From: Aulosira sp. ZfuVER01 | Lineage (GTDB): Bacteria; Cyanobacteriota; Cyanobacteriia; Cyanobacteriales; Nostocaceae | Direction of reading: 5' to 3' | DNA: 64,000 bases | Assembly: GCA_034530615.2 (NCBI GenBank) | Contig: JAVRCV020000030.1 | Span: 8,858 to 72,857 of the forward strand | The notes under the pieces: model-generated | What the model was told of the DNA's origin: nothing | What the model saw: only the letters and a program-made list of their open reading frames with translations | Databases searched by the model: none | In this document: positions 1 through 64,000 of the stretch, piece by piece | How positions within the stretch are numbered: position 1 is the first letter of the stretch | Layout of the letters: every line of letters begins with the position of its first letter | Program-made: the position numbers and the translations under genes

Positions 1-437
1 AACCAGACACGACAATAAGAAGTTTTGAGCGCAGTGGGAGAAAAAGCACAACCCAAAAAAGGTAGAAAGGCTATGGTGCCTAAAATTCCATAAATAGTCA
101 TAGCCCAACGCCAAGAGGTAAAAATTAGTTTTAACGGCCCGCTAGCTTGATACTCTATTTCATCATTTAGATCTACCCAGAACCACAAGGAAACGGGGAT
201 CAAGATGCGACCAATCAATCCAGAGAGAAAACTTACCCCAAACCCACCAATCATCAAGTAAACGGTAATGGCCAGAATACTGGATACTCGCCAATAAATC
301 GTTAATAAGCGTTGTATCCCTTCTACTCTTTGAACAAACGCCCAAATCAGCAGAATTAGGGGAATAATCACCATAAATACCAGTGCCAGTCTGTAGTCAA
401 GCCACACAAACGGGCGAAACCAAACATCATTTTCCAT
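1..437 (-). CDS. DUF3177-family membrane protein (3' end runs off the window)
   Basis: Manually translated open frame from ATG at 437: MENDVWFRPFVWLDYRLALVFMVIIPLILLIWAF...YWRVSSILAITVYL...SLWFWVDLNDEI...WRWA. It matches the conserved cyanobacterial DUF3177 pattern and is missing from the ORF track. Confidence 0.85.
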   Translation of the reverse strand, partial: MENDVWFRPFVWLDYRLALVFMVIIPLILLIWAFVQRVEGIQRLLTIYWRVSSILAITVYLMIGGFGVSFLSGLIGRILIPVSLWFWVDLNDEIEYQASGPLKLIFTSWRWAMTIYGILGTIAFLPFLGCAFSPTALKTSYCRVW

Positions 438-1004
438 AGTTTTTACCAAACTATAAATTAAGCAATCTCACTAAAACGATCCCTAACTGTCATAATTAAC
501 AGTTATTTAGACAGCTAATAGCTGTTACATGATAGCTAACAGTTTAATTAAAACAAACAATTTAGGTACTAGCTCAAGCTAGATATTTTTATACCAATTT
601 ACTTAAATTTCGACTAGACTTGAAATACTTTGTTAGACTAAAAAATATCTCTGCCCCTAATTACAGCATCTAGAGCTACATATCATAGTACTTAGATGTG
701 TAATTAGCAAAAAGAACAAGCAACTTCAGGTTTTTTCACATAATATCTTGCACTAACCTACACCAACTGCAGGGTAAGTTGCAAAACTCACCCTGGTGCT
801 ATATGTAATGTAAACTCCCAATAATCTGTATTCAGACCAAAAATTACTTCTGAATTTCCTCAACCACAGTATAGATGGATGAGTGCCCTCAATCTTAAAA
901 GAAGCTGAGTAAACAGATATGGAAGTGGTGTAAAGGTGCAATATATCAGTAAATCAGTCCTGGTTGCTTGCCCGTTAGACGAAAAAAATTAACCAATTTA
1001 ATTT

Positions 1005-1226
1005 TTAGTCATCGTAAACTCGACACTCAACTGCTTCTGGATTGTCATCACAGTACTTTTCTAAAGAATTTTTTGGTTTACTTTGACGCTGATGGGAGGC
1101 TTCAGCTTGCAATTCTTCAACTGCATCCCAAGCCGCTGCACATTCAGCAGAGTTGCTACCTGAAATGTCACAGACAGCACGAGCTTGTTCAACTTCTTCT
1201 TGGATTTTTTCTTGGATGTCGCTCAT
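1005..1226 (-). CDS. cp12: Calvin cycle regulatory protein CP12
   Basis: AWDAVEEL core, N-terminal Cys pair (CDISGSNSAEC) and C-terminal Cys pair (YCDDNPEAVECRVYDD). Confidence 0.97.
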   Translation of the reverse strand: MSDIQEKIQEEVEQARAVCDISGSNSAECAAAWDAVEELQAEASHQRQSKPKNSLEKYCDDNPEAVECRVYDD

Positions 1227-1598
1227 AGATTTAGTCTCGTTGTGTGGTGTTAATACCAGTATAGAAAAATATCAAAAATGACGGTTTTTTGTCCTATCGT
1301 TCACCATTCTAACCACTGAGCTGTTAAGTTAGTGTTTTAGTCTAGTGATCCATAACTAATACAATAAACGATGGCACATATACTACATTTATATTTATCT
1401 TTTAAGATTTTGTAGAGTCAGTAGTACGAAAGTATAATCATACAATAGATTTAATAAATCTAGTAACCCTAGCTTCCTGGGATGGTCAGACCACTGAAGT
1501 GAGAGAAATTGAGTTGGCATCAACTCTTGTCGGATGCAATTCTACCCAGGAATAAAAGTCAAAAGAACAGCCCAACGAGAGAAAAAAGCCTAAAACTC

Positions 1599-2831
1599 AT
1601 GGCAGATCGAATGCAGTGGACAAATGCCCTGTCAACCCGTCCTTCGTTAGAAGCAGCTATTACAGATGTGGTAGAAAGGGCTGTCTCATCGTTAAACGTA
1701 CCAGCAGATCTAGGGCTGGTATTCATTTCTTCTGCTTTTGCGAGCGAGTATTCGCGGCTTTTGCCTTTGCTGGCTGAGAAACTTTCAGTCCCGGTGTTAA
1801 TTGGCTGTAGCGGTGGCGGTGTAATTGGTACTACAACCGAGGGACAAACCCAAGAACTGGAAGCAGAAGCAGCTCTTAGTCTGACTTTGGCACATTTGCC
1901 TGGGGTAGATCTCCAAGTCTTTCATGTTGTTGCTGAAGAATTGCCTGACTTGGATAGCTCTCCAGATGCTTGGATTGACTTGATTGGTGTACCACCATCA
2001 TCAAAACCCCAGTTTATTTTGCTAGGTGGTACCTTTTCATCTGGAATCAACGATCTATTGCAGGGGCTAGATTTTGCTTATCCCGGATCGGTAACAGTGG
2101 GAGGACAGGCTAGCGCTGGCGGGATGAGTGGTCGCATGGCTCTATTTTGTAACGATCGCCTGTATCGAGAAGGGACAGTAGGATTGGCTTTGAGTGGCAA
2201 TATTGTGCTAGAAACAATCGTCGCTCAAGGATGCCGCCCAATTGGTGAGCCACTGCAAGTGACGAAAGCTGAACGCAATATCATTTTGGAACTCGATGAG
2301 CAAGTACCCTTAGTAGTATTGCGCGAATTAATTGCCAATCTCAGCGAAAAAGAGCGAATACTAGCACAACATTCTTTGTTTGTTGGGGTAGCAATGGATG
2401 AGTTTAAGACTTCTTTGCACCAGGGAGATTTTTTAATTCGCGGTATCTTGGGTGTAGATCCTTCAGCCGGTGCGATCGCAATTGGCGATCGCGTGCGTCC
2501 TGGTCAACGTCTCCAATTCCATCTCCGTGATGCCGAAGCATCCGCAGAAGATTTAGAATTTCTCCTCCAGCAGTATCAAAACCAAAGCGCTGCTGAAGGT
2601 GCTGCCGCAGCTGCTTTAATGTTTTCCTGTGTGGGTCGTGGTGAAGGACTCTACGGCAAACCCAATTTCGATTCTGAGCTATTTAGACGCTACATCAAAG
2701 ATATTCCTGTAGGTGGTTTTTTCTGTAACGGCGAAATCGGCCCTGTAGGTGGCAGTACTTTTTTACATGGTTACACCTCAGTATTTGGAATTTGCCGAGC
2801 CTTAGATCTGGAAGATGAGAAGGTAGGGTAA
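1599..2831 (+). CDS. FIST N/C-domain (NosP-like) sensory protein
   Basis: LIGCSGGG, VAQGCRPIG, FSCVGRG, GFFCNGEIGP and LHGYTS motifs. The ATG at 1599 is preferred over the track's TTG at 1509. Confidence 0.9.
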   Translation: MADRMQWTNALSTRPSLEAAITDVVERAVSSLNVPADLGLVFISSAFASEYSRLLPLLAEKLSVPVLIGCSGGGVIGTTTEGQTQELEAEAALSLTLAHLPGVDLQVFHVVAEELPDLDSSPDAWIDLIGVPPSSKPQFILLGGTFSSGINDLLQGLDFAYPGSVTVGGQASAGGMSGRMALFCNDRLYREGTVGLALSGNIVLETIVAQGCRPIGEPLQVTKAERNIILELDEQVPLVVLRELIANLSEKERILAQHSLFVGVAMDEFKTSLHQGDFLIRGILGVDPSAGAIAIGDRVRPGQRLQFHLRDAEASAEDLEFLLQQYQNQSAAEGAAAAALMFSCVGRGEGLYGKPNFDSELFRRYIKDIPVGGFFCNGEIGPVGGSTFLHGYTSVFGICRALDLEDEKVG

Positions 2832-2893
2832 TGGGCATTGGGCAAGAAGGCAATTGCTAAGAGTCAAGAGTTATTTCTCCCTCATCTCCCTCA

Positions 2894-4006
2894 TCACTCT
2901 GTCTTCTCCAGCAGAATAGTACTGTTGTTATCAATGAGAGTCGGAGTTCCACCTGTGGCGATCGCACTATATTTTTGAATGTAGCGGCGCACTTTGTGGG
3001 GAAACTGGGGGAAGTCTAATAAAGCATCACCATCGGCAATGGTTGCCCAGAAATCGCGCAAACTAGGAGCTAGTTCTTCTGCTTGGTCAGTTGGTAGGTT
3101 TAAAGGGGGTAGAGTTAGCAACTTCATCAAGAAGGGGAAAGAGCGATCGCCCATCCATTGCCTAGATAACTGTTGTAAATTGGGAAAATCAGGTACTGAC
3201 CTTACACGATGTGATAAAATTTGCAACCATTGTCTGCCGTAGTTATCGCGATGGTACTCTAAAACTCGGTAAGGGTGGGGATAACTGACCAAAGAACCAG
3301 TGGTAATATCGTATACCCCATCTGAACAGGCCACATCCTGAACGTGCAAATGCCCCGTAAATACTAAATTAACTCCGTAGCGCCGTAGCAACGTTACTAG
3401 TTCCCGCGCATTTTCCAACATATAGCGATTTGCCATTGGATGGCAGGATTGATTGGGCAGATGTTCCACAACATTGTGATGCACCATGACTAACACCAAT
3501 TCATTTGTGGCTGCTGCTAGCACCTGTTCTAACCACCTTAATTGTTCGCTATCCAAACGCCCTATTTGCTGACCTTGGTCATTAAAAGAGTTGGAATTTA
3601 GCCCAATCAGTCGGACTCCAGGCATTAACTGACTGGTGTAGTAAAGTTGCTGTGGATTTTCATAACCAAACTTGCGGTAATAGCCAGGAAAATCAGCAAA
3701 AGCAATAGATTGCCGATCTGCCATCAGTACAGGAACGTCATGATTACCAGGGACAACATACACGGGAAAAGGTAACTTCGCTAAACGTTGTTGTAACCAA
3801 GTGTGGTTATCTGGTTCACCGTGTTGAGTTAAGTCTCCTGGGATTAATAGAAAATCTAAATCGAGTTGTGTTAAATGTTCTAATACACTTTCAAAAGCTG
3901 GAATGCTGACCTCCACCAAATGAAATCGGCTGGGATGATCCCAGATTGTGTGGGGAAGTGCGATGTGTAAATCGCTAACTATGGCAAAACGAAAATTTAG
4001 AGCCAT
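2894..4006 (-). CDS. Calcineurin-like metallophosphoesterase
   Basis: SDLH, GDLT, PGNHD, HH and FTGHLH metal-binding motifs. Start placed at ATG 4006. Confidence 0.92.
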   Translation of the reverse strand: MALNFRFAIVSDLHIALPHTIWDHPSRFHLVEVSIPAFESVLEHLTQLDLDFLLIPGDLTQHGEPDNHTWLQQRLAKLPFPVYVVPGNHDVPVLMADRQSIAFADFPGYYRKFGYENPQQLYYTSQLMPGVRLIGLNSNSFNDQGQQIGRLDSEQLRWLEQVLAAATNELVLVMVHHNVVEHLPNQSCHPMANRYMLENARELVTLLRRYGVNLVFTGHLHVQDVACSDGVYDITTGSLVSYPHPYRVLEYHRDNYGRQWLQILSHRVRSVPDFPNLQQLSRQWMGDRSFPFLMKLLTLPPLNLPTDQAEELAPSLRDFWATIADGDALLDFPQFPHKVRRYIQKYSAIATGGTPTLIDNNSTILLEKTE

Positions 4007-4529
4007 TGATTTCAGGATACTTTTAAAAGTAGGGTTAAAACAAGTCTTTTCCAAAAAGTATAACCCTTGCTTTGTAACCCTGTGTAGGATTGCTTATGCT
4101 TAACATTCGTACATATTAAATCTAGATTAAAAATCTAGCAGCTATGCTGTTCGACCTAACCGGGTTGCCTAGAGAGTTTTTGTATAGTAGGCAGAAGTAG
4201 AAAATAGTGCATGGATGTCTATGATAAGAATCAGCATCATCGGTAATTATTTACTGGCATCTATATTGAGCATTAGTTATTAATAATTAACTAGAATTTT
4301 GCTGAAATTATCTTAAATTCAATGCTATTCATTAGCTTTAATTTATAAAACCAAAAAATCATCATTGTTCAAAATATTAATAATATCGTCCTTCCAAATA
4401 ATCCAGCTATGCAAAACTATAAGAAAATTTTTTAGAGACTTTATATTTATCTTTATTTTGAATTAGGATTTAAGTTAATATATTAATTACGATTGCTATT
4501 TAATATTTTCACGTCAAGGAGAGTCTATT

Positions 4530-5186
4530 TTGGCTGCTGTGCGAGTACGTCAACACGTTAATCCGCTTGCTCAAAAGTATCAAACACCAGTGAGTTCCCT
4601 TGATTGGGATAAATTGTATGCTCAACCTTACCAACCACTACATCTAGATATTGGTTGCGCTAGGGGACGGTTTTTGTTGAATATGGCAACGATAGAAGCA
4701 AACTGGAATTTTCTGGGTTTGGAAATTCGAGAACCCCTTGTAGTTGAGGCAAATCATTTATGTTCGGAATTGGGTTTAACAAACCTCCACTATTTATTTT
4801 GTAATGTAAATAGATCGTTGAAAACACTATTATCTTCTCTACCCACAGGTACTTTACAACGAGTCACAATTCAATTTCCCGATCCTTGGTTTAAAACCCG
4901 CCATGCTAAACGGCGAATAGTGCAACCAGAATTAGTGTCAGACTTAGCAAAGTATCTTGCGGTTGGTGGTGTTGTATTTTTGCAATCAGATATAGAATTT
5001 TTAGCAGTAGAAATGCGCGATATCTTTGCTCATAATTCAACCTTTCAGAAACTTAGTGCAGAAGAATGGCTGACGGTAAACCCGCTACCTGTCTCTACAG
5101 AAAGAGAAATAGCTACTCAGAATAAGGGTGAACCAATTTATCGTACTTTATTTATTAAAAGAGAAGTGGTAAAAGAAAACTTTTAA
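4530..5186 (+). CDS. trmB: tRNA (guanine-N7)-methyltransferase
   Basis: RVRQHVNPL, LDIGCARG, LEIR, QFPDPWFKTRHAKRR and TERE motifs. TTG start behind an AAGGAG Shine-Dalgarno. Confidence 0.96.
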   Translation: MAAVRVRQHVNPLAQKYQTPVSSLDWDKLYAQPYQPLHLDIGCARGRFLLNMATIEANWNFLGLEIREPLVVEANHLCSELGLTNLHYLFCNVNRSLKTLLSSLPTGTLQRVTIQFPDPWFKTRHAKRRIVQPELVSDLAKYLAVGGVVFLQSDIEFLAVEMRDIFAHNSTFQKLSAEEWLTVNPLPVSTEREIATQNKGEPIYRTLFIKREVVKENF

Positions 5187-5229
5187 GTTCATACCTAAGA
5201 CTAAATCCAGAGATTGGCTCATCAGTTGG

Positions 5230-5268
5230 CAATAGTCAGTAGTCAGTTTTTTTTGCTACTGACTATTG
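5230..5268 (+). terminator. Hairpin downstream of trmB (possible terminator)
   Basis: 13-bp perfect inverted repeat CAATAGTCAGTAG / CTACTGACTATTG. Confidence 0.5.
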
Positions 5269-5728
5269 AGATTGTTAGCGATAAAACTGAGCAAAATGCT
5301 TAACGAAGAAAGGTAGAAGGCAAGAAGCAGGATGAAGAACAGATATTTTTGCCATCTATTAAACGGGTTTAAAGACACTATTATATTTATTTACGAAAAA
5401 AATCCTCTAATTTTTTTCGAGATGTAAAGCGAAGGAAGCCGCTTAGGCAAGTTTCCTGAGTTGGGTAGACTGCCGAATTTTGAATTAGTATTACTTGTCT
5501 ATCATGGAATTGAGAACCTCAAAATAGAAGATTTTAAATTTGTGTCAGTGATATAGTAGCTGAACGCTGAAGCTGCTTTATATTTACTTCATAAATTAGC
5601 TAGTAATTGCAAGGATGTTTTAAAGTCTAGGTGAATTTAGCTTGATATTACTTAAGTGTATGCATAAATATGGAAGGTAATTGCTTAGGAAAGCAGCTAA
5701 ATACCATAAATTAGAATATTAAAGAGCA

Positions 5729-8392
5729 ATGGTAATCCAGGGGTTAGAAAATAAAGTAGATTCAATTATTGCGAGTTCTATTGGTAATTCCAACAATTGG
5801 ACAATTGAGCAATTAATTATCGATGCTGTCAGACAAAATCCGGGAGCTACAGCGATCGCATCTCCTGGCCGCCCTACTCTGACATATACTCGCCTTTATG
5901 ACCACATCCACAATGTTATTACCACCTTAAATGCCAAAGGCTTAGGTTTGGGCGATCGCATTGCGATTGTTCTGCCTAATGGCCCAGAAATGGCAGTTAC
6001 CTTTTTAGCGGTAGCTATTGCTGCTACTAGTGCGCCTCTCAACCCGGCTTATAGCGCAGGGGAATTTGACTTTTATTTAGGAGATTTGAATGCAAAAGCA
6101 CTGATTGTACAATCAGGAATCGATTCTCCAGCCAGACAAGTTGCAGCAGCGCGTAATATCCCAGTTATTGAATTAGTACCACAGTTGGCAGCAGAGGCAG
6201 GAATCTTTGAGCTAGTAGGTGAAACTCATTTATCTCCAGTAGAGCGCACTAGTAATAATAACGAGGATATCGCCCTGGTATTGCATACATCAGGAACCAC
6301 TGCCAGACCCAAAATTGTGCCTCTGACACAGGCTAATTTGTATGCATCAGCCCAAAACATTCAAAAGGCACTTGCATTACAGCCAGGCGATCGCTGCTTG
6401 AATGTTATGCCCCTATTTCATATTCATGGGCTAAGTACAGTATTTTCTTCCCTAGCGGCGGGAGGTAGTGTAGTCTGTACTCCTAACTTTGATCCAGTCA
6501 AGTTTTTCGAGTGGATCAAACAGTTCCACCCCAGTTGGTACACAGCTGTACCAACTATTCATCAGGCGATTTTAGCAGAGGTGGAAGCTCACCGCAGTAC
6601 CGTCAAGCAATACCCACTGCGTTTTATTCGCTCTGCGTCCTCAGCACTACCGCCGCAGGTGATGCAGGCGTTAGAACAAGCGTTTAACGTGCCAGTAATT
6701 GAAGCCTACGGCATGACAGAAGCTGCTCCTCAAATTACCTCTAATCCTCTACCACCACAAAAGCGGAAATTATATTCAGCAGGTCTTGCTGCCGGTCCAG
6801 AAGTGGGGATTATGGATGAAGTCGGAAATCTGCTGGCAAATGGTGAACCTGGAGAAGTTGTCATCCGGGGTAGCAATGTCATGCTTGGTTATGAAAACAA
6901 TCCCACAGCTAACTCAAATGCCTTTACTAATGGATGGTTTAGAACTGGAGACCAAGGCTATTTAGATAAAGAAGGTTACTTATTCATTACAGGTAGGCTG
7001 AAAGAACAAATTAATCGCGGTGGTGAGAAAATTTCCCCTAGGGAAGTAGATGAAGTATTATTAGACCACCCGGCGATCGCTCAAGCAGTAGCCTTTGCCG
7101 TGCCCCATCCTACCCTCGGTGAAGATGTGGCAGCAGCAATAGTCTTGCGATCAAATACTACTGTTACCGATCGAGAAATTCGAGAATTTGTTGCCACTAG
7201 ATTGGCTGAATTCAAAGTACCAAATCAAATAGTATTTGTCGCTGAAATTCCTAAAGGTTCTACAGGGAAACTCCAGCGCATTGGTTTGGCACAAAAGCTC
7301 AAAGAGCAATTGCAAGCGAATTTTGTTGCACCCAGAACTGAGCTAGAAAAAGTACTGGCTCTAATTTGGGCTGAGGTTCTGAATATAGAGCAGGTAGGAA
7401 TTTATGATAATTTCTTTGCTTTAGGTGGTGACTCGTTGCTGGCACTACGTCTGTTCAACAAAATTGAGCAGCAATTAGGCTATAGCCTACCTATGTCTAC
7501 CTTGATGCAAGCATCAACAATTGAGCAACTAGTAAATATTATTAGCGATGCAGAATCTTCAAATACTTGGTCTCCCTTGGTAGCAATTCAGCCACAAGGT
7601 TCTCGACCACCGCTATTTTTGGTTCATGCAGTTTGGGGTAATGTCCTGTTCTATCGGGATTTGGTGCGTTATTTGCACGCAGATCAACCAGTTTATGGTC
7701 TGCAAGCCAAAGGAATTGATGCTAAACAAGTACCTTTCACTTCCTTGAATGAAATGGCCGCTTATTACATTCAAGAAATCCGTAAGGTTCAACCCAAGGG
7801 CCCCTATTATATTGGTGGCTATTCCTTTGGCGGCATCATAGCTTTTGAAATTGCCCAACAACTCCAAGCGCAGAGCGAAAAAATTGGTTTGCTCTCAATA
7901 TTTGATGTCTCATCTCCAGGTTATGCTAAACCGATTCCCAACTCAGGTAATAGCAGATTTTTCCATTTGCAAAAACTATTGAGTTTGAACATCAAAGACC
8001 AGCTAACTTATGTCTGGGAGAGGGTATTTTGGCATTTGCAAATTGGCAAGGCTAGCGCATTTTATCGATTTTACCTGCGCTATATTAAACGCTCACTACC
8101 AGATCTGCGGCTATTGCAAGTAGCTTTGGCGAATAATAAAGCGGGTAAGAGCTATGTACCGTCAATTTATCCCGGTCAAGTAACTTTGTTCCGCGCTAGT
8201 CAGCAAAATGTCGGCTTAGATGTTGACTTGAAATTAGGCTGGGGTAAGCTAGCGGCGGGTGGGGTGGAACTCCATCATGTTCCTGGCGCTCATGCTTCCT
8301 TGATTCAAGAACCTAACGTACAGGTGCTAGCGGAAAAATTCCAAGTTTGTTTGGATAAAGCACAAGCAGATTTGCTAGAGTCTAGCCGCTAA
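5729..8392 (+). CDS. NRPS-like A-T-TE protein, copy 1 (A domain similar to oxalate-CoA ligase)
   Basis: A domain: LHTSGTTARPK, PLFHIHGL, FIRSASSAL, YGMTEA, FRTGDQG, PKGSTGKLQR. Carrier domain: FFALGGDSLLA. Thioesterase: GYSFGG and PGAH. No condensation domain. Confidence 0.9.
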   Translation: MVIQGLENKVDSIIASSIGNSNNWTIEQLIIDAVRQNPGATAIASPGRPTLTYTRLYDHIHNVITTLNAKGLGLGDRIAIVLPNGPEMAVTFLAVAIAATSAPLNPAYSAGEFDFYLGDLNAKALIVQSGIDSPARQVAAARNIPVIELVPQLAAEAGIFELVGETHLSPVERTSNNNEDIALVLHTSGTTARPKIVPLTQANLYASAQNIQKALALQPGDRCLNVMPLFHIHGLSTVFSSLAAGGSVVCTPNFDPVKFFEWIKQFHPSWYTAVPTIHQAILAEVEAHRSTVKQYPLRFIRSASSALPPQVMQALEQAFNVPVIEAYGMTEAAPQITSNPLPPQKRKLYSAGLAAGPEVGIMDEVGNLLANGEPGEVVIRGSNVMLGYENNPTANSNAFTNGWFRTGDQGYLDKEGYLFITGRLKEQINRGGEKISPREVDEVLLDHPAIAQAVAFAVPHPTLGEDVAAAIVLRSNTTVTDREIREFVATRLAEFKVPNQIVFVAEIPKGSTGKLQRIGLAQKLKEQLQANFVAPRTELEKVLALIWAEVLNIEQVGIYDNFFALGGDSLLALRLFNKIEQQLGYSLPMSTLMQASTIEQLVNIISDAESSNTWSPLVAIQPQGSRPPLFLVHAVWGNVLFYRDLVRYLHADQPVYGLQAKGIDAKQVPFTSLNEMAAYYIQEIRKVQPKGPYYIGGYSFGGIIAFEIAQQLQAQSEKIGLLSIFDVSSPGYAKPIPNSGNSRFFHLQKLLSLNIKDQLTYVWERVFWHLQIGKASAFYRFYLRYIKRSLPDLRLLQVALANNKAGKSYVPSIYPGQVTLFRASQQNVGLDVDLKLGWGKLAAGGVELHHVPGAHASLIQEPNVQVLAEKFQVCLDKAQADLLESSR

Positions 8393-8443
8393 ATCAGCAA
8401 CGCTAGAAGCACAATACATTGTTAATAATTCAAAATTCAAAAC

Positions 8444-8478
8444 AGTCTCGGTTAGGGATTTAAACCTCAACTGAGACT
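8444..8478 (+). terminator. Hairpin downstream of NRPS-like copy 1
   Basis: AGTCTCGGTT...AACTGAGACT stem (one G-U pair). Confidence 0.4.
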
Positions 8479-8871
8479 ATTTGTAGATTTAGGGATCTGA
8501 AACTTTCTCTTGTAATGTGCGTTTTATAGCTATTTCTGTCCCTACAAGTTTTTCTCTTATTACTAAATTTTAGATGATCGTTAACTGGATATTTTTCTCT
8601 CATCAAAGTAAGAAATGGATAGGAAAAATTCCATTAATAGAAGGCTTTGGCTATTTTTTTGTTAACTACACATATCAATTACTAGCGATTTTAGCAAGCC
8701 CTTGAGATGGCATTTCTTTATAATTACTTTATAAATTACGTAATAATGATATTGATGTATTGAAGGCTTGATGAAGAGGAAAAATTATACTGTAAGTGGC
8801 TGTATATCTATTAATAGCTTTTTTCGAGAAAGCTATTAATAGCTATAGGAATTTAAGTACATTAAAGACAA

Positions 8872-11514
8872 ATGGCAAAACAAGAGTTACAAGAGAGAGC
8901 CACGTCAATCTTTGGTACTTCAACAAATTTGACAATTGAGCAGTTACTTATAGATGGTGTCCGAAAAAATCCAGGAGCCAGAGCGATCGCGTCTCCTGGT
9001 CGTCTCCCTCTAACATACGCTCGTCTTTACGAACATATCAAAAATATCCGTGCAACCTTAAATGCAATGGGATTGGGGGTAGGCGATCGCGTTGCCATTG
9101 TACTGCCCAATGGCCCAGAGATGGCGGCGGCTTTCTTGTGTGTAGCTGCCTGTGTGACTAGTGCTCCCCTCAATCCTGCTTATAGCGCCGAGCAATTTGA
9201 TTTTTATTTAGGAGATTTGAATGCCAAGGCACTGATTGTGCAATCAGGGAAAGATTCAATAGCAAGAGAAGTTGCCGCAGCGCGTAATATCCCCATTATT
9301 GAACTAGTGCCCAACTTAGAGGCAGAGGCGGGAATCTTTGAACTAGTAGGTGAAACCAACTTACCTCCTGTAGAAAGCAATCAAAGTCGCAATGAAGATA
9401 TTGCTCTGGTTTTGCATACTTCAGGAACCACTGTCCGTCCCAAGATTGTGCCGCTGACACAGGCTAATTTGTATATTGCAGCAGACATTATTAAAAATGC
9501 ACTGGAGTTAACACCAAGTGATTGTTGCTTGAATGTTATGCCCCTGTTCCACGTACAGGGGTTATTTATATCCATCCTTTCCTCTATTGCATCTGGTGGT
9601 AGTGTTGCCTGCGCTCCAGGATTTGATGTTTCGCAGTTTTTTGTCTGGCTGCAAGCAATGCAAGCAACCTGGTATTCAGCAGTCCCGACGATCCATCAAG
9701 CAATTTTAAGTGCTACTGATATCCATCAAACTTTAGATAGCATTCCCAAACTGCGATTTATTCGTTCTGGAGGTGCAGCTCTACCACGCCCAGTCATGAG
9801 AGCCTTAGAAGAATTCTTCCAGGCTCCAGTACTAGAAGGTTATGGCATGACGGAGACGGGCTGTATAATTGGACTCAATCCTTTACCACCTCGTCAGCGG
9901 AAACCTGGTTCTGTAGGAATTGCCACTGGCATGAAATTAGGAATCATGGATGAGACTGGTAATTTACTACAACCTTATGAAGTTGGGGAGATTGTAGTAC
10001 AGGGCGGCCATGTGATGCTCGCTTACGAAAATAATCCTGTAGCTAATCAAAACTCGTTTACGAATGGCTGGTTTAGAACCGGAGATCAAGGCTATCTAGA
10101 TAACGAAGGTTACTTGTTCCTCACAGGCAGGTTGAAGGAACAAATTAATCGTGGTGGTGAGAAAATTGCCCCTAGAGAAATAGATGATGTCATAGTAGAA
10201 CACCCAGCAGTAGACCAAGCAGTAGCCTTTGCAGTACCTCATCCTACCCTCGGTGAGGATTTAGCAGCAGCAATAGTCCTGCGGCCAAACGCTAGTGTGA
10301 CTGACAAAGAAATTCGTGAATTTGTCGCTTCCAAACTGGCTGGTTTTAAAGTACCAAATCAAATAGTATTTGTAGCAGAAATCCCCAAAGGCTCCACAGG
10401 TAAACTCCAGCGTATTGGTTTGGCACAAAAGCTCAAAGAGCAATTGCAGGCGAATTTCCTTGCACCCAGAACTGAGTTAGAAAAGGTATTGGCTCTAATT
10501 TGGGCTGAAGTTCTGAATATAGAGCAGGTAGGAATTTATGATAATTTCTTTGCTTTAGGTGGCGACTCGTTGTTAGCGGTACGCTTGTTCAACAAAATTG
10601 AGCAGAAACTAGGCTACAGCCTACCTCTGTCTACCTTGATTCCCGCACCCACGATTGAGCAATTTGCTGATGTAATTCGTCGTGCAGAATCTTCAGAATC
10701 TAGCTCATCTCTAGTAGCAATTCGTCCAGACGGTTCTCGACCACCGCTATTTTTGATTCATGCAGTTTGGGGTAATGTCCTGATGTATCGGGATTTGGTG
10801 CGTTATTTGCACCCAGATCAACCAGTTTATGCGCTGCAAGCAAAGGGAATTGATGGTCAACAAGCGCCCCTGACTGACTTAAGTGAAATGGCTGCTCACT
10901 ATATTCAAGAAATTCGTCAGGTGCAACCCAATGGCCCCTACTATATTGGTGGCTATTCTTTTGGTGGGATCATCGGCTTTGAAATGGCCCAACAACTCCA
11001 AGCGCAAGGTGAAAAAATTGCACTGCTGGCGATATTTGATGTCTCATCTCCAGGTTATGCTAAACCGATTCCCAACTCAGATGATGCTAGCTTTTTCCAT
11101 CTGCGGAAACTTTTGAGTTTGAATATTAAAGACCAGCTAACTTATTTATGGGAGAGGGTATTTTGGCATTTGCAAATTGGCAAGGTGAGTATGTTTTATC
11201 GGTTTTACCTGCGTTATATTAAACGCTCACTACCAGATCTGCGACTGTTAGAAGTAGCTTTGGCGAATAATAAAGCAGGTAAGAGCTATGTACCTTCAAT
11301 CTATCCCGGTCAAGTGACTTTATTCCGCGCTAGTCAGCAAAATGTTGGGTTAGATGTTGACTTGGAATTAGGCTGGGGTAAGTTAGCGGCTGGCGGGGTG
11401 GAACTCCATCATGTTCCTGGTACTCATGCTTCCCACATCCAAGAACCTAACATACAGGTACTTGCTAAAAAATTCCAAGCTTGTTTAAATCGGGCACAAA
11501 TGAATGTGCTATAG
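8872..11514 (+). CDS. NRPS-like A-T-TE protein, copy 2 (tandem paralogue)
   Basis: Same domain order: LHTSGTTVRPK, PLFHVQGL, FIRSGGAAL, YGMTET, FFALGGDSLLA, GYSFGG, PGTH. Long stretches are near-identical to copy 1. Confidence 0.9.
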   Translation: MAKQELQERATSIFGTSTNLTIEQLLIDGVRKNPGARAIASPGRLPLTYARLYEHIKNIRATLNAMGLGVGDRVAIVLPNGPEMAAAFLCVAACVTSAPLNPAYSAEQFDFYLGDLNAKALIVQSGKDSIAREVAAARNIPIIELVPNLEAEAGIFELVGETNLPPVESNQSRNEDIALVLHTSGTTVRPKIVPLTQANLYIAADIIKNALELTPSDCCLNVMPLFHVQGLFISILSSIASGGSVACAPGFDVSQFFVWLQAMQATWYSAVPTIHQAILSATDIHQTLDSIPKLRFIRSGGAALPRPVMRALEEFFQAPVLEGYGMTETGCIIGLNPLPPRQRKPGSVGIATGMKLGIMDETGNLLQPYEVGEIVVQGGHVMLAYENNPVANQNSFTNGWFRTGDQGYLDNEGYLFLTGRLKEQINRGGEKIAPREIDDVIVEHPAVDQAVAFAVPHPTLGEDLAAAIVLRPNASVTDKEIREFVASKLAGFKVPNQIVFVAEIPKGSTGKLQRIGLAQKLKEQLQANFLAPRTELEKVLALIWAEVLNIEQVGIYDNFFALGGDSLLAVRLFNKIEQKLGYSLPLSTLIPAPTIEQFADVIRRAESSESSSSLVAIRPDGSRPPLFLIHAVWGNVLMYRDLVRYLHPDQPVYALQAKGIDGQQAPLTDLSEMAAHYIQEIRQVQPNGPYYIGGYSFGGIIGFEMAQQLQAQGEKIALLAIFDVSSPGYAKPIPNSDDASFFHLRKLLSLNIKDQLTYLWERVFWHLQIGKVSMFYRFYLRYIKRSLPDLRLLEVALANNKAGKSYVPSIYPGQVTLFRASQQNVGLDVDLELGWGKLAAGGVELHHVPGTHASHIQEPNIQVLAKKFQACLNRAQMNVL

Positions 11515-11636
11515 CCTAGCCGCGAAATGAGCAACAGCATCAATTCAATCTAATAACCAGCTGAAAGTAACCAAATACCCTAAATCTGTAGCCGAATTCT
11601 ACGTTTGCTTTTTTTTGTCAGGGGCACACTACACTA

Positions 11637-12191
11637 TTAACTAACTTCTTGCCATCCATGCATGGGTGCTATGCTTTTAATCGCCCATTCAATCATGATG
11701 GGAGGAGCTTCAGAAATCATGATGCTGGGATAAACTGCTGTACCCCAGTTCGGATGTACTAGCACACGGCATTTATTTTTAATGACTGGGTAATGAAGCA
11801 AAGCTTTAACTACTGCTGTATCGTCATGAGGAACGCTTCCAGGATGGGAAAGTAACGGATAGCCTGTGCGAGGATCTATGAGGTCTGTTAAATAGTTGCG
11901 ATCGCGGAGATTAAATGCCAAATCACAACCAAACCGCATAAACTTTTCTCTTAAGCGTTCTTTCTCAGCTTCAATTACTGCTGTACTTTCATGAAGTTGA
12001 TATCGCGATTGCTGTAAAACAATCGCTACCCATAAAAAAGACTGCTGTTTCCAATCTGGTAATATCCGTTCGCAGTTGGCACAGATATACTGGCTAGGAG
12101 AATGAATGGAAATCTGAATAGCTTGTCCCGTTTTGCCAACCAAATGAATGGGATAGCTTTGCTCCGAAGAGTAAACTTTGGAATAGTTCAC
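11637..12191 (-). CDS. MMADHC/CblD-like protein
   Basis: EKERLREKF, TDLIDPRTGYP and CRVLVHPNWGTAVY resemble the MMADHC C-terminal motifs (DFIDPSSG, CKVIRHSLWGT). GTG start. Confidence 0.8.
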   Translation of the reverse strand: MNYSKVYSSEQSYPIHLVGKTGQAIQISIHSPSQYICANCERILPDWKQQSFLWVAIVLQQSRYQLHESTAVIEAEKERLREKFMRFGCDLAFNLRDRNYLTDLIDPRTGYPLLSHPGSVPHDDTAVVKALLHYPVIKNKCRVLVHPNWGTAVYPSIMISEAPPIMIEWAIKSIAPMHGWQEVS

Positions 12192-12457
12192 TACATTGAT
12201 TCGGTGGTTGCAAGTTTTTAACTTTAATCTTCGGTATTCATAATAACTCTTAAAACTTTATAAAAGTCATCAAATTTTTCTAATGGTTGAGTTATTTTCC
12301 AGATTTGTGGGTGAAGTGTTAAGTTTTAATCAGATTTTTATCTTTTATTAACTTAATTTCCATCAAACTGATTTGTTTGCTGTGAAGCCTCATATCTGAA
12401 AGTACATCCAAAACTACCAGAAGTATCTCCAGAAAATAGTACTCACGGCACAAATTC

Positions 12458-12600
12458 TAGGCTATTACGCATTTAAATTATATATTTCGCGTTTATGTTG
12501 CCAATATTCAAAAGTCCAGAGTCAAAGGCTCACTTGGACTGACTCTTGACCCTGGACATCTCACAAACGAGGATATTTAATCTAGGCGTACATCAGCTTA
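12458..12600. mobile_element. Degenerate MITE-like element
   Basis: Imperfect terminal inverted repeats TAGGCTATTACGC... / ...GCGTACATCAGCTTA enclosing a GTCCAG/CTGGAC hairpin. Confidence 0.3.
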
Positions 12601-12730
12601 TGACTTACTCGACAGCAGTCACATTTCGTCGTTTTATGAAGATAAGAGCGTTAGTATAGTACTCACATAACAAAACCACAAAACTTCTAAGGTGAAGTTA
12701 TGTTTTGTATCTAAATATGTTAAGGCTTGA

Positions 12731-12937
12731 TTAATCTAACTTTAAAGCATTGACTGGAACATCATCCCAAGAATCAACCATCCGCAATTGCGCTACCCAG
12801 CCGGCTGCTTTTTGTGTCTCACTCAAATTATCCTCAAAGGATTCATGACAATCTTTGGCTTGAGACTCGTTACAACTGGCAATACAAGCATGAATCATGC
12901 CTGACGGATCAATTTGCTCGTTTACCCAAATAGTCAT
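12731..12937 (-). CDS. Small conserved cyanobacterial hypothetical protein
   Basis: 68 aa, MTIWVNEQIDPSGMIHACIA...VDSWDDVPVNALKL, recognised as a conserved cyanobacterial small-protein pattern. ATG at 12937. Confidence 0.75.
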   Translation of the reverse strand: MTIWVNEQIDPSGMIHACIASCNESQAKDCHESFEDNLSETQKAAGWVAQLRMVDSWDDVPVNALKLD

Positions 12938-13292
12938 AGAGTTTGCCCTCAACAACTGTAGTGAAAAAAGCGATTTGTCCTTCTAGAATACTATTAAAAC
13001 TCAAAATTGCCGAGTAAATAAAAAATTGGACATTTTGATAAGTTAAGAATCATAAATAGCAGTTCTGATATCATTTCATTTGCAAAACTTAAGATTTGGG
13101 GTGATGTAAAGACTTAGAGAAGAAGGAATGTGGAGAGATTATAATAAGTAAGTGATGCGCCGAAATTAATATTACTTGATGAGAGTACAAACATTTTGCT
13201 ATTAGGGAAAAGATTTAAAGATCATAGAGGACAGGATTTATCCTTGAACTTTTTGCTTTTCCCCAAAAGCAGAGTATTTTTTGATGAATCTA

Positions 13293-13697
13293 TTATGGTT
13301 TTTGGGTGGCGATCGCTAATTTAGCTCCCTGCACCTGACGTAATCGATCCATAACAGCCACTACCTGACCGTGATGAACTTGCGTATCGGCATTAATAAT
13401 TACCAACGCTTCTTGCTTCTCACCCATTAATGTGCGTACTTGCGCTGCTAACACATCGAGATTAACCGATTTGCGGTTTACACTAATTTTTCCAGCTGCA
13501 TCTACTGTGACATTAATTGGCTCACTTGCTGCTTGTTGTTGTGCCGAAGCCGCCTTGGGTAAATTAACTGGTAAGCCTTCAGACCGAGTTAAAAACAGAG
13601 TTGACATGATAAAAAACGTCAATATCGCAAAGATGACATCAATCATCGGCACGATATTAATCTGGGGTGGAATGTCTGGTTCCTCTGGGAGGCGCAT
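13293..13697 (-). CDS. exbD: Biopolymer transport protein ExbD/TolR
   Basis: INIVPMIDVIFAILTFF transmembrane motif with the conserved Asp, plus VNLPKA and IINAD. Overlaps the 3' end of exbB by 41 bp. Confidence 0.92.
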   Translation of the reverse strand: MRLPEEPDIPPQINIVPMIDVIFAILTFFIMSTLFLTRSEGLPVNLPKAASAQQQAASEPINVTVDAAGKISVNRKSVNLDVLAAQVRTLMGEKQEALVIINADTQVHHGQVVAVMDRLRQVQGAKLAIATQKP

Positions 13698-14334
13698 AAG
13701 ATTTTTCTCCTCTTTCATAACGACGGCGGTAGAGTAATTCTAACTGTCCACCATACTCCTGAATCGCAGCTATTTGGCGTTGATAGAGTCCCCGGAAGCT
13801 ATTAGCAAATAAAAGTGTAAAGATAGCAACAACTAATCCTGAGGCTGTAGATACCAAAGCTTCACTAATACCTGCTGTCACGCCTGTTGTTTTTGTACCG
13901 CCGACATCACCGATATTGAGGGAGGCAAAGGAGGCAATTAAGCCTAAGACAGTACCGAGAAGCCCTAATAGGGGTGCTAGTCCGATGATAGTCTCAAATA
14001 TGTTTTGGAAACGCTTGAGTAAAGGGATTTCGGCTTGTGCTTCACTTTCTAATGCTAGGCGAAATTCCTCTGGAGTCGGTTCCTCTAATTCTAAAGCTGC
14101 TAGAAAAATTCGAGACATGGGTAAATCAGTATTTTGCTGCAACTTATCTAAAGCGCCAACTACATTATCTAAGCGATAAAGTTGTAGCACCTCACGCACT
14201 ACGCGATTTTGTCGATTATTTATCTTTACCCAAAATATGACTCGTTCGATAATTAGCGCTACTGCTAATACCGAAAATCCTAGTAGCGGCCACATGACCA
14301 CGCCGCCCGCCGTAAACAAATTTCCCATTTCCAT
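13657..14334 (-). CDS. exbB: MotA/TolQ/ExbB proton channel protein
   Basis: GGVVMWPL, APLLGLLGTVLG and GISEALVSTASGL motifs. Confidence 0.93.
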   Translation of the reverse strand: MEMGNLFTAGGVVMWPLLGFSVLAVALIIERVIFWVKINNRQNRVVREVLQLYRLDNVVGALDKLQQNTDLPMSRIFLAALELEEPTPEEFRLALESEAQAEIPLLKRFQNIFETIIGLAPLLGLLGTVLGLIASFASLNIGDVGGTKTTGVTAGISEALVSTASGLVVAIFTLLFANSFRGLYQRQIAAIQEYGGQLELLYRRRYERGEKSYAPPRGTRHSTPD

Positions 14335-14460
14335 CTATAAGTTTTCCCACTCCTCAACAATGTTAGACTATAGCGCTCTTCTTGGATTTGTGAACTTACT
14401 CGTGGAAGCAGGAAATATTTACGGATGATTTAGGAAATTTTCCATTCCAGTAACGAAGCC

Positions 14461-15183
14461 TCAATGCATTTTCGTAGCAATATCTATGTCATCACTTTTT
14501 AATTGCCCATCTTCCATATAAATAATGCGATCGGCAATATCTAGGATGCGGTTGTCGTGGGTAACTAACAAAATCGTACAGCCTTGTTCTTTAGCTAGCC
14601 TCTGCATTAATTCCACGACATCACGTCCCGATTTTTTATCGAGTGCAGCTGTGGGTTCATCTGCTAAGACAATTTTAGGATGACTGACTAAGGCACGGGC
14701 AATCGCTACTCTTTGCTTTTGTCCCCCTGAGAGGTTTTCTGCGTAATAATTTACACGTTCTCCCAATCCCACAGTTTCCAGCATGGCGATCGCTTTGTTA
14801 TCCAGATCTTGATTGCGATAATGGTCATGTAACTCTAAGGACATCCGTACATTTTCTTTAGCTGTCAAAAAGGTCATGAGGTTATGCGCCTGAAAAATAT
14901 AACCGATCTGACGACGTAGCTTGGTTAACTGCTGTTTTTTAGCACCACAGATTTCTTGCCCGAGAATTTTCAAACTACCAGCTTGAGCCGATCGCAATCC
15001 ACCCATGAGGGTTAACAAGGTGGTTTTTCCCGATCCTGAGGGGCCGGTCATAATTACAATTTCACCAGCTTTAATCTCTAAATTAATATCGAATAATACT
15101 TGTTTTTGTAGCGCACCCTCACCAAAGTAGTGATTGAGGTTACTAATATTAATTACTGGTTCCAAAGTAGATTTCGGTAACAT
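14461..15183 (-). CDS. devA: DevA-family ABC transporter ATP-binding subunit
   Basis: GPSGSGKTT, LSGGQKQRVAIARAL, LADEPT and VTHD motifs. A family member; orthology to the heterocyst devA is not established. Confidence 0.9.
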   Translation of the reverse strand: MLPKSTLEPVINISNLNHYFGEGALQKQVLFDINLEIKAGEIVIMTGPSGSGKTTLLTLMGGLRSAQAGSLKILGQEICGAKKQQLTKLRRQIGYIFQAHNLMTFLTAKENVRMSLELHDHYRNQDLDNKAIAMLETVGLGERVNYYAENLSGGQKQRVAIARALVSHPKIVLADEPTAALDKKSGRDVVELMQRLAKEQGCTILLVTHDNRILDIADRIIYMEDGQLKSDDIDIATKMH

Positions 15184-15245
15184 ATATTTTCACGTTAATG
15201 AACAGATATTTTGTCTCATGCAGAGTCGCAAAGGAACAAAGAAAT

Positions 15246-15277
15246 CCTTCTGCCTCCTGCCCTCAGCCCTCTGCCTT
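15246..15277. repeat. Degenerate heptamer tandem repeat (STRR-like)
   Basis: CCTTCTG-CCTCCTG-CCCTCAG-CCCTCTG array between devC and devA. Confidence 0.55.
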
Positions 15278-15284
15278 ATTTCTT

Positions 15285-16451
15285 TTAAAAAATATCAGCG
15301 GGGTCAGCAGCGCGTAATTTTCGCATAGCGATTACCCCAGAAAAACTACACATTATGACAGTTAAAATAAAGACAGTTATCGCCCTATCTATTTTCATGA
15401 AGATGGGCAGCAATGTGGCAGCGTATGTGAGTTTATATAGCCCCAAGGACAGTAAAAATGATGGTAGAAAACCTAACAATGCTAAAAACAAGGCTTCTTG
15501 CATTAGGACTCCCAGTAAATAGCGATCGCTATAACCCATTGCTTTGAGGGTGGCGTATTCTGGGAGGTGGTCGGAGACATCGGAATAAAGAATTTGGTAG
15601 ACAATCACAATCCCGACAATAAACCCTACTCCTACACCTAATCCGAAAATAAAACCAATACCCGTACCTGTGGCCCAATAAGTTTTTTCAGTTTGGGCAA
15701 ATCCTTCGGGAGTTAGAACTAAGACATCATTGGGTAAACCAGCTGCAAGTTGCGATCGCACTTTTTCAGGGTTTGCACTAGGTTTAAGAGTAATTAAGCC
15801 AACTTCAATGCGATCGGGTTTCCTGTCCGGGAATAGTTGCAGAAAGGTAGAGTCGCTAGTAATGACGTTACCATCAGCAGCGAAGGAAGCACCATTGCTA
15901 AACACGCCTTTGACATTGACGGCTTTACCATTGAGTTCTGTACCAAAGTTGCCTGCTTTTTTAAAGATAGTGCCAACATCTCCATATTCTGGACGACCTG
16001 CTTGGTCAAACAAAACTTGATATAACTGTTTGAGATCATCCTGATGTTGTTGGACTTCGGGAAATAGGAAGGCGGGTTGTGCTGGTTCGACACCCCACAC
16101 CAAGATGGCGCGATCGAGACGTGTTTGGGGGTTTCGCCATTGTCCAGTGCTTATATATACAGAGTTTACTGACTGCACGCCGTCATAACTTAATGTCTGA
16201 TACAACCGTTCACGAGAAAAGCTTTTCACCGAGAATAAAGTTTGAAATTGGGGATTAATTAAAACTAAATCTGCCTTTAAATTACGATGAGGTTGGACAG
16301 CGGCATCAAACAACGCGCTTTCAAAACCTAACTGAATAAACATCAACATATCAGCAAAAGTAATACCTGCCACTGCAACTGCAAGACGGGTTTTTTCTTT
16401 CATTAACTGCCGCCAAGCTAGCGGAGTTTTGCGGAAGAGTTTAGACAACAT
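15285..16451 (-). CDS. devC: DevC-family ABC transporter permease
   Basis: TPLAWRQL, LMFIQLGF, YQILYSDVSDHLPEYATLKAMGY and ADPADIF motifs. Start at ATG 16451. Confidence 0.92.
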   Translation of the reverse strand: MLSKLFRKTPLAWRQLMKEKTRLAVAVAGITFADMLMFIQLGFESALFDAAVQPHRNLKADLVLINPQFQTLFSVKSFSRERLYQTLSYDGVQSVNSVYISTGQWRNPQTRLDRAILVWGVEPAQPAFLFPEVQQHQDDLKQLYQVLFDQAGRPEYGDVGTIFKKAGNFGTELNGKAVNVKGVFSNGASFAADGNVITSDSTFLQLFPDRKPDRIEVGLITLKPSANPEKVRSQLAAGLPNDVLVLTPEGFAQTEKTYWATGTGIGFIFGLGVGVGFIVGIVIVYQILYSDVSDHLPEYATLKAMGYSDRYLLGVLMQEALFLALLGFLPSFLLSLGLYKLTYAATLLPIFMKIDRAITVFILTVIMCSFSGVIAMRKLRAADPADIF

Positions 16452-16478
16452 CGGGAAACAACCCCTGAATAAATTCAC

Positions 16479-16499
16479 TTTATATCGAACATTCGTTAT
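16479..16499. promoter_or_regulatory. Putative TetR operator, copy 2 (devB-devC spacer)
   Basis: TTTATATCGAACATTCGTTAT, an imperfect palindrome 19/21 identical to the site upstream of tetR. Confidence 0.6.
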
Positions 16500-16518
16500 T
16501 CTTTGAGATAAACAAACT

Positions 16519-17805
16519 TTACAGTTCAATGGCTGTCTGTACTTGCAAGTTAGTTAAACCTGCAACTCGCTTGCTATATTCAGGGTTAAGACGAATTTTG
16601 ACTTCAATAACTCGGCTATCGAGGTTTTCTCCTGGTTGGTTGCTAAAAACGTTTTGTCTGTTTACCTGTAAGCCAATCTGGGAAACCTTACCGCGCAGTT
16701 CCCCTGTAAATGCTTGACCAGTAATTACTGCCTTTTGTCCCAGTTTTACTTTGCCAATGTCAGTCTGATAAACTTCTGCTACTGCAATCATCTGGTTAGT
16801 TTGAGCGAAGTCTGCAATCCCCGCATCCCCAATTTTTTCACCAGCGCGGTAATGAATTTTGAGAATTTGCCCTGCTGTTGGTGCTTTGATGTAAGCTGCT
16901 GCTAGGTCGGATTGGGCACGTTTGAGGGAAGCGATCGCATTTTCAACTTCCGTTTGGGCTGCGGCTACATCCACGGGACGAACTTCGGCAATACTATTGA
17001 GTGTGGCTTTGGCTTCGCTGACTTGTTTGTTACTAGTGGTGTTCATGCGATTAAGTGCTACTTTCGCTTCTGCTAGTTGTCTGCTGGCGGTGGTGTTAAT
17101 CCGGTTGAGAACTGCTTTAGCTTCATCTAGTTGTTGTTTGGTGGTTTCTACACTCAAGCGCTTGGTGTCAAATGCAGAATTAGAAATTGCCCCATCTTTA
17201 TATAACTGTTGGTAACGCAGGTATTCAGCTTGGGCGTTGTTGAGTTCTGCGATCAGTTTTTTAATTGTCGCTGCTTGGGCGTTTCTATCTCCTTGCCATT
17301 GTGCCTCTATGCGGGCGATCGCTTCTTGTTGACTTTGGAGATCGCCTTGGGATTGGGCTTGTAAGCGTTCCACAGTTGCTTGCTGTGCCTGAATTTCTCC
17401 CGTTTTCGCCCCCGCTTTCACTTGTGCAAGTTTAGCTTGGGCGACTTGGACTTGTTTTTGCGCTTGGAGTACCGCAGTTTGCAAGCGATCGCGTGAATCT
17501 AAAATTGCGACAACTTGCCCAGCTTTGATGCGATCGCCTTCTTCAACGAGGATTTGGGCAATGCGATCGCCATCTAACGCTAAGGGTGCAGATAACTTAA
17601 TTACCTCGGCTTCTGGTTGCAATCTTCCCAAAGCAGTCACCTTCTGCACAACTGGTGTACTTGGGATTTCCGATGTAGCTGTTCTGCCAACTTGCCCAAA
17701 CTGAGAAATTGCATAAAAAACAATTCCACCTGTAATTGCCGTAGCAGTAATTCCTAAGGCAATTATCCCTTGATTTTTTGGTTTCAATAACAGCCGATGA
17801 CCCAT
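16519..17805 (-). CDS. devB: DevB-family membrane fusion protein
   Basis: VTALGRLQP, long coiled coil, AVAEVYQTDI, DSRVIEVKIRL and LTNLQV motifs. Confidence 0.92.
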   Translation of the reverse strand: MGHRLLLKPKNQGIIALGITATAITGGIVFYAISQFGQVGRTATSEIPSTPVVQKVTALGRLQPEAEVIKLSAPLALDGDRIAQILVEEGDRIKAGQVVAILDSRDRLQTAVLQAQKQVQVAQAKLAQVKAGAKTGEIQAQQATVERLQAQSQGDLQSQQEAIARIEAQWQGDRNAQAATIKKLIAELNNAQAEYLRYQQLYKDGAISNSAFDTKRLSVETTKQQLDEAKAVLNRINTTASRQLAEAKVALNRMNTTSNKQVSEAKATLNSIAEVRPVDVAAAQTEVENAIASLKRAQSDLAAAYIKAPTAGQILKIHYRAGEKIGDAGIADFAQTNQMIAVAEVYQTDIGKVKLGQKAVITGQAFTGELRGKVSQIGLQVNRQNVFSNQPGENLDSRVIEVKIRLNPEYSKRVAGLTNLQVQTAIEL

Positions 17806-17858
17806 TTTTCCCCGCTTTTAAGATTTAAGTTATGCATGGACAACGTAACTGCTGGTGG

Positions 17859-18458
17859 CTAATTTTTACGATTAGCCAGTTCGCGATCAACTGATTGCTG
17901 CAAATATGCCATTAGCATTTTTGCCAACAAGGCACATTGTTCAGGAAAAGAAATCGTTTCATTCCCCCATAATTTTTCCAAAATTAAACCATTGACGAAA
18001 CTTAATACAAAGGAAGCTAAAACCGGATCTTCAACGCCTAAAAAATCACAAGCTGCTTGCTGATATCGCTGATTAGCCCGCTTTAAAACACCACTTACTT
18101 TTATTTGTTCAGAGTCTTGATGCTGAGAAAAATCAACCCAGATGCAAGTCCACTTAATAAAGTAATCTTCGTTTTTTACTAAGTATCTTGCTAATGCTGC
18201 CATTGCCTCTGGTAGCGGTTTTCTTCCTCCTAATTCTGCTAATGCCATCGCCACATCTTGCTGGCTAATTTCTTCTAGGAATTGCTCAAATAAAGCTTGT
18301 TTACTGGGAAAGTAATGATACAGCGTCCCAGTTGAAACTCCTAAGCCTTGAGCAATTTCCCTCATAGTGATGGCACTGTAGCCTTTTTGGGCAAATAAGT
18401 CGAAGCACTTGCCGAGCAGTTCTTTACGGTATTGTTCGTGGTCAACAATCTTGGGCAT
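17859..18458 (-). CDS. TetR/AcrR-family transcriptional regulator
   Basis: MPKIVDH start and HTH TMREIAQGLGVSTGTLYHYFPSK. First gene of the devBCA-like operon. Confidence 0.95.
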   Translation of the reverse strand: MPKIVDHEQYRKELLGKCFDLFAQKGYSAITMREIAQGLGVSTGTLYHYFPSKQALFEQFLEEISQQDVAMALAELGGRKPLPEAMAALARYLVKNEDYFIKWTCIWVDFSQHQDSEQIKVSGVLKRANQRYQQAACDFLGVEDPVLASFVLSFVNGLILEKLWGNETISFPEQCALLAKMLMAYLQQSVDRELANRKN

Positions 18459-18469
18459 AACTTAGACTA

Positions 18470-18490
18470 TTTATATCGAACGCTCGTTAT
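18470..18490. promoter_or_regulatory. Putative TetR operator, copy 1
   Basis: TTTATATCGAACGCTCGTTAT, an imperfect palindrome 11 bp upstream of the tetR ATG. Confidence 0.65.
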
Positions 18491-18736
18491 ATATTAAGAT
18501 ATAATCCTTAACACTGAGTTGTCAAGATACAGTTGATAACGTAAACAATTTTCTTTTTCTAAATCAATTTAATATCCAAAGCAACAGAATTTATTGCCGA
18601 GCATTTTTTTAGATGAAGCAATATGCATAATTAGTAAAAGGTGGCAACCTCCTGCGATGGAATAGCGTCTCATGGTTAGTTGTAGATGTGATGACTCCAA
18701 AGCGTCAAAAATACACTAAGTGATTAAAAAATCGGC

Positions 18737-19882
18737 ATGAAATTTCAAATTTTATTCGGCTCTTTACTTTCCCAAATTAAAGGACGACATTGGTGGTTAA
18801 GTATCCTATTATGGATAGCTTTGGTTGCCCCAGCACAAGCGTCTGTAATCCTGCGCATCGCCATTGAAAGGAATGTCAATCAAGTAAGAGTTGGTAGCTC
18901 GACAACTGCAACAGTCAAGGATGGTACTGGTCGGACTCTGGGACAATTGCCAGCGATGAGTGCATTTTATGCCCAACCTGTGTCTGGTGGCGTAGCTTTA
19001 GATAGATGGCAGTCTGGTTTATTTTGGATTGAACCCACAGGTAAAGGATTCGTTTATATTGGCGATCGCTGGTATCGTGGTAGAACGCTGGTTGTGCCCA
19101 CAGACAAAGGCTTAACTGCTGTTAACTGGGTGGATACAGAGGAATATCTCTACAGCGTTATTGGTGGTGAAATGGACGCCCAATGGCCCCAAGAAGCCCT
19201 AAAAGCTCAAGCGATCGCGGCTCGTACTTATGCTTTATACGAACGGGAAAGGCAGCGCAGTAATCCCATTTACGATTTAGGTGATAGCCCAGATCGCTGG
19301 CAAATTTACAAAGGTGTCAGCAGTGAATCTCCGACTACCTACGCCGCCGTTGATGCTACAGCTGGACAAGTTCTAACTTACAACAACAAAATTATTCTCT
19401 CAGTCTTCCATGCTTGTTCTGGGGGACATACGGAAAATGTTGAAGATGTTTGGGGCAGCAAGGAGCCTTATCTGCGTGCTGTTCAAGACTACGATCAAAA
19501 TGTCAAAGAGTGTAACTGGGTGAAAACCTTCTCACCTGCGGAAATTAGTTCTAGGATTTCTGGTGTAGGCAATGTCACAGATATAATTCCAGAGGCACGC
19601 TCACCCTTCCAAAGTGTGAAAGTCCTGAAAATTATTGGTGACAGGGGCACGAAGGAGCTACAGGGCGAAGATGTACGTACTACACTCAGACTGAAGAGTA
19701 CCCGATTTAATGTTAGTAAGGGAGCCGATGGTAGTTTTGTCCTTCAAGGACTAGGTTACGGTCATGCTATAGGTATGAGTCAGTGGGGAGCTTACAATCT
19801 TGCCCAGCGAGGCGCAAATTACCTACAAATTTTGGGACATTATTACCAAGGTGTAGCTCTAACCCCAATTAAAGCGAAGTAG
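18737..19882 (+). CDS. SpoIID/LytB-domain protein (peptidoglycan lytic transglycosylase-like)
   Basis: Signal peptide, plus EEYLYSV, EALKAQAIAARTYA, FHACSGGHTE and GYGHAIGMSQWGA motifs. Confidence 0.93.
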   Translation: MKFQILFGSLLSQIKGRHWWLSILLWIALVAPAQASVILRIAIERNVNQVRVGSSTTATVKDGTGRTLGQLPAMSAFYAQPVSGGVALDRWQSGLFWIEPTGKGFVYIGDRWYRGRTLVVPTDKGLTAVNWVDTEEYLYSVIGGEMDAQWPQEALKAQAIAARTYALYERERQRSNPIYDLGDSPDRWQIYKGVSSESPTTYAAVDATAGQVLTYNNKIILSVFHACSGGHTENVEDVWGSKEPYLRAVQDYDQNVKECNWVKTFSPAEISSRISGVGNVTDIIPEARSPFQSVKVLKIIGDRGTKELQGEDVRTTLRLKSTRFNVSKGADGSFVLQGLGYGHAIGMSQWGAYNLAQRGANYLQILGHYYQGVALTPIKAK

Positions 19883-19924
19883 TCTACTGCTGTAGTTGAT
19901 TCAAAATTCCCAATTTATCGAAAA

Positions 19925-19970
19925 TTAGCCCTCTTCTGTCATTAATAAAAAAGTGACAAAGAAGGGCTAA
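19925..19970. terminator. Bidirectional terminator-like hairpin between convergent genes
   Basis: TTAGCCCT...TGTCA / TGACA...AGGGCTAA stem. Confidence 0.6.
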
Positions 19971-19994
19971 AAATCTTTATATTGGGTTATTTGT

Positions 19995-21287
19995 CTATTT
20001 TCCTTCATCTAACCGTCGTTGCCATTCAGCGTCAATCTGTGCAGAACGCTCAAATTCCTGTTCGAGTAAGTCAGTTTCGCTGGAGTAAACTAAATCTTCT
20101 TTGCCGATCGTTTTTTCTGTAGCAAACTGGCGGGCGTAATCAATTTTTTGCTGTAAACTGCTATCCATGTTTGTTAATAGCCTAGCTCGTGAAAGGCGAT
20201 CGCGGTTACGTGCAGCAATTTTCCGATTGCGCCACTGAATCCAAAAATAACGCACTAACGGTACACCCAAAAAACCGATTCCATAAGCTAGCAGTAGCCA
20301 GTAAATCCCTTGAACAAAAACTACCAATTCGCCTAATTGGGCAGCAACTATGCCGTCTCTTAATAAACTTCCCAGCACTAAAGCAAGAACAAAATTGAGT
20401 ATGCCCAACCCAGCACTGAGCATATTTTGTCCTGAACTGGCCTCACTAAAACGCCAGAGTGATTCCTCTAAATATACAGAGATCGATTGACGACGCTTTT
20501 TGCTGGCTTTTATCTGCAATTCTGGGAAGTAATAGACAATTTGCCCTTCTGGACTTACTTTTGGTTGCCCATTAAATCGTAGGAGAACAGGCAACATATA
20601 ATCTTCGTATTCTTGTTGATATTTCTCCCCAATATTATCCAAGTAAGGAGCTATTTGTTCTGCTACCACTGCGCCACGATTATGCTGAATCACAGCAGCG
20701 ATTTCCTGCCAACGACGTTCTTCTAACTTGGCATTTGGATTACCATCACCAAACAAAAACGAAAAGACTGCCTCAAAGAAATTCAGATTACTTGTTTGAT
20801 TTCTTTCACGTCGCCTTTGGTGGTATTCAGTCTGATAATTGGGGCTAAAATACCAAAATAAATCTGGGAAAAAAAAGAAGCCACCGCCCCCAGAATGACT
20901 GCTTCTATTGTTACCATCACGATCTGAGTTCATAGCAGTAACGATCATGATGATGGTAACAGTAATTAAGGCGATAGAAACAATTAAGAAAATACCAAAG
21001 GAAATGCGAATCAGGTAAAACAGAGCACCCCAAACCTTTTGCCACCATTCCTGCAACCTTAACTGCAAATATTTATTCTGTAAAATTGCCCGAAAATTTT
21101 GCGGAAATAAGTAAACAATATCACCAGATTCTGCTACCTGCAAATGTCCGCCAGCATCAGAGGCCAAAGCTAATAACCCTTGTCCCGCCTCTGCGATATT
21201 TAATCCAGCCTGAGTTGCGACATCACCAACGGTGACACGATAACCCAGTTGTTCTACAGCTTGCATAATGGTGGGATTAGGAGCCAT
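19995..21287 (-). CDS. Conserved cyanobacterial/plastid membrane protein of unknown function (At5g03900-like)
   Basis: RVTVGDVA, GGHLQV, FSFLFGDGNPN, GAVVAEQIAPYLD and IVYYFPELQ motifs; several hydrophobic segments. Confidence 0.8.
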   Translation of the reverse strand: MAPNPTIMQAVEQLGYRVTVGDVATQAGLNIAEAGQGLLALASDAGGHLQVAESGDIVYLFPQNFRAILQNKYLQLRLQEWWQKVWGALFYLIRISFGIFLIVSIALITVTIIMIVTAMNSDRDGNNRSSHSGGGGFFFFPDLFWYFSPNYQTEYHQRRRERNQTSNLNFFEAVFSFLFGDGNPNAKLEERRWQEIAAVIQHNRGAVVAEQIAPYLDNIGEKYQQEYEDYMLPVLLRFNGQPKVSPEGQIVYYFPELQIKASKKRRQSISVYLEESLWRFSEASSGQNMLSAGLGILNFVLALVLGSLLRDGIVAAQLGELVVFVQGIYWLLLAYGIGFLGVPLVRYFWIQWRNRKIAARNRDRLSRARLLTNMDSSLQQKIDYARQFATEKTIGKEDLVYSSETDLLEQEFERSAQIDAEWQRRLDEGK

Positions 21288-21482
21288 TGCTCTCCCCTCC
21301 TGTTAAATCTATTTACTCTCTTTATTCAAGTATAAAGTTTTATTTGAGATGACTGGGGAGAGCGATCGCCAATTCAACATTCAATTTTTAATTTTTAAAT
21401 ATTTTAGTTTTTTATTGCCACTATATTCATGTTAAAATCATCTTCTTTGGCTTGGTTAAATAGCAACTTTTTTGCTCTAAAT

Positions 21483-21962
21483 ATGGTTCAGTACACTCTC
21501 GCTCAAAGCCCAGAAATTATTCTCACTGTTTCTGGCAAAGATTCAGCCAAAGCCCGTGAGAAAGCAATGGATCAGCTGATGGAACTGATGGATGCAGGTA
21601 AGCTACCCACAGAACTAGAAGAGGGATTTGGTCCGCAACAATTAATTGAAGTTAAAGAACCAACCGCTGAGACTGCTAGTGGTGAAGATGCAATTACTCA
21701 AGCTGTCCAAGTTCTCAGCAACCTTGCCACACTCAAGCTAAAAGTTCAGGAATCACGTACTGAAGCCTTAGAAATTCGCAAAGCGGTTGATATTCTCTTC
21801 TCAGACAATTCAGTGACTGAAGAGGAAATTACTCGCCTCAAAGAAGGTTTTAAAGTACTCAAAAATTTTGCCCAAGCTAATGTACGTTACCAAGATGCAC
21901 GAACTAAAGCCGAACAAGCAAGACAAGTTCTAGATCAGGCTTTAAAATCACCTGATAAGTAA
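21483..21962 (+). CDS. Conserved hypothetical protein
   Basis: MVQYTLAQSPEIILTVSGKDSAKAREKAMDQL..., helical C-terminus. Start placed at ATG 21483. Confidence 0.8.
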   Translation: MVQYTLAQSPEIILTVSGKDSAKAREKAMDQLMELMDAGKLPTELEEGFGPQQLIEVKEPTAETASGEDAITQAVQVLSNLATLKLKVQESRTEALEIRKAVDILFSDNSVTEEEITRLKEGFKVLKNFAQANVRYQDARTKAEQARQVLDQALKSPDK

Positions 21963-21980
21963 TAGTATTTGACAATTAGT

Positions 21981-22029
21981 AAAGGGTAATTGTTAATCAA
22001 GAATTAATCATGAATAACAATTACCCTTT
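21981..22029. terminator. Bidirectional terminator-like hairpin
   Basis: 15-bp perfect inverted repeat AAAGGGTAATTGTTA / TAACAATTACCCTTT between convergent genes. Confidence 0.65.
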
Positions 22030-22035
22030 TCTACT

Positions 22036-24237
22036 CTAGCTGCGTTTATTTTTACTTACGGTAGAGGCGCTAGCATTGACAGTTACTTTATCTGCGCTTA
22101 CCTTTTCTCCACTCACGCTCTGCCTGTAATACTGTTGATAGTATTGATAAGAAACAGGTGCAGCATCTTTAGACTTATTAGCTATCATCCCTAACAAAGG
22201 AGTTCCAGAGATCTGAATTTGTTCCAATGCTTGCTGTAGTGCAGTCCGCTTCAGCTTACCTAAACCAGCAACCAGCACCAGCCCGTCAGTATTAGCCGCT
22301 AACAAGTAAGGATCTGCAAAACCTAACAGAGGAGGCGTGTCATAAATTACTAAATCAAAGCTTACTTGTAGTTCCTCCATGAGATTATGCATCTTTTGAG
22401 AGGCAAGTAACCTGACCGAATCTGGCGGAATCGGTCCAGCCGGCATCACAAACATATTCTCTTCTAAAGGTGATGGCTCAATTACATTGTGCCAATCCAA
22501 ATCTTGGGAAATTACATCCGTCAAGCCTTGAATGTTCATGAGTCCCACTCGATTGTGCAAGCTAGGCGCACGCAGATTGGCATCCACAAGTAATACTCGT
22601 TGTCCCATTGCTGCTGCTGCTTGTGCTAGCTGCGTCGCAATCGTAGATTTACCGTCTCCCTGTCCTGCTGAACTGATTACTAGAGAACGAATTGGTGTAT
22701 CAGAACCCAAAAGCAGAATATTGGTGTACAAAGAGCGAAAAACTTCAAAGAAAGAAGCCCCATCGGAATTTGGCACACCCCGAGAGAAATTGTCTTTTGT
22801 CGCCACTTCTAGTTCTTTTCTTAAAGGAACTATTCCCAGTAATGGCAGCCTTGTAGCGTCTTTGAGTTCCTGAGAAGAGTAGAAGATATTGCTGAGTTTG
22901 TCTACAACTAAAGCTGTGCCTACACCCAATAGCAAACCCAAAAGACCGCCCAATGCTAAGTTGCGTTTAGCACTGTCTGAGATGGCCAAAGGTTCATTCA
23001 CTTTCGTAAGTGTAGGATCGAGTAACAGCCAAGGTTGTTGTTTTTGAGCTTTCTCAATTTGTAAGGATTGTTGTTTAGTAGTAAACTGCGTCAGTGCCTC
23101 GTTAGCAATTTGCAGTTCTCGCTGGATGTTGTCGTAATTCCGGCTAATAGTTGCTAACTTTCTAACTTCACTATAGGCATTGTTAATTTTTACATCCAAA
23201 GCTCTATCCCGTGCTGACATTTCTCGGATACGGCTTTGAAAGTCTTTTTGCACTCGTGCTTCTTCTTGGCCTAACAATGGCAGTAAATACTCTTTCTTTT
23301 GTCTTAAAGTCACCATTGCTGGGTTTTCATCTGTAAACACAGCTGACTGTTGTTTAATTGCAATATCTGCTGCCTGGATTTGATCTAAAATCTTTTGGTA
23401 GCGAACATTATCACTCAACAAAGAATTACCTGCTCTCTCACCAGGTTCTTGAGCTAATTCTTTTTGTAATTCTTCATATCTGGCTACCATTTGTTCTAAC
23501 TGAACTCGATTTTCTATTCGCTGTTGCCTCAAGGTAGAAATTTGACTAGATAACTCTTGAGCTTTCTGTGCAGGTTCAATCAAGTTATTATCCAGCCGTA
23601 GATTGCGCAATTGGTCTTGCCAGTATTTCAGACTCTTAACTAGTGGCTGTTTTTGTTGGTTAACAAACTGAATAGCTTGTTCAACATCTGATTGCCGTTC
23701 TTGCAAACTATATTGCAGATAAGCATCAGCGAGCAGCTTTAATACATCGCTAACTAACTTTTGATCTGAGTTGGTATATTCAATATTTAAGATGTTTGGC
23801 TTACTGGATGAAATCTTTAAGTAATAAACCAGTAGATCATAAGTGAGGTCTGGGTATTGAGCTTGAAGTTTTTCAACAATAGGATTAAGGACCCTAGGAC
23901 TTTGCAGAACCGTGATCGTTGTTTGAATATCTCTTGTAGACTCAGGAGGTGCTACCCTATCTTGGCTATTTAGTGTTTGAGGAACGTTGGCGATCGCTTT
24001 ATCTTCACCAGTCACCGGCTTGGTTAAAATATCGAACGTGCCTTGATACACTGGGGGATCTGTTTCCGCCTTTAGCACTGCTGCTGTTGCTACTAAGGCT
24101 GTGGTTCCACCAATTAACAATAATCTCCGACGCAAGACTGCTCCAACTTGACCCAGGTTCAATCCACCTTCATCATCATTTAACTGGGTAAAGTTTGCTT
24201 GTGACAACGGGTGAGGATACTTTTCTGACTTCAGCAT
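22036..24237 (-). CDS. wzc: Wzc/GumC-type polysaccharide co-polymerase with BY-kinase domain
   Basis: Two transmembrane segments flanking a coiled coil; Walker A GQGDGKST, LVDANLR, IYDTPP, and a C-terminal Tyr cluster YQYYQQYY. Confidence 0.92.
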   Translation of the reverse strand: MLKSEKYPHPLSQANFTQLNDDEGGLNLGQVGAVLRRRLLLIGGTTALVATAAVLKAETDPPVYQGTFDILTKPVTGEDKAIANVPQTLNSQDRVAPPESTRDIQTTITVLQSPRVLNPIVEKLQAQYPDLTYDLLVYYLKISSSKPNILNIEYTNSDQKLVSDVLKLLADAYLQYSLQERQSDVEQAIQFVNQQKQPLVKSLKYWQDQLRNLRLDNNLIEPAQKAQELSSQISTLRQQRIENRVQLEQMVARYEELQKELAQEPGERAGNSLLSDNVRYQKILDQIQAADIAIKQQSAVFTDENPAMVTLRQKKEYLLPLLGQEEARVQKDFQSRIREMSARDRALDVKINNAYSEVRKLATISRNYDNIQRELQIANEALTQFTTKQQSLQIEKAQKQQPWLLLDPTLTKVNEPLAISDSAKRNLALGGLLGLLLGVGTALVVDKLSNIFYSSQELKDATRLPLLGIVPLRKELEVATKDNFSRGVPNSDGASFFEVFRSLYTNILLLGSDTPIRSLVISSAGQGDGKSTIATQLAQAAAAMGQRVLLVDANLRAPSLHNRVGLMNIQGLTDVISQDLDWHNVIEPSPLEENMFVMPAGPIPPDSVRLLASQKMHNLMEELQVSFDLVIYDTPPLLGFADPYLLAANTDGLVLVAGLGKLKRTALQQALEQIQISGTPLLGMIANKSKDAAPVSYQYYQQYYRQSVSGEKVSADKVTVNASASTVSKNKRS

Positions 24238-25165
24238 AGCACTTGTCAAATAAACTACTTATATTCCTTACACGGTGAATTCTTCGATTCAATCTTGGTA
24301 TAGGTAGTTAGATTGCTCCGAAGTTGTTTTCTTGTCTCTGCACCCTAGTAAACCAATAAATTTACTGATAACTCATATAATACAAACAATATTAGGGGGT
24401 AAATAATTTTACCAAGACATTACTGAATACAAATACTTAGCTTAGGCTGCTATATATTTAAGATACGGCTAATTTGAATAATTTTACTATAACTACAGTA
24501 GCATTACGCAGGAAGAATTGGTGGAATTCTTTAAAAGATGAGTCTAACTTTGGAGAAAATGTGGTTCTTTACGTATAAACACTAGATTAATCTGTATTGA
24601 GAATAGCCATATTTGAAAATATTTAGATATATACTTAAATTTAGAAAATATACTGAATTTTTGTAAACAACTGTAATTTTCATATAAAACAGAATTCAAA
24701 ATTAAAACAGACTTGATGCCTGTATTTGTGACTTACGATCTGTATTTCTCTCACTTGAAACCGCTGTATTATCTCAGAGTCTAAGTTACAGGCTATTAAG
24801 CAACTATACAGGGATGCGTTTAAGACGACACATTGAAGCTCTTAGACCCCAAACCTAAAAACTATTGATTCAATTCTAGGAAGATATTTTTTGTCTGCAT
24901 GAAAAAATTCGCTGGTTGAGAACCATGCGATCGCCTACGGAAAGATATATCTCTCCTTCATCATTCGTTGAAAAGCAGTTAGTACAGGAGGGTTTTCGCT
25001 AAAAAAATACTAGAAGTGTTTGAATAAGTAAATTCTTTTGCTCTACGCAAACCAAATGCCAGAAAAGCTCTGTTTTACTATACCTCGCAGGCTTTGTTCT
25101 TCAACATAAAAAATTAAAGCCTTAGAGGCTTTGAATTTAATGAAGTAGTAGAGCTTTTAAATGAA

Positions 25166-25237
25166 CTGGGGCGCTAGGATTCGAACCTAGGGATGGCGGG
25201 ACCAAAACCCGCTGCCTTACCACTTGGCTACGCCCCA
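25166..25237 (-). tRNA. tRNA-Gln (TTG)
   Basis: Reverse complement TGGGGCGTAGCCAAGTGGTAAGGCAGCGGGTTTTGGTCCCGCCATCCCTAGGTTCGAATCCTAGCGCCCCAG folds as a cloverleaf with anticodon TTG. Confidence 0.97.
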
Positions 25238-25357
25238 ACAATTTGCACTTTAGATAATATAACAGCCAATGCTGGGTTAGTGTCAAGTACTTTTGAGAAA
25301 AAAAATTAAGATTAATTGCTTTGCTTTACAGCCAGATAGCGAGCATCCTGAATAAAT

Positions 25358-26785
25358 TTAACTCTGCTTGGTATAAAGCTGACGGTTGGCACCAGTAAAT
25401 TCTTGGTGTGCTTGAGGATTAAGTGATTGCCTACTCATCTGTCGTTGATGCCATTGTAACCCAATCAAAATAGCCACAGTCATTGTTTGACCAGGTTCTT
25501 CCATCTGAGTAATAATCAGTCCGTAAATAAACAAAGTCAGCATTAGCAATTTGGATAAGTCGTCCCGGCAAAGACGGCTCCAAACGATATAACCCAAATA
25601 CAGATAACTTACTAAACCGAAAAAGCCTAAATCTCCCCAAATACCAGCCCAGCTGAAAAGAGGCATAAACATGGAAGATTCTAGAATCAGCCAATTAGAG
25701 TTTACATAAGCCCAAATTTGTTCTGTTACAGGATGAGTGGTAACACCTAAGGGAGCCAGCATAGATGCATAATCCCGGAATACCCATCCTCCTAGCCTGC
25801 TCACAGTATGACCAGGGCCTAAACCAAACAACCAATTGAAAGGAGAGTGAAAATAACTAGATATCATGCGCATTCCTGCTATTTTAGCCTGATAGCCTTC
25901 ACCATCAGGAGGAATGTAAAGTGATGTTCTATTTGCCCAATGTTTGAATGCACTTAAAGCTTCTATATCTAAATTTTCCATTACCCAGAAAAAACCACCA
26001 ATGACAATAACTACAGCTACAAAATACAATAGCAGCTTGCGAAAATCACTAAATTTAGTTAGTACTAAAATTATCCAAGCCAGGAAAAAAACTACCAATA
26101 CTTGCTTGGAGTCAGAAACTAATAAGTGATAAAATGCAGCAAATATACAAAATATTCGCCACCAAAGAGGGGCACTTTTAGCATTTATCAAATAATACAA
26201 GGCAACACTTATTGAAACTGAAACAGATACATAATTACCCGCTCCAGATAAATAGAATACACCTTGAACGTTATCTGGTAAAGAATATCTAGTATACTTA
26301 AGTACACCTAAAATCAGCAGAAAGTATTGAGCGATCGCCAAAATTATATTAATAACGGCAGATGCTAAAAGAAAAAATCTTAATTTTTTCCAGCTTGCTA
26401 TTGATAGTGGCAAACAAGATATTGCTAACAAGAGCATAAAAGGCTCAGTTAGTAATATAAAATCTAAAACTACGTTAATAAATCCTGCACGATTTAACAG
26501 CGCACTTGTAAGCATTACTCCTAAGAAAAAAAGTAACCCGGCTATAACTTCCCACGAAAATCTTATCTGCAACCGATTTCTTGTTGAAGTACTAACTATG
26601 ACAATCCCCAATACTACGGGAACAACTAAGAAATGGACAAAATTGATAATTGAGGGTCCACCAACTGCACTAATGACGCGAGGATAAAAAGCGCTGGCAA
26701 AGGCTAACAATATTAAAGATATATTTTTAATATACCCTTGTTTATTGTTTTGATAAATTGCTGATTCATCAACAAAACTATGCAT
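25358..26785 (-). CDS. Multi-pass membrane protein, Wzy polymerase/O-antigen ligase-like
   Basis: About 11-12 hydrophobic segments, a large late loop with FGLGPG followed by GDLGFFG, and position at the end of a glycosyltransferase operon. Confidence 0.7.
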   Translation of the reverse strand: MHSFVDESAIYQNNKQGYIKNISLILLAFASAFYPRVISAVGGPSIINFVHFLVVPVVLGIVIVSTSTRNRLQIRFSWEVIAGLLFFLGVMLTSALLNRAGFINVVLDFILLTEPFMLLLAISCLPLSIASWKKLRFFLLASAVINIILAIAQYFLLILGVLKYTRYSLPDNVQGVFYLSGAGNYVSVSVSISVALYYLINAKSAPLWWRIFCIFAAFYHLLVSDSKQVLVVFFLAWIILVLTKFSDFRKLLLYFVAVVIVIGGFFWVMENLDIEALSAFKHWANRTSLYIPPDGEGYQAKIAGMRMISSYFHSPFNWLFGLGPGHTVSRLGGWVFRDYASMLAPLGVTTHPVTEQIWAYVNSNWLILESSMFMPLFSWAGIWGDLGFFGLVSYLYLGYIVWSRLCRDDLSKLLMLTLFIYGLIITQMEEPGQTMTVAILIGLQWHQRQMSRQSLNPQAHQEFTGANRQLYTKQS

Positions 26786-26876
26786 ATATTTTCCAGAAAA
26801 TTTATCTTATTAATTGATAATAATATCAATTAAAATTTTTCTAACTAAAGTCAGATATTTCAACTACTGAAAGTAT

Positions 26877-28001
26877 TTAAAATACTAACATTCTAGCATA
26901 AAAATTAAGATATTGATGCGCAGTATTTAGCTTGCAAAAACGCTGATCGGGGATAATGTGGTTAGAATCAGGTTCAGATAAACAATCTGTAATAGCTTTA
27001 GCGAGATTTTGGGTAGTATCTCCGTGCAATTCAAAATAATTACAGTTATTATTGCCAATTTCTCTGAATATGGGAATATTAGAACAGACTACTCTACAAG
27101 CAAGATACAGTGCCTCAGCTAAAGGCAAACAAAAACCTTCAGTTGAAGAAGGTACCACTAAAAGCTGGCAATTCTCATACAACCAACGTAATTCACCATC
27201 ATCTATTGATGTCATGAGCAAAATACGATCTTGTAAGGAAAGTGCTTGGATTTGGTTATGAATATTCTCCGTCTCTGGCCCAGTGCTACCTACAATAATT
27301 AACTGAGTCGAATCTTTTATCTGATGAGCATTTAACAATAGATGATAAGATTTGATTAGAATATCTAAGTTTTTATTTTTGCGATGCTGGGCAACAGCTA
27401 GTAAAAAAGGTAGTTGAGCATTAGTAGATTTTGGTGCTTGAGAAGTTACATGGCTAAAGTCTACATAATTATAGATAACACTAGCCTTTTTTCGCTGCTC
27501 AATTTGAGGGAAATATTCCTTTAAGCGTTCTAGAGTATATTGAGAAACGCAGGATAATCCATCACTATTGTTAATACATTGCTTTAGGAATAACTGATTA
27601 AAAATCACATTAGGATAGCCAAAATTCTGTGGATATTCATAAGCATATAAATCATGAATAGTAGCTACTACAGGGCATGGAAAAAGTTGACGAATAAACG
27701 GCAGTGGAAAGGCTAGATGTACTAAATCAGCATGAAGTTGTTTGGCTAGTTTTGGCAAATCCCATAAAAACCAAAAATTCCTTGTAATGGATATATTTTT
27801 AACATCTACACTTACCAAAGTGATTTTATTTGATTCTAAAGAAAAAGAAGTTTCAAAATAATATTTTTGCCATGAACCTACAACTAAAGTTACTTTACTA
27901 ATGTTATCTGTGTCAGCAAGACATTTTGCAAGATTTGCAGCATGTCTACAAACTCCAGTAGGTTTTGTAGGTCTGTGTAAAGCAGCAATTAAAATGTGCA
28001 T
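26877..28001 (-). CDS. Glycosyltransferase family 4
   Basis: TIHDL, KNKN and PSSTEGFCLPLAEA motifs. Confidence 0.9.
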   Translation of the reverse strand: MHILIAALHRPTKPTGVCRHAANLAKCLADTDNISKVTLVVGSWQKYYFETSFSLESNKITLVSVDVKNISITRNFWFLWDLPKLAKQLHADLVHLAFPLPFIRQLFPCPVVATIHDLYAYEYPQNFGYPNVIFNQLFLKQCINNSDGLSCVSQYTLERLKEYFPQIEQRKKASVIYNYVDFSHVTSQAPKSTNAQLPFLLAVAQHRKNKNLDILIKSYHLLLNAHQIKDSTQLIIVGSTGPETENIHNQIQALSLQDRILLMTSIDDGELRWLYENCQLLVVPSSTEGFCLPLAEALYLACRVVCSNIPIFREIGNNNCNYFELHGDTTQNLAKAITDCLSEPDSNHIIPDQRFCKLNTAHQYLNFYARMLVF

Positions 28002-28052
28002 ATTATAGTTTTATTAAATAATTTGTAACTGAAATGAAAATATAGTATTTGT

Positions 28053-29165
28053 TTATGTACTAAATAAATATTTGGATATTGTCCTATTTTTCATAAGCAA
28101 ATCTACAGCTAGCCAGCTAATAAAAAAACTAGGTATAGAAAATACCATTTGAGAAAGAATAGTTACCTGTTCTAGAAGATGAGGTTGTATTTTTTTAACT
28201 AAAATCTCCATAATATTGATTGCTAAAGGGTGAATCAAGTAAATTCCAAAAGAACATAATCCCAAATTTTTTATAAAATTGTTCTCCTTTAATTGATTTG
28301 ATAAAGCAATGCCAAACGCTAGTAGAGAGTATCCTAATAAAACTTCTCTAAAGCCAATAGGTAAAAACCAATTTCCTAAAAAATCGATAATAATAAATAC
28401 CAATAATGCTAATGTAGTAGCTGTAAGTTTGGAGAACGGCAATGTAAAGTTACTTTTAAAAAGAATAAATTTCCATGTTATGGCAATAAAGAAGTAAGGC
28501 AGACACCTCACTATCCATGCAGTTGTTACTGAAATAAATCTCAAAACTTCATTGCTATTACTTTGGTTAGGAATTAATTGGCTTAATAGTCCTTGAAAAG
28601 CTACATCAGAGCCTAATAAAAATGTATTGTTAGTTATAATAAGTAAGTCATAAGAAATCAGACTTAATAAAGTTAAAATGAATAATCCTATAATAGAAAT
28701 TTTGGTTTTATCTAAGTAAAACGCAATTATCATAAGTGAAGTTCCCACTAACAGTATCGGTAAAAAATATAATTGTATTGCTGCTCCTCCATAAAAAATT
28801 ATTGAGAATGGATCTTTAAATAATTCATTTAGCTTATTATCTTGATGTAACGCTAAAAACATTATTGTTTTGATCGCCAAAAATATTATTGTCCAGATGA
28901 TATATGGAAAAAGAATACGCTGCAATCTAACTTGCCAATAATTCCATGAAAAATCAGGATTACGCCTACAAATCATTAGATAAAAAGACGTAGCTAAAAA
29001 GAAGGGCACAGGAAAGTTAAATAAATATGAAAGCTGTGCAGATAAAGGGTGTACAGTAGCCCAAGTTTTATCTCCAGAATGCAACAAAATAACACCATAT
29101 GCTGCGATACCACGGCATAAATCTATTCCTGCAAATCTTGATTTTTTTTCTATCTTGCTGTTCAT
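28053..29165 (-). CDS. Acyltransferase-3 (OafA-like) membrane O-acyltransferase
   Basis: IDLCRGIAAYGVILLH, VPFF, RLQRILFPY, LYFL and SFGIYLIHP motifs. Confidence 0.88.
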   Translation of the reverse strand: MNSKIEKKSRFAGIDLCRGIAAYGVILLHSGDKTWATVHPLSAQLSYLFNFPVPFFLATSFYLMICRRNPDFSWNYWQVRLQRILFPYIIWTIIFLAIKTIMFLALHQDNKLNELFKDPFSIIFYGGAAIQLYFLPILLVGTSLMIIAFYLDKTKISIIGLFILTLLSLISYDLLIITNNTFLLGSDVAFQGLLSQLIPNQSNSNEVLRFISVTTAWIVRCLPYFFIAITWKFILFKSNFTLPFSKLTATTLALLVFIIIDFLGNWFLPIGFREVLLGYSLLAFGIALSNQLKENNFIKNLGLCSFGIYLIHPLAINIMEILVKKIQPHLLEQVTILSQMVFSIPSFFISWLAVDLLMKNRTISKYLFST

Positions 29166-29321
29166 AAATATTTCTGAGGTAAATAACTAACTAGTAATAG
29201 TAATCAGTTGCCTATACGTGAACAGTCTTGTAATATGGGTTTTTAAGCAAATTTAATCTGAGTAATTGTTTTTGCTAGCCTGCACTAGTAGTAATTAGTT
29301 TTTCACTAAAAAACCTTTAAT

Positions 29322-30572
29322 TTAATGAAGTACTTTCGGTTTTTGAAAAGATATAGCTTCCTCATAGACTTGAGCAAGGCGTTTACCCATAACCTGCCAA
29401 CTATAGGTATCTCTGACTAATTTCTGCCCTGCTTGCCCCATGCGGATGCGGAGTTCTGGATCTTTCGCTAAAGTAATCAATGCTTTTGACAAATCCTCAA
29501 CTGCTTGCTCTGGATTAATTGCAGAAATTTTGAAGCCAGTATCTGCTGTTACCTGCTGTGCTGGTCCTCCTAAATCTAAACAGATGACTGGACGGCCTGT
29601 TGCCATTGCTTCAATACATACCCATCCACCTGAGTCATGTAAACTAGGGTGAACTAATACATGACAATTTCCTAAATTTTCTAGGGTCTTTTCGCGAGGT
29701 AATCTACCCCAGAATTTCACTTTTTGTGCAATGCCTAAGTTTTGTGCCATGTTTTGCAGTCGCTCCCATTCTGGCCCATCCCCGACAATCCAATATTCTG
29801 CTTCAGCTAAGTTTGCTTTTGCAAAAGCTCGTAAACCTAAGTGAAAGCCTTTCCAATGCAAAAGTCTGCCCATACTAATAAACCTAACAGGTTGTTGAGC
29901 AGGAATTGGATATTGGTTAAGTACAGCAATTTCTTCTGGGAGTAAACCTGATTCTGAAAGAATATCCACATATTTCACACCCATTTTATACAGTCTTTTA
30001 GCTGTATCTTCAGTTGTGGCTCTGACTATAGCGCTCTTTCTTGCAGTCAGATGCACAAACGGATCGAGTTCCCCTAAAGAGCGAGTGAAAATCCGTGCCG
30101 TTTCGTAAGCTTTAGCACGGAAGTTGAAGTCCTGCCAAAATTGTTTTGGAGCCGTTTCGCCACCACCAACAGGTCCCCAGATAAAGGGAACGGGCAATAA
30201 TGACAGAAAGCTGGGATTAGAATACTTAACAAATGTAACATGATGTACTACATTAAAGCCAATTTCACGATGCAAACTACGGGCTACAAAGTATGCTTGT
30301 ATCTGCCATAAATAGTAGTGGATTTGCATTGCGCCATTCGACCCTAAGCGCCAGAGTCCACCCAAAAGGGGTAATGTAAAATACACAAAGTGCAAGTTAG
30401 GAATTGGATTAGAGGCTAGCTCTGCTTCAATAGCTTCTTTACTTTCATCAGGTCGAGTTAAAACCCAAACTTCATGGTATTTGGCAGCTTCTCGAACCAC
30501 ATTCCACCCGACACCACGCTCAGATCCTTTTCCCGGTTCACACGAATAAGCAGAAATTAAGACTTTCATCAT
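29322..30572 (-). CDS. Glycosyltransferase family 4
   Basis: SAYSCEPGKGSE, GRLLHWKG and PSLHDSGGWVCIEAM motifs. Confidence 0.9.
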   Translation of the reverse strand: MMKVLISAYSCEPGKGSERGVGWNVVREAAKYHEVWVLTRPDESKEAIEAELASNPIPNLHFVYFTLPLLGGLWRLGSNGAMQIHYYLWQIQAYFVARSLHREIGFNVVHHVTFVKYSNPSFLSLLPVPFIWGPVGGGETAPKQFWQDFNFRAKAYETARIFTRSLGELDPFVHLTARKSAIVRATTEDTAKRLYKMGVKYVDILSESGLLPEEIAVLNQYPIPAQQPVRFISMGRLLHWKGFHLGLRAFAKANLAEAEYWIVGDGPEWERLQNMAQNLGIAQKVKFWGRLPREKTLENLGNCHVLVHPSLHDSGGWVCIEAMATGRPVICLDLGGPAQQVTADTGFKISAINPEQAVEDLSKALITLAKDPELRIRMGQAGQKLVRDTYSWQVMGKRLAQVYEEAISFQKPKVLH

Positions 30573-30666
30573 TAATGAATATATAGTTTAATAAACAATG
30601 TCAGTTACATAGAATACATCAAGAATATCCACCAATTAGCATATTTTTTCCTCTCTCAAAAAACAA

Positions 30667-31773
30667 CTAATAGCCCAACAGTTTTTCATAAATTTCAGCA
30701 AGTTTCTCTGCTGTTTTTTCCCAAGTAAATAACTTAGCTCTTGACAATCCTTTATCGACTAATTCTTGATAATATATTGGGTCATTATGCAATCGCAGCA
30801 CTGCTGCTGATATCGCTTGAGGATCTTTTGGATTAACTAGAATTGCAGCATCTCCAGCTACTTCAGGCATAGCTGAGGTGTTTGAAGTAATAACTGGAGT
30901 CCCACAAGCCATTGCTTCTAAAATTGTGATGCCGAATCCTTCATGCAGTGAAGGGGCTATCAGAATATCAGCAGCATTATATATTTGAACTAACGTATTT
31001 TTATCTGGCTTACCAAAGTAAGTTATATAGTTTTCTAACTGGTGATTTTGGATGTATTGTTGTTGCTCATCTGTGAAATCAGCCCCAACTTTCCAAAACT
31101 TGAAAGGTATTTCTTTTTGTTTGAGGATATTTAAGGCTTCAAGTATAGTAAAAATATTTTTACGAGGATGATTAGCCCCTACATTAAGTAGGTGAGTTGT
31201 TTTAGAAGCAAATCCCTGTTTTTGCCAAAAAGAGTCAATCTCAGATTGAGGCAATGGACGAAATATCGGCTCAACAGCATTAGGAGTTACAGATATTTTG
31301 GCTGGTTCTATATTTAATAATTGAGTGGTATCCTTAGCTGTGATATGAGAGACAGCAAAGATGTGGTTAGCATACTTCATACCTTTTACAGCCAGTAGCC
31401 ATACAGTCTTACTAACAAACGGTAATTGCACCGAACCTTGAAGATTTCCAGAATAATAAAAATTTATTAAATCATGGCAGGTGACAACAGTTTTAGCAGC
31501 TTTATGTAACCAGTAAACAATATGAGCTTCAGCAGGTTCGATAATATGAAAAATATCAGCTGATTGCTGTTTTACAAATCGCGGAAAACGCCAGAAACGC
31601 TCATAATATTTGTTAATTCTCAGAAGCAAAGAGGAACTCGATCTATCAAAATTACGCGGTGCTAAATCCACAATTTCCCAATCAGGTCGGATAGCTTTTA
31701 GACCTGAAATAATGCCATCTGCATAGACATCCATGCTGAATTCTTGCATGGTACGGACAATAACTACGCGCAT
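30667..31773 (-). CDS. Glycosyltransferase family 4
   Basis: TCHDL, PRKN and [18 protein letters not shown] motifs. Confidence 0.92.
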
Positions 31774-31805
31774 AATTAGTTTTCCTTTGCATCACACTCC
31801 AAATT

Positions 31806-32981
31806 TCAATTAAAGCCAACTTTGTTCATAGCATACCTATTACTGCTTGGCTGGATTAGGTTGTGCCAAAGGTTTATTAAACGTTCAGCAATCTTTTCAT
31901 GTGTATAATGCTGATCGACTCTTGTTATACCATGTTGTTTTAACTCTTGCTGCCAATTTGGATTGCGAATCATTCGTTCCAGAATTGCTGCTAATCCTTC
32001 TGATTCTCCTTCTGGAAATACCAAGTCAGAACGCCCAATGACGTTGGCAATTTCACCACTACTAGAACCTACTACAGGAACACCCATTGCCATCGCTTCA
32101 ATCAGGACGTGACCAAATTGTTCCTTCCATCTGGCAGTAGTTAGGGAAGGCAGAACTAAAACATCAAATTTACTGATTTCCTCAGGTGCTTGCTCATGGC
32201 GTACTGATCCACGCCAAACAACTAAATCTGCTATTTGCTGCTTCTGGGCTTCTTGTTTGAGAACTTCTTCATCGGAACCGGAACCACAGATAATAATCCG
32301 GGGGTTGAGTCCTTGTTCTTTAAGTAAACGTGCAGCAGTAAATATGGTGTTGACACCCTTTTCAGGCACTAATCTACCAAGAAATCCAATGTGAAATTCT
32401 CCATTTTTATTTTCAGGCGATCGCGGACTAAATAATTGAGTATCCACTCCCATCTGAGGCATAATTTCCATTAATCCGGTATAACCCCATTGCCGTAGTA
32501 AATTAGCTCCGTCCTGATTGCCTGGAAGCATGAGTTTAGTTGTATTCATCACAAATTGACGTACCCAGCGACGCACAATAGGCAGGTTACGATCCATATT
32601 TTCCCAGCCAAATACGACCATTGGCTTGTTTGTGATTCTGCTCCAAATTGCTAACTCAAAAGTACAAAGAGAAAATACTTCTTCTTCTACCTGCACGATA
32701 TCAGGTTGAAAATCTTTCAGAACTTGCCACAGGTGCCAAGGTGTATACATATGAGCACCGCCGCGGCCGGAAAAAATTACAGGTGCTGTATAGATTTTAA
32801 TTTTGGGGTAAGGTGTTTCTACTTCAAATTGGCGATTCCACTCCAGTGCTTTCCAGTTGCTAGGAGTTAGTAGGCCGACTTCAACTTTACCAGTTTCTGC
32901 GATCGCATTCAGCTTTCCTTGGTTCACACCAACTACATAAGCGTGGCTGACAAAAAGTACACGTAGGGATGAATTGGTCAT
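31806..32981 (-). CDS. Glycosyltransferase family 4 (HpsO-like)
   Basis: VSHAYVV, WEN, PQMGVD, GRLVPEKG and WKEQFGHVLIEAMA motifs. Start placed at ATG 32981. Confidence 0.9.
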   Translation of the reverse strand: MTNSSLRVLFVSHAYVVGVNQGKLNAIAETGKVEVGLLTPSNWKALEWNRQFEVETPYPKIKIYTAPVIFSGRGGAHMYTPWHLWQVLKDFQPDIVQVEEEVFSLCTFELAIWSRITNKPMVVFGWENMDRNLPIVRRWVRQFVMNTTKLMLPGNQDGANLLRQWGYTGLMEIMPQMGVDTQLFSPRSPENKNGEFHIGFLGRLVPEKGVNTIFTAARLLKEQGLNPRIIICGSGSDEEVLKQEAQKQQIADLVVWRGSVRHEQAPEEISKFDVLVLPSLTTARWKEQFGHVLIEAMAMGVPVVGSSSGEIANVIGRSDLVFPEGESEGLAAILERMIRNPNWQQELKQHGITRVDQHYTHEKIAERLINLWHNLIQPSSNRYAMNKVGFN

Positions 32982-33116
32982 TACACCTTTTCTCCTCAAT
33001 GACACAAGTAGATTACTAGCTGAAGAAATTGGGAAAGACGCGAAGATAAATGGTTCATAATCTATTAGCTATGACTGAAGTAGGCAGAACTTAGTCTAGA
33101 AAACCGATTTAGTAGC

Positions 33117-33779
33117 CTATTTCACCAACATCGATTCTACTGGTTTGTAGGTGTGGGCAAGAGTTTTTTTGCCTTCTACAATCACAGATTGGATAGTTCG
33201 GCTGGAGTCTTCTATCTCCGACAAATCGTTAATCTCACTTTCAAAAGCTTGCTTGCTAGCTACTTCAAAACCAATCTCGGACATGACTCTCAGTAAGGTA
33301 GGAGTGTCATACATACACTTATGAGGAAATCGAATAAATGGCGCTAATTTACTCTTCAGCACCCCATCTTCAGGAGAATCATAGCCGACATACAGTTCAT
33401 CCAGCAGTTTGTCAGCAGTGATTTCACCTTGCACGTATTTATTGATGATTACCCTCAAATCTGGCACGATGATGCGAATAATGCCATTAGGTTTTAAAAC
33501 CCGATGGCACTCTCTTAAAAAATGTTGCCCTTCGGTTTTGGATAGATGCTCTAGAGTATGGGAACTATAAACTACATCTACAGAATTATCTTTCCACGGA
33601 AATTTCTTTCGTAAATCATAGAGAAAAATGTTCTCTGGCCAATCAAGATTAAGGATTTTAAAGCGTTTATTAATCTGGGAGATAACTGGTAGTTTTGCTA
33701 TCCAAGCACCCATTGCATAGTCTACATTGACCCAGCCACTCGGAGTATGAGAACCGCAACCAAGATTTAGCTTTAACAT
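33117..33779 (-). CDS. Class I SAM-dependent methyltransferase
   Basis: LNLGCG, YSSHTLEHL and RVLKPNGIIRIIVPD motifs. Confidence 0.9.
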   Translation of the reverse strand: MLKLNLGCGSHTPSGWVNVDYAMGAWIAKLPVISQINKRFKILNLDWPENIFLYDLRKKFPWKDNSVDVVYSSHTLEHLSKTEGQHFLRECHRVLKPNGIIRIIVPDLRVIINKYVQGEITADKLLDELYVGYDSPEDGVLKSKLAPFIRFPHKCMYDTPTLLRVMSEIGFEVASKQAFESEINDLSEIEDSSRTIQSVIVEGKKTLAHTYKPVESMLVK

Positions 33780-33839
33780 ATGATATCTCCTGTTTACTGC
33801 TAGATTATTAGAGGGGTGAAATCTAAAACTTAAAAAACT

Positions 33840-34946
33840 TTAATTTGCTACGATTTGATTAACAGTAAATTGATTTCTTATTAGCCTTACTGTACTCTTC
33901 AGCCAACCTGAACCATATACTTGGTTAAACAACATTATAAAAACAGAATCCGGCAAATATTCGCCCCATTTCAGCAACCATCCCTCAAGCCCTGTCCAAC
34001 TAAACTGTGGATGGTTAATCAGTTGTTGATGTGCTTCTCGTCTTTCGGATTTGGAGGACTTCTTTAGCCGAGCCACTATATAACGATTATGACAATAAAT
34101 CTGTCTTGATTGAATACTAGTTAGCCTTACAGCTATATCTACCCCATAAAAATTATTTAAAAAGCGTTTTATTTCTAGATTGATTTGTTCCGCAACTTTC
34201 ATTTCTCTTTCTATATAATCTGCTGATAAAGACTGAACAAATGTCAGGTTTGAGCCATGCAGACGATACTTGCTTAGTACATCTTGTACAGGCACTATGG
34301 TAGATAAGAACAATGCAAAATTACGAACAAGAGCATCTGCATTCCGTACAAATGCTTCATTTAAAGGAAAAATACAATCAGTTACTTCACGACGAAAGCA
34401 GAGTGCAGAAGCTGGCGGTAAGTCATCAATAAAACCGCCATTTTCTAGTGCGGAGGGGGCCACCCAACCTGAAGGCATACTACTTACCAAAGGTTTTCTT
34501 TCAATGACATTTCCATTAGCATCTACGGGAATTACATTGTGAATTACAAATCCACTGCTTGGTTCTGCCTTAAATGCTTCAACAATTTTAGATAGCTTGT
34601 TATCCATCCACACATCATCTGCATCCAAAATACAAATGATTTGCCCTTTGCTTTCTTTATATGCTTTGTTTAATGCCGAGCCAACGCCTCCATTTGGTTT
34701 GCGGATCAGTTTAATTCTGGAGTCTTTTTGCAAGTATGTTTCGATTACTTCACAGGAGTTATCGGTTGAGCCATCATCACAAACTATGACTTCATAATGA
34801 GGATATGTTTGGTGAATAGCACTGTCTAAAGTTTCTCCAATATATTTAGCGTAGTTATAATTGGGGACTAATACTGATACCAATGGACTTTCAGGTAGTT
34901 GCGAAAGTTTAATAGGTTGCAAATTTTGAGCTTGTATTTCTTGCAT
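33840..34946 (-). CDS. Glycosyltransferase family 2
   Basis: VSVLVPNYN, DDGSTD and LDADD motifs. Confidence 0.92.
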   Translation of the reverse strand: MQEIQAQNLQPIKLSQLPESPLVSVLVPNYNYAKYIGETLDSAIHQTYPHYEVIVCDDGSTDNSCEVIETYLQKDSRIKLIRKPNGGVGSALNKAYKESKGQIICILDADDVWMDNKLSKIVEAFKAEPSSGFVIHNVIPVDANGNVIERKPLVSSMPSGWVAPSALENGGFIDDLPPASALCFRREVTDCIFPLNEAFVRNADALVRNFALFLSTIVPVQDVLSKYRLHGSNLTFVQSLSADYIEREMKVAEQINLEIKRFLNNFYGVDIAVRLTSIQSRQIYCHNRYIVARLKKSSKSERREAHQQLINHPQFSWTGLEGWLLKWGEYLPDSVFIMLFNQVYGSGWLKSTVRLIRNQFTVNQIVAN

Positions 34947-34980
34947 TTGTTAATCCTTAATATCTGGATATCACTATTTC

Positions 34981-36834
34981 TTAAGCTTTTAAATGCTCAT
35001 TTAGCTTTAGATAATTTTGCCAAAATTCAGAAGATGTTAAATACTTGAAAGCATTTCTCCACTCAGAACTGACAGATGACCATCTAGATGCATTTTTCAT
35101 AATAATTTGTACCCATCTAATTAATAGGTTAATACAAATTTTTCTATTCATCTCATGCACATAAACGTTGCTATTTCCTTCTCTCGCAATAACAAACCGC
35201 CTTTTTGCGAATTCTTTATCCCAATAGTCAGTATATTCAGAAGAAATCCGATAATATCCTTCCTCATTACTTATCAAAAAATCAGGAAGTAAATGTCCAT
35301 TGATAGTAACTAAAGCGATTATCTTTTTGATGAGTGGGGAAATAATATTTTTATTACTTGAATTACAGCGTTCTAGACTCTCGTCTGTGGAAGTTGCTCG
35401 TACACTTTGGGTATTATAGCTTTTACTAAGTCCTAGAACTCTAGTGTGGAGTTTCTCCGGATCGTTGTTGATGAGGAATTGCGGCCCTTTGAAATAATCC
35501 TCAAAACCCGTTATCAGCATTTCTGCTGAATTATAGTCATACGCCAACAGGTTGTAGATTAGCTGTTGTGTTAAAAACTTAACTGTCTTGATATATCCTG
35601 AAAATCTATAAATAGAATTGGTTATGAGATGATTGCGAAATTTATAATAGTTATCCCAAATAGGATTCTTTGCATAAAATGGTTCGTGCCAAACGGCTAC
35701 TCCTGGAAAAGCAACTATTGAATTACCTAGACATTCTTTAATCCTTAAACCAAACTCCATATCATCTATCTTTATAAAGAAAGGCATTGGTAAGCCTGTT
35801 TTTTGAATAGTTTCCTTGGAAAAAGAGAAAAACCAAAAACCACCGTAGTCTGGGCTATCTTCTGATAGCAAAAGATTAAGAACACTAATATTTTCGAGAT
35901 TGAGTCCAGGCTTGAGACTGAGAGAGCCGAATGGATTATATACACTATTACCTTGATTATTAATAGCTTTACCATATACTGCGCCGGCCTCAAATAATCT
36001 ATGCTTGTTATACAAATCCAACATACTACCAGATACGGCAAGGTCCTGATTCGCATATTCGTATAATGGAAAAAGCTTGTATATGGATTCACTCTCTAAC
36101 TCAATGTCATCATCCATAAACAGGAAGTGTGTATAGATGCCCTCTTGCACAGCTTGAATTAAGCCTCTAGTAAAACCTCCACTGCCGCCTACATTTCTGT
36201 TAGAAATTAATTGAACTTTAGGATTACCAAAGTCATTTTCTGTTAGAGTTCTACCATTATCAACAATAAAGACCTTAAACTGCTTATCTTGGAGTAATCT
36301 ATCTTTTAAAATAGTATTAACTGTATTTTTTAAGTATGCTTCTTTTTTAAAAGTACAAGTAATAATACCCAACTTTACTTCTCTAATCTTGGGTTGGTCA
36401 GTTATAATTAGTCCCTCTGAGAATAAGCCCTGCTCACTTAAGCAAGTAATTTCAAGATAAGCTCTACCACTATGTTCACTCCGCCAGGAATCGGGTAGGG
36501 AGAGTTTCACTGGGTTGCATAGTTGACATTTCTCAAAGCTCTCTGTATAGATAAGTTCTCTATTGTCTTGCTCGTGATGCTCTCTGTAAAGAGAAATTTG
36601 AAAGTCACCTTCAAGTTTTAATAAATAATATAGAGAAGATATTTCAGTATATTTTGCGTAAAATTTCTCGAAAAACGAATTAAAATAGGTGTTAAAAGAT
36701 AACAGACTATCTCTAATAAAAACAACCTCTGGGTGTTGTGCAGAAAAATTTAAAAATGTACCCTCGTGACATTTCATGTACAAGCTAGATGTTTCCAATG
36801 TACACGGAAATTGAATTCTATTTATTACGTTCAT
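34981..36834 (-). CDS. Galactofuranosyltransferase (GlfT2-like GT2)
   Basis: N-terminal beta domain with FNTYFNSF; NVGGSGGF, FMDDDI, PFFIKIDDMEFG and VWHEPF motifs; directly downstream of glf. Confidence 0.85.
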   Translation of the reverse strand: MNVINRIQFPCTLETSSLYMKCHEGTFLNFSAQHPEVVFIRDSLLSFNTYFNSFFEKFYAKYTEISSLYYLLKLEGDFQISLYREHHEQDNRELIYTESFEKCQLCNPVKLSLPDSWRSEHSGRAYLEITCLSEQGLFSEGLIITDQPKIREVKLGIITCTFKKEAYLKNTVNTILKDRLLQDKQFKVFIVDNGRTLTENDFGNPKVQLISNRNVGGSGGFTRGLIQAVQEGIYTHFLFMDDDIELESESIYKLFPLYEYANQDLAVSGSMLDLYNKHRLFEAGAVYGKAINNQGNSVYNPFGSLSLKPGLNLENISVLNLLLSEDSPDYGGFWFFSFSKETIQKTGLPMPFFIKIDDMEFGLRIKECLGNSIVAFPGVAVWHEPFYAKNPIWDNYYKFRNHLITNSIYRFSGYIKTVKFLTQQLIYNLLAYDYNSAEMLITGFEDYFKGPQFLINNDPEKLHTRVLGLSKSYNTQSVRATSTDESLERCNSSNKNIISPLIKKIIALVTINGHLLPDFLISNEEGYYRISSEYTDYWDKEFAKRRFVIAREGNSNVYVHEMNRKICINLLIRWVQIIMKNASRWSSVSSEWRNAFKYLTSSEFWQNYLKLNEHLKA

Positions 36835-36962
36835 CTTGCTCCTATTCAGTTTTGACAGATTTAATGAGTTTCTGGTAGATACAGAATCTTGTCCTAATAA
36901 AGTGATAATTTGCCGACAACTGAATGCTAATACCTTTATTTCTCAGAGTTTATCTATCGTCA

Positions 36963-38093
36963 CTACATTGTTGAAGTTGCTATCTCTTTTTCAAACAGAC
37001 CAAGTGCACGAACTACTGCTTGATCCATGTCGTAGTATTTGTAATCTGCAAGCCGCCCTGCAAAAATTACTGTACCGTTGAGTTTTTCTACTTCTTTTAG
37101 GTATAGGTCTAGGCGATCGCGATTATCTTCATTGAGAATCGGATAATAAGGATCATTTTTACCTGGGACATAAGCTTGGGGATATTCCATCACTAAGGTA
37201 GTTTTGGGAGAAGTTTGTCCTGACAAATACTTCTGCTCAGTTATACGGGTGATGTCATAGTCATTGGGGTAGTTAACTGTACCAACTTCTTGATACAACT
37301 CTTGATCTAAAGTTTCAAATTGAAAGCGCAGGCTCCGGTAGGGCAATTCGCCATACATATAATCGAAAAAGGTATCAATTGGCCCTGTGCAAAGTATACG
37401 GTTAAACTTTACATCATTGATAATCTCGCGGTAATCGGTATTTAGGAGTACTTTAATGTTAGGGTGAGCCAGCATTTTGCGAAACATCTCGGTGTAACCA
37501 AGCTTAGGCATAGCTTGATAAGGATCTTGAAAGTAACGATTATCTCGACTGATATAAACTGGAACACGTCCCGTTACACCTCTATCTAGTTCTTCTGGTT
37601 TCACACCCCACTGCTTCATGGTGTAGCGGAGAAAGATATTTTCGTAAATGTAATCAGCTAAAAAGCTTAAATCTCCACTAGCACTTTCACGCAGTTTTAA
37701 AATAGGTACTTTGACTCCAAAACCAAAGCTTTCTAGAAGCAAATCCTCTAGCTTGGCTGCATATTTAGGAGGAAAAAGGGCATATAGAGAATTGAGATTA
37801 AAGGGAACAGGAACCTTTTTACCCTCTACTACTCCCAAAACATGGTGATAGTAATGTCTCCATTCGGTAAATTGAGAGAGGTAATCCCAGACTTTTTTGG
37901 ATTTGGTATGAAAAATATGTGGCCCATATTTGTGAACTAAAATGCCATGCTCATTATAGTAATCGTAGGCATTACCGCCGATATGGTCTCGTTGTTCTAC
38001 AATTAATACTCTCTGTCCAAGTTCATTAGCAATTCTTTCAGCTATGACGCAGGCTGAATACCCAGCGCCAATAATTAACCAGTCAAATTTCAT
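36963..38093 (-). CDS. glf: UDP-galactopyranose mutase
   Basis: IIGAG FAD motif, HIGGNAYD, HKYGPHIFHT, LPYRSL, PYYP and GRLADYKYYDMDQ. Confidence 0.97.
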   Translation of the reverse strand: MKFDWLIIGAGYSACVIAERIANELGQRVLIVEQRDHIGGNAYDYYNEHGILVHKYGPHIFHTKSKKVWDYLSQFTEWRHYYHHVLGVVEGKKVPVPFNLNSLYALFPPKYAAKLEDLLLESFGFGVKVPILKLRESASGDLSFLADYIYENIFLRYTMKQWGVKPEELDRGVTGRVPVYISRDNRYFQDPYQAMPKLGYTEMFRKMLAHPNIKVLLNTDYREIINDVKFNRILCTGPIDTFFDYMYGELPYRSLRFQFETLDQELYQEVGTVNYPNDYDITRITEQKYLSGQTSPKTTLVMEYPQAYVPGKNDPYYPILNEDNRDRLDLYLKEVEKLNGTVIFAGRLADYKYYDMDQAVVRALGLFEKEIATSTM

Positions 38094-38114
38094 TTGTTTT
38101 ACTCCTCAAAGGCA

Positions 38115-39242
38115 TCATTTAAGTAATAATTGAATTTCTTCGATAAATTTATCTATAGGGTCACGAGGAATTACTTTTCGCACATTAAAATATGCCTCTT
38201 TACCAATTTCGCGCCATGATTCTCTTCTTTGCCATGCTCTCTCCATCGCATCATCTAAACATTCAGTAATGGGCGCTCTTGCTACAAAACCATTGATGTT
38301 ATCTTGAACTAATTCTGTATTTCCCGCAACATCAGTAACAATGCATAACCTCCCACACAGCATTGCTTCTACCATTGCTAATGGTAAACCTTCGTATCTA
38401 GAAGGCAAAATTAGAGCGTGATGATCGGTCCATATAGCTTCAACATTATCTACAAAACCACCAAACTTGACTTTATCTAAGCTCCATCGCTCTTTTAAGA
38501 GCTTTAAGGTATTTCGTTGATAACCGTCTCCAAAGAGAGTAACTTCAATCTGTCTGGTTTTCCATTTTTCAGAACGAAGTACATCAAAGAGTATGTCTTG
38601 CCCTTTAGCATCTGGATCTAAACGCCCTACACATGCAAACTTCAATACACTTTCATCTTTAGGCCATGAGAATGCTACATCATAGGATACGTTGTATGGA
38701 TTTCTGACAATCTTGGCATTATGAAGTTCGACTGCTAACTGCCTGGCTGTAAGTTCTAAATTTCTCTGAGATACAAAAAAACATTTTTCAGCGCTCAAAT
38801 AACCTTTTGCTGCTGTTGCAACTAAAGCATCAGATGGCCATCTGAATTCACCAGCAGCATGGACAATAACAACATAGGGAATATTTCTTTTCAGGCAAGC
38901 CTGCATCCAACCTTGATCCTCATAATTAAACCCTTCAGAAATCACGACTAAATCAGGAGCAAATTTATCTAACCAGAGCGAGAATAATTCATATTTAAAT
39001 ATTTTTCTAAATCCTTTAGAAGTTAACTTACCTAATAGATTACTGTCATATCTTCTATAGCAAATATGGCACTTTAACTGCTCAAGCTCCCGAATTCTTT
39101 TTGGAGCTTGCTTATGACCTTTAACATTTACGCCAATTGTAAAACCCTGAGTAGCCATTCTGATAGCAGTTTGCGACCATAATTCCTCGCTACCAGCCCA
39201 AGGTGTTGTATCATTAGTAGAAACAAAAGCTATCTTTTTCAT
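38115..39242 (-). CDS. Glycosyltransferase family 4
   Basis: WAGSEELW, GRLDPDAKGQD and PSRYEGLPLAMVEAM motifs. Confidence 0.9.
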   Translation of the reverse strand: MKKIAFVSTNDTTPWAGSEELWSQTAIRMATQGFTIGVNVKGHKQAPKRIRELEQLKCHICYRRYDSNLLGKLTSKGFRKIFKYELFSLWLDKFAPDLVVISEGFNYEDQGWMQACLKRNIPYVVIVHAAGEFRWPSDALVATAAKGYLSAEKCFFVSQRNLELTARQLAVELHNAKIVRNPYNVSYDVAFSWPKDESVLKFACVGRLDPDAKGQDILFDVLRSEKWKTRQIEVTLFGDGYQRNTLKLLKERWSLDKVKFGGFVDNVEAIWTDHHALILPSRYEGLPLAMVEAMLCGRLCIVTDVAGNTELVQDNINGFVARAPITECLDDAMERAWQRRESWREIGKEAYFNVRKVIPRDPIDKFIEEIQLLLK

Positions 39243-39296
39243 AAAAAATTATCTCATCCATACTATTAAGCTAAATTCAATAAATTTTTATTTATA

Positions 39297-40169
39297 TTAC
39301 TTCTGTATTTTCTTAAACTTGTCTAACCAAAGTAATTCATTAAATTTTCTGGATAAAGACAAAGGTAATTCTTGTGGTTTCTTTGAGAAATACTTAACTC
39401 TATTTATAATTCCATACTGTACGTTATAGTACTTGCGTTTGATACCTATTTGCCATTGCTGAAGCATAGGAAGCTCCTTTCGATACTCTTCTAGGATAAC
39501 TTCTATGCGTTTCATGGTTTGACCACTGGCTAGACCATTAAATGTTTTTGTACCTTTTATCATCCGATAATTACCCCAAGTTTTGTTTACATATTTTACT
39601 GTTGCAGTTTGCACAGCCTTCAGTAAAAATCTCATATCCATTGTGTAATGAGCTTCTACATCGTAGAGACCAATTATTTTATGCAATGAAGTATGGTAAA
39701 AATAAGCAGAAGGATTAGCAGGGAAAGGGTTTATATGCCACCCTAGAAGTAAATCTGTTAACTTTAACTTTGCTGGCTTGTTAACTTCAAAAATAATGCA
39801 GTCATCATTCCATATGTTACAGTTACCGACTAACAAACTAGGATTTGGTAAGGTTTTGAATATTTCTTCTACTTGATTCAATACATTCGGTTCATAATAG
39901 TCGTCAACATTGAGAATACCTAAAATGTCACCTTTAGACATTGCAATCCCTTTATTCATTGCATCTGACTGCCCTTTATCTTTTTCAGACAACCATCGTA
40001 TATGTGGATATTTCTCAGCATACTGTTTAATGATTTCTACAGTTCGGTCTGTGGAACCTCCATCTAAAATGATGTGTTCAATATCGTGGCAGTTTTGGCC
40101 AATCACATTATTTATGCAGTCTTCAATAAATTTATCGCCGTTATAAACTGGGGTGATAATGCTAATCAT
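39297..40169 (-). CDS. Glycosyltransferase family 2 (WcaE-like)
   Basis: ISIITPVYN, DGGSTD, GQSDAMNKG and LNVDD motifs. Confidence 0.92.
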   Translation of the reverse strand: MISIITPVYNGDKFIEDCINNVIGQNCHDIEHIILDGGSTDRTVEIIKQYAEKYPHIRWLSEKDKGQSDAMNKGIAMSKGDILGILNVDDYYEPNVLNQVEEIFKTLPNPSLLVGNCNIWNDDCIIFEVNKPAKLKLTDLLLGWHINPFPANPSAYFYHTSLHKIIGLYDVEAHYTMDMRFLLKAVQTATVKYVNKTWGNYRMIKGTKTFNGLASGQTMKRIEVILEEYRKELPMLQQWQIGIKRKYYNVQYGIINRVKYFSKKPQELPLSLSRKFNELLWLDKFKKIQK

Positions 40170-40296
40170 GTTTCTATTACTTAATATTGTGGTCTTATTT
40201 GAATTTAGGAAAGCAATGTACTAACTTTTGTGTATTTACTATTGAGGTTTCCTATAACTTTTGGTAAACTCAAAATTAGCAATAATAAATTTCTCG

Positions 40297-41517
40297 CTAA
40301 TTATTCATAATCTGCTGATATAGTTCTATATATCGCTTGGCTTGTAACTCTAAAGGGTATTCTTGAAGTGCGATCGCTCGACAATTTTGACTCATGCGAT
40401 CGCACAAGCTTTTATCTTCCAATAACTCGACAATCCCATTACAAAAATCATTAGCATCTTCTGGTGTAGCTAAGTAGCCAGTAATACCGTGACGCACTAA
40501 ATCAGGAACTCCACCAATTTTGAATGAAACCATTGGCGTACCACATGCCATACTCTCTTGTAGGACAAGGGGAAGATTATCAGCGCGAGTGGGAAAAATG
40601 AACAAATCAGCCGCAGAATAGGCAATTGATTTCAGTCGATCGCTATCTACATACCCTAAATTTAGGTTTTCCATACCTACAGTATTTGAGATTGCTTCAC
40701 CTCCTTTACCAAAGGTTATTAGCATCGTTTCAGCCTTGAGAGATTCAGGTAAATTTTGGAGTGCTTTTAGTAGCAAGTCTCCACCTTTACGCGCATCCTT
40801 TAACTCTTCAGCCCCAAACATGAGAACTTTCTTATTGTTTGGGATACCGAGTACAAACCGACATTTCTCAGAGTCAAGAGGTTGATAAGCTTCTGTATCT
40901 ATACCATAGGGAATATGATGAACCGGAAATCGGTTAAGCATACTCTGCTTAACTTGCTCAGTCAGCCAATTACTGGGAGTAATAATTGATAGGTTAGAGC
41001 TGCTATAGACCCAATTTTTTAGTTTCCATTCTAAGTGAGTATTGTCTACTTTAATATTTGGATAGGTATCTGGATAAGGGCATTTACCACAGCCCGTTTT
41101 CCAGCGATCGCAGTCATAACTGTAACTACAGTGCCCCGTAAAGCTCCACATATCGTGGAGTGTAAAAACTGCTGGTTTATTTTTCGTTAGTGAGGAAATT
41201 GCTAAATAGTTGAAATATTCATTATGTAAATTGTGAAAGTTAAGAATATCTGCTTCTTTGAAGAAAGGATGCTGAGAAATATTAAAGCTACTGATATAGT
41301 TGAGGTAGTTAAGACCAAAACTCTCATTAACGTGACCGAGTAGTTTCTCGGTACGGTCTTTGCGCGGAACAGAAGCGACGCGATCGCTATTGGTTGACTT
41401 TGTACCTACTAGCAGTCGCGAGTCAATACCTTGAACCAGCAAACCTTGATGTAGTCTATAGCCTGCGATCGCTGCTCCACCAGCAATATCAGATTTGTTG
41501 ATGTGTAGAACATTCAT
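40297..41517 (-). CDS. Glycosyltransferase family 4 (WcaC-like)
   Basis: GGAAIA, TLHDMWSFTGHC...C...C..CP, RKGG and DNLPLVLQESMACG motifs. Start placed at ATG 41517. Confidence 0.9.
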   Translation of the reverse strand: MNVLHINKSDIAGGAAIAGYRLHQGLLVQGIDSRLLVGTKSTNSDRVASVPRKDRTEKLLGHVNESFGLNYLNYISSFNISQHPFFKEADILNFHNLHNEYFNYLAISSLTKNKPAVFTLHDMWSFTGHCSYSYDCDRWKTGCGKCPYPDTYPNIKVDNTHLEWKLKNWVYSSSNLSIITPSNWLTEQVKQSMLNRFPVHHIPYGIDTEAYQPLDSEKCRFVLGIPNNKKVLMFGAEELKDARKGGDLLLKALQNLPESLKAETMLITFGKGGEAISNTVGMENLNLGYVDSDRLKSIAYSAADLFIFPTRADNLPLVLQESMACGTPMVSFKIGGVPDLVRHGITGYLATPEDANDFCNGIVELLEDKSLCDRMSQNCRAIALQEYPLELQAKRYIELYQQIMNN

Positions 41518-41558
41518 AGAAAGTTGTTTTGTTTCTACTATTGAGTGTGCAGCTAGGT

Positions 41559-42500
41559 TCAAGCTTGTAAAGTGAGCTTATTTTTCACTGAAGATAAGCG
41601 CCGACGAAGCTTCATCAAGGGCTTGTCTTGTTCTCGCATTTTCTGACCTCCAAAAATATAATCAAAGCTGTGCCGATCTGCGTCTTGATGTCTAACAACA
41701 AACTGAGGATGTTTGATTTCCGTAAGTTTCGCAGTTGGCAATTTGGATCTTGGATCATCACCTACTGTATGAGCTGCATCCAGGCGATTAAAACCAAGGT
41801 TAGAAATTAGATTCTTATTGGGTGCTATGGCTAGTCCCCCTTGTGACCAACAAGCATACATCCATTGATAATCCCAAGTATCTATTACTTGAGGATCTTC
41901 ATACATTTGCTCTAATATATCTGTCCAAAATTTTTGTTCGTATGGATCTTCAAAAATGTATTCAATGAAGCCAGTTTGCTTGAAATCTGGCCAGGTCTTC
42001 ATGTAATAGTCATAGTTTTGCCAAGCTCTTCGCCAAGAAGCCCAGCCCCATCCATGCATATATTTTGAAAAGTAGTAACTGTCATCAGTTCTATCTTGGT
42101 TAACAGAGTTATCACCATTAATATGCATGATTCTTTCATCGTGGCGATAACGTTCCAGCATTGCCTCACAAAAGCTGAAGAAGGAAGGAGATGGTAATGT
42201 ATCATCTTCTAAGAAAATAGCTTCTTCAACTTGGGAAAAAACCCAGTCAAATCCACTAGCTTCTCGTCGTCCACAGCCTAAGTTTTTATCAGAAAAGTTA
42301 GTTAATACTTCACAATCCCAATCTACTTTTTGGATAACTGCTCTAGTTTTTTCACACTTTTCTAGTTCTTCAGGAAATCGAGGTCCATCGGCAATTACAA
42401 ACAGTTTTTTAGGTTTTACTTGGGCAATAGCAGCAAATACCTGTTCTGTTAAGTCGGGGCGGTTAAAGATGAGGAAGCCTATAGGGGTTGATAAAGTCAT
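41559..42500 (-). CDS. GT-A fold nucleotide-sugar transferase
   Basis: FNRPD, ADGPR, NLGC, IFLEDD, WGWASWRRAW and WDYQW motifs. Confidence 0.85.
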   Translation of the reverse strand: MTLSTPIGFLIFNRPDLTEQVFAAIAQVKPKKLFVIADGPRFPEELEKCEKTRAVIQKVDWDCEVLTNFSDKNLGCGRREASGFDWVFSQVEEAIFLEDDTLPSPSFFSFCEAMLERYRHDERIMHINGDNSVNQDRTDDSYYFSKYMHGWGWASWRRAWQNYDYYMKTWPDFKQTGFIEYIFEDPYEQKFWTDILEQMYEDPQVIDTWDYQWMYACWSQGGLAIAPNKNLISNLGFNRLDAAHTVGDDPRSKLPTAKLTEIKHPQFVVRHQDADRHSFDYIFGGQKMREQDKPLMKLRRRLSSVKNKLTLQA

Positions 42501-42506
42501 TGCTAG

Positions 42507-43553
42507 TTAGTGATTGGGAATGAACTTGATATAAAGAAATATATGCTTTACCAATTTCTTGAACTGGCGTAAATTCCACCATAAAATTAAATCTATTACC
42601 TGTCTAATAACTCTCAAAAAGTAGCCAAATTTTAAAGCTTCTCTAATCTGTGCTTGTCCAGCATCAATATTGCCTTGGGTATACAACTTCCTAGCTAGAG
42701 AAATTGCATAATTTGCAGAATTTCTCTTGGCTTTATTCAAGAAATCATCAGCCGTTTTTTTAGGTAAATATTGATATATGTATGATTGAACTATTTCGAT
42801 AGCCCTTTGTGCATCTCTAGTATTTTCAGCAGAGCTTACAGCATTTCCAGTTAAAGATGTGGAACGCATACGATAGACAGCTAACGGCTCAACTTCATAC
42901 CAAATAGGATAACGTGTAGCAATTCTGATCCACATTTCCCAATCTTCACAAGAACCACGGAAACGAGTATCAAAACCACTGACTTGTTCGTATACATCAC
43001 GCCGCACAACTATTGAAGGTGTTTGAATAGGATGATCAACAATTATTTTCTCTAACCAATTATTTAAAATGCCGGTTTCATCTTGTTCTAATCTAGAAAT
43101 ACTTTGCCAGTGACTATTATCATCTGCAAAAATATGTCGGCAAAAGGCAGCACCAATCTGTTGATTTTTTTCAAAAGCTAACTGCATCTTGCTATAGAAC
43201 CCTGAAAGAGCTAAATCATCCCCATGTAATAAATGGATTAATTTTCCACGCGATCGCTGTAAGCAAGTCTCAAAATTTTTGATGTAGCCTACGTTCTCTG
43301 GTTGGCGATAAAAACTAACGCGATCGCCTGCTAGTTCTCTCACAACAGCTTCAGGATCATCCTTTGTAGAGTGGTCATCTACTACCTCTATTTGCATTAC
43401 CTCTGGGCCTGGGTCTTGCGCTAAGACGCTAGTCAGTGTTTCGCGCAGATAGTTTGCACAGTTATAGGTGGGAATCATTACTGACCAAAGGGGACGTGGT
43501 GTTCGCTCTGGAACTGGCAGAATAGTAGCTCTATAAAGATGTCGTTCATTCAT
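42507..43553 (-). CDS. Glycosyltransferase family 2
   Basis: SVMIPTYN, VVDDHS, LHGDD and EDWEMW motifs. Confidence 0.92.
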   Translation of the reverse strand: MNERHLYRATILPVPERTPRPLWSVMIPTYNCANYLRETLTSVLAQDPGPEVMQIEVVDDHSTKDDPEAVVRELAGDRVSFYRQPENVGYIKNFETCLQRSRGKLIHLLHGDDLALSGFYSKMQLAFEKNQQIGAAFCRHIFADDNSHWQSISRLEQDETGILNNWLEKIIVDHPIQTPSIVVRRDVYEQVSGFDTRFRGSCEDWEMWIRIATRYPIWYEVEPLAVYRMRSTSLTGNAVSSAENTRDAQRAIEIVQSYIYQYLPKKTADDFLNKAKRNSANYAISLARKLYTQGNIDAGQAQIREALKFGYFLRVIRQVIDLILWWNLRQFKKLVKHIFLYIKFIPNH

Positions 43554-43558
43554 AACTG

Positions 43559-44794
43559 TTAACCCTCTACCTGTTTCAATGGAGAAATAGAATATGACGG
43601 CTTTTGACCACTGGAGATTTCCTTGTAATAGTTCACTAGCTCTTGCACTGTGCGTTCAACTGCAAATTCTTGAACTTTGGACTTTGCTGCTTGTCCAATA
43701 CCATCCAAATTAGGGTGCATCCATGCTTCATTAATTTTGGTAGCTAGTGCATTTACTTCACCTAGAGGTACAAGAAAGCCTGTCTCACCGTCGGTAAGCA
43801 ATTCTTCAAAACTTGCTCCAACTGTCCCAATGATAGATTTTCCCAATGCCATAGCTTCTAAACAAGCATTGGGCAAGTTATCAATCAAAGAGGGTAAGAC
43901 AACCAATTTAGCACCAGCAATTACAGGATAGAGCTTGCTATGAAGTATTGGATTGATGAAAATCAATCTATTTATATACTGGCTACACAGAGAACTAGCA
44001 TATTCCTTCATGGAAGAAGCTAGAGAAGATCCGGTATCTAAACCCACAAAAACAACGTGACAGTCTGGATATTTTTCTAAAACCTGGGGCAGTGCCTGAG
44101 CTAATATGTGGAATCCCTTATGAAGTTGAAAACGACCGAAGAAGAGTAAGTATTGTTTGCCCTGTAAGTTTTCATTGAATACAGAGAAATCCCAATCTGA
44201 GGTTTCTAAATAGAAAGGTGTGCGAACCACTCTAACATGAGTTATTTTTGCTTGTTCAGCCAGTAGTCGCTTCAGAGTATAACTGGGTGCATAGATGTGT
44301 TTGCTCAGACGCATCTGTAGCCATTCTAACCACTCTACAATTCGTTCATCGCGATCGCGTGGTGATTCACTCATCGCCATCCAAACTGGACGATATGCAG
44401 AAATACGTGTTACTTGTGGGATAGGTAAAAGAAGGCTTGAAACCACACCACAAGCATCCCAGTCAGGGAACTGAACAATGTCGAAAGGTTGCTGCTTGTG
44501 TAATTGTAAAAGTTTGCGATAAACCTGAAAACTAAAGTCAAGACATTTAGATGTTTGGGGTATACGGTATCGAGTTAGTTTATATAATCTTCGTTGGATT
44601 TTGCCTAAGGTTAGGCGATGAATTTGAATACCTTCGTGTTCAAATTCAGCTTGATCAATTTCTGAAAGGACAACAATATGTACTTCATGTCCTAAGGAAA
44701 CTAATGCCTTGGCAACTCGATGTAGATAGTTAGCCAAACCTCCACTAAAGTATTCTTCAGTTACATATTCTGTCGTAGCAAATCCAATACGCAT
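43559..44794 (-). CDS. Glycosyltransferase family 4
   Basis: GGLANY, FGRFQLHKG and PSLIDNLPNACLEAM motifs. Confidence 0.9.
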   Translation of the reverse strand: MRIGFATTEYVTEEYFSGGLANYLHRVAKALVSLGHEVHIVVLSEIDQAEFEHEGIQIHRLTLGKIQRRLYKLTRYRIPQTSKCLDFSFQVYRKLLQLHKQQPFDIVQFPDWDACGVVSSLLLPIPQVTRISAYRPVWMAMSESPRDRDERIVEWLEWLQMRLSKHIYAPSYTLKRLLAEQAKITHVRVVRTPFYLETSDWDFSVFNENLQGKQYLLFFGRFQLHKGFHILAQALPQVLEKYPDCHVVFVGLDTGSSLASSMKEYASSLCSQYINRLIFINPILHSKLYPVIAGAKLVVLPSLIDNLPNACLEAMALGKSIIGTVGASFEELLTDGETGFLVPLGEVNALATKINEAWMHPNLDGIGQAAKSKVQEFAVERTVQELVNYYKEISSGQKPSYSISPLKQVEG

Positions 44795-44869
44795 AGTTTC
44801 ATGACCACTTAAAATATTTTTCCTTTTAATTATGTAATTAAGCCATTAAGCCAATCAAAGAATTATTTA

Positions 44870-45997
44870 TTACTCATATTTTAATAATTTCTGAATTTCA
44901 AGTGAGAAGTTTTCCCAACTCAAATTTTCCACAGTTTTTCTAATATCAGTTTTATTTTGGAAGGCTTTCTCTATCAGATCGCATATCAGTTCACATGGGC
45001 TATCAACATCGAAAAGAAAACCATTATCACCATTATTAATTATGTCTGGAGCAAACCCAGTGTTGCTAGCAACAGGAACAACATTACACATCATTGCCTC
45101 GATCAGCGGAATTGGTCCACCTTCTAACTTGGCAGGAGATACAAATACATCCATCGCAGCATAATACTGAGGATACTCAAAATAGGCAGCTTTAATATAA
45201 GCTAAATTAGATAAAGCAATTAATTCAGAAAAATTTTCATACTGCTCCCATCCTTTTCCTAAAAGAATAAATTTTCGATGTGGCATTGATTTAACTATTT
45301 TAAAAATACGATCAGGATCTTTACGAGGATAATAAGCTGTGCAAAAACCTACGGCACCATTACCAAAACGTTCATGGGGTTGGAATATATATGGATTAGC
45401 TGCTCCCAAAACATACGTAACTTTCTGAGATTCAACTCCACAATTAATAAGATTTTTCGCAAATTCTGAGCACATAGCTATAACTTTAGTAGACTTATTC
45501 ATAATGTAACTAAAGGCTTTATCATCTATAATTCCACTTGGATGGGTATAAAAGATAAAATTTTTACTACCCCATAAAATTGGCTCCAGTTTTAGACATA
45601 CAGCAAAGTAAGAGTAATGAGCAAAAAAGTATGCTTTTGCAGGAGGTAAATATGAATTTTCTGGTAAATGCACTAAGTAATTGTTAATAGAGTGTCCAGG
45701 AAAATAAGTGTCATAAATGAAAGTAGATTTTCCGGGAAAATATAAAGCAATCTCTTTACATATTGCTTCTAATATCCATCCTCGATTTCCGTTGTCAATT
45801 ACAAATACTATGTCAAATTTATTTTCTTCATCTCTTTTATTCTGTCTCAATCGCTTTAGCAAAAAATGTATATAAGAAATTAAATATATAAATCTATATG
45901 CATTTATTCTTTTCATGAAAGAATTAAAGTGATTTCTTATATTTCCTAATAGTTTTTTTGTAATTGATTTTGATTTATCTTGAATCAAAAACATCAT
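44870..45997 (-). CDS. Glycosyltransferase family 4
   Basis: GWIL, PRKD and EGGPIPLIEAM motifs. Confidence 0.85.
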   Translation of the reverse strand: MMFLIQDKSKSITKKLLGNIRNHFNSFMKRINAYRFIYLISYIHFLLKRLRQNKRDEENKFDIVFVIDNGNRGWILEAICKEIALYFPGKSTFIYDTYFPGHSINNYLVHLPENSYLPPAKAYFFAHYSYFAVCLKLEPILWGSKNFIFYTHPSGIIDDKAFSYIMNKSTKVIAMCSEFAKNLINCGVESQKVTYVLGAANPYIFQPHERFGNGAVGFCTAYYPRKDPDRIFKIVKSMPHRKFILLGKGWEQYENFSELIALSNLAYIKAAYFEYPQYYAAMDVFVSPAKLEGGPIPLIEAMMCNVVPVASNTGFAPDIINNGDNGFLFDVDSPCELICDLIEKAFQNKTDIRKTVENLSWENFSLEIQKLLKYE

Positions 45998-46042
45998 AAT
46001 ATCGTTCCCCTTATCCTTATTTTTTATCTACAATTGCATAAT

Positions 46043-46264
46043 TAGGGCTTGCTAAATGGATATGTAAACTATTCTAACTAAGGTTTTTAAGTATTTTCTT
46101 TCTTGTCAAAAAAGTGCATGAATATTAGGATGTGAAGGCTTAAAACCCTTGTAGTTTTTTTTTGGAAATGTTGGATAAATTTAGGAACTAAGCTAAACGA
46201 CCAAACCTACCATTTTTCAACCTGTGTTCTAGCTTCTTCCTGCACACTTTTTCAACAAGCCCTA
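46043..46264. mobile_element. MITE (~220 bp, non-coding)
   Basis: Terminal inverted repeats TAGGGCTTGCTAAA / TTTCAACAAGCCCTA with TA at both ends, filling almost the whole intergenic spacer. Confidence 0.65.
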
Positions 46265-46265
46265 G

Positions 46266-46916
46266 CTATTTTTCAGCTACTAATAAAGAAGTGATATAGT
46301 AATCTTTTATTTGCCTTTTTGATAATATTTTCCAGGCAATCTTGCCCATTAATCCAGAAGTATTAAATGCTTCACTTATCAAGGGAAACAATGATATTTT
46401 ATTAATATGGTATTGTTTGATTACTCGAAAACCTACACTTTCCGTAACCTCTGCAATACTTTCGATATCAAAAAACTGCACATGTGTTCTGTCTATCCAA
46501 GTTTTGTAGATTAATTGACTCTGAAGCATTGCAGGTGTGACAGCACAATTAGGAACTGTAAGAATGATATTTTTTCGACAGACTCTGTAATATTCTTTTA
46601 ATGCTTTTTTTGGATCTTGCAAATGCTCGAGGGTCTCGAAAGAGAGTATCGTATCAATGGTATTGTCATTCCAAGCTAGTTCAGTAGCATCTGATATTGA
46701 GAAAAGATGAGGCATTTTATCCCAAGTTGGGAAAGATTGATAATCAACACCAAAAATTTGATATTTTCCAGCTAGCTCTAATACGTATGCTCCACTTCCA
46801 CAACCTACATCTAATATTGAAGTGCCTCCAAATTCTAAAATTGCATCCAATCTCTCTTGATTGATACCTCTTTCTGCATAAGAGTTATATGTTTCACTTG
46901 CTGATGACATTAGCAT
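46266..46916 (-). CDS. Class I SAM-dependent methyltransferase
   Basis: ILDVGCGSG, FETLEHL and LTVPN motifs. Confidence 0.9.
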   Translation of the reverse strand: MLMSSASETYNSYAERGINQERLDAILEFGGTSILDVGCGSGAYVLELAGKYQIFGVDYQSFPTWDKMPHLFSISDATELAWNDNTIDTILSFETLEHLQDPKKALKEYYRVCRKNIILTVPNCAVTPAMLQSQLIYKTWIDRTHVQFFDIESIAEVTESVGFRVIKQYHINKISLFPLISEAFNTSGLMGKIAWKILSKRQIKDYYITSLLVAEK

Positions 46917-46955
46917 ATTTTTCTTCCTTTTTAACTTTTGAATGTTTAACTATAA

Positions 46956-48260
46956 TTACTTTTTAAAGATATCTTGACTTGCTAAATACCAATGTCTTGG
47001 TTGATAGAAAGAACATTCGCTCATGCTATCTAGATTTTTTACTGTAAATTTAAATGATTCGATTGCATCTAAAATGTTTAATGTGCCTTGACTAATACTA
47101 ACTTTCATCGTGTACAAGCCAGGTTTTAAACAAAAGTATGGCATTTTAATTCTTATTTCATCCTCTCCTGTAATAACAGTGAATGAGGTCTCGTCAGTGT
47201 AGGTACTGAGGCGCAAAATCCTTTCACCTTCTACAGAGAGTTCATCAATTAGTAATGAAAAGCCGATATCTTGAAATTTTTTATAAGCTTTAATACCTGT
47301 ACAGAGGGTAATAGGCTGACCACTTACGGGGTTGGGAACGATATTCAAATTTTCGTCTTTAAAACATAAATAAGTTATATCCAAACCATTACTTTCATTT
47401 TGAGGTTTTTCTGGCAATGAAAATTTCCCTGGAGAGACTGTTAATTCATTTGCAAATAAACTTTCTTCATATTTTTGCATAGTTGCATAAGTATCTCCTG
47501 ATTCAACTACTTTACCCATTGAAAGAAGAATAGCTGAATTACAAGCAGACAATATTGTATTAGTGTCATGGGAGACTAATACAAAAGTTACACCTTTTTT
47601 AGACAATTGCGCTAATCTACGATAGCATTTTGCCCTAAATTTCATGTCTCCTACTGCCAATACTTCATCAATTAGAAGAATATCCGGTTCTGTATGAATT
47701 GCACTGGCAAACCCTAACCTTGCAGCCATTCCAGAACTATAGCTCTGCACTGGTGAATCAATTGCATCACCAATTTCTGCAAAATCTATAACCTCATCAA
47801 ATCGCTGATCAATTTCCTTTTTTGATAAACCCAAAATTGACATATTGGCATAAATATTTTCTCTTCCTGTCAAAATAGGGTTAAATCCTGCTCCTAGTGC
47901 AATTAATGGTGCTACTCTACCATTAACTTCCACATAACCAGTATCTGGCTTAATCAAACCTGCAATAATCCTGAGTAGGGTCGATTTACCACTACCATTT
48001 TTACCAATTAAGCCGAGTGCTTCTCCTCGCCGTAATTGAAAACTTACATTGTCCAACGCCCAAAATTCTTTTTTGCGCAGCTTATCGCTCTTATAACGTA
48101 TCCCTAATAATTCAGAGGCTATATCCTGAACGCCATACATCAAAGAGCGCTTCAAATCCCGACAAAACTTTTTAGAAACTCCATTAACTGAAAGCACAAT
48201 ATCATTTTCATTATTCTGTGGCTTTAGTGCCATTTCTTGCTCATTGATGCTAATCGTCAT
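46956..48260 (-). CDS. wzt: Polysaccharide ABC exporter ATPase with C-terminal Wzt_C-like domain
   Basis: FWALDNVSF, GKNGSGKST, YSSGMAARLGF and DEVLAVGD motifs, plus a ~150-aa beta-rich C-terminal extension. Confidence 0.93.
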   Translation of the reverse strand: MTISINEQEMALKPQNNENDIVLSVNGVSKKFCRDLKRSLMYGVQDIASELLGIRYKSDKLRKKEFWALDNVSFQLRRGEALGLIGKNGSGKSTLLRIIAGLIKPDTGYVEVNGRVAPLIALGAGFNPILTGRENIYANMSILGLSKKEIDQRFDEVIDFAEIGDAIDSPVQSYSSGMAARLGFASAIHTEPDILLIDEVLAVGDMKFRAKCYRRLAQLSKKGVTFVLVSHDTNTILSACNSAILLSMGKVVESGDTYATMQKYEESLFANELTVSPGKFSLPEKPQNESNGLDITYLCFKDENLNIVPNPVSGQPITLCTGIKAYKKFQDIGFSLLIDELSVEGERILRLSTYTDETSFTVITGEDEIRIKMPYFCLKPGLYTMKVSISQGTLNILDAIESFKFTVKNLDSMSECSFYQPRHWYLASQDIFKK

Positions 48261-49114
48261 TATGAACTAATCCTCTCGATTACAAAGGGCATTGCAAGAC
48301 GATAAATGACCCAAGCTACTAGCAATCCTAATATTGCAATTAGACTTGCTATCCAAAATCCTTGCGGGTCTGATATAACACCTGTTGTTGCTAATTCTCG
48401 TGTCGTTACTAACAGTGGAGTAACAGGATTTAGCTTCACAATACTGCCAAATGCTCCATCGCTGGGAACTGGATAAACAACTGGTGTAAGGAACAACCAA
48501 AATCCAGTAATCAATGTTAATCCTTTGGTAACATCCTGGTATAAAGCACCCATTGGGGATAACAATAAACCTATAAATGTTCCTAGCAATATTAAATGTA
48601 TTAATGCTACTGGCGCTAGAATTACACTTAAAGTTACGGGAATTTTGAACCAGATAAATAAGCCTACAATTAATATGAGCTTGATTCCAAAGTTAAAAAA
48701 TACTTCTCCTAATTTGGCAACAATCAATGCTTCGTGAGGGAAGTTAATTCTTGTCAACATTGCTTTAGCTGCTGTTACTGCTTGTACTGGGCCATTTAAT
48801 GCTTCAATAAAAGTCTGCCACAGCGACATACTGAACATAACATAAGCTGCATAGGGTAATTCTGTATTACCAATGTTGACAATACCATTACTTTTCGCAA
48901 GTGTAAAACCAGCTGCTGTAATTACTGGCGGGATAAATGCCCAGAAAATTCCTAGTAACGATTGACGGTATTGAGCACTGATATCACGAATTAACAACCG
49001 CCAAGCTAATTCTCGCGATGCTAGTAAATCCCGCCCCATTTCTCGAAATAATTGTAGCGGATGTCTTATTCGACTTTCAGGTCGATACACAACTCTGGTT
49101 TTTTTCAGCATCAT
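48260..49114 (-). CDS. wzm: Polysaccharide ABC exporter permease
   Basis: RDISAQYRQSLLGIFWAF, FLTPVVYP and LNPV motifs; its stop codon overlaps the wzt start. Confidence 0.93.
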   Translation of the reverse strand: MMLKKTRVVYRPESRIRHPLQLFREMGRDLLASRELAWRLLIRDISAQYRQSLLGIFWAFIPPVITAAGFTLAKSNGIVNIGNTELPYAAYVMFSMSLWQTFIEALNGPVQAVTAAKAMLTRINFPHEALIVAKLGEVFFNFGIKLILIVGLFIWFKIPVTLSVILAPVALIHLILLGTFIGLLLSPMGALYQDVTKGLTLITGFWLFLTPVVYPVPSDGAFGSIVKLNPVTPLLVTTRELATTGVISDPQGFWIASLIAILGLLVAWVIYRLAMPFVIERISS

Positions 49115-49358
49115 TACAGATTCATAATTTATGGGGCAAATTAATATTTATCTCCTGCCAGAAAGTAAAATAGCTTTCTGCACCTGTGAGAAGGTGTTCC
49201 GATAATGTAATGAGATTTGATGTTTAAGTTGATCTGGTTACATTAGCTTGATTGCAAATCACTTGCAACTTCTAGGCTTTGTACTATTTACAGAAAAATA
49301 TGTCTTTTGGCAGTTACGCAAACATGCTTTCTCAATCTCTAGTACGATTAACGAGGAC

Positions 49359-50129
49359 TTATGCAACACGGTTTGATGAAAGTAGTTGCTTGGTTGCTAA
49401 CCACATAAAAGGTGGAATTGTTTTAATATAACGACTCCAAAGACGGCGCGGTTCTTGAATCCAGCGATAAAACCATTCAAATCCTAATTCTCTAACTATG
49501 CGGGGTGCGCGCTTATGGATTCCTGCATAAACTGGGAAAACTCCTCCCATCCCTAGCATGACTGCCTGAATTTTACCTTTATGCTGCGCTATCCAATTTT
49601 CTTGTTTGGGACAACCTAGAGATACAAATACTAAACCCGCACCACTAGAATTAACTTTATTAATCAGTTCTGCATCTTCACTCTCAGTCAATGGACGAAA
49701 GGGCAAAGGTTCCATCGCTGCTATTTTCAGCTTCGGAAATTCTTGCTCTAGCCTTTTTCGCATTCTAGAAAGGATTTCTGTTTGCGAACCAAGAAAGAAA
49801 ACACTCACATTTTGTATTTGAGCTAGCTGACATAATCCTTGTAAGATATCCATCCCTGCTACGCGATCTTGGTAACGCGCACCCATCCGCCGCATCATCC
49901 AAACAAGAGGCATACCATCAGGAGTGACGACATCTGCATTTTGTAATACACTTGCAAACTCTGGATTCCAGTGAGCCTCCATCAGCATGTGTACGTTAGC
50001 TACGCATACTGTTCTACTTTCGCGGGCGATCGCCCATCTCATTATTGTTTGGATCTGATCTTCAAAGCGTAAAGCAGTAATGGGAAAATCCAGAACTTTT
50101 TGTTTAGGCAGAAATGTTATTTCTCCCAT
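49359..50129 (-). CDS. WecB/TagA/CpsF-family glycosyltransferase (GT26)
   Basis: VANVH, PDGMPLVW, RVAGMD, LGCPKQE, RAP and EWFYRWIQEPRRLW motifs. ATG at 50129 behind a GGAGG Shine-Dalgarno. Confidence 0.93.
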   Translation of the reverse strand: MGEITFLPKQKVLDFPITALRFEDQIQTIMRWAIARESRTVCVANVHMLMEAHWNPEFASVLQNADVVTPDGMPLVWMMRRMGARYQDRVAGMDILQGLCQLAQIQNVSVFFLGSQTEILSRMRKRLEQEFPKLKIAAMEPLPFRPLTESEDAELINKVNSSGAGLVFVSLGCPKQENWIAQHKGKIQAVMLGMGGVFPVYAGIHKRAPRIVRELGFEWFYRWIQEPRRLWSRYIKTIPPFMWLATKQLLSSNRVA

Positions 50130-50832
50130 CAATCCCTCCTGTGTCAAAGACAAAAATCATCAACATCAACTAGTACATTGCCAACTGTCTAACAATTAGG
50201 TGGTACTATTGCTGACTTTTTTCTAAGCTTTTGGCATGGTCTGACTCACACACATGGAGATGCAATAGTTTTATCAGTAAATTTCTGGGAACCCTGGTAT
50301 TTTTCAAACATCTGACCACCGTATATTAGTTTACAAGCTGAACTGAGGCTTTTCCCAAACGTGTGTACAAACTTCATGGTTACTTCATAATTAGTTTGTC
50401 TCTTCTTCATGCAATCTTCATGATTATTGTAAATCTACTTAACTTAATAAAATTTTGTAGTAACTATATAGTTATTTCGTGAAGTAAAAATATAAACAGT
50501 CAAGCTACTACCATCTGATATGCAAAAGTATGAAATCAAAAGCTTTGCTCAAAATAAAAGTAGAAACAGATGAAATACTGGTTAATGAGTATACTTCGTA
50601 TAAAAGTAGATATTTGTGAATGGCATTAAATCTGGTTGTTTACCTAATAATTATTAGACGATTAACCATTTCTGTTTACAGAAGCGTTGATACTAAGTAA
50701 TGAGTTGCTATAGATAAACCAAGATGTAGTTGTAAGCATCTGTGGTTCCAAACTCTCAAGTTATTTTTTGTACAGAAATTAAAATCAAATTACGATGGGA
50801 CCCAAAGACGTTATTGCATAGTGAGAGTTCCT

Positions 50833-50937
50833 CTAGTCCAAGAAGTCAGAAGGCAGATGGCAGAAGGAAAAAAAGATTTTTTTATAGGCTTTTTAAGCTT
50901 TTGCAACTGGATAGTTATATCCACTGCGCTGTACTAG
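50833..50937. repeat. CTAG-bounded dispersed repeat element
   Basis: Runs from CTAGT through a heptamer-like tract (CAGAAGG CAGATGG CAGAAGG) to GCTGTACTAG. The same 3' end occurs at 61172-61181. Confidence 0.45.
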
Positions 50938-51118
50938 TCTTTAGCCGTGAGACTTCTGATAGTATAGGCAGAAGGGAAAAAGCTGATTTTATAGGCTTTA
51001 CAACTAAATAATTATTTTGCCTATCTCCAATAGTGGCTGTCATCTGTCTTAACGGTGATTCATTATATTTTTTAATTTAAGGCTCTATCTTATCGAAAAT
51101 TACTAATATTTTTTGATT

Positions 51119-51385
51119 CTATAAATAGACTTTAGTACTTATACAAATTCTGATGTTTTTAGATAGAAAAATTTGTTTTTTCACTTGAAACAAATAAAAA
51201 AGGAGAAGATGAATTTTATCTTCTCCCTTGCCCTTATTTTTAATATCGTCTGCTTTTTTCTCTTCCTTCAGCCTTTGTCGTAGCATCTGCCTTTGTTTTT
51301 TAAGTTGCCGCTTTCTGGCTGAACCACCTTTACCTTTATCGTTCCTTCCCTCTCTGCGAGGAGATTCCCATCTTTTTAATCTCAT
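51119..51385 (-). CDS. Small basic protein; candidate alternative ribosome-rescue factor (ArfA/ArfT/BrfA-like)
   Basis: 88 codons; 23 K/R among the first 57 residues; NDKGKGGSARKR motif; intrinsic terminator within codons 54-64; hydrophobic tail. The function is inferred. Confidence 0.65.
   Translation of the reverse strand: MRLKRWESPRREGRNDKGKGGSARKRQLKKQRQMLRQRLKEEKKADDIKNKGKGEDKIHLLLFYLFQVKKQIFLSKNIRICISTKVYL
51192..51229 (-). terminator. Intragenic intrinsic terminator
   Basis: The mRNA reads AAG-GGAGAAGAU-AAAAUUC-AUCUUCUCC-UUUUUUAUUU: a perfect 9-bp stem, a 7-nt loop and a U-tract, on the same strand as the ORF. Confidence 0.8.
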
Positions 51386-51846
51386 AATTTTTTGCTTTTC
51401 TTAAACTTGACAACTTGATAAAGCAGGTATCCTAGCTTATATACATATAATAGCGCTTTTTCAGCTGCGATCGCTTGTTACATGAAGAAATATTAATAAA
51501 TAAGTGAGGATGCAATGTGAGTTTGCTTCAGTATAAATACTGAAACTAACTTATGCATATTTTACTGATGCATAGAGTGTATTTATTTATAATTCTAGTA
51601 TAAATAAATACATTTTTTCCAGCAATGTTAATGTTTAGGGTTTACAGGTTTGGAAGATTGCATTAAAAAAATAGACGCAGTTTCCTGCTTAATAGTTTCT
51701 ATGAGTTCAAGAAAATAATATTTTCCAGCTACTAAGGTAACATTTAGTATTTATAGCCTTGCTCAAAAGGTATTCTCTATGGACATATAGCCACTTGCTA
51801 GAGAAAGCTGAGAAGTCAAGATTTCTGATAACTATACTTTTTACAG

Positions 51847-51930
51847 TGGGCAGGAGGAGAATCGAACTCCTATGACCGCAAGGTCGCCACATTTTGAGTG
51901 TGGTGCGTCTACCAGTTTCGCCACCCGCCC
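51847..51930 (-). tRNA. tRNA-Leu (CAA)
   Basis: Reverse complement GGGCGGGTGGCGAAACTGGTAGACGCACCACACTCAAAATGTGGCGACCTTGCGGTCATAGGAGTTCGATTCTCCTCCTGCCCA; anticodon CAA, long variable arm. Confidence 0.97.
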
Positions 51931-52068
51931 TTAGATGCAACTTTACTAATATACTCTATTCAAGAGTTTTGTGGCAAGGTATTGATAATTATTTCTGAAT
52001 TATTGCTAATTTAGTACATAAGTATTAATTTTGGGGATGGCGCTTTGCATTGGTGGGCTAGGAGAAAT

Positions 52069-53154
52069 TTAAGATTTCACTAAAGAAGGATCAATATCCT
52101 CTAGCTGGGCACAACCGCTAAGTGCCATAGCCAAGCTTAACTCACCTTGTAGCAGCGATATTATATGAGATACACCTGCTTTTCCCGCTACCGCTAGTCC
52201 CCATAAAACAGGCCGCCCGATGAGTACAGCTTTTGCTCCTAATGCTAGGGCTTTGAGAATATCTGTACCTCGGCGGATACCTCCATCTAACAACACTTCG
52301 GCTTTACCATCTACAGCAGCGACAATCTCTGCTAGAGCGTCTAAAGATGCGATCGCACCATCTAATTGTCTGCCACCATGATTAGAAACAACTATTGCTT
52401 TAACTCCGCACTCGACTGCACGCACAGCATCATCTCCGCGCAAAATCCCTTTAATTACCAAAGGTAAAGGGCAGATAGACTGTAACCATTCCAAATCTTT
52501 CCAAGTTAGCGCTGGGTTTAACTGTTGGGCAAAGTAAGTAAATAACCCAGATTCACCTTGTGCATGGGGAATATCTAGCCCTGAGATAGTTGCGAGATTG
52601 GCCGCGTGTAAGCCTGGTGGTAAGGAAAATTCGTTCCGTTTATCCCGTTCTCTTTGTCCGAGAACAGGAGCATCTACTGTCAGACAAAGCGCTTTGTAAC
52701 CTGCGTTATCGGCTCGTTCGACTAAAGCGCGAGTTAAACCTCTATCTTTGTGGATGTAAAGCTGAAACCATTGCAGAGCATTGGGAAAATTTTGCTGAAT
52801 TGCTGCGACTTCTTCAATAGATTTGGTAGCTAATGTACTTAAAATCATGCCCACACCTGCTGAAGCTGCGGCTGTTGCAGTAGCTATTTCTCCCTCGGGA
52901 TGCGCCAGACATTGAAAAGCCATTGGTGCAATTAGTAAGGGTAGCTCTAGAGGTTGTCCTAATATAGATGTAGTCAAGTTGCGATCGCTCACATCTACTA
53001 GCATCCGCGGTCTTAGTTTTAGGCGTTCAAAAGCAGCGCGGTTATCTCGTAAAGTGATTTCATCCCACGCACCACTGCTGTAGTAATCAAGCGCCATCTG
53101 TGAGAGGTGCTGTTTTGCTAGCTGTTCGTACTCAAAGAGGTTAATCGGTTGCAA
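52069..53154 (-). CDS. FMN-dependent alpha-hydroxy-acid oxidase (lactate/glycolate oxidase family)
   Basis: IAPMAFQ, WFQLY, LTVDAP, SNHGGRQLD, DGGIRRGTD and IGRP motifs. Confidence 0.95.
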   Translation of the reverse strand: MQPINLFEYEQLAKQHLSQMALDYYSSGAWDEITLRDNRAAFERLKLRPRMLVDVSDRNLTTSILGQPLELPLLIAPMAFQCLAHPEGEIATATAAASAGVGMILSTLATKSIEEVAAIQQNFPNALQWFQLYIHKDRGLTRALVERADNAGYKALCLTVDAPVLGQRERDKRNEFSLPPGLHAANLATISGLDIPHAQGESGLFTYFAQQLNPALTWKDLEWLQSICPLPLVIKGILRGDDAVRAVECGVKAIVVSNHGGRQLDGAIASLDALAEIVAAVDGKAEVLLDGGIRRGTDILKALALGAKAVLIGRPVLWGLAVAGKAGVSHIISLLQGELSLAMALSGCAQLEDIDPSLVKS

Positions 53155-53227
53155 GTGATGATTGGATAGGTGGAAAATATTTTTAAGGTCTCACGCAGAG
53201 GCGCAGAGGCGCAAAGAAGAATGTAAC

Positions 53228-54103
53228 TTACCAGTTACGCCATCCACCTTGAGGTTTAGCTTCGGTAGTAGACTGAAGCCCGTGATTGTGCAATAAAGTT
53301 TGATATTCCTTGCTACTTGCCCAACGGTCAATTTCTCGGGCACGGAGGACGGGTACGGGGTGAGTTAGTTGGGCGGTGCGGGCAGCTTTGACCATTTCGC
53401 CAAGTTCTGTCTTACTAATATCATCGTAGGCGCGAGCTTGAGCTACAAAGGCATCAAGATTGAGTTGGGGTGCTAATCTTGGGGAACCACCGGCTAGTTT
53501 CATCAATACTGACATGACAACTTTGGGATTTTGGGTAGCTAGCAAGGCGGCGCGATCGCAGGTAAACTCTGCACAGCGTACCCATTCTAAAAGCTGTGTT
53601 TGTATAGCTTGGGCAATTACAGCTCCCACGTTAGGCAATATTGTTGCTGCTAATACTAATAAATTTACCGGAGTTAGGTAAACGCTGTGGTCACATTTGA
53701 GGTGTCCCAACTCATGGGCAATTACTGCCTGAATTTCTTCTGGGGTGAGGATATCGATGAGGGAGGTATGTAGGACAACAAAAGGTTGCTGACCCCGCAT
53801 AGCAAAGGTATAAGCGTTAGGGGCAGGGTGTTGCCTGACGTACAACTGGGGAGGTTCTATATCTAATACTTTGCAAGCTTCTAACAATAGGTGATGTAAA
53901 TCGGGCAGTTGGTTTTCACCCACTAGAATGCTAGAGGCAATATTTTCTACATAGAAAACCTGCTCTGCCATTGGCCCTAGCCAATTTCGCACCATCATAT
54001 CTAGACCTGGGATCTGCTTAAGAGTTTTAGTAGCTTCCAAGTCTAATGGATGACGAAAAGAATCAGCTTTTAAACCAATTAGCGGCGTTTTTAATAATGA
54101 CAT
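53228..54103 (-). CDS. M48-family zinc metallopeptidase
   Basis: FRHPLD, PNAYT, HELGH, AEFTCDR and THP motifs. Start placed at ATG 54103. Confidence 0.92.
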   Translation of the reverse strand: MSLLKTPLIGLKADSFRHPLDLEATKTLKQIPGLDMMVRNWLGPMAEQVFYVENIASSILVGENQLPDLHHLLLEACKVLDIEPPQLYVRQHPAPNAYTFAMRGQQPFVVLHTSLIDILTPEEIQAVIAHELGHLKCDHSVYLTPVNLLVLAATILPNVGAVIAQAIQTQLLEWVRCAEFTCDRAALLATQNPKVVMSVLMKLAGGSPRLAPQLNLDAFVAQARAYDDISKTELGEMVKAARTAQLTHPVPVLRAREIDRWASSKEYQTLLHNHGLQSTTEAKPQGGWRNW

Positions 54104-54184
54104 ATCGTAACAAGCTTGAAAATAATAGCAATGTGGAATGCTGTTAGTTAAATCAACAGCCCCCAAAGCTAGTATAACGATTTA

Positions 54185-54209
54185 GTAGGGGTGGGCATTG
54201 CCCACCTAC
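54185..54209. repeat. REP-like GTAG palindrome
   Basis: GTAGGGGTGGGCATTGCCCACCTAC hairpin directly after the murA stop codon. Confidence 0.6.
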
Positions 54210-54212
54210 CCA

Positions 54213-55586
54213 CTATGTTGTCATCGACGCTGGCGAGTTGCTGGGGGTTAGTTCTGCATCTGTCGATGGTTCACCTACACGCAGAATTCTCGCACCCAAT
54301 TGCTGCAACTTCATATCAAGTTGATCGTAGCCGCGATCGAGGTGGTGCAATCCCTGAATCGTAGTTGTGCCTTCTGCTGCCAATCCAGCTAAGACTAGGG
54401 CTGCGGATGCTCGCAGATCTGTGCCTAATACTGGTGCGCCTGATAACATCGGCACTCCACGGACGAAGGCCGCATTGCCTTTGACGCGAATATCTGCCCC
54501 CAAGCGATTTAACTCTGAGGCATGACGTAAGCGATTCTCAAACACAGATTCGTTGATCAGGCTGTCACCTTCTGCCAAAGTCAGCAAAGCCATAAATGGC
54601 GCTTGCATATCTGTGGGAAAGCCTGGATGGGGTAAGGTTTCAATATCTGTGGCTTTCAGGGTTGTCGCTGGTAAAACACGTAAGCAATCTTGAGCTTCCT
54701 CAATGATTGTCACGCCAATATCCCGTAACTTGGCAATTACCGGGATCAAATGCTCTGGGCACACGGATGATAAAGTCAGTTCTGAGCGGGTGATGGCTCC
54801 AGCGACTAAAAACGTTCCGGCTTCAATGCGATCGGGAATGATGTTGTATTCTACCGAATGTAACTTGGGAACCCCAACGATTGTAATCGTACTCGAACCC
54901 GCACCTTGAATCTTCGCTCCCATTGCGTTACAGAAATTTGCCAGATCGACTACTTCTGGTTCCCGTGCAGCATTTTCGATAATCGTTTCGCCATCTGCTA
55001 ATGTAGCAGCCATCATCAATGTCTCTGTCGCTCCCACGCTGGGAGTGTCCAGATAAATTTTGGCTCCTTTTAACCTGCCATTGCTACCAGGAACATAGGC
55101 ATTACAAATGCCATGCTCAATCTGGACTTCGGCTCCCATCGCTTGCAGTCCCCGGACATGCAAATCAACTGGTCTGGCACCAATTGCACAACCTCCTGGT
55201 AATGGCATTTGAGCCACTCCCAGACGTGCCAAAAGCGGGCCAATGGCAAAAAAACTAGCCCGTAGTTGGGTAACTAATTCGTAGGGAGCCTTGGATGTGG
55301 TAATTTCGCTGGCATTGATGTCTAAAGTGTCACCGTTTCGGGTTAAACGAATCCCCAAAGCTGATAACACCTGACCCATCCGTTCCACATCCGCTAATAA
55401 AGGGACGTTACGGATGCGGCAATCGCCTGAGCATAGCAAGGTTCCAGCCATGATCACCAGTGCTGAATTTTTGGCCCCGCTAATTTTTACATGACCTCGC
55501 AAAGGATGCCCTCCCCAAATTTGCAAGACTGAGGAGTCTGCTTCAAGAGGGGATTTGGCATCTGGTAAGCTGCTAGAAGGATTGAT
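54213..55586 (-). CDS. murA: UDP-N-acetylglucosamine 1-carboxyvinyltransferase
   Basis: [20 protein letters not shown] (active-site Cys), [22 protein letters not shown] and DLRA motifs. The start is uncertain: ATC at 55586 behind GGAGGT, or TTG at 55526. Confidence 0.96.
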
Positions 55587-55894
55587 AAGCCTACCTCCAG
55601 AATAAATATGTCAATCTTAAAGGGTTGAAGTTGGTTTTGATTCTACAGTAAAGATTTAATTTGTCTACATTTTGTACCTGGATCTTGGATAAATAAATTG
55701 TTGTGTTGGCTTGAGTTTAACTGCTCAAAACTTTTATGGGTAAGGGTTACAGGAATTTTAAAATTCTTCAAATCCTCAAAAAGAGAATTTCTGTTTTTGG
55801 CAAAACTCTATACTCCGTAAACACCGGACACATGACTTGACAAATATTGATAAGTAAGTAATGATTAGAAATTGTCGATAAGAACCAAATGCCA

Positions 55895-55976
55895 GCGGAA
55901 CTGGCGGAATTGGCAGACGCGCTAGATTCAGGTTCTAGTGCCGCAAGGCTTCCGGGTTCAAGTCCCGGGTTCCGCA
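55895..55976 (+). tRNA. tRNA-Leu (CAG)
   Basis: GCGGAACTGGCGGAATTGGCAGACGCGCTAGATTCAGGTTCTAGTGCCGCAAGGCTTCCGGGTTCAAGTCCCGGGTTCCGCA; anticodon CAG. Confidence 0.97.
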
Positions 55977-55980
55977 TATC

Positions 55981-56168
55981 AATTTTGGATTTTAGATTGC
56001 CGATTTTGGTGAGGCAGTGCGTTGGGGAGCCACTGCGTTGGACGGATTTCCCGGCTTAAAGCAAGTGGCGTCGGGTTCCCCGACTTAAAGCAACTGCCGT
56101 TCTCCGAAGGAGTTCTCGAAGAGTACCCGAAGGGATTAATCTAAAATCCAAAATCTAAAATCTAAAAT
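55981..56168. repeat. Composite repeat: inverted heptamer arrays enclosing nested small dispersed repeats
   Basis: ATTTTGGATTTTAGATT is inverted to AATCTAAAATCCAAAAT. Inside, one ~46-nt unit (56026-56071) is inserted into a related unit (56013-56098). Confidence 0.75.
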
Positions 56169-56169
56169 T

Positions 56170-56955
56170 GTGCTAACCAGTTTACAAAATCCCTTAGTCA
56201 AGCAAATCCGCAAACTGCACTCCACCAAAGAGCGACATAAGCAGCAATTATTTTTATTAGAAGGGACGCACCTGTTAGAGGAAGCTTGTGCAGTAAATTA
56301 TCCCTTAGTAGCAGTATGCTGCACCCCAGAATGGCAAGCAGATCATCCTACACTGTGGGAGAAAGCTTGTAGTCAATGCGATCGCGCTGAAATTGTCAGT
56401 CAAGAAGTTTTAGAGGCGATCGCTACTACTGTACAACCAGATGGGGTAGTCGCAACGGCAAAAAGAAGCGATCGCCAAACTCAATTACCAATGACTGGCA
56501 TAGTGCTAGCTGTAGAAACTTTGCAAGATCCTGGTAATCTCGGTACGATGATTCGCACGGCAGCGGCGGCGGGAGCATCGGGTTTATGGTTGAGTGGAGA
56601 TAGCGTAGATTTAGATAACCCGAAAGTTTTACGTGCTTCCGCTGGACAGTGGTTTCGCCTAGCAACAGCAGTGACAGAAGATTTGAAAGCGACAATCCAC
56701 CAAAGTCAGCAAGCGGGAATGCAAGTAGTAGCAACCCTACCCAGTGCGACTTTAACTTATTGGGAAATAGACTGGCGCAAACCGAGTTTAATTTTATTGG
56801 GGAATGAAGGTGCTGGTTTGTCGGCAGAAATCGCAGCAATGGCAGACAAGCAAGTAAAAATTCCTCTAAGTCCAGGCGTAGAGTCTTTAAATGTTGCGAT
56901 CGCAGCGGCTTTAATGTTATACGAAGCCCAGCGGCAAATAATTTACCAACAGTGA
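56170..56955 (+). CDS. TrmH/SpoU-family RNA 2'-O-methyltransferase
   Basis: LTSLQNPLVK, QDPGNLGTMIRTA, LGNEGAG and ESLNVA SPOUT motifs. Confidence 0.94.
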   Translation: MLTSLQNPLVKQIRKLHSTKERHKQQLFLLEGTHLLEEACAVNYPLVAVCCTPEWQADHPTLWEKACSQCDRAEIVSQEVLEAIATTVQPDGVVATAKRSDRQTQLPMTGIVLAVETLQDPGNLGTMIRTAAAAGASGLWLSGDSVDLDNPKVLRASAGQWFRLATAVTEDLKATIHQSQQAGMQVVATLPSATLTYWEIDWRKPSLILLGNEGAGLSAEIAAMADKQVKIPLSPGVESLNVAIAAALMLYEAQRQIIYQQ

Positions 56956-56976
56956 GGAATTTTAAGTTTTGACGAT

Positions 56977-57222
56977 TTATAATTTGCGTTCAGCTAAATA
57001 TTGCTCTATATCAGCAACTGCATCTTCAAAGGCTTCTATATCAATAGATGCTAATTCTTCATCTTCTTGAGCTAGTTGGGCATCGCTGACACTACCATTA
57101 TCTAATCCTTGCGTAGCTTCATGCTCAGAAGGATTTTCTTGTAAAATATCCTCCAATTCATCTAAGGCTGCTTGAAACTCTTGAGCGGCAGTTTGACGTT
57201 GTTCTTGCTGATTTTGCTCCAT
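56977..57222 (-). CDS. Small acidic hypothetical protein
   Basis: 81-aa ORF with ATG start; helical and acidic (AAQEFQAALDELEDIL...EDAVADIEQYL). Confidence 0.75.
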   Translation of the reverse strand: MEQNQQEQRQTAAQEFQAALDELEDILQENPSEHEATQGLDNGSVSDAQLAQEDEELASIDIEAFEDAVADIEQYLAERKL

Positions 57223-57393
57223 AATCTTGACCTAAAAATCTAAATTTACTGGCATAATCTTGAGTTTATTGGCTACACTTTAATCTTTTGCAGATTTCAC
57301 ATCATAGTCTCGACTATCGGGAATAAATTTGTTCTCACTTATATCAAATTTACATACTTCAGGCGCAAAAGCCTAAGTTATTTCATCTTCCCA

Positions 57394-57819
57394 TCAGTTA
57401 GTCGCTCCAGAGTGGAGTGTTGCCAAAAATTTATCTAGCATAATACTGGGGATCGGTTTTGGACGCATTGTTTTGACATCTACCCATACCCATAGTGCTT
57501 CAGCTGTCACTAGCAAATCCTCCTGGTTTTGTTTGCGGATTTCGTAGCGTCGGAAGGCGCGAGTACCACGTATTTCCCTCAGCCAAGTGGTAACTTCTAG
57601 GGTATCTCCTGCTACTGCTGGACGCAGATAATCAATTTCTACTCGCCGCATCACAAATACACCACCCGATTCTTGATAGACATCTAAAGTTAAACCCAAG
57701 TGTTCTGAATGTTCAATAGCTGCTTGTTCTAAGTAGTTTTGGTAGACAGCGTTATTGACGTGTCCGAGAGCATCCATTTCGTAGTGTCTAACTCGTAGCA
57801 GCGTTTTGAATATTTGCAT
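57394..57819 (-). CDS. Hotdog-fold acyl-CoA thioesterase (YbgC/4HBT family)
   Basis: VRHYEMDALGHVNNAVYQNYLEQA and IDYLRPA motifs. Confidence 0.93.
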   Translation of the reverse strand: MQIFKTLLRVRHYEMDALGHVNNAVYQNYLEQAAIEHSEHLGLTLDVYQESGGVFVMRRVEIDYLRPAVAGDTLEVTTWLREIRGTRAFRRYEIRKQNQEDLLVTAEALWVWVDVKTMRPKPIPSIMLDKFLATLHSGATN

Positions 57820-58032
57820 GGGTAAGTGGGTAGCTTGTCGCTGTTTGAGACTTTCTCTATATTAGTTTTTCTGCATTAGCGACATTTATACCTTTGAAAG
57901 AAACGAAAATATTGTAGTTCGGAAACCATCTTCAGTCTACACAGGCGATCGCGTGCAGCACGAATCACCATTGAAAATGGCTCAACTACTTTAATCGATC
58001 TAGGGTTGCGATGAGTAAATATACTGCTAGAT

Positions 58033-58323
58033 TTATTCTTGATGTTCTGTAGGCGCACACCACTGAGCAATTAATTCAATTTTTGCTTGCTGCATTAACT
58101 CTTCCACTTGAGCCTGATTGCAACCATAAGTAGATACTAGTAACTGTTCAGCTTGGTTTTTTGTTTCATCAGCAGATACACCAAAGGTCATGATTTCTTC
58201 GTCTCGATTACTTGTAAGGCTTTCAATTGGAATAATACAAATATATTGTGGTTGATTCGATCTAATTTGTTGCACCATTGTTTCCCTACCAACCTCATGC
58301 ATAATAATTAGTCTATTCTCCAT
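58033..58323 (-). CDS. Hypothetical protein
   Basis: 96-aa ORF with an AGGAG upstream of the ATG. The true start may be an internal Met. Confidence 0.6.
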   Translation of the reverse strand: MENRLIIMHEVGRETMVQQIRSNQPQYICIIPIESLTSNRDEEIMTFGVSADETKNQAEQLLVSTYGCNQAQVEELMQQAKIELIAQWCAPTEHQE

Positions 58324-58731
58324 ATATAAAACTCCTATTCGATTTTTTAAAAAATCCGTACACCTTAGCCTCCAGTATTCCTGTCTTTTCCTGTTACCTG
58401 TTCCTTCCCTCTACTTTATGACTGAGCTAATCAAAGAGAGTAAATAATTCATAGCTTGGTAAGCCATCATTAAGAATTTTCTCAAATTAGCGATACTTAG
58501 TTCTGTTAACAGTGACCCATGAGAAAATATATTGAGGTAAAAAATATCTGTTTGTAAATTTAAGCAGTGGTGGGAGCAGAGATAAGCATTAATTGATTTA
58601 AAACTTAGTTAGTTATTCTCTGCAAGTGAACAGATCCGTGCGCAGGCTCTCCTTAAAAAACTTCTCTTTAATTAGTGCAGGCTCAATTAATCTAGTTTAG
58701 TAGATTGTGCATAAAAATTGGAGGTTATAAA

Positions 58732-58875
58732 ATGGCTTTTCGTAATAACACTAGTACCAATTTATGGCAAAAATTCCAACAGGATTCAGTAAGTTGGGGG
58801 TCATTAACACTATGGATCAGCGGCTTAGTTGTACTGTTAATCACCCTGTTCATTTTTTCTAACATTTTAGATTAG
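58732..58875 (+). CDS. 47-aa single-pass membrane small protein (absent from the ORF track)
   Basis: GGAGG Shine-Dalgarno 7 nt before the ATG; MAFRNNTSTNLWQKFQQDSVSWGSLTLWISGLVVLLITLFIFSNILD; hairpin directly downstream. Confidence 0.7.
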   Translation: MAFRNNTSTNLWQKFQQDSVSWGSLTLWISGLVVLLITLFIFSNILD

Positions 58876-58892
58876 CTAAATTACATCATTTT

Positions 58893-58932
58893 TTAGCCAG
58901 TAATTGACCTCAGAGGAAAAGTTACTGGCTAA
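58893..58932 (+). terminator. Hairpin after the small ORF
   Basis: 11-bp inverted repeat TTAGCCAGTAA / TTACTGGCTAA. Confidence 0.5.
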
Positions 58933-58984
58933 TCAGTATAGCCTCTTCTCATGAGTTTATTTCATCAAGTCGTGTTAAAATTTT

Positions 58985-59299
58985 ATGAACATTAGAATTT
59001 TAGGATCAATTTTATTAATAGCTAATGTTGGCTTAATTAATCCAATTAAAGCTCAAGAGCCTAGTAATAATGAACCAGTACAATCCAATCCAATAATCAA
59101 TGCTTGTATTCAGAACAAAGCAGAGACTTTACCAAATCCTTTTAGCGATGTACCATCAGACCATTGGGCTTTCAAAGCAGTTATGACTATGCACTATTGC
59201 GGAGCATTTCGCCAAGCTACGCCGCCTGCTTTATTTCAGCAACTAAAACCGACTGAAACTCAACAGCCACAGCCACAAAAACAGCAGTCTCAACAGTAG
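58985..59299 (+). CDS. Small secreted protein with one S-layer homology (SLH)-like motif
   Basis: Signal peptide ending in IKA-Q, then FSDVPSDHWAFKAV. Confidence 0.8.
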   Translation: MNIRILGSILLIANVGLINPIKAQEPSNNEPVQSNPIINACIQNKAETLPNPFSDVPSDHWAFKAVMTMHYCGAFRQATPPALFQQLKPTETQQPQPQKQQSQQ

Positions 59300-59330
59300 A
59301 TTTTAAGCTTAAAATAATATACTATTATCT

Positions 59331-60545
59331 TTAAAATTTTGCTCTTAATTTGTGCATAAATTGCAATATTTGTTGTGCTTGTATTTCCTTCCCTAAATAT
59401 TTATAAATTTTATATACTTGATGGTAATAATAAATAGCTTCTTGATAATGATTTAACTTATGAAGATTTGCAGCGAGCGTAAGTGATATTTGAGCTTCCT
59501 CAAAATCATTTTTTCTTTCTTGAGCTAGGATGAGGGCAGATTGTAAAAATCCTATAGCTTGGTAAAATTCCCCCTTACAGTAATATATAGTGCCAAGTTT
59601 TAATAAAAATTGTTGCTGATTATGTTTAACAACAATATCTTGAAAAACTGACAAAGAATTTTTATAGTATGCCTTAGCATACTCATTACTATTTAAATTT
59701 TTGTATGTAGCTCCCATCCTTGCTAGTGAAGATACTTCGCCTAATCGATTTCTTGTTTGCCGACTAATACTCAAAATTGCTTGTTCAAGTAAATTTATTT
59801 GGCTAGACAAATCACTTAAGCCTTGTAAAATAGCACTTCGCAATCTTTGATCGCCAATCTCATCAGAAATATCTAGGGCTGTTATCAAAAAATCCATTGC
59901 TTTTTCATACTGATTAATCCCTTTAGATGCATGACTGAGATTGTAAAGACTAATCATCGCCAAACTTTGATTTTCAATTTCTCTGGCAAGCAAGAGTGAT
60001 TGATTACAAAAGGTAATTGCTTTTTGCCACTCCTGTACCTGAAGATAAATACCTCCAATAGTTACTAGTGAGTTTGCTGCGGCTTGAATATCTTCCATTT
60101 CATGAGCAATCATGAGAGCTTTTTGTTCGTACTCAATTGCTGTTTGATACTCACCTAAATTTTGATAATTAGTTCCTAATCCCCATATCCCTAGAATATG
60201 TAATATCCTATTTCCTGTCTTATACGTAATGTTTAGCAGTTTGGTAAAATATTTAATAGAATCATGAAATTGACATAGTTGACGATAACAATTACCTATA
60301 TTGTATAAGGCAACCTCTTGCCAACCTTCAGCACCCATCCGCTGAGATAAGGCGAGAACTAGCTTATAGTATTCCAGAGCTTGGGAAAATTTAAATAGTC
60401 TTTCGTGTATAACTGCTAGCTGGCTCAAGCAAGTTAGCTCTTGCTGTTGATTTTGGCTTTGTCGGCTAATTGACAACCTTTCTAGGTAATAAGTGAGTCT
60501 CCGCTGGAGGAGGTTGGTCAGATTTTGTTTCTGTTCCTCTAACAT
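59331..60545 (-). CDS. Tetratricopeptide-repeat protein
   Basis: Repeated TPR helices (LYNIGNCY...A, LGTNYQNLGEYQTAIEY, LGTIYYCKGEFYQAI). Start placed at ATG 60545. Confidence 0.85.
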   Translation of the reverse strand: MLEEQKQNLTNLLQRRLTYYLERLSISRQSQNQQQELTCLSQLAVIHERLFKFSQALEYYKLVLALSQRMGAEGWQEVALYNIGNCYRQLCQFHDSIKYFTKLLNITYKTGNRILHILGIWGLGTNYQNLGEYQTAIEYEQKALMIAHEMEDIQAAANSLVTIGGIYLQVQEWQKAITFCNQSLLLAREIENQSLAMISLYNLSHASKGINQYEKAMDFLITALDISDEIGDQRLRSAILQGLSDLSSQINLLEQAILSISRQTRNRLGEVSSLARMGATYKNLNSNEYAKAYYKNSLSVFQDIVVKHNQQQFLLKLGTIYYCKGEFYQAIGFLQSALILAQERKNDFEEAQISLTLAANLHKLNHYQEAIYYYHQVYKIYKYLGKEIQAQQILQFMHKLRAKF

Positions 60546-60974
60546 TTTGAGTATTGCAGTATATTTACTACGTTCAGCATGACTATATTTAAGATGCAAC
60601 TAAAATTATTTACAGTAATACGTAGCATTTTCCTGAGGGGCTGTCACCCATTAATTTTGTAAAGTTTTTGCTTTTTTGGATAAGATTTAAAGTTTTTGTC
60701 CAAACCGTTAGCGGAATTTTATATTCTTTGAGAAAAAGCTACGGGTTTATACTTGATAAATCAGGAATTTTTAGCCGTTTTTAGCTTGATTTACGCTCAA
60801 ACATGATTCAATCTTTCAAAGCCTAACTCGTAGATTTAGAACAACTGCGCTGCTTGTTTGCTGGGAGTTTATAAGTAGCATTTTTTACAAAAAATTCCAA
60901 TGATATAAGCCTAAATCGTCTTCATGAAAAGTTTACAAAAGAGTCAACAGAAAAGAGGGCTTTTCGAGTTGTAC

Positions 60975-61181
60975 CTAGTGGTTTACCACATGAGTTATGA
61001 GGGTATACAGATCCCCGACTTTTCAAAAAAGCCAGGGACTCTGAACATCTGTGACTCATCAAAATTAATGTGGTGGAGTAGTAGCGCAAGACGGAAGTCA
61101 AAAGTCACAAGTCAAAATGTTCATACATCAAAGCTTGTGATTGTTTGAAATAGTAGCTTTATTTACGCCATGCTGTACTAG
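60975..61181. repeat. Two adjacent dispersed repeat elements
   Basis: Element 1 runs CTAGTGGTTTACCACAT...ATGTGGTGGAGTAGTAG with an internal TCCCCGACTTTT/AAAAGCCAGGGA hairpin. Element 2 has an AAGTCAA heptamer tract and ends GCTGTACTAG. Confidence 0.5.
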
Positions 61182-61724
61182 TAGCTTCGCAAAAATCAAA
61201 TAAGTTTCCTATCGTATTATCTACTGTAACTAATGCTTAAGAGAGTTCATGTCATGGTAATGACATACCATTTACATATTAAATACATAGTATTGAAATA
61301 CAAATTTAATAGATTTTAAGTAAAGCCTTTTAAAATTTTATACCACCTACAACAGATAGAAGTGTTATTGATACTAACCACAACGCATAGACAAACTAAT
61401 TTTTCATTAGTCACAGCTAATCGGGAGATTATGTGTCTGATTCAGAATGTAGACAATATTATATCTACCTCCAGACTTAATCTATAAGTTTGATTTAGTC
61501 TTTATAGTAGTAAACTTACTGTTAACTTCGAGATTATAGAAAATGAAAGACTTAACAAAAATCTCTGTTTCTTGTACCTGACCATATAATAGGTGTAAAC
61601 TCATAATTGAGAGCTTATATAATAAACAGGATGAAATAGATGATTAGTTAATAAAATTTTTCACATGGCTATTAATATTTGCTTCAGTTCGATGCAGTAC
61701 ATTGATTAAATATCTAGATAAAAA

Positions 61725-63020
61725 ATGTCGACAATGAAAGATTCTTTCTTTTCAAGAAGTACAGGTTTGTTAAACCAAAAAATCCAAGAATATATCAGCA
61801 AGGTCAAGCAATGGTGGGGTCATACACCAGAAAGAGCACTTTTAGAAGCTTACGATGCGGCTCAAATAATTAGAAACATTGAAATTAATCATTTTGGGGG
61901 CAAAAAAATTTCTGCTTCTTCAGAAAATTATACCGAAAACGTCATGTCTTATTGGCAAGGGTATCTGAAGAAAAATTTAACTATTATTAAAATTAGGCTT
62001 GCAGAATTTCGTTTAAGTCGGTCTATGTTGGATGTTTCTAATAGCGTGATTTTGGAAAAGCTACAATTTATTGATGAAGTAATATCCCCATATACTCCAA
62101 GAGATGAACCAATTAGTAACAGTACCATAGTTGCAATTCCTGAGCCGCTACAAATTAATAACCATGAAGTTAAGAACAAAGTAGATGCATCTAATATAAA
62201 AAATCATAACGTTCCATCCCCCAGCCAAAAAACCGGATTTTTACCTCGGTCTATAGGCAGAACAATTAATAAAATTAAAACAGATTTATCTCCGCAAGCG
62301 GAAGAACAATTTGTTAAAAAATATCAGATATCGCGCAAGCGAACTAGAGTTGCATTGAGATTTTTCTTAATTTTAATTCTTGTACCACTTTTAACGCAAA
62401 ATTTATCTAAGCAAATATTAATAAATCCTCTAGTAGAAAGAGCTAGAGGCGAAACAACATCTCAACTTTTTCTAAATACAGATATGGAAGAAAAGGCTTT
62501 GAGTGAATTGAAAATTTTTGAAAATAGATTAAAATTTCAAAGTTTATTACATAACTCACCAGTACTTTCTGCTGAAGGAGTTCAAGAACAAATTCGTGAT
62601 AAAGCTATTGAGATAGCTGAGGAATTCAGCCATGAAAGTAATAATGCTATTAGCAATGTATTTGCTGATATGCTGTCACTAGTTGCTTTTGGTATTGTGG
62701 TTGCCATGAGTAAAAAAGAAATAGTAATTGTCAAGTCCTTTTTAGATGAGATTGTCTATGGTCTGAGCGATAGTGCTAAGGCTTTTTTAATTATTTTGGT
62801 TACAGATATATTTGTAGGATTCCACTCGCCACATGGATGGGAAGTACTGCTAGAAGGTTTCGCAGAACATTTAGGTTTACCAGCCAACAGAAGTGTAATA
62901 TTTCTGTTTATTGCTACATTTCCTGTAATTTTAGATACTATATCTAAATACTGGATATTTCGCTATCTCAGTCGTTTGTCTCCTTCAGCATTAGCTACCT
63001 TTAAGGAGATGAATGAGTAA
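61725..63020 (+). CDS. pcxA: Proton extrusion protein PcxA (CotA/CemA family)
   Basis: TPERAL, LPRSIGRT, YGLSDSAKAFLIILVTDIFVGFHSPHGWE and ATFPVILDT motifs. Confidence 0.95.
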   Translation: MSTMKDSFFSRSTGLLNQKIQEYISKVKQWWGHTPERALLEAYDAAQIIRNIEINHFGGKKISASSENYTENVMSYWQGYLKKNLTIIKIRLAEFRLSRSMLDVSNSVILEKLQFIDEVISPYTPRDEPISNSTIVAIPEPLQINNHEVKNKVDASNIKNHNVPSPSQKTGFLPRSIGRTINKIKTDLSPQAEEQFVKKYQISRKRTRVALRFFLILILVPLLTQNLSKQILINPLVERARGETTSQLFLNTDMEEKALSELKIFENRLKFQSLLHNSPVLSAEGVQEQIRDKAIEIAEEFSHESNNAISNVFADMLSLVAFGIVVAMSKKEIVIVKSFLDEIVYGLSDSAKAFLIILVTDIFVGFHSPHGWEVLLEGFAEHLGLPANRSVIFLFIATFPVILDTISKYWIFRYLSRLSPSALATFKEMNE

Positions 63021-63042
63021 TTTATAATCACTGTATAAACCA

Positions 63043-63831
63043 ATGCTTTTTCTTGATAAAGTTGTTTGGATCGCTGGAGCATCATCTGGTATTGGTGAGG
63101 CATTAGCTTACCAATTTGCTCGTCAAGGTGCAAAATTAATTATCTCATCAAGAAGAGAAGATGAATTACAGAGAGTTAAACAAAATATCAGCAGCGAATG
63201 CTTGATTATAACGATTGATATTACAGATTCTACATCAGTAGCAAAGGCAATAAATGCTGCGATTAATTATTATGGCAAAATCGATGTGTTGGTAAACAAT
63301 GCAGGTATTAGCCAACGGTCTTTAGCGATTGATACACAAGAAATAGTTGACCGGAAAATTATGGAGGTTAATTATTTTGGTACTGTCAATCTGACTAAAA
63401 TGGTTTTGCCATATATGATTGCAAATGGTGGTGGGCAAGTTGCGGTAATTTCCAGTATAGTTGGAAAATTTGGCTTTCCATTACGCTCTGCTTATGCAGC
63501 TTCTAAACACGCCTTGCATGGTTTTTTTGAAACATTACAGTTGGAATTAAAGCCTGAATCTAAAATTTTTATTACCATATTGTGTCTAGGAAGAATTAAA
63601 ACTAATATCTCACGCAATGCTTTAAATTATGATGGCAGTTTGTATGGAAAAATGGATGAAGGGCAAGAAAAAGGGATGAATGCTGAGATTTGCGCTCAAA
63701 AAATAGTGAAATCTATTGATCAAAAGCAGCGAGAAGTATATATTGGTAAATCTGATATTTTATTGGTGTATTTCAAAAGATATTTACCTTCATTATTTTA
63801 TTGGATAGCCCGCAGAATCAAACCAACCTAA
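63043..63831 (+). CDS. Short-chain dehydrogenase/reductase (DHRS7-like)
   Basis: GASSGIG, NNAG and YAASK motifs. Confidence 0.93.
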   Translation: MLFLDKVVWIAGASSGIGEALAYQFARQGAKLIISSRREDELQRVKQNISSECLIITIDITDSTSVAKAINAAINYYGKIDVLVNNAGISQRSLAIDTQEIVDRKIMEVNYFGTVNLTKMVLPYMIANGGGQVAVISSIVGKFGFPLRSAYAASKHALHGFFETLQLELKPESKIFITILCLGRIKTNISRNALNYDGSLYGKMDEGQEKGMNAEICAQKIVKSIDQKQREVYIGKSDILLVYFKRYLPSLFYWIARRIKPT

Positions 63832-64000
63832 AGTTAGGTTATTTTATTGCAGTAATAAAAGTAAATCATCTAGGAAATAAGCGCAATCAATATACGAATT
63901 AAACTTGCTAAATAAAATTTATTACCTAAGAAAGATGTCAAAGATATACAGCATATTGCAGGTTTATGAGGTACAGTAACAACAGTTTGTAAACCAGTTT

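Follow-up and report, generated by a model that had tools for sequence, protein, structure and literature searches.

The small open reading frame (ORF) at positions 51119..51385 of the window, by which we mean the whole 64,000-nucleotide stretch of Aulosira sp. ZfuVER01 DNA analysed here, is a strong candidate for a cyanobacterial analogue of the ribosome-rescue factors ArfA and BrfA. By analogy with those proteins its product would recruit a release factor and be gated by trans-translation, a reading to which we assign a probability of about 0.5. Judged by the sequences of its homologues, the locus is a genuine protein-coding gene, its family being specific to cyanobacteria, and the same sequences lend good support to a non-stop architecture like that of ArfA and BrfA. 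The features concerned, all on the minus strand, are the following.

54166-53228, minus strand: M48 peptidase gene, upstream of tRNA-Leu(CAA) and of the small ORF
53154-52069, minus strand: gene for an FMN-dependent dehydrogenase, between the M48 peptidase gene and tRNA-Leu(CAA)
51846..51930, minus strand: tRNA-Leu(CAA), a conserved neighbour 460 nt upstream of the ORF on the same strand
51119..51385, minus strand: 88-codon ORF from the ORF list (ATG 51385..51383, TAG 51121..51119), encoding a member of an uncatalogued family of small basic proteins
51260..51385, minus strand: conserved core, codons 1-42, from alignment A1 of diverse members
51227..51259, minus strand: variable linker, codons 43-53, unconserved in sequence and length among homologues, with in-frame stops kept out
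51202..51226, minus strand: terminator hairpin within the ORF, codons 54-62, with a 9-bp stem and a 7-nt loop, extendable to 51229..51199
51192..51201, minus strand: U-tract TTTTTTATTT, directly 3' of the hairpin, the two together making up codons 54-65
51119..51191, minus strand: frame past the terminator, about codons 65-88, hydrophobic and ending in TAG, unconserved in homologues
50153-49359, minus strand: gene for a WecG/TagA-family glycosyltransferase, downstream, starting about 965 nt past the small ORF

A preliminary description of this DNA had noted an 88-codon ORF with 23 Lys or Arg among its first 57 residues and the motif NDKGKGGSARKR. The ORF list and a count on the translation (MRLKRWESPRREGRNDKGKGGSARKRQLKKQRQMLRQRLKEEKKADDIKNKGKGEDK IHLLLFYLFQVKKQIFLSKNIRICISTKVYL) bear this out, and GGQ is absent from the protein. 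The same-strand hairpin and U-tract that it placed in frame, 24 codons before the stop, were likewise found at codons 54-65, on the minus strand, which that description had not named; the hairpin reads GGAGAAGAT-AAAATTC-ATCTTCTCC (51226..51202), and codon 54 is the first stem codon. Beyond the U-tract the frame runs on for 24 further codons and switches abruptly, as had been described, to a hydrophobic tail (IHLLLFYLFQV...). Intrinsic terminators usually release RNA 7-9 nt past the stem. From this general behaviour the RNA 3' end would be expected at about 51195..51193 (codons 64-65), and the predicted mRNA would be stop-less, would encode about 63-64 residues and would end 24 codons before the TAG, the tail at 51119..51191 probably lying outside the main transcript.

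In a consensus scan of 49000-54000, the window hairpin was the sole terminator-like site on the minus strand (12 pairs). Folding of the 61-nt stretch around it yields -17.4 kcal/mol (z = -3.93), a value equalled by 0 of 200 shuffles. The scan as a whole returned 4 terminator-like sites, against 4.2 +/- 1.9 in shuffles, so a terminator-like site alone is not above chance. On the 5' side, positions 51386-51410 (minus strand) form an A-rich leader with no strong Shine-Dalgarno sequence evident by eye, and promoter-like matches near the ORF start were at chance level in a pattern scan. Public RNA runs (n = 24) shared at most 0.07 of the sampled words with this strain's locus. Four runs searched at 80% likeness yielded relatives' contigs only, 0 of them covering the region downstream of 51263, and contigs of this kind cannot mark 3' ends.

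Homologues were abundant among cyanobacteria. A six-frame search gave a strong match (E <= 4.8e-13) in 56 of 61 related genomes; they include every one of the 36 further genomes from the same family, and 19 of 24 other families of the order. A word-indexed protein collection contained 1325 relatives at E <= 1; among the 120 listed, which are 64-140 aa long and whose source names, where given, point to the Nostocaceae (Nostoc, Calothrix, Tolypothrix and similar), most are unnamed or 'hypothetical' and one carries another label. When 1.84 billion proteins were searched with profile A1, built on 42 diverse members, 456 cluster representatives reached E <= 0.001, and the 150 representatives listed (59-172 aa) are matched at or near the N-terminus in most cases. 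Within an even sample of the phylum, the gene was present in 114 of 401 genomes, 114/114 of the class Cyanobacteriia, to which the family is confined among the sampled phylum genomes; it occurred in 0 of 29 genomes of one small-genome family and in 2 of 225 across 12 further families of the same sample. Overall, the family is spread over most filamentous and many unicellular cyanobacteria. Two genomes carry a second copy: in one (G003) both copies (L003, L031) are intact, each of 67 codons, and in the other (G006) an intact copy (L004) is accompanied by one (L032) that has stops from codon 27 on and keeps a long hairpin.

Conservation of N-terminal residues and of the terminator, together with a variable tail, had been predicted, and this is the pattern recovered: residues 1-42 are kept, and in-frame hairpins with U-tracts were found at 99 of 104 unique homologous loci. 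The core consensus over residues 1-42 is MRLKRWESPRREGRNDKGrGGSARxRQLKKQxQMLRKKLK. Seventeen A1 columns are invariant (L3, K4, W6, E7, S8, P9, R10, G13, R14, N15, K17, G18, A23, R24, Q27, K30 and L39) and 8 more nearly so. AlphaFold2 on A1 predicted neither helix nor strand for residues 1-20, then a helix spanning residues 21-49, at a mean pLDDT of 77.6 and 85-94 within the helix. Codon-position entropy over 101 loci was 0.54/0.30/1.28, third positions being the most variable; every synonymous codon of the invariant Pro, Gly and Arg residues is in use among the loci; and pairwise comparison of the 101 loci counted 81654 synonymous vs 35240 non-synonymous codon differences. These three patterns indicate selection on the protein and not on the RNA alone.

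The same patterns bear on whether the locus might be a non-coding small RNA in which the ORF is incidental. In its favour, Brenes-Alvarez et al. 2016 list the copy of Nostoc sp. PCC 7120 as a predicted sRNA of 201 nt in Table S3 (chromosome, reverse strand, TSS 179863, end 179662, at the terminator), with homologues in 42 genomes, or 26 in a second homologue count, and 8 dRNA-seq reads in total (PMC4734099). That listed transcript starts 19 nt before the ATG, has an A-rich leader and ends in the hairpin (PMC4734099, Table S3). The same table, however, comments 'putative peptide according to RNAcode', and its row assigns no function and passes over the absence of a stop codon (PMC4734099). Rfam provided no family match either, the hits at 51168-51337 reaching 21-22 bits vs gathering scores of 80 and 175. 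With codon-position pattern and synonymous codon use both pointing to selection on protein, we regard a purely non-coding RNA as highly improbable.

The terminator was followed across 104 unique loci in 102 genomes, out of 156 genomes with a match. These loci were taken from all 58 strong matches of the search in related genomes, the 30 best phylum-sample matches and 20 hand-picked phylum-sample matches (the nine that belong to other orders, plus eleven chosen for a short open frame or because their family was sparsely sampled), with 4 duplicates removed. A hairpin was scored at <= -7.5 kcal/mol with a U-tract within the ORF, the ORF interior being searched first. Recurrence of such a hairpin in frame at 99/104 loci places the terminator of the window beyond chance, with the reservation that the genomes are kin and locus counts are not independent events, although several orders and more than 25 families are represented. 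Measured from the G/C-closed core stem, the stop ends more than 12 nt away in 89 loci, 10-12 nt away in 7 and 8 nt away in 3 (L042, L047 and L099), in which the stop falls at the edge of the U-tract. The stem-to-stop distance ranges over 5-156 nt (median, 52), and the predicted stop-less product over 53-84 codons (median, 63.7). Among the five loci without an in-frame hairpin, L032 is the broken second copy described above, L055 is cut by a contig end, and L057, L107 and L108 end at an ordinary stop after 43, 51 and 50 residues. The preliminary description had named homologues that generally stop before the hairpin as evidence against it; an ordinary early stop without a hairpin occurs at just these 3 of the 104 loci.

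Across 91 distinct hairpins, 6.76 of 7 positions are paired when both arms come from one locus and 77 of the 91 are fully paired, vs 5.0 of 7 positions and 206 of 2000 fully paired when arms are combined across loci; at stem levels 4-7, G-C and A-T alternate and are about equally common. As judged from this arm pairing, the hairpin stems covary among homologues. RNAalifold on a MAFFT alignment of 54 hairpin regions found no structure, given the unequal lengths of stems and loops; the stem-anchored count with its cross-locus control was used instead.

These loci also speak to a simpler possibility, namely that the gene encodes an ordinary small basic protein, that the terminator is leaky or tolerated, perhaps as a relic of a tRNA-Leu unit, without regulatory meaning, and that a read-through or normally terminated product suffices. 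L057, L107 and L108 would work with an ordinary stop, and the three U-tract-edge stops lean the same way. Kinship among the genomes means that the counts overstate independence. Between the conserved block and the point 9 nt beyond the stem, 96 of 99 loci have no stop in frame 0, and frames +1 and +2 are likewise open in 70/99 and 33/99; since the +1 frame is so often open, the open linker is just moderately unusual. Still, early stops in the linker would be expected to be common if residues 1-43 alone mattered, yet across more than 25 families frame 0 stays open to the terminator in those 96 loci, and beyond the U-tract the tails are alike in neither sequence nor length and are unrelated between families. 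We therefore consider a merely tolerated stop-less state improbable and a weaker rival of the non-stop rescue reading than the one discussed below. The 43-residue, ordinarily terminated L057 indicates that the conserved core is the functional unit, and its product is presumably made constitutively. At L057 (G059:C10:161-292), a rimM-like gene begins 19 nt past the stop; a rimM link as functional evidence was dropped, as a genome of the same genus (G249) differs, carrying the usual 65-codon form (L149:2515-2712) in a different context.

Regarding genomic context, a same-strand tRNA-Leu(CAA) lies upstream at 58 of the 104 loci, and in 28 of the 58 its end is 21-84 nt before the ATG. Given this proximity in many loci, the ORF terminator may originally have served to end a tRNA-mRNA unit. 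In two RNA libraries, contigs of relatives run from the tRNA into the 5' portion of the ORF, which proves neither a single transcript nor transcription. At least seven loci without upstream tRNA-Leu (L023, L033, L041, L064, L072, L077 and L088) have a same-strand tRNA-Gln(TTG) about 50-800 nt 3' of the small ORF, so the family tends to sit among tRNA genes. Protein-coding neighbours recur among closer kin, with the WecG/TagA gene downstream at 40 of the 104 loci and the FMN-dependent dehydrogenase and M48 peptidase genes upstream at 32 and 23; the window's gene order over 49359-54166 (minus strand) is accordingly common to 23-40 of 104 loci, mostly close kin. A leader peptide, with a ribosome in the hairpin region deciding whether the terminator forms or transcription reads through to downstream genes, would explain why a terminator lies inside a translated frame and would be compatible with the same-strand WecG/TagA-family gene and with the tRNA-Gln genes downstream. 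Protein-level conservation over 42 residues is nevertheless unexpected for a leader, and the downstream gene is unconserved outside those close kin and in the window lies about 965 nt away; we thus judge leader-type control very unlikely.

Comparison with known families placed the protein in none of them. Pfam gave no match for the window protein or for the 42 A1 members, NCBIfam none for the 3 family members searched, and the ESM Atlas returned unnamed cyanobacterial clusters only, without a named family. A profile search of PDB chains at E <= 10 had Nop14 (E 0.25) as its sole return and no rescue-factor chain. The chains searched presumably include a BrfA-ribosome structure. Membership in the ArfA family was rejected: PF03889 at E <= 10 matched neither the window protein nor any of the 42 A1 members (0/42), BLASTP against the K-12 record of E. 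coli ArfA gave E 0.36, and hhalign assigned a probability of 2.6%, aligning a 15-column stretch (REGRNDKGKGGSARK / RVEKNKKGKGSYMRK) at 53% identity. The motif resemblance is real but far too short, so common descent with ArfA is not shown. Hence the label 'ArfA-like' that had been proposed holds for the non-stop architecture at the sequence level and fails for family membership, homology to ArfA not being detectable. A K-H pair is absent from the A1 consensus and from its invariant columns. Identity with ArfB (NF006718, RF-1 domain) was also rejected, as no GGQ-bearing RF-1 domain was found in the window protein. The tail of the genome's own SmpB, GKGKKLHDKREDLKKRQ, resembles KGKGGSARKRQLKKQRQ by eye; this similarity is not significant (BLASTP E 11, hhalign probability 0.2%) and was set aside.

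To our knowledge, rescue factors that depend on a release factor have been described only in some proteobacteria (ArfA, ArfT) and in Bacillus (BrfA). Full-text literature searches found no description of such a factor in cyanobacteria, and a search with the peptide motif found no relevant paper and one unrelated match; a 2024 survey reports arfA in 0 of 162 cyanobacterial genomes (PMC11633108). Reviews of known systems hold that further small rescue factors probably exist and are hard to find by sequence (PMC8012679, PMC6881298). The closest parallel is BrfA (YqkK) of Bacillus subtilis. The brfA gene has 71 codons and an internal rho-independent terminator, and its product of about 62 residues is seen only without SmpB; BrfA depends on RF2, and its basic C-terminal portion occupies the mRNA channel (PMC6881298). 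The present gene likewise carries a rho-independent terminator in its coding region (88 codons, about 63-64 residues), and both families are small, basic, GGQ-less and lineage-restricted, with a dispensable tail behind the terminator. They differ in that the cyanobacterial family is far wider within its phylum and linked to tRNA-Leu(CAA), its function being a candidate one, and in that it lacks the KH motif; no sequence relation to BrfA emerged from the PDB profile search at E <= 10. The Lys-His motif is shared by BrfA and ArfA (PMC6881298, PMC8012679) and contacts 16S rRNA in the mRNA channel (PMC6881298).

With ArfA, of E. coli and other beta- and gamma-proteobacteria, the family shares the logic of a non-stop mRNA, a hydrophobic tail in the full-length frame and a Lys/Gly-rich stretch (RVEKNKKGKGSYMRK in ArfA, REGRNDKGKGGSARK in the cyanobacterial protein). 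The arfA mRNA is made non-stop at a hairpin, by RNase III cleavage or by transcription termination, and the hydrophobic tail of full-length ArfA renders it unstable (PMC8012679), whereas the cyanobacterial genes carry a canonical terminator with a U-tract and have their motif in the N-terminal half, ahead of a long helix. By description, ArfT of Francisella tularensis is also alike, being a very short, basic peptide that contains a charged helix (PMC6514570): with about 40 aa and use of RF1 or RF2, it is near in size to the 43-residue L057, but in the rescue-factor literature searched we found no non-stop regulation described for it. The C-terminal tails of SmpB and ArfB are basic and fold into a helix inside the empty mRNA channel (PMC8012679); the likeness lies in these basic segments, and the difference in the folded domains that both proteins carry and that are absent here.

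On the preferred reading, that of a release-factor-recruiting back-up, the working part would be a basic peptide of about 42 residues with a non-helical N-terminus, LKRWESPRxxGRNxKGxGG, and then a long Lys/Arg/Gln helix. Transcription would end at the intrinsic terminator inside the reading frame, leaving the mRNA without a stop codon. Ribosomes on non-stop mRNA are substrates of tmRNA-SmpB, and their product is tagged. Ribosomes reaching the mRNA 3' end would thus normally be resolved by tmRNA-SmpB and the product of about 63 residues tagged for degradation; were trans-translation saturated or lost, untagged product would accumulate. By analogy with ArfA and BrfA, it may then bind non-stop ribosomes, its basic segments occupying the vacant mRNA channel and the decoding site, and recruit a class I release factor to free the nascent peptide. 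We infer the RNA 3' end, the tagging, the ribosome binding and the release-factor recruitment alike. The composition of the protein (23 K/R in 57 residues, no GGQ) fits such a role. A predicted complex of the 50 conserved residues (A1) with the genome's own RF2 (A3, 291 residues) scored 0.00 in two control-free runs, a result that weighs neither for nor against the reading.

Several results count against the rescue-factor reading: the lack of similarity to ArfA or to solved chains, the missing KH motif, the missing alternation with ArfB (below), the members with ordinary or U-tract-edge stops (L057, L107, L108; L042, L047, L099) and the mere 8 dRNA-seq reads of the Nostoc 7120 copy (PMC4734099). 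The main rival accepts the non-stop mRNA and its gating by trans-translation and gives the peptide a job other than release-factor recruitment; it could silence or protect ribosomes, take part in rRNA or tRNA processing, or tune the RqcH/MutS2 path when tmRNA is limiting. The evidence for the architecture applies to it equally, and the missing homology and KH motif, the lack of alternation with ArfB, the tRNA gene linked at 58/104 loci and the near-universal RqcH of cyanobacteria (PMC11633108) all suit it. Set against this, the proteins described with a built-in non-stop message in the literature consulted here, ArfA and BrfA, are both release-factor-dependent rescuers (PMC6881298, PMC8012679), and the predicted succession of a basic non-helical segment and a basic helix would fit the channel-binding parts of known factors (PMC6514570). 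We hold another job to be unlikely, if somewhat less so than a tolerated terminator.

With respect to the host, the window's genome contains tmRNA, SmpB, RF1 and RF2. A genome-wide search with PF03889 gave only a 10.7-bit chance hit elsewhere, so ArfA is absent; ArfB is absent as well, the sole matches to NF006718 being sub-threshold ones in the GGQ regions of the two release factors RF1 and RF2, and the only RF-1 domains in the genome are those of RF1, RF2 and a broken RF2 copy. A genome with tmRNA and SmpB and without ArfA or ArfB fits the reading of the gene as a back-up rescue factor. Across 162 cyanobacterial genomes, Table 1 of PMC11633108 counts smpB in 161, ssrA in 155, arfB in 90, arfA in 0 and rqcH in 161; with RqcH in 161/162, a further back-up is not obviously needed. 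In our sample, ArfB occurred in 127 of 401 genomes. In one family (f1), 40 of 45 genomes had the small-ORF gene and 27 had ArfB, and neither was detected in four (G124, G282, G290 and G413), while 29 small genomes had ArfB in 29/29 and the small-ORF gene in 0/29. Alternation of the small-ORF family with ArfB was looked for across the 401 genomes and was not found.

A fuller version of the rescue reading, for which we give slightly less than even odds, is that cyanobacteria would possess their own, fourth unrelated family of release-factor-recruiting peptides, switched on by failure of trans-translation through the in-frame terminator, originally co-transcribed with tRNA-Leu(CAA) and serving as the main back-up to tmRNA in many ArfB-less species, including this one. 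Were the gene's proposed role true, a major phototrophic phylum would have solved non-stop rescue in an independent way, and searching for conserved in-frame terminators would become a general route to rescue factors, the architecture alone having picked out this family. With a sharply defined core of 42 residues, natural ordinary-stop variants and a locus in a model strain (Nostoc PCC 7120, chromosome 179863-179662), the question is directly testable by genetics and by in vitro release.

A further observation concerns the release factors of the genus. Directly upstream of prfB lies a second RF2-like gene, 49-55% identical to RF2 and without GGQ, seen in the window's genome at G000:C68:131452-132306 (locus L091:1435-1851) and in a relative at L129:2794-3642. 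The GGQ site reads ITKWRWNYDNLKSS in the own copy and ITKLLWNCRNRNRPE in the relative's, against ITTSRAGGKGGQNVNK in RF2, and in the relative's copy SPQ replaces the codon-recognition motif SPF. The own copy is broken by 1 TGA and 1 TAG. Of 14 other genomes of the genus, 11 have a second RF2-like match next to prfB, which in 9 of the 11 is free of internal stops, and the gene is a putative catalytically dead RF2 paralogue kept beside prfB.
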